A stretch of 7,002 nucleotides of DNA from a virus. Its lineage: Duplodnaviria; Heunggongvirae; Uroviricota; Caudoviricetes. The notes under the pieces were generated by a model. That model saw only the letters and a list, made by a program, of their open reading frames with translations, was not told the DNA's origin and made no database searches. Within the stretch, counting starts at the first letter, position 1, and every line of letters starts with the position of its first letter. Positions 1-7,002 of the stretch are shown here, piece after piece. The translations under genes were made by a program, and so were the position numbers. The stretch lies in the IMG/VR virus record IMGVR_UViG_3300029745_000141. One strand, written 5' to 3'.

Positions 1-108
1 CGGTGTTGCAGAAGAAATCCCGCTGCTGCCTGTGGCGGTATGAGCCGGATCATTACCAGCAAAAATACGTACTTCCGCACGCTGTTCAGTGATGGTTTTC
101 GTTACCAT
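1..108 (-). CDS. D: Head decoration protein (lambda gpD-like), 5' partial; start at 108, runs off the window edge
   Basis: Manual minus-strand translation from the ATG at 108 gives MVTKTITEQRAEVRIFAGNDPAHTATGSSGISSATP. The NDPAHTAT segment matches the N-terminus of lambda gpD as I recall it. A GAGG Shine-Dalgarno lies about 10 nt upstream, and the gene sits directly downstream of the C/Nu3 gene as in lambda. Confidence 0.7.
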   Translation of the reverse strand, partial: MVTKTITEQRAEVRIFAGNDPAHTATGSSGISSATP

Positions 109-144
109 ATTGTAAAAACCTCATATTGATGGTCAGCACTGACT

Positions 145-747
145 TCATGGCATGGCCATGAGCATTTTCACGTCCGCATCACCGTCTGCCGACGTCTGTG
201 ACACGCCACCCTGCACGGCTGCCGGTGAATGGTTCGCCATGATGCGTTCAAACATGGCGGTTGTGGATGCAGAAACCGGTTCTGCTTTATCCGGCGATGA
301 GGAGAGAATGTCGCGGGCAGCCTCCACCGTCATTCCGGGAAACGCCGCCAGTTTTTCAGCCTGCGCCTCAGCCCCTTTTGCCTCATCCAGAGCCATAATC
401 TGATCACGGAGTGAGGGTCCGGCATCCGCCTGCGGTGAAGCCGCCAGGATCGGGCGGGCTTTTTCCACCGTCATATCCGGCATCGCCGCCAGCGTTGCCG
501 CCAGTTGTTCACGACCTTTAGCCTCTTCACACGCCATAATGCGATCGGCTTCACTCTGCGTGGATGCCACCGGCTGCTGTGGTGCTGCCGCGGTCAGAAT
601 CGCCCGGGCCTGTTCAACGCTCATGCCCTGTTGTCCTGCCAGCATCGTGGCAAGCTGTTCACGTCCCTTCGCTTCCTGACACGTCAGGATCCCCATCACT
701 CGCTGGTTCTCCTGCGCGGCAGCTTCCGTTGCAGTTAATTGCGGCAT
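145..747 (-). CDS. nu3: Nested in-frame scaffold protein (lambda Nu3-like), internal start at Met302 of the protease ORF, about 200 aa
   Basis: An in-frame ATG (minus-strand codon at 745..747) is preceded by a strong AGGAGG Shine-Dalgarno (plus coordinates 752..757) with a 4-nt spacer. The product begins MPQLTATEAAA, at the position corresponding to where lambda Nu3 starts inside C as I recall it. In lambda, Nu3 is the C-terminal third of C translated from an internal start. Confidence 0.55.
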   Translation of the reverse strand: MPQLTATEAAAQENQRVMGILTCQEAKGREQLATMLAGQQGMSVEQARAILTAAAPQQPVASTQSEADRIMACEEAKGREQLAATLAAMPDMTVEKARPILAASPQADAGPSLRDQIMALDEAKGAEAQAEKLAAFPGMTVEAARDILSSSPDKAEPVSASTTAMFERIMANHSPAAVQGGVSQTSADGDADVKMLMAMP

Positions 748-1650
748 AGTGCCTCCTGTATCATGAGTGTTCAGCGCCGCAACCATCACACTGATGGCAT
801 CCGACGCATTGATTAATTCATCCGCCAGCCCGGCCTCAATGCCGGACTGACCTTCAAAAACGGCGGCCTCTGTTCCCGTGACTGCATCAACAGACAGACC
901 GGTATACATCGCCACTTTTTCGGCAAACATCCGGCGCGCCGCATCAATCCGCTGCTGCATGTCCTGGCGAACCTCTTCCGGCAACGCTTCAAACTGATTG
1001 CCATCCACCTTGTGCGCCCCTGAGTAAATCAGCGTGATATCCACACCGGCCTGCGCCAGATGACCGGCATAGCTGACATGGCTCATCATCACGCCAATGG
1101 AGCCGATACGGGATGTCTGGGTAACCAGCCGTCGGGAGCAGGCCGACGCCAGCAGCATGGCTGCAGAACAGGCCGTGTCATTGCACAGTGCCCAGACCGG
1201 CTTCTGCTGACTAAGTCGGTAAATCATGTCAGCACAGTCAAACGCACCGGCGGCCTGCCCGCCCGGACTGTCAATGTCCAGCAGTACACCCCGCACCTGG
1301 CTATCCGCCATTGCCTGCTGAAGACAGGCGACAATGCCGTCATAGCCTGTCATTCCGGAAAATGGCCGCATACCCCCCAGCCGGTGCACCAGCGTGCCTG
1401 TCACCGGCAGTACAGCAATACCGTTCACCACCCGGTAAACACGGGCCGGTCGTTTACCTCCGGCCATGTACTCGTCCGTTTCAGCCAGCATTCCGGGAGC
1501 ATCAAGCTGTACCTGCTGTTGTGGTACCGAAAGCCTTGCTGCCCCCATCTCGCGCCCGAGCGCGCAAAAGAAAACCCGCGCATAGGCGGGCTCCAGAAGC
1601 AGCGGTTCATTGAATGCTGCTGCAATAATGTGTGAAAGATTACGTCTCAC
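145..1650 (-). CDS. C: Prohead maturation protease, S49/ClpP-like family (lambda gpC-like), 501 aa
   Basis: 501-aa ORF from the track. The N-terminal two thirds align closely with lambda gpC as recalled (FNEPLLLEPAYARVFFCAL, NGIAVLPVTGTLV, GAFDCAD, KPVWALCND, RRLVTQTSRIGSIGVMM, ITLIYSGAHKVDGN). Its position downstream of the portal gene with an 11-nt overlap matches lambda gene order. Confidence 0.9.
   Translation of the reverse strand: MRRNLSHIIAAAFNEPLLLEPAYARVFFCALGREMGAARLSVPQQQVQLDAPGMLAETDEYMAGGKRPARVYRVVNGIAVLPVTGTLVHRLGGMRPFSGMTGYDGIVACLQQAMADSQVRGVLLDIDSPGGQAAGAFDCADMIYRLSQQKPVWALCNDTACSAAMLLASACSRRLVTQTSRIGSIGVMMSHVSYAGHLAQAGVDITLIYSGAHKVDGNQFEALPEEVRQDMQQRIDAARRMFAEKVAMYTGLSVDAVTGTEAAVFEGQSGIEAGLADELINASDAISVMVAALNTHDTGGTMPQLTATEAAAQENQRVMGILTCQEAKGREQLATMLAGQQGMSVEQARAILTAAAPQQPVASTQSEADRIMACEEAKGREQLAATLAAMPDMTVEKARPILAASPQADAGPSLRDQIMALDEAKGAEAQAEKLAAFPGMTVEAARDILSSSPDKAEPVSASTTAMFERIMANHSPAAVQGGVSQTSADGDADVKMLMAMP
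292..708 (-). repeat. Three diverged tandem copies of a roughly 40-aa unit inside the C/Nu3 coding region, plus a degenerate fourth remnant nearer the 3' end
   Basis: Protein units: QRVMGILTCQEAKGREQLATMLAGQQGMSVEQARAILTAAAPQ; EADRIMACEEAKGREQLAATLAAMPDMTVEKARPILAASPQ; LRDQIMALDEAKGAEAQAEKLAAFPGMTVEAARDILSSSP. The DNA similarity is also visible, e.g. ...ttcacacgccataatgcgatc... at about 520..545 versus ...atccagagccataatctgatc... at about 385..405. Lambda gpC/Nu3, as I recall it, carries a single copy (RIMGILNCEEAHGREEQARVLAETPGMTVKTARRILAAAPQ). Confidence 0.6.
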
Positions 1651-3232
1651 GTGGTGTTGTCTCCTCTTCCGGCCTGCGACTCTCCGCTATCTGCTGCTGA
1701 TACGCCTGCGCTATCCACACCGGACGTGAGAGTCCGGCTTTTTCCCGCTCTGCAGATTCCCTGACCTGCTGGCGGAAAATGTCCTGATAATCCTCGCCCA
1801 TCAGCGCCAGCTCTTTCTCATACGTGCTCAGTCCGGCCTCAATGCGCATCACTGATTCCTGAACCTCCTTGAGCCCGTCAATGGCCATTCTTCCGGCTCC
1901 AATCCACTCAGCCCGTGACCAGGCTGATCGCGCCTGATAAAAATCAAAACGTGCCCGTGGCGGACGAATAATCCCCCGAAGAAGTGCCTCTTCCAGCCAG
2001 CAGGAAAACATCTGCGTGGCCAGCCGGGACGCAATAAATTTTCGCCGCCCCATAAAATAGCGCCACGACTCATTGGCGGATGCGCGGGCACTTGAATAAC
2101 TGACCTTCGAGTAATCACGGGACAACTGTTCGTAGGAAACGCCAAGACCGGCGGCGATATACCGCAGCAGCGCCTGTTCAAGCGCCGAAAATCCATTGTC
2201 TGAATCCTGCGCGGTCTGAAGTTTCAGATCATCACCGGGGAAAAGGTGCGGAATTTTGACACCGCCCAGCGTCACGCTATTCGTGTCATACCAGGTGGAG
2301 AACTTATCCAGAATATTAATAAGCGGATTATCCTTCTGCCCCTGCGGCGCACCGGCGATATATTCAAAGGCCTTTTCGGTATCAAGGTCACTTTCAATCG
2401 TCGCTGCATACATCGCCTTCACTATGGCCGACTGAAGCTGTGTTGCCTGCAGGGAATCGAGCATCTTCAGCCGTTCCATTACGCTGTAAAACTGATTGGC
2501 TCCACGGGTCTGCCCGTCCTCCACCGGCTCGAAAATATGCAGCATGGCCGGACGCCCGGTGGGAAGTTCACGCGGGATCCGTTCCCATCGTCCACTCCCA
2601 GAGAACGGAAAATCATCCTCACAGATATGGTACGCAACGGCACGACCATATCGATCGACCTCCACACCGGCCCGCAGAAAACGGTTCCCCATACCGTGTC
2701 CTGGCGTGTCCACCCGTTTCGGACTCACGGCTTTAAAACGCGTACGAAACAGTTGCGTGCTCTCCGTATCCCAGACCGGCTGCACAAAGATTTCGCCGTT
2801 AAACGCATGAACGCCCACACCTTCACGGATAAATTCCGTAAACGTGCGTTTCCCTTCCACGTCGATCTCGCCAAACATCCCTTCGGCGTATTCCGACCAG
2901 GCCGCCTCCACCTCATCGACAAAGCTTTTTGCTGCGGTCTCCCGCATCCCCAGCCAGCGCCAGTTCGGACGGTAGCTGATCAGAAACATATGCCCGACAA
3001 TATGATCCTTATGCAGGGCCACCGCATTAGCCGCTATCCCGTTATTGCGCACCAGATCATCTGCCCGGGCATTCCCCAGACGCAACGCAGGCAGCAGGGC
3101 TGCATCGGCACTCTGCGCCGGTGGCAACCACTCCGCCATTTGCCCGCCAAATCCTGCACCGCCCCCGTTGTAGCTGAGACTCTCACGAAGCGGAACGCCG
3201 TTCACATCAATCAGGACAGGCGTTCGTTTCAT
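1640..3232 (-). CDS. B: Portal protein (lambda gpB-like), 530 aa
   Basis: 530-aa ORF with extensive colinear similarity to lambda gpB as recalled (GNARADDLVRNNG, FEPVEDGQTRGANQFYSVME, LQSAIVKAMYAATIES, LLRYIAAGLGVSYEQLSR, SYSSARASANESW, FMGRRKF, WIGAGRMAIDGLKEVQESVM, IEAGLSTYEKE). Its start overlaps the W stop by 4 nt, as in lambda. Confidence 0.95.
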   Translation of the reverse strand: MKRTPVLIDVNGVPLRESLSYNGGGAGFGGQMAEWLPPAQSADAALLPALRLGNARADDLVRNNGIAANAVALHKDHIVGHMFLISYRPNWRWLGMRETAAKSFVDEVEAAWSEYAEGMFGEIDVEGKRTFTEFIREGVGVHAFNGEIFVQPVWDTESTQLFRTRFKAVSPKRVDTPGHGMGNRFLRAGVEVDRYGRAVAYHICEDDFPFSGSGRWERIPRELPTGRPAMLHIFEPVEDGQTRGANQFYSVMERLKMLDSLQATQLQSAIVKAMYAATIESDLDTEKAFEYIAGAPQGQKDNPLINILDKFSTWYDTNSVTLGGVKIPHLFPGDDLKLQTAQDSDNGFSALEQALLRYIAAGLGVSYEQLSRDYSKVSYSSARASANESWRYFMGRRKFIASRLATQMFSCWLEEALLRGIIRPPRARFDFYQARSAWSRAEWIGAGRMAIDGLKEVQESVMRIEAGLSTYEKELALMGEDYQDIFRQQVRESAEREKAGLSRPVWIAQAYQQQIAESRRPEEETTPRET

Positions 3233-3435
3233 AACCTCACTCCCAGCGGACGACGGCGACGCCGGGTTGTCCCCAGTACCGACTCCGCATCATTGATCGC
3301 CCGGTTAAGCTCATCCAGAGAAGCCGCCGTATATTCAATTCTGCGACCATCTTTCTGGACAGACACCACCCGTTTACCGGTTAATAAATCAAGGCGCGCC
3401 TGACGCAGCGCCTGCAGTTCAGCGACTGTAACCAT
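3229..3435 (-). CDS. W: Head completion / head-tail joining protein (lambda gpW-like), 68 aa
   Basis: 68-aa ORF, the same length as lambda gpW, with a conserved core (LLTGKRVVSVQKDGRRIEYTAASL versus lambda [24 protein letters not shown] as recalled). It lies between the large terminase and portal genes. Confidence 0.85.
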   Translation of the reverse strand: MVTVAELQALRQARLDLLTGKRVVSVQKDGRRIEYTAASLDELNRAINDAESVLGTTRRRRRPLGVRL

Positions 3436-5347
3436 TCACTCCTCCGGACAGCTTCGCTGCCAGTTCTTTAAGGGTTGGCCGGGTCGTCTCTTCTTCCCGG
3501 GATTTTGCCAGTACAGCCAGATCAAGCTGCCAGCGTTGCACGGACACACGTAATGCCGCGTAGGCATACACCAGGCAGTCCAGCGCTTCGTTACGCCGCT
3601 TTTTGTTATCCCACAGCAGACGCATCTTTCCTTTTTCCCACTTCTCCACAAGCTCTTCCGCGACCAGTTGCTGCGCCTCTGTCTGCGAAAAAATCTCCGG
3701 ATCATCAGGAAAACGGATGGCATACGACGTGGCTTCATCCGCAGGCGTGGGATCGGCTTTCATACGGGCATAGAGAATTTCTTTTGCGGTGTCCGTCCCC
3801 ACTTCGCACAGATACACGCCCCGCTGATTGCGGGTTTTTGGCATGGTGATCACCGGCTTGCCATAAACAGATGCACCTTTTACCGGCAGCACCCGGAAAA
3901 CACCGTGTTTTTTTGACCTCTGATAGACAATTTCGCCATCGATCCCTCCGGTGTCCCAGCAGACACGGGAAATGGTCATTTCGGTTCCGTCTGCATGGCG
4001 GTATTTTTTGTTGATCGCCACATCCACACGTAACAGCGTCTCTTCCTCATCGGGACGCCCCATAATGATGATTTTATCCACCAGAAAGGCTTCCTCTCCC
4101 GGAGCCCATCCCCAGACATACATCTCAAAACGGTTTCGCTGCGAGTCAATGCCCGCCGTCAGATAAACCACCCGGGAAGGCACCGCAGCCGTGTAACGCA
4201 CAACCTTATCCATCAGCACCTGGTGATCGAGTTTTTCGCCCACGGCCTCTTCCCAGGTCTCGCCCAGCGTGGTGTTCACAAAGGTTTTCAGGCCGTTGGG
4301 ATCTTTCAGTGCATCCAGCCAGTCATAGACAATCTGTACCCAGGTGGTGAACGGACTGTACGCCGTCCAGATATGGAATGTGATGGAGCGCGGCGGCGGA
4401 ATTTCATTACCCGCAGCGCTGAAAAACGTCAGGCCGTCACGGGTCCACATGCCCGTGTTTTCACAGATCCACCGCCCGTTGCTCTGGTCAAGATCAGACT
4501 GATGGATCACGCAGCCATGATGTTCACAGAGGTAGAAAACACTTTCTGGACTGTCCTTCTCCCATTTAAGGCCAAAAGGCGTGGACTCATCGCCAAATTT
4601 CAGATACTGCGCCTCCCCACAGTGTGGGCAGGGCACATAAAAACGCATGAAATGCGCCGACTCGTTGGCCGCTTTTTCGATCTGGCAGGAGCCTTTTATT
4701 TTAGGCGTCGAGCCGCGAATGGATTTTGGCCATACCGAGCCCTCAATACGCTTATCCCCCAGCAGGGTTGGCGAGCCCTCTTTTTCGACATCCGGCTCGA
4801 ACGAGGAAAGTTCGTCATAGCAGACCACGTCCACGGATTTTTCACGGTAGTTTTTGGCGGCAGCACCACCCAGGCACCAGAACCCCACACGGGACGTGAA
4901 TCTTTTTAATGTCAGTGTGTTATCCCGGTGCTTACGCCCCAGCCAGGGGGAAAGAATTTTCAGACAGGGAACATCCCGTAATGTTGACTCCACATGAGAC
5001 TTCATAAAATCTTCAGCGGCAGAATCCGTAGGCTGAAACAGAAGACTGTTACGGTTTTTATGCTCAATAAAGTAACCAATAACGCCCATCAGCATTTTGG
5101 TGTAACCGACTCGAGCTGATTTTATAAGATTAATTGTGCGGATCCGGTCATTACCCATGCAGTTCATTATTGCCACCTGAAAGGGCAACGTCTTCCACCG
5201 CCCAGCAAGATAAGAGGACTCCGGGGGCAAATAATAATTTTGATCGGCCCATTCAACGGTGGTTACAGGCAGTGGGCGTAAAAGCCCACGAAGTGCCACT
5301 CCACAAACAACAGCAAAGTTATTTAGCTGCTTCTCTGAGGTATTCAT
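3419..5347 (-). CDS. A: Terminase large subunit (lambda gpA-like), 642 aa, with ATPase and nuclease domains
   Basis: 642-aa ORF (lambda gpA is 641 aa) with near-colinear similarity to gpA as recalled ([20 protein letters not shown], a Walker-A-like KSARVGYTK motif at about 5096..5122, [92 protein letters not shown]). Its 5' end overlaps the Nu1 3' end by 29 nt, a long overlap as in lambda. Confidence 0.95.
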
Positions 5348-5867
5348 CCAGCATCTCCGGTAACTTCTCTGCCGTTGATGCGCATCGGTTTGCCGCCTTT
5401 GCTATATCGGTTTTCAGGAAATCAAGCATAGCGGGCGTCAGTGCCGGAAACTGTCTCTGCATGGACAATGGAATGGAGTCAAGAATGGCAGAGATCTCCT
5501 GTGCCAGTCTTCCCAGAGCAAAAAGGCAAAACCCTGTATCAATGACCTGCCCACTGTCGCGGGCATTTTTCAGTTCCTGTGCATCTGCCTGTGCCTTCGT
5601 CAGTCGGTAACGTTCGTAATCAATGGTGCCGGGCTGAAGGTCTGATTCGCTGGCAGCCCTCAAATCCTCGACCTCTTTACGGAGTTTTTCATTTTCAATA
5701 TCAGCTTCGCGCTGAGCATACCATTCGATCGCCTTCGCAGAATCAAAGATGACCTCAACACCTTTTCCTCCACCAGATATCTGAGGGAGCCCCTGAGTTT
5801 GCCAGCGATCAATAGTGCGTATATCGACATTAAAGATTTCAGCAAGCTTCTTTTTATTAACATTCAT
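5319..5867 (-). CDS. nu1: Terminase small subunit (lambda Nu1-like), 182 aa, cosB-binding winged HTH at the N-terminus
   Basis: 182-aa ORF. The N-terminus [28 protein letters not shown] matches lambda Nu1 (MEVNKKQLADIFGASIRTIQNWQEQGMP as recalled), with further conserved blocks ([35 protein letters not shown]). AAGGA Shine-Dalgarno 8 nt upstream of the ATG. It sits immediately next to the cos site. Confidence 0.9.
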
Positions 5868-6043
5868 TCAGCAATTCCTTATCAAAAATCAGTTACGACA
5901 TGAAATGCCAAAAAAGACAGATTTTTCAGCGTTCTGATGTCGTTTCTTTCTTGATGATTATTTCTTTAAAAACAATAAGTTAACAACAAGAAGAACTGAC
6001 ATGCTTTTTCCCGAAAAATTTTCATAAATAGCGAAAACCCGCG
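5868..6043. promoter_or_regulatory. cosB-like terminase binding region between cosN and the nu1 start, with R-site-like elements
   Basis: Position is equivalent to lambda cosB. The roughly 45 bp next to cosN are nearly identical to the lambda left end as I recall it (minus strand: CTCGCGGGTTTTCGCTATTTATGAAAATTTTTCGG). R-site-like elements: gtcgtttctttc at 5939..5950 (compare lambda R-site core GTCGTTTCCTTTC), a tcagttcttcttg-type element at about 5984..5999, and a partial TGTCGTAAC copy at about 5891..5899. The region is AT-rich, consistent with an IHF bend site. Exact R and I1 boundaries are not determined. Confidence 0.6.
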
Positions 6044-6055
6044 AGGTCGCCGCCC
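6044..6055. other. cosN, the 12-bp cohesive-end nicking site (intact, i.e. prophage or concatemer form)
   Basis: The sequence aggtcgccgccc at 6044..6055 is the exact reverse complement of the lambda cohesive end GGGCGGCGACCT. It is flanked by lambda-like left-end and right-end sequence on either side. Confidence 0.8.
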
Positions 6056-6078
6056 CGTAACGGCCCGGATCGCCGGAA

Positions 6079-6085
6079 AGGACCC
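6079..6085. other. cosQ-like element (packaging termination signal) on the right-end side of cosN
   Basis: The minus-strand reading of 6056..6086 is CGGGTCCTTTCCGGCGATCCGGGCCGTTACG, very close to the lambda right terminus as I recall it (CGGGTCCTTTCCGGTGATCCGACAGGTTACG). The heptamer GGGTCCT lies 24 to 30 bp from the nick position, which is where I recall lambda cosQ. Both the coordinates and the heptamer are from memory. Confidence 0.5.
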
Positions 6086-6422
6086 GAGAAAATGATAATG
6101 ATTATCAGTTGCAACAAAATCCAGTTTCTTCCACCATCGCACCGGACGAGCGACCATGAGGGGACAACGCCACGCTCCGTTAACGCGGTAAACCCCGGTG
6201 TGTATCGTTTTTGATTATCCCCGCACACTCGCGCAGAGGAGTCTCCCGGTAGGGCTGCGGTCTCTGTTCATGTGGGAATACGGCGACGATACTGCGCAAA
6301 GACATGCTTCAGAAATACATAAGTAAACTAAAATATTGTATCTCTGTGGCTAATTACGTAAATTGGTGGCTTGGCCCCTTTAGCCACCGGCAAATCTTCA
6401 GCGGATTATCCTTGGCCGGTTT

Positions 6423-6896
6423 TTATCTGAGGCATTGCTCACGAATGTATAGCTGTGCCCCTTCCAGCTGCTTCTGCATTGTCATCAACCGTTCTCTGAG
6501 GATGAAATAATCCCGTTCAGCGGCGTCTGCCAGTCTGGGGCCGGTTGCATTATCCACGCCGGAGGTGGTGGGGGCTTCACGCACGGAGCCTGGACAGGTG
6601 GCGTTGATCCGCAGGCGCTTACGACCAGCGGCAACGTCAGCGCGAAGAGTTTCATTTTCAGCTCTCGCATCGGCTAATTCCCTCGAGTATTTTGCATCGA
6701 GCGCAGCAACATCGCGCTGGCGCACCTGCATATCAGTAATGGTTGCGTTCGCCAGCTTCAGTTCACTGGCTTTGTTATCGCGCTGCGCTTTGTAGGTAAT
6801 CGCGTTATCACGGTAATGGTCTGTTGCCATCCACAGCGCTCCACAGGCCACCAGCAGAATAACGATAAACGCGGAAAGCATTCGGTTTATGTTCAC
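6423..6896 (-). CDS. Rz: Rz inner-membrane spanin (i-spanin) subunit; GTG start at 6896 (157 aa) or ATG at 6881 (152 aa)
   Basis: Strong similarity to lambda Rz as recalled ([74 protein letters not shown]). Single N-terminal transmembrane segment followed by a periplasmic coiled-coil-like domain. The ORF track start is a GTG whose G-T-G-A overlaps the stop of the upstream ORF. The ATG at 6881 gives an N-terminus with no positive residue before the transmembrane segment, so GTG is slightly favoured. Confidence 0.9.
6485..6670 (-). CDS. Rz1: Rz1 outer-membrane lipoprotein spanin (o-spanin), embedded entirely in the +1 frame of Rz, 61 aa
   Basis: [20 protein letters not shown] has a signal peptide and lipobox (VSAC) followed by the proline-rich mature peptide [32 protein letters not shown]. 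This closely matches lambda Rz1 ([31 protein letters not shown] as recalled). The ORF lies wholly inside Rz in another frame, the classic embedded spanin architecture. Confidence 0.85.
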
Positions 6897-7000
6897 CCCA
6901 GCAGCCCCGACGAAGACAACATCATCCAGGCCATGGAAAGAAAAAGAGCAACCAGCATTAGTGAAAATGAAATGCCGACAATTACACAGAGGATCTTCGC
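6893..7000 (-). CDS. 3' end of an unidentified upstream ORF with a strongly hydrophobic C-terminus; its stop overlaps the Rz GTG start
   Basis: Manual minus-strand translation gives ...[35 protein letters not shown] followed by a stop at 6893..6895. The TGA stop shares GTGA with the Rz GTG start, suggesting translational coupling. The sequence does not resemble the C-terminus of lambda R or P22 gp19 as I recall them. Support is weak: it is a short partial ORF cut by the window edge. Confidence 0.25.
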
Positions 7001-7002
7001 CA

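Follow-up and report, generated by a model that had tools for sequence, protein, structure and literature searches.

Three diverged tandem units in the scaffold part of a lambda C/Nu3-type head gene, very probably the Tri-box triplication of phage 21

Introduction

Assembly of the phage lambda head depends on a scaffolding protein, Nu3, which interacts with itself as well as with C, B and E. Nu3 is required for incorporation of the portal and has been broken down by the time DNA is packaged, presumably by C, one of its interaction partners (PMC3224144). Beyond this interaction map, we found nothing usable in the literature on the head genes of phage 21 or on the structure of Nu3.

Phage 21 encodes the corresponding proteins in its genes 5 and 6, and a triplication within these genes is a known feature of phage 21-type head genes that has been annotated for decades and is not new. 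The record of the phage 21 head operon is said to go back to a paper by Smith and Feiss (Gene, 1993). In this record (GenBank M81255.1, Bacteriophage 21 head gene operon), gene 6 carries three repeat_regions, termed "Tri1 box", "Tri box" and "Tri3 box" and described there as "function unknown; putative".

Here we analyze a related gene in a stretch of 7,002 nucleotides of viral DNA (IMG/VR record IMGVR_UViG_3300029745_000141), which as a whole is called the window. An initial annotation, made from the letters alone, had noticed three tandem copies of a motif in the C-terminal part of a lambda gpC-like protein. We conclude with high confidence that this feature is the phage 21-type Tri-box triplication of the protease/scaffold gene, and we describe how its units compare with those of other phages and prophages.

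Results

The window contains the head operon of a phage 21-type prophage

Over its whole length the window is 98.8% identical to Escherichia phage PhiR5_1, and its positions 1-5263 are 94.6% identical to phage 21. All of its genes lie on the minus strand (Table 1), and the portal, C-like and shp/D-like genes follow one another as in a lambda-type head operon. The exact cohesive-end sequence of lambda and phage 21 is found between the Rz-like and the small terminase gene, and the window thus crosses a joined cos site, as in a prophage or a circularised genome. The source element is a phage-21-type E. coli prophage. Inside the Rz-like gene, a 61-aa ORF in another frame (6485-6670, minus strand) has a lipoprotein-like start (LVVSAC) and a proline-rich stretch, which is the usual embedded Rz1 arrangement.

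Table 1. Coordinates of features in the window and, in the last three rows, of ClpP-type loci carrying the unit (positions within the respective locus)
Feature	Position	Strand	Evidence and remarks
Rz-like gene	6423-6896	-	ORF list; embedded Rz1-like ORF
cosN	6044-6055	-	exact lambda/21 cohesive-end sequence GGGCGGCGACCT
Small terminase gene	5319-5867	-	
Large terminase gene	3419-5347	-	
W-like gene	3229-3435	-	
Portal(-like) ORF	1640-3232	-	overlaps start of C-like gene
gpC-like gene (phage 21 gene 5 type)	145-1650	-	501-aa prohead protease/scaffold; GTG start overlapping portal gene end
Peptidase S49 domain	778-1215	-	aa 146-291 (Pfam); PF01343, E 5e-35, above gathering score
AGGAGG ribosome-binding site of nested ORF	752-757	-	sequence read; annotated there in M81255.1 and OL657228.1
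Nested in-frame scaffold ORF (phage 21 gp6, lambda Nu3 analogue)	145-747	-	200 aa; ATG 747-745 = Met301
Unit 1, ENQRVMGILTCQEAKGREQLATMLAGQQGMSVEQARAILTAAAPQQ	574-711	-	aa 314-359; HMM E 2e-24; contains Tri1 box (577-680)
Unit 2, SEADRIMACEEAKGREQLAATLAAMPDMTVEKARPILAASPQADA	421-555	-	aa 366-410; HMM E 9e-28; contains Tri (second) box (430-540)
Unit 3, SLRDQIMALDEAKGAEAQAEKLAAFPGMTVEAARDILSSSPDKAE	280-414	-	aa 413-457; HMM E 2e-26; contains Tri3 box (286-399)
C-terminal tail	148-279	-	aa 458-501; conserved F-E-x-(I/F)-M and D-x-x-x-L-M-x-x-P motifs
Proposed fourth remnant, FERIMANHSPAA	220-255	-	aa 466-477; within tail; not a significant repeat copy
shp/D-like gene	starts at 108, runs off window	-	
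ClpP-type locus, Rhizobium (L019)	1718-2848		carries the unit
ClpP-type locus, Hoeflea (L021)	1601-2788		carries the unit
ClpP-type locus, Paracoccus (L033)	1577-2812		carries the unit

A protease/scaffold gene with a nested scaffold product

At the nucleotide level, the gpC-like gene is 99.5% identical to that of PhiR5_1 and 95.2% identical to gene 5 of phage 21. Its 501-aa product matches phrog_53 (head maturation protease, E 1e-224). Besides the Pfam S49 domain, an SppA-like region is recognized at aa 77-289, which matches the SppA structures 3rst and 4kwb (E about 5e-16), and the scaffold part matches phrog_8399 (head scaffolding protein) and phrog_8940 (capsid assembly protein). The start codon of the nested ORF, at window position 747, is the start Met of gene 6 or the scaffolding protein in both M81255.1 and the complete phage 21 genome, OL657228.1.

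The initial annotation had taken the gene for an equivalent of lambda C/Nu3 and had placed the repeats in its Nu3-like scaffold moiety. The first assignment is upheld by the S49 domain, the nested ATG with its ribosome-binding site and the position in the head operon, the second by the internal start at 747-745 and by gene 6 as annotated in phage 21. Judged by its sequence, this is a protease/scaffold gene of the lambda C/Nu3 and phage 21 gp5/gp6 type with a predicted nested product.

The lambda and phage 21 records disagree on where the scaffold product starts. RefSeq lambda (NC_001416) places nu3 at 5132-5737 (201 aa; positions 833-1438 of our locus L003), with a start inside the protease domain, and the start of phage 21 gene 6 aligns with a later lambda Met, in GGRMTKET (versus GGTMPQLT).

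Three tandem units that are visible in the protein only

A unit HMM, built from the three window units together with the lambda unit, delimited three consecutive copies of about 45 residues each (Table 1), in agreement with the three tandem copies that had been proposed for positions 292-708. In pairwise local alignments, the z values were 19.0 for units 1 and 2, 11.4 for units 1 and 3, and 17.5 for units 2 and 3, and none of 5000 shuffles reached the observed score; the internal repeats, whose significance the initial annotation had left to be probed, are thus clearly significant. In addition, each of the PHROG scaffold profiles 8399, 8940 and 17040 gave three matches in the C-terminal part of the 501-aa protein. 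Self-BLASTP of this protein returned the identity match alone, and it is the unit-by-unit alignment with shuffles that demonstrates the repeats.

The unit cores share 47-62% of their nucleotides, and where two units have the same residue (16-22 codons), the codon differs synonymously in 10-12 cases. Tandem Repeats Finder reported no repeat in the DNA, and a seed-based repeat finder returned short chance pairs only. The unit repeat is detectable in the protein, not in the DNA. From this low identity, the scrambled synonymous codons and the blank Tandem Repeats Finder result it follows that the copies are ancient and do not stem from misassembly, as had been suggested from their divergence.

We therefore give next to no weight to the reading that the repeat arose in assembly, or that it consists of binding sites acting in the DNA rather than in the protein. 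The complete phage 21 genome OL657228.1 does annotate two matches to the CII site consensus pattern in the region, and we do not count this in favor of the reading. Against it stand the divergence of the copies with their scrambled synonymous sites, the failure of both repeat finders to report a repeat in the DNA, conservation at the level of the protein, and the occurrence of the three-unit gene in isolated phages as well as in 1870 complete genomes.

When the Tri boxes of M81255.1 were mapped onto the window by 1:1 alignment, all three came to lie inside the HMM units. Among 5426 complete E. coli genomes, 1870 carry the 606-bp scaffold segment at >=90% identity, in nearly every case over its full length; one exact match lies in E. 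coli strain STEC17-183.

Lambda carries a single unit

The gpC protein of lambda (439 aa, NC_001416) carries one unit, RIMGILNCEEAHGREEQARVLAETPGMTVKTARRILAAAP, as had been stated in the initial annotation and as the alignment with lambda gpC now bears out. This unit is most like unit 1 of the window (z = 22), and window unit 1 is the orthologue of lambda's single unit. The surplus length of the window protein had been ascribed to the expansion (501 versus 439 aa). The expansion does add length, but the gain is larger than the difference between the proteins: units 2 and 3 with their linkers contribute about 98 aa, whereas 36 aa of the Ser/Thr/Ala-rich linker that precedes the unit in lambda are missing, a deficit that the earlier accounting had ignored, and the net difference is +62 aa.

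A degenerate fourth copy of the unit had also been proposed, namely FERIMANHSPAA, and this claim did not hold. Compared with the units, the segment has z values of -0.2 to -0.8, the HMM gives no match at a domain E <= 1, and its resemblance to unit 2 extends over 5 residues only (ERIMA/DRIMA). The segment aligns with LDRLMQGAPAP in the tail of lambda gpC and hence did not arise in this expansion; if it is a unit relic at all, it is older than the split between lambda and phage 21. The tail in which it lies has conserved features of its own, in that F166, M170 and D190 (numbering of the 200-aa product) are nearly invariant across the homologue alignment A1.

Structure prediction suggests small helical modules

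In an AlphaFold2 model of the 200-aa scaffold product, which was based on a 20-sequence alignment, the units appear as short helices with a pLDDT of 70-80, and the pTM of the whole is 0.26. The linkers between the units are short and rich in Pro, Gln, Ala and Ser; their average pLDDT is about 57-61, and values below 50 occur only at residues 56-63. A model of a single unit, from a shallow alignment, consists of a long helix, a G-M-S/T turn and a second helix (pLDDT 72). The two models, both of moderate confidence, differ as to a break of the first helix at EAKG, such that only the helix-turn-helix core is firm. With respect to the possibility, raised in the initial annotation, that the repeats form helical hairpins, the units are indeed predicted as hairpin-like modules, and the models would depict them as independent small helical modules on flexible linkers.

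The initial annotation had also raised the possibility that the unit is a defined domain, and no named domain emerged from Pfam or the PDB. Pfam gave nothing significant for the scaffold part or for 24 individual units. Sequence and profile searches of the PDB with the unit returned chance-level matches only, for instance to designed toroid repeats and NusA AR (E >= 0.01), and Foldseek searches of the PDB with the 200-aa and the single-unit model gave no match at E < 0.9. We considered whether the unit could be a coat-binding domain of the type found in P22 gp8 and rejected this, since hhalign of the unit profile against gp8 gave a probability of 1.7%, with the aligned stretch lying outside the coat-binding domain, and Foldseek found no match. 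A search of the representative library with one 45-aa unit, a query of little power, gave 54 matches. Those with many matching stretches (P0103, P0121 and P0123) are unrelated repetitive proteins and were rejected as unit arrays.

Selection on the units, and a divergent patch at the end of unit 3

We calculated dN/dS for each unit by the method of Nei and Gojobori, comparing the window gene with those of phage 21, an E. coli chromosomal locus (L004) and an E. albertii locus (L006). Against phage 21 and the E. coli locus, the ratio per unit was 0.05-0.31, similar to the 0.09-0.27 of the protease domain. A higher value, 0.47 for unit 1 against E. albertii, derives from 5 substitutions only. All three units are thus kept as protein under purifying selection.

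Divergence from phage 21 is concentrated at the end of unit 3, where 22 of the 74 nucleotide differences fall within 60 nt (window 271-330, minus strand). The dS of unit 3 is 0.74-1.1, whereas units 1 and 2 and the tail have 0.06-0.38; the linker of 6 codons between units is too short to be weighed. At the end of unit 3, the window has ARDILSSSPDKAE, phage 21 ARAVLAAGSGKAE and Gifsy-1 ARDLLAAAPDKSG, and the window allele is closer to that of Gifsy-1 than to that of phage 21. Judging from these alleles, the segment at 271-330 looks like a small patch of mosaicism or recombination.

One unit is the general state

In tblastn, unit 1 matched 224 phage records, among them lambda, N15, phi80-type phages and phages of Burkholderia, Vibrio, Proteus, Klebsiella and Xylella. 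A second matching place at E <= 0.01 was present in 19 of the 224, and among the matches listed these were all 21-type phages or Gifsy-1. Likewise, when one genome was scanned for each species, a single unit was found at 27 of 32 bacterial loci, including those of Kluyvera, Klebsiella, Erwinia, Vibrio, Rhizobium, Leptospira and Chryseobacterium. One unit is therefore the general and ancestral state. Unit counts in protein homologues are valid only where the C-terminal part is complete, most homologues being fragments at contig ends. Three units were found in E. coli, Shigella, E. albertii, Trabulsiella guamensis and Providencia alcalifaciens, in fragments from Salmonella, and in STM2605 of Gifsy-1. 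A survey of copy number, which the initial annotation had proposed, hence gives one unit as the rule, three in the 21/Gifsy-1 group, two in rare forms and four in a separate E. coli lineage.

Units in corresponding positions of the E. coli and Salmonella proteins are 81, 76 and 62% alike, as compared to 38-56% for units within one protein, and unit 1 always retains the lambda-like RVMGIL start. Because units at the same position are more alike across proteins than units within a protein, the triplication must be older than these lineages, and each unit has since diverged on its own. We take it to have arisen once, through ancient tandem duplications before the phage 21/Gifsy-1 group diversified.

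The rare two-unit forms in E. coli derive from the three-unit gene by in-frame deletion. One of them (P0022) is a clean, precise hybrid of units 1 and 2; in P0021 and P0017 most or all of unit 2 is missing, and in P0012 and P0014, the latter representing 53 member sequences, half of it. A four-unit E. coli lineage (P0023; positions 1-1043 of L036, from GCA_032727965.1) is embedded in a lambda-type head operon that is intact, and it is found in 106 of the 5426 complete genomes. The identity among its units 2-4 is 78-84%, which would imply a recent duplication or gene conversion. Among the isolated phages in the collection the four-unit form has no carrier, the best match being 61%.

Such variation invites the reading that the extra units are tolerated filler, which lengthens a largely disordered scaffold or tether without units 2 and 3 making specific contacts. 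That copy number naturally ranges from 1 to 4 with similar capsid genes, that the databases hold sequences with an in-frame loss of all or part of unit 2 (the five forms just listed), and that the model has a low pTM and flexible linkers would all fit with this. We nevertheless consider it improbable, because the dN/dS per unit is well below 1 in most comparisons and because the three-unit length of 606 bp is preserved in nearly all of the 1870 E. coli genomes with this segment. Moreover, position-specific residues are conserved among the E. coli, Salmonella, Trabulsiella and Providencia phages at an overall identity of 47-65%.

The unit is not confined to S49 proteases. In prophages of Rhizobium, Hoeflea and Paracoccus (Table 1) a single copy is found towards the C-terminus of ClpP-type prohead proteases (PF00574, E about 1e-24). 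Its presence downstream of both ClpP-type and S49 proteases shows the module to be portable and common to two protease families.

Discussion

What might the units do? The long product is an S49 serine protease whose C-terminal extension is the scaffold region, and this region would also be made alone, from the internal start, as a 200-aa scaffolding protein. Each unit may then be a module for protein-protein contacts of the scaffold, be it in self-association or with the major capsid protein or the portal. Three units on flexible linkers would make the scaffold multivalent, and would likewise provide the protease with a multivalent tether to the procapsid interior. Before DNA is packaged, the protease domain would then degrade the scaffold, as happens with lambda Nu3. 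We put forward the role of the units as multivalent contact modules as a plausible but tentative reading. The suggestion in the initial annotation that a changed copy number could alter the valency of scaffold-capsid or scaffold-portal interaction is speculative.

A different assignment would make the units docking or recognition elements for the protease domain, which mark the scaffold for degradation or regulate the protease. The interaction of lambda C with Nu3, and its presumed role in Nu3 degradation (PMC3224144), would be in line with this, as would the fact that the unit always lies downstream of a prohead protease, whether S49 or ClpP. However, an association with the protease is equally expected for a scaffold or targeting module that is encoded as a nested gene, and we regard protease docking as rather unlikely.

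Returning to the units as contact modules of the scaffold, it should be considered which part of the protein would bind the capsid. In other scaffolding proteins, such as those of P22 and 80alpha, the extreme C-terminal tail is the capsid-binding element. By analogy, the conserved extreme C-terminal tail of the window protein, rather than the units, could have this function here.

The natural forms with one to four units adjoin the same lambda-type capsid genes, and unit copy number may be loosely constrained. A determination of capsid size by copy number is unlikely, given that the four-unit form, too, adjoins these capsid genes; the genome sizes of phage 21 (42.9 kb) and lambda (48.5 kb) were also weighed in rejecting it.

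As a discovery the triplication matters little, having been annotated for decades and being present in roughly a third of complete E. coli genomes. What is added here are small additions: a single unit as the ancestral state, three units that are old, position-specific and each under selection, the two- and four-unit forms, and the presence of the unit with two protease families. As far as we found, the literature holds no description of the copy-number series or of a fusion of the unit to ClpP-type proteases. The value of these observations is comparative, in that they offer a cheap genetic handle on the role of a scaffold module in lambda-type head assembly. It is doubtful whether the unit is a valency-setting contact module of lambda-type scaffolds. 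If it were, nature would provide a series with one unit (lambda), two (the deletion derivatives), three (phage 21 and Gifsy-1) and four (106 E. coli genomes), and this series could reveal how the number of contact modules affects the assembly of a T=7 procapsid.

How, then, does the locus relate to the systems that have been described? One comparison is with gp8 of P22, whose C-terminal helix-turn-helix coat-binding domain is likewise a small hairpin-like helical element near the end of a scaffold. This is an analogy of predicted shape only, since the sequences are unrelated, gp8 has a single such element, and it is not fused to a protease. In lambda gpC/gpNu3, the protease domain is homologous, the scaffold is nested, the gene order is the same and the tails are positionally homologous, whereas there is one unit instead of three, preceded by the longer linker, in a protein of 439 rather than 501 aa. 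STM2605 of the Salmonella prophage Gifsy-1, a lambda gpC homologue of 498 aa, has three units in the same order, each closest to the unit at the same position, but its scaffold part is about 60% identical and its tail is longer. Closest of all are genes 5 and 6 of phage 21 (head-tail preconnector gp5 and scaffold gp6), which share the length of 501 aa, the nested start with its ribosome-binding site, and boxes that correspond to the units, and from which the window gene differs by 74 nucleotides over the length of gene 5.

What the first reader, a model, noticed from the sequence alone, without database searches (positions are those of the whole stretch)
6093..6107. Perfect 7-1-7 Fur-box-like palindrome about 40 bp from cosN
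The sequence tgataatgattatca at 6093..6107 is a perfect 15-bp inverted repeat (7 bp, one central base, 7 bp). It matches the classical Fur operator 7-1-7 consensus TGATAATnATTATCA at all 14 specified positions. It lies in the non-coding interval between the Rz stop and cos, 38 bp from cosN and just outside cosQ. A 14/14 match is unlikely by chance in 7 kb, but AT-rich palindromes near cos could instead be an IHF or terminase architectural element. No convincing sigma70 -10/-35 pair overlaps it on either strand, so a regulatory target is not obvious. If real, it would suggest iron/Fur-responsive control of a small transcript, or Fur binding at the packaging site.
Basis: partly seen in the sequence, partly recalled or inferred. 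Interest (0 to 1): 0.5.

Follow-up and report, generated by a model that had tools for sequence, protein, structure and literature searches.

The report
Known Fur-binding site beside phage cos
The palindrome is real and is the same strong binding site for the host iron regulator Fur that sits next to the DNA-packaging site of phage lambda and of two E. coli K-12 cryptic prophages; Fur binding there is already published, but what it does for the phage is still unknown.

Summary
TGATAATGATTATCA at 6093-6107 is real (0 of 200 shuffles give an exact match). On the minus strand the window reads Rz, palindrome, 7 nt, cosQ, cosN, Nu1, gpA.

Lambda has the same 15-mer at 48452-48466, 6 nt left of cosQ. 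So do the K-12 cryptic prophages Qin and DLP12, where it is the published "nohA/nohB" Fur site: Fur-titration positive, gel-shifted by Fur, and among the strongest predicted Fur clusters in K-12.

A Fur matrix I built from 16 other K-12 sites scores the window 21.2 and 19.4 bits in two registers 6 bp apart (genuine sites score 18-26).

Of 94 distinct lambda-like cos haplotypes, 72 keep the box 3-8 nt from cosQ despite unrelated left flanks. Gifsy-1, Pseudomonas and Aeromonas relatives and one Escherichia lineage lack it, so it is accessory.

No promoter, terminator, RNA structure or IHF consensus consistently overlaps it.

Unexpectedly, Fur boxes also lie just left of cos in an unrelated HNH/P27-terminase family. 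They are absent from P22-like and Sf6-like headful phages and from P2.

Verdict: a genuine, already documented Fur site. Its link to cos looks selected, but its function is unproven.

The parts
6093..6107 (.). Perfect 7-1-7 Fur-box palindrome TGATAATGATTATCA (TGATAATCATTATCA on the phage-sense minus strand)
   Evidence: Identical to lambda 48452-48466 and to the Qin nohA Fur site.
6084..6116 (.). Extended Fur cluster footprint: two overlapping 27-bp matrix registers 6 bp apart (6090-6116 at 21.2 bits; 6084-6110 at 19.4 bits)
   Evidence: matrix built from 16 K-12 Fur sites, nohA/nohB excluded; next-best position in the window 6.7 bits. One search shows conservation extending into the A-rich and TTT flanks and to T(-5) and G(-4).
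6086..6092 (-). T-rich spacer (TTTTCTC on the minus strand) between palindrome and cosQ. Its length varies from 3 to 8 nt among relatives; the first three T are conserved.
6079..6085 (-). cosQ heptamer GGGTCCT (packaging-termination subsite)
   Evidence: Read from the sequence. Same heptamer 35-37 nt from the right chromosome end in lambda, N15, phi80, Pseudomonas F10 and Aeromonas PhAER-5. Role taken from the Feiss-lab literature.
6044..6055 (-). cosN core: 12-nt cohesive-end sequence GGGCGGCGACCT
   Evidence: exact match to the lambda cosN 25-mer.
5868..6043 (-). cosB-equivalent region between cosN and the Nu1 start. It contains a 19-nt imperfect inverted repeat (5948-5966 / 5974-5992) and one IHF-consensus-like match (5970-5982, 1 mismatch).
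   Evidence: Assigned by position and analogy with lambda cosB (inference).
5319..5867 (-). Small terminase subunit Nu1
   Evidence: Pfam Phage_Nu1, E = 1e-81
3419..5347 (-). Large terminase subunit gpA (about 65% identical to lambda gpA, 79% to Gifsy-1)
   Evidence: Pfam GpA_ATPase and GpA_nuclease; tblastn
6423..6896 (-). Rz lysis protein, the last gene before cos
   Evidence: Pfam Phage_lysis, E = 1e-48
6108..6422 (.). 315-bp stretch between Rz and the palindrome with no recognisable gene. It is unrelated to the sequence left of the palindrome in lambda.
   Evidence: ORFs 6092-6214 and 6304-6510 have no Pfam match. No Rfam family.

Best explanation
The palindrome is a genuine high-affinity binding site for the host iron regulator Fur. 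It is a cluster of two or more overlapping Fur-dimer sites in a 6-bp register, homologous to the published nohA/nohB Fur boxes of the K-12 prophages Qin and DLP12 and identical to lambda bp 48452-48466. In the phage it forms the left edge of the conserved cos block, 3-8 nt from cosQ. I propose that it is an accessory host-factor subsite of cos acting at the DNA level, not a promoter operator. Fe(2+)-Fur would sit on the last about 30 bp that the terminase motor crosses before cosQ and cosN. That DNA ends up 36-50 bp from the right end of the mature chromosome, the end that enters the cell first. The most likely consequences are a protein 'speed bump' or architectural aid for cos recognition at packaging termination, or capture or protection of that DNA end. 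Shown: the sequence, its conservation, and (in homologues, from the literature) Fur binding. Inferred: any role in cos function, and the specific mechanism.
For: Fur binding. Chen et al. 2007 list nohB (25.3 bits, among the top scores in their K-12 table) and nohA (22.3 and 12.6 bits, 6 bp apart). The nohA oligonucleotide shifted with 150 nM Fur, and both loci came from in vivo Fur titration or selection. Their coordinates convert exactly to the palindrome centres beside the cryptic cos sites. A ChIP-seq summit at 1634625 coincides with the Qin palindrome.

Independent matrix. The window scores 21.2 and 19.4 bits against 18-26 for genuine sites.

Selection. 72 of 94 distinct cos haplotypes, none chosen through the motif, keep the box (31 of them perfect). 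The left flanks are unrelated or strongly diverged, the centre base is a free C/T, and conservation ends at the borders of a roughly 27-bp Fur-type block. The box persists in a lineage whose cosQ heptamer has changed (L259, L282).

Link to cos. The window phage, phi80 and N15 have no divergently transcribed gene beside the box, so cos is the only neighbour common to all the contexts examined. Fur boxes also recur at the equivalent position in an unrelated HNH/Terminase_4/TerL family: all 40 positions scoring 16 bits or more in about 490 kb fall in the HNH-terS gap. There are none in 77 P22-like and 77 Sf6-like headful loci.

Not an operator. No promoter consistently overlaps it.
Against: No experiment links the box to packaging. 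It is missing from Gifsy-1, Pseudomonas F10, Aeromonas PhAER-5, an Azomonas prophage and one Escherichia lineage, all of which keep cosQ. HK97 itself has only a degenerate remnant, and P2-like cos phages have none. It therefore cannot be essential. The spacer to cosQ varies from 3 to 8 nt, which argues against a rigid protein-protein contact. Satellite-like elements with cosQ-cosN but no terminase gene mostly lack it. The fur gene is not mentioned in the main text of the genome-wide lambda host-factor screen. Saturation mutagenesis defined cosQ as only 7 bp (my recollection of Wieczorek and Feiss 2001; the paper is not held). In both positive families cos lies just upstream of terS, so a transcriptional role is not excluded.
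Confidence: 0.45

Rival explanations
1. It is a classical Fur operator. Fe(2+)-Fur represses a promoter at the box, either rightward into Nu1/A (the literature files nohA and nohB as 'Fur-regulated genes') or leftward into lysogenic-conversion genes (ylcI/ynfO DUF3950, ybcV/ydfO, bor) that some relatives carry there.
For: The DLP12-type sequence has a rightward GTGACA-16-TATCAT match (10 of 12) whose -10 lies inside the right arm of the box. Most haplotypes read TATCAT at that arm. In lambda, Qin and DLP12 a DUF3950 gene starts about 150 bp to the left on the opposite strand. In both Fur-box-positive phage families cos lies directly upstream of terS. Cos sites without a downstream terminase gene mostly lack the box. 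Chen et al. chose nohA as a site combining Fur and sigma-70 model predictions.
Against: No promoter-like site overlaps the box in the window, lambda or Qin. The -35 element is not conserved across contexts. The window phage, phi80 and N15 have no divergent gene to the left. The box lies about 230 nt upstream of the Nu1 start with cosQ, cosN and cosB in between. P22-like and Sf6-like phages, which have a comparable lysis-then-terminase gene order (my own knowledge), have no box. I found no expression data showing iron or Fur control of nohA or nohD.
Confidence: 0.2
2. It is a Fur decoy. During lytic replication, hundreds of phage genome copies each carrying a very strong Fur site titrate Fur and derepress host iron uptake for the phage's benefit. 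This is the same effect that makes the cloned fragment positive in the Fur titration assay.
For: The homologous fragments were found precisely because they titrate Fur from multicopy plasmids. The site ranks among the strongest predicted in K-12.
Against: A decoy could sit anywhere, yet the box is always 3-8 nt from cosQ and lies at the equivalent place in a second family. Headful lambdoid phages of the same hosts would benefit equally but have none. Fur is abundant, several thousand molecules per cell (my own knowledge), against a few hundred phage copies.
Confidence: 0.1
3. It has no function for the phage. It is a chance AT-rich palindrome, or a relic, that travels with the cos module by linkage and happens to bind Fur.
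For: It is dispensable in several lineages. One- to three-mismatch variants, a partial deletion (L023) and a 6-bp duplication (L046) exist among prophages. No phenotype is known.
Against: The box stays perfect in 31 distinct haplotypes while the sequence immediately to its left is unrelated or strongly diverged and the spacer and the cosQ-cosN interval vary. The recombination boundary almost always falls to its left. Conservation follows Fur's own pattern: free centre base and a second site in a 6-bp register. It recurs independently in a non-homologous packaging module.
Confidence: 0.07
4. The relevant ligand is not Fur but another protein (terminase, IHF or a phage-encoded DNA binder), and the Fur match is incidental.
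For: The phi80 GenBank record labels the 55 bp that include the box 'cosQ; aka R4 region'. The Feiss-lab minimal cos inserts (lambda bp 48446-182) always include it, so a terminase contact was never excluded.
Against: No IHF consensus overlaps it. The conserved block coincides with the Fur 7-1-7 motif and its 6-bp register, not with the R-site sequence. Fur binding to the identical core is documented. The box accompanies terminases only 65% identical to each other, and also a wholly different terminase family.
Confidence: 0.05

Closest known systems
nohA (Qin) and nohB/nohD (DLP12) Fur boxes of E. coli K-12
   Same: Homologous element at the same position: palindrome, 6-7 nt, GGGTCCT, cosN, then a Nu1-type gene. 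The Qin core is identical to the window's and the DLP12 core differs only at the free centre base. Both are documented to bind or titrate Fur.
   Different: Those copies lie in defective prophages and are catalogued as host 'Fur-regulated genes'. The papers I could search do not mention that the site abuts cosQ. The window's copy is in an apparently intact phage module with a different left flank and a terminase about 65% identical to lambda's.
Lambda bp 48452-48466, immediately left of cosQ (48473-48479)
   Same: Identical 15-mer, same orientation and neighbourhood.
   Different: The spacer is 6 nt in lambda and 7 nt here. Lambda has about 2 kb of accessory genes (bor and a DUF3950 ORF, among others) between Rz and the box, whereas the window has 315 bp with no gene.
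IHF site I1 in lambda cosB (a host-factor subsite of cos)
   Same: The precedent for a host DNA-binding protein site built into cos that helps terminase but is not strictly essential. This is what I propose the box works like.
   Different: I1 lies right of cosN between R3 and R2 and acts at initiation. The box lies left of cosQ, binds a different protein, and has no demonstrated packaging role.
Classical Fur operators of iron-uptake promoters (fepA-fes, entC, fhuA, cirA, ryhB)
   Same: Same sequence family and same overlapping-site architecture, with scores in the same range.
   Different: Those overlap -35/-10 elements and repress a defined promoter. Here no promoter is consistently present.

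Membership tests
E. coli Fur box (Fur-binding site) | Match to the 7-1-7 consensus TGATAATnATTATCA (core of the 19-bp Fur box) | tested here: met
   14/14 specified positions at 6093-6107; 0 of 200 shuffles give an exact match.
E. coli Fur box (Fur-binding site) | Matrix score with flanking bases within the range of experimentally supported sites | tested here: met
   21.2 bits against leave-one-out scores of 18.1-26.2 for 15 genuine K-12 sites. Only 8 of 58,425 background positions score as high or higher, and the background loci contain seven of the training Fur sites. Next-best position in the window is 6.7 bits.
E. coli Fur box (Fur-binding site) | Overlapping additional site(s) in a 6-bp register (Fur 'cluster', more than one dimer) | tested here: met
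   A second register at 6084-6110 scores 19.4 bits. T(-5), G(-4) and the AAA/TTT flanks are conserved across 72 haplotypes. Chen 2007 reports two sites 6 bp apart at nohA.
E. coli Fur box (Fur-binding site) | Fur protein binds in vitro and in vivo | not testable with these tools
   Published for the homologues only: gel shift of the nohA oligonucleotide, FURTA and in vivo selection for nohB and nohA, and a ChIP-seq summit on the Qin palindrome. Not done for this phage's flanks.
Fur-repressed promoter (operator in the strict sense) | The box overlaps a functional promoter, and the downstream gene is regulated by iron and Fur | tested here: not met
   No promoter-like site overlaps the box in the window or in lambda/Qin; only DLP12-type sequences have one. 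I found no expression data. These are consensus scans only, so a weak or non-canonical promoter is not excluded.
Lambda cos subsite (cosQ/cosN/cosB class) | Present in all phages that use the lambda-type cosQ-cosN | tested here: not met
   Absent from Gifsy-1, F10, PhAER-5, the Azomonas prophage and the L005 lineage, all of which have GGGTCCT in place. 22 of 94 haplotypes lack it.
Lambda cos subsite (cosQ/cosN/cosB class) | Required for, or measurably contributes to, cos cleavage or packaging | not testable with these tools
   Standard minimal cos constructs (lambda bp 48446-182) include the box, so they never tested it. The key cosQ mapping papers are not held.
IHF binding site | Match to WATCAANNNNTTR | tested here: not met
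   No match with up to 1 mismatch overlaps 6080-6120. The nearest is 5970-5982, in cosB.
Intrinsic terminator or structured RNA element | Stable hairpin (plus U-run), or an Rfam family | tested here: not met
   No terminator-like site in 5800-6500. RNA fold z-score +0.8. The only Rfam hit is a sub-threshold chance match elsewhere.

The most novel reading that the evidence does not exclude
Fur is a second host factor, after IHF, that is built into the cos sites of lambdoid phages. Two unrelated packaging modules (lambda Nu1/gpA and HNH/P27-TerS/TerL) have each kept strong Fur sites on the last few dozen base pairs before the terminal cut. Fur occupancy would then tune packaging termination or the fate of the first-injected DNA end, coupling virion production or infection to the host's iron status.
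Probability: 0.25. Interest if true: 0.75.

Novelty: new member of a known kind. Interest (0 to 1): 0.45.

Why it matters
At the level of the site itself, little is new. The same sequence in lambda, Qin and DLP12 has been a textbook-strength Fur box since 1994-2007.

What is open is the function. The iron-regulation literature treats it as the operator of a 'Nu1 homologue gene', and the packaging papers I could search never mention it. Meanwhile the standard minimal cos fragments used in lambda packaging work, and as far as I know the cos fragments in common cosmid vectors (from memory), include it.

The comparative pattern found here says the site is under selection and tied to cos. It is conserved against unrelated flanks, it recurs in a second, non-homologous cos module, and it is absent from headful lambdoids.

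That turns a loose annotation into a testable question: does an abundant host metalloregulator take part in cos recognition, packaging termination or DNA-end handling? The question is answerable with existing lambda genetics (a scrambled box, delta-fur hosts, iron chelation, dilysogen packaging assays).

Tried and rejected
- **Small RNA or structured RNA.** Rfam at a permissive threshold gave only a chance snoRNA match at 5837-5888. The RNA fold is no better than shuffles. Rejected.
- **Terminator.** None found.
- **IHF site.** No consensus overlaps the box.
- **Conserved promoter.** Present only in the DLP12-type context.
- **Hidden gene between Rz and the box.** The ORFs there have no Pfam match, and the DUF3950 gene that lambda has is absent.
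- **Universal cos subsite.** Rejected by Gifsy-1, F10, PhAER-5, the Azomonas prophage and the L005 lineage.
- **Feature of all cos phages.** Rejected by P2. HK97 itself has only a degenerate copy.
- **Searches that gave little.** The cosQ-defining papers (PMC1461673, PMC47553) and the supplement of Chen 2007 are not held. I found no paper linking a Fur box to terminase or cos, and no Fur expression or ChIP data naming ylcI, ynfO or nohD.
- **tonB training site.** It was mis-located because I only had an approximate coordinate, and it scored -4.4. It slightly weakens the matrix but does not change the result.

Full report
**1. The observation**

The 15-mer TGATAATGATTATCA is at 6093-6107 and matches the Fur 7-1-7 consensus at all 14 specified positions. 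It is the only match in the window even with three mismatches allowed. No exact match appeared in 200 dinucleotide-preserving shuffles.

The window is a lambda-type late region read on the minus strand. Pfam identifies Rz (6423-6896), Nu1 (5319-5867), gpA (3419-5347), gpW and a lambda-family portal. Between Rz and Nu1, in phage sense, lie:
- 315 bp with no recognisable gene;
- the palindrome;
- a 7-nt T-rich spacer;
- cosQ, GGGTCCT (6079-6085);
- the cohesive-end 12-mer GGGCGGCGACCT (6044-6055);
- a cosB-like region.

The closest annotated phage is Escherichia phage PhiR5_1, 98% identical over this interval.

**2. It is not lineage-specific: lambda has it**

Lambda (J02459) carries TGATAATCATTATCA at 48452-48466, 6 nt left of cosQ. 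The sequence to the left of the palindrome is unrelated in lambda and in the window. The palindrome is therefore the left edge of the shared cos block. The window's gpA is only about 65% identical to lambda gpA.

**3. Fur binding is already published for this element**

The K-12 cryptic prophages carry the same arrangement:
- DLP12 has TGATAATTATTATCA at NC_000913.3 580594-580608, upstream of nohD (formerly nohB).
- Qin has TGATAATCATTATCA at 1636593-1636607, upstream of nohA, with flanks identical to lambda.

Chen et al. 2007 (PMC2189734) list Fur site clusters at 579824 (nohB, 25.3 bits, among the highest in their K-12 table) and at 1634624 and 1634630 (nohA, 22.3 and 12.6 bits). The nohA oligonucleotide was shifted by 150 nM Fur. 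The loci had first been found by the Fur titration assay (Stojiljkovic 1994) and by in vivo selection (Vassinova and Kozyrev 2000). After the known offsets between genome versions (+777 and +1976), those coordinates fall exactly on the two palindrome centres.

Myers et al. 2013 report a ChIP-seq summit at 1634625. It is one of ten peaks at known Fur sites that showed no FNR-dependent expression. The serum was anti-FNR, so this shows occupancy, not proof of Fur.

None of the papers I could search notes that the site abuts cosQ.

**4. Independent matrix test**

I built a palindromic 27-column matrix from 16 other K-12 Fur sites, leaving out nohA and nohB. The window scores 21.2 bits at 6090-6116 and 19.4 bits at 6084-6110. 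Leave-one-out scores of genuine sites are 18-26, and the next-best position in the 7-kb window is 6.7.

**5. Conservation**

I collected cos regions without using the motif, in two ways: through TerL and through a cosQ-spacer-cosN pattern. I added named phages. This gave 94 distinct haplotypes.
- 72 have the box with 0-3 mismatches (31 are perfect), 3-8 nt left of cosQ.
- These occur in more than ten left-flank contexts that are unrelated or strongly diverged.
- Columns 1-15 carry 1.0-2.0 bits, except the centre base, which is C or T equally.
- Conservation continues into TTT on the right and A-rich bases plus T(-5) and G(-4) on the left, then stops. That is the footprint expected of overlapping Fur dimers.
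- phi80 has a perfect copy, which its record labels 'cosQ; aka R4 region'. N15 has a three-mismatch copy.

The box is absent from Gifsy-1, Pseudomonas F10, Aeromonas PhAER-5, an Azomonas prophage and one Escherichia lineage, all of which keep GGGTCCT at the same distance from the end. It is therefore an accessory element, not a core cos subsite.

**6. What it is not**
- No promoter-like site overlaps it in the window or in lambda/Qin. Only DLP12-type sequences give GTGACA-16-TATCAT.
- No terminator, Rfam family or RNA structure.
- No IHF consensus.
- Lambda, Qin and DLP12 have a DUF3950 gene diverging about 150 bp to the left. The window phage, phi80 and N15 do not. Cos is therefore the only neighbour common to all the contexts I examined.

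**7. An unexpected extension**

Nineteen were the lambda-type element. Most of the rest lay in AT-rich contigs, where chance matches are expected.

In contigs of about 50% GC, however, the box again sat beside packaging genes of other types:
- HNH, box, G-rich block, Terminase_4 TerS, TerL;
- HNH, boxes, Terminase_2 TerS, TerL;
- a gpA lineage whose cosQ heptamer differs.

A TerL-anchored census of the HNH/P27 family (temperate phages of Klebsiella, Pantoea, Salmonella and Serratia) found that all 40 positions scoring 16 bits or more, in about 490 kb, lie in the HNH-terS gap. That gap is left of the putative cos. Thirty-one of 73 loci have such a hit, often with two boxes.

Controls:

| TerL family | Packaging type | Loci with a hit of 16 bits or more |
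|---|---|---|
| gpA (window type) | cos | 63 of 76, nearly all at the cos-left position |
| HNH / P27 TerS | cos (putative) | 30 of 79 distinct loci |
| P22-like | headful | 0 of 77 |
| Sf6-like | headful | 0 of 77 |
| P2-like | cos | 1 stray hit in 79, none at cos |

HK97 itself has only a degenerate remnant.

The element therefore belongs to lambdoid cos modules in which cos lies directly upstream of terS. This is five families sampled without phylogenetic correction, so it is a pattern, not a proof.

**8. Mechanism**

Shown or documented: a strong Fur-binding cluster, under purifying selection, positioned at the cosQ edge of cos.

Inferred: because no promoter is conserved and the only constant partner is cos, I favour a DNA-level role as an accessory host-factor subsite, analogous in kind to the IHF site I1. 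Terminase translocates toward the downstream cos from the left. Fur would therefore be the last obstacle before cosQ. The same DNA ends up 36-50 bp from the right chromosome end, which by my own knowledge is packaged last and injected first.

Arguments against an essential role:
- several lineages lack the box;
- the spacer length varies;
- satellite-like cos sites mostly lack it;
- fur is not mentioned in the main text of the lambda host-factor screen.

Confidence that this is a Fur site is about 0.9. Confidence in a cos-linked, non-operator role is about 0.45. Confidence in the specific 'speed bump' or end-handling mechanism is about 0.25. The rivals are a transcriptional operator (0.2), a Fur decoy (0.1), a neutral hitchhiker (0.07) and another ligand (0.05).

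**9. Verdict**

The Fur-box reading is right, but it is already known for the homologous copies. The 'small transcript' and 'IHF' ideas are not supported. The window's site is a new member of a known kind. The remaining interest lies in its unexplained, apparently selected association with cos.

Noticed in passing
L106 4162-4199(+) and 4720-4757(-); also L136, L138, L174: These elements carry two cosQ-cosN units in inverted orientation about 520 bp apart. The first is abutted by a terminator-like hairpin (GGCCGGAGAAATCCGGC followed by T8) instead of a Fur box, lies downstream of capsid-like genes, and has no gpA-type terminase nearby. They may be satellites or rearranged prophages.
   Followed up: partly
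L322-L401 (for example L332, about -583 and about -535 from the TerL start); L239 12633; L258 13655; L266 177: Temperate phages of Klebsiella, Pantoea, Salmonella and Serratia with an HNH / Terminase_4 / TerL module carry one or two Fur boxes (consensus AAATGAGAATGAATATCATTT) between the HNH gene and a G-rich block (GGGGAGGGGCGGGT) just left of cos.
   Followed up: yes
L259 5829 and L282 784: This gpA-type lineage has a lambda-like cosN (CCACG|GGGCGGCG) but GGTACTCCCG where cosQ GGGTCCT would be. It still has a perfect Fur box about 32 nt from the nick. In L259 the small-terminase position is occupied by a DUF1441 protein.
   Followed up: partly
L094 (Gifsy-1), about 20 nt left of cosQ at locus position 870: In place of the Fur box, Gifsy-1 has a different 6-5-6 inverted repeat, TTGTTAtattgTAACAA. 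Its meaning is unknown.
   Followed up: no
L001 2213-2404, minus strand (lambda 48112-48303): J02459 leaves a 64-aa ORF unannotated. It is a DUF3950 protein (Pfam E = 2e-20), homologous to K-12 ylcI/ynfO, and starts 149 bp left of the palindrome on the opposite strand.
   Followed up: partly
window 6073-6085 (minus strand GGGTCCTTTCCGG) and the same columns in 72 haplotypes: Conservation extends six bases beyond the 7-bp cosQ: TTCCGG is almost invariant, although my search pattern did not require it. The functional cosQ-side element may be longer than 7 bp, or these bases may serve another purpose.
   Followed up: no
window 5948-5966 / 5974-5992 and 5970-5982: There is a 19-nt imperfect inverted repeat in the cosB-like region, with an IHF-consensus-like match (1 mismatch) overlapping its right arm. 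This resembles lambda's R3-I1-R2 layout.
   Followed up: no
L021 1415-1441 and about eight similar loci: A second, weaker Fur-like box (AATTGAGAATATTTTTCATTAATTAAT, 16.2 bits) lies about 300 nt left of cos in one sub-lineage.
   Followed up: no
NC_000913 (old coordinate 1634625, nohA): The 'FNR' ChIP-seq peak in Myers et al. 2013 sits on the Qin palindrome. The sequence has TGAT-N7-ATCA spacing rather than the FNR spacing, so the ten 'FNR peaks at Fur sites' may reflect Fur rather than FNR. This is my inference.
   Followed up: no
L063 1426-1971: One locus with a window-type gpA has a different small ORF (MDKLK...) in the Nu1 position and no recognisable cosN within 2.5 kb upstream.
   Followed up: no
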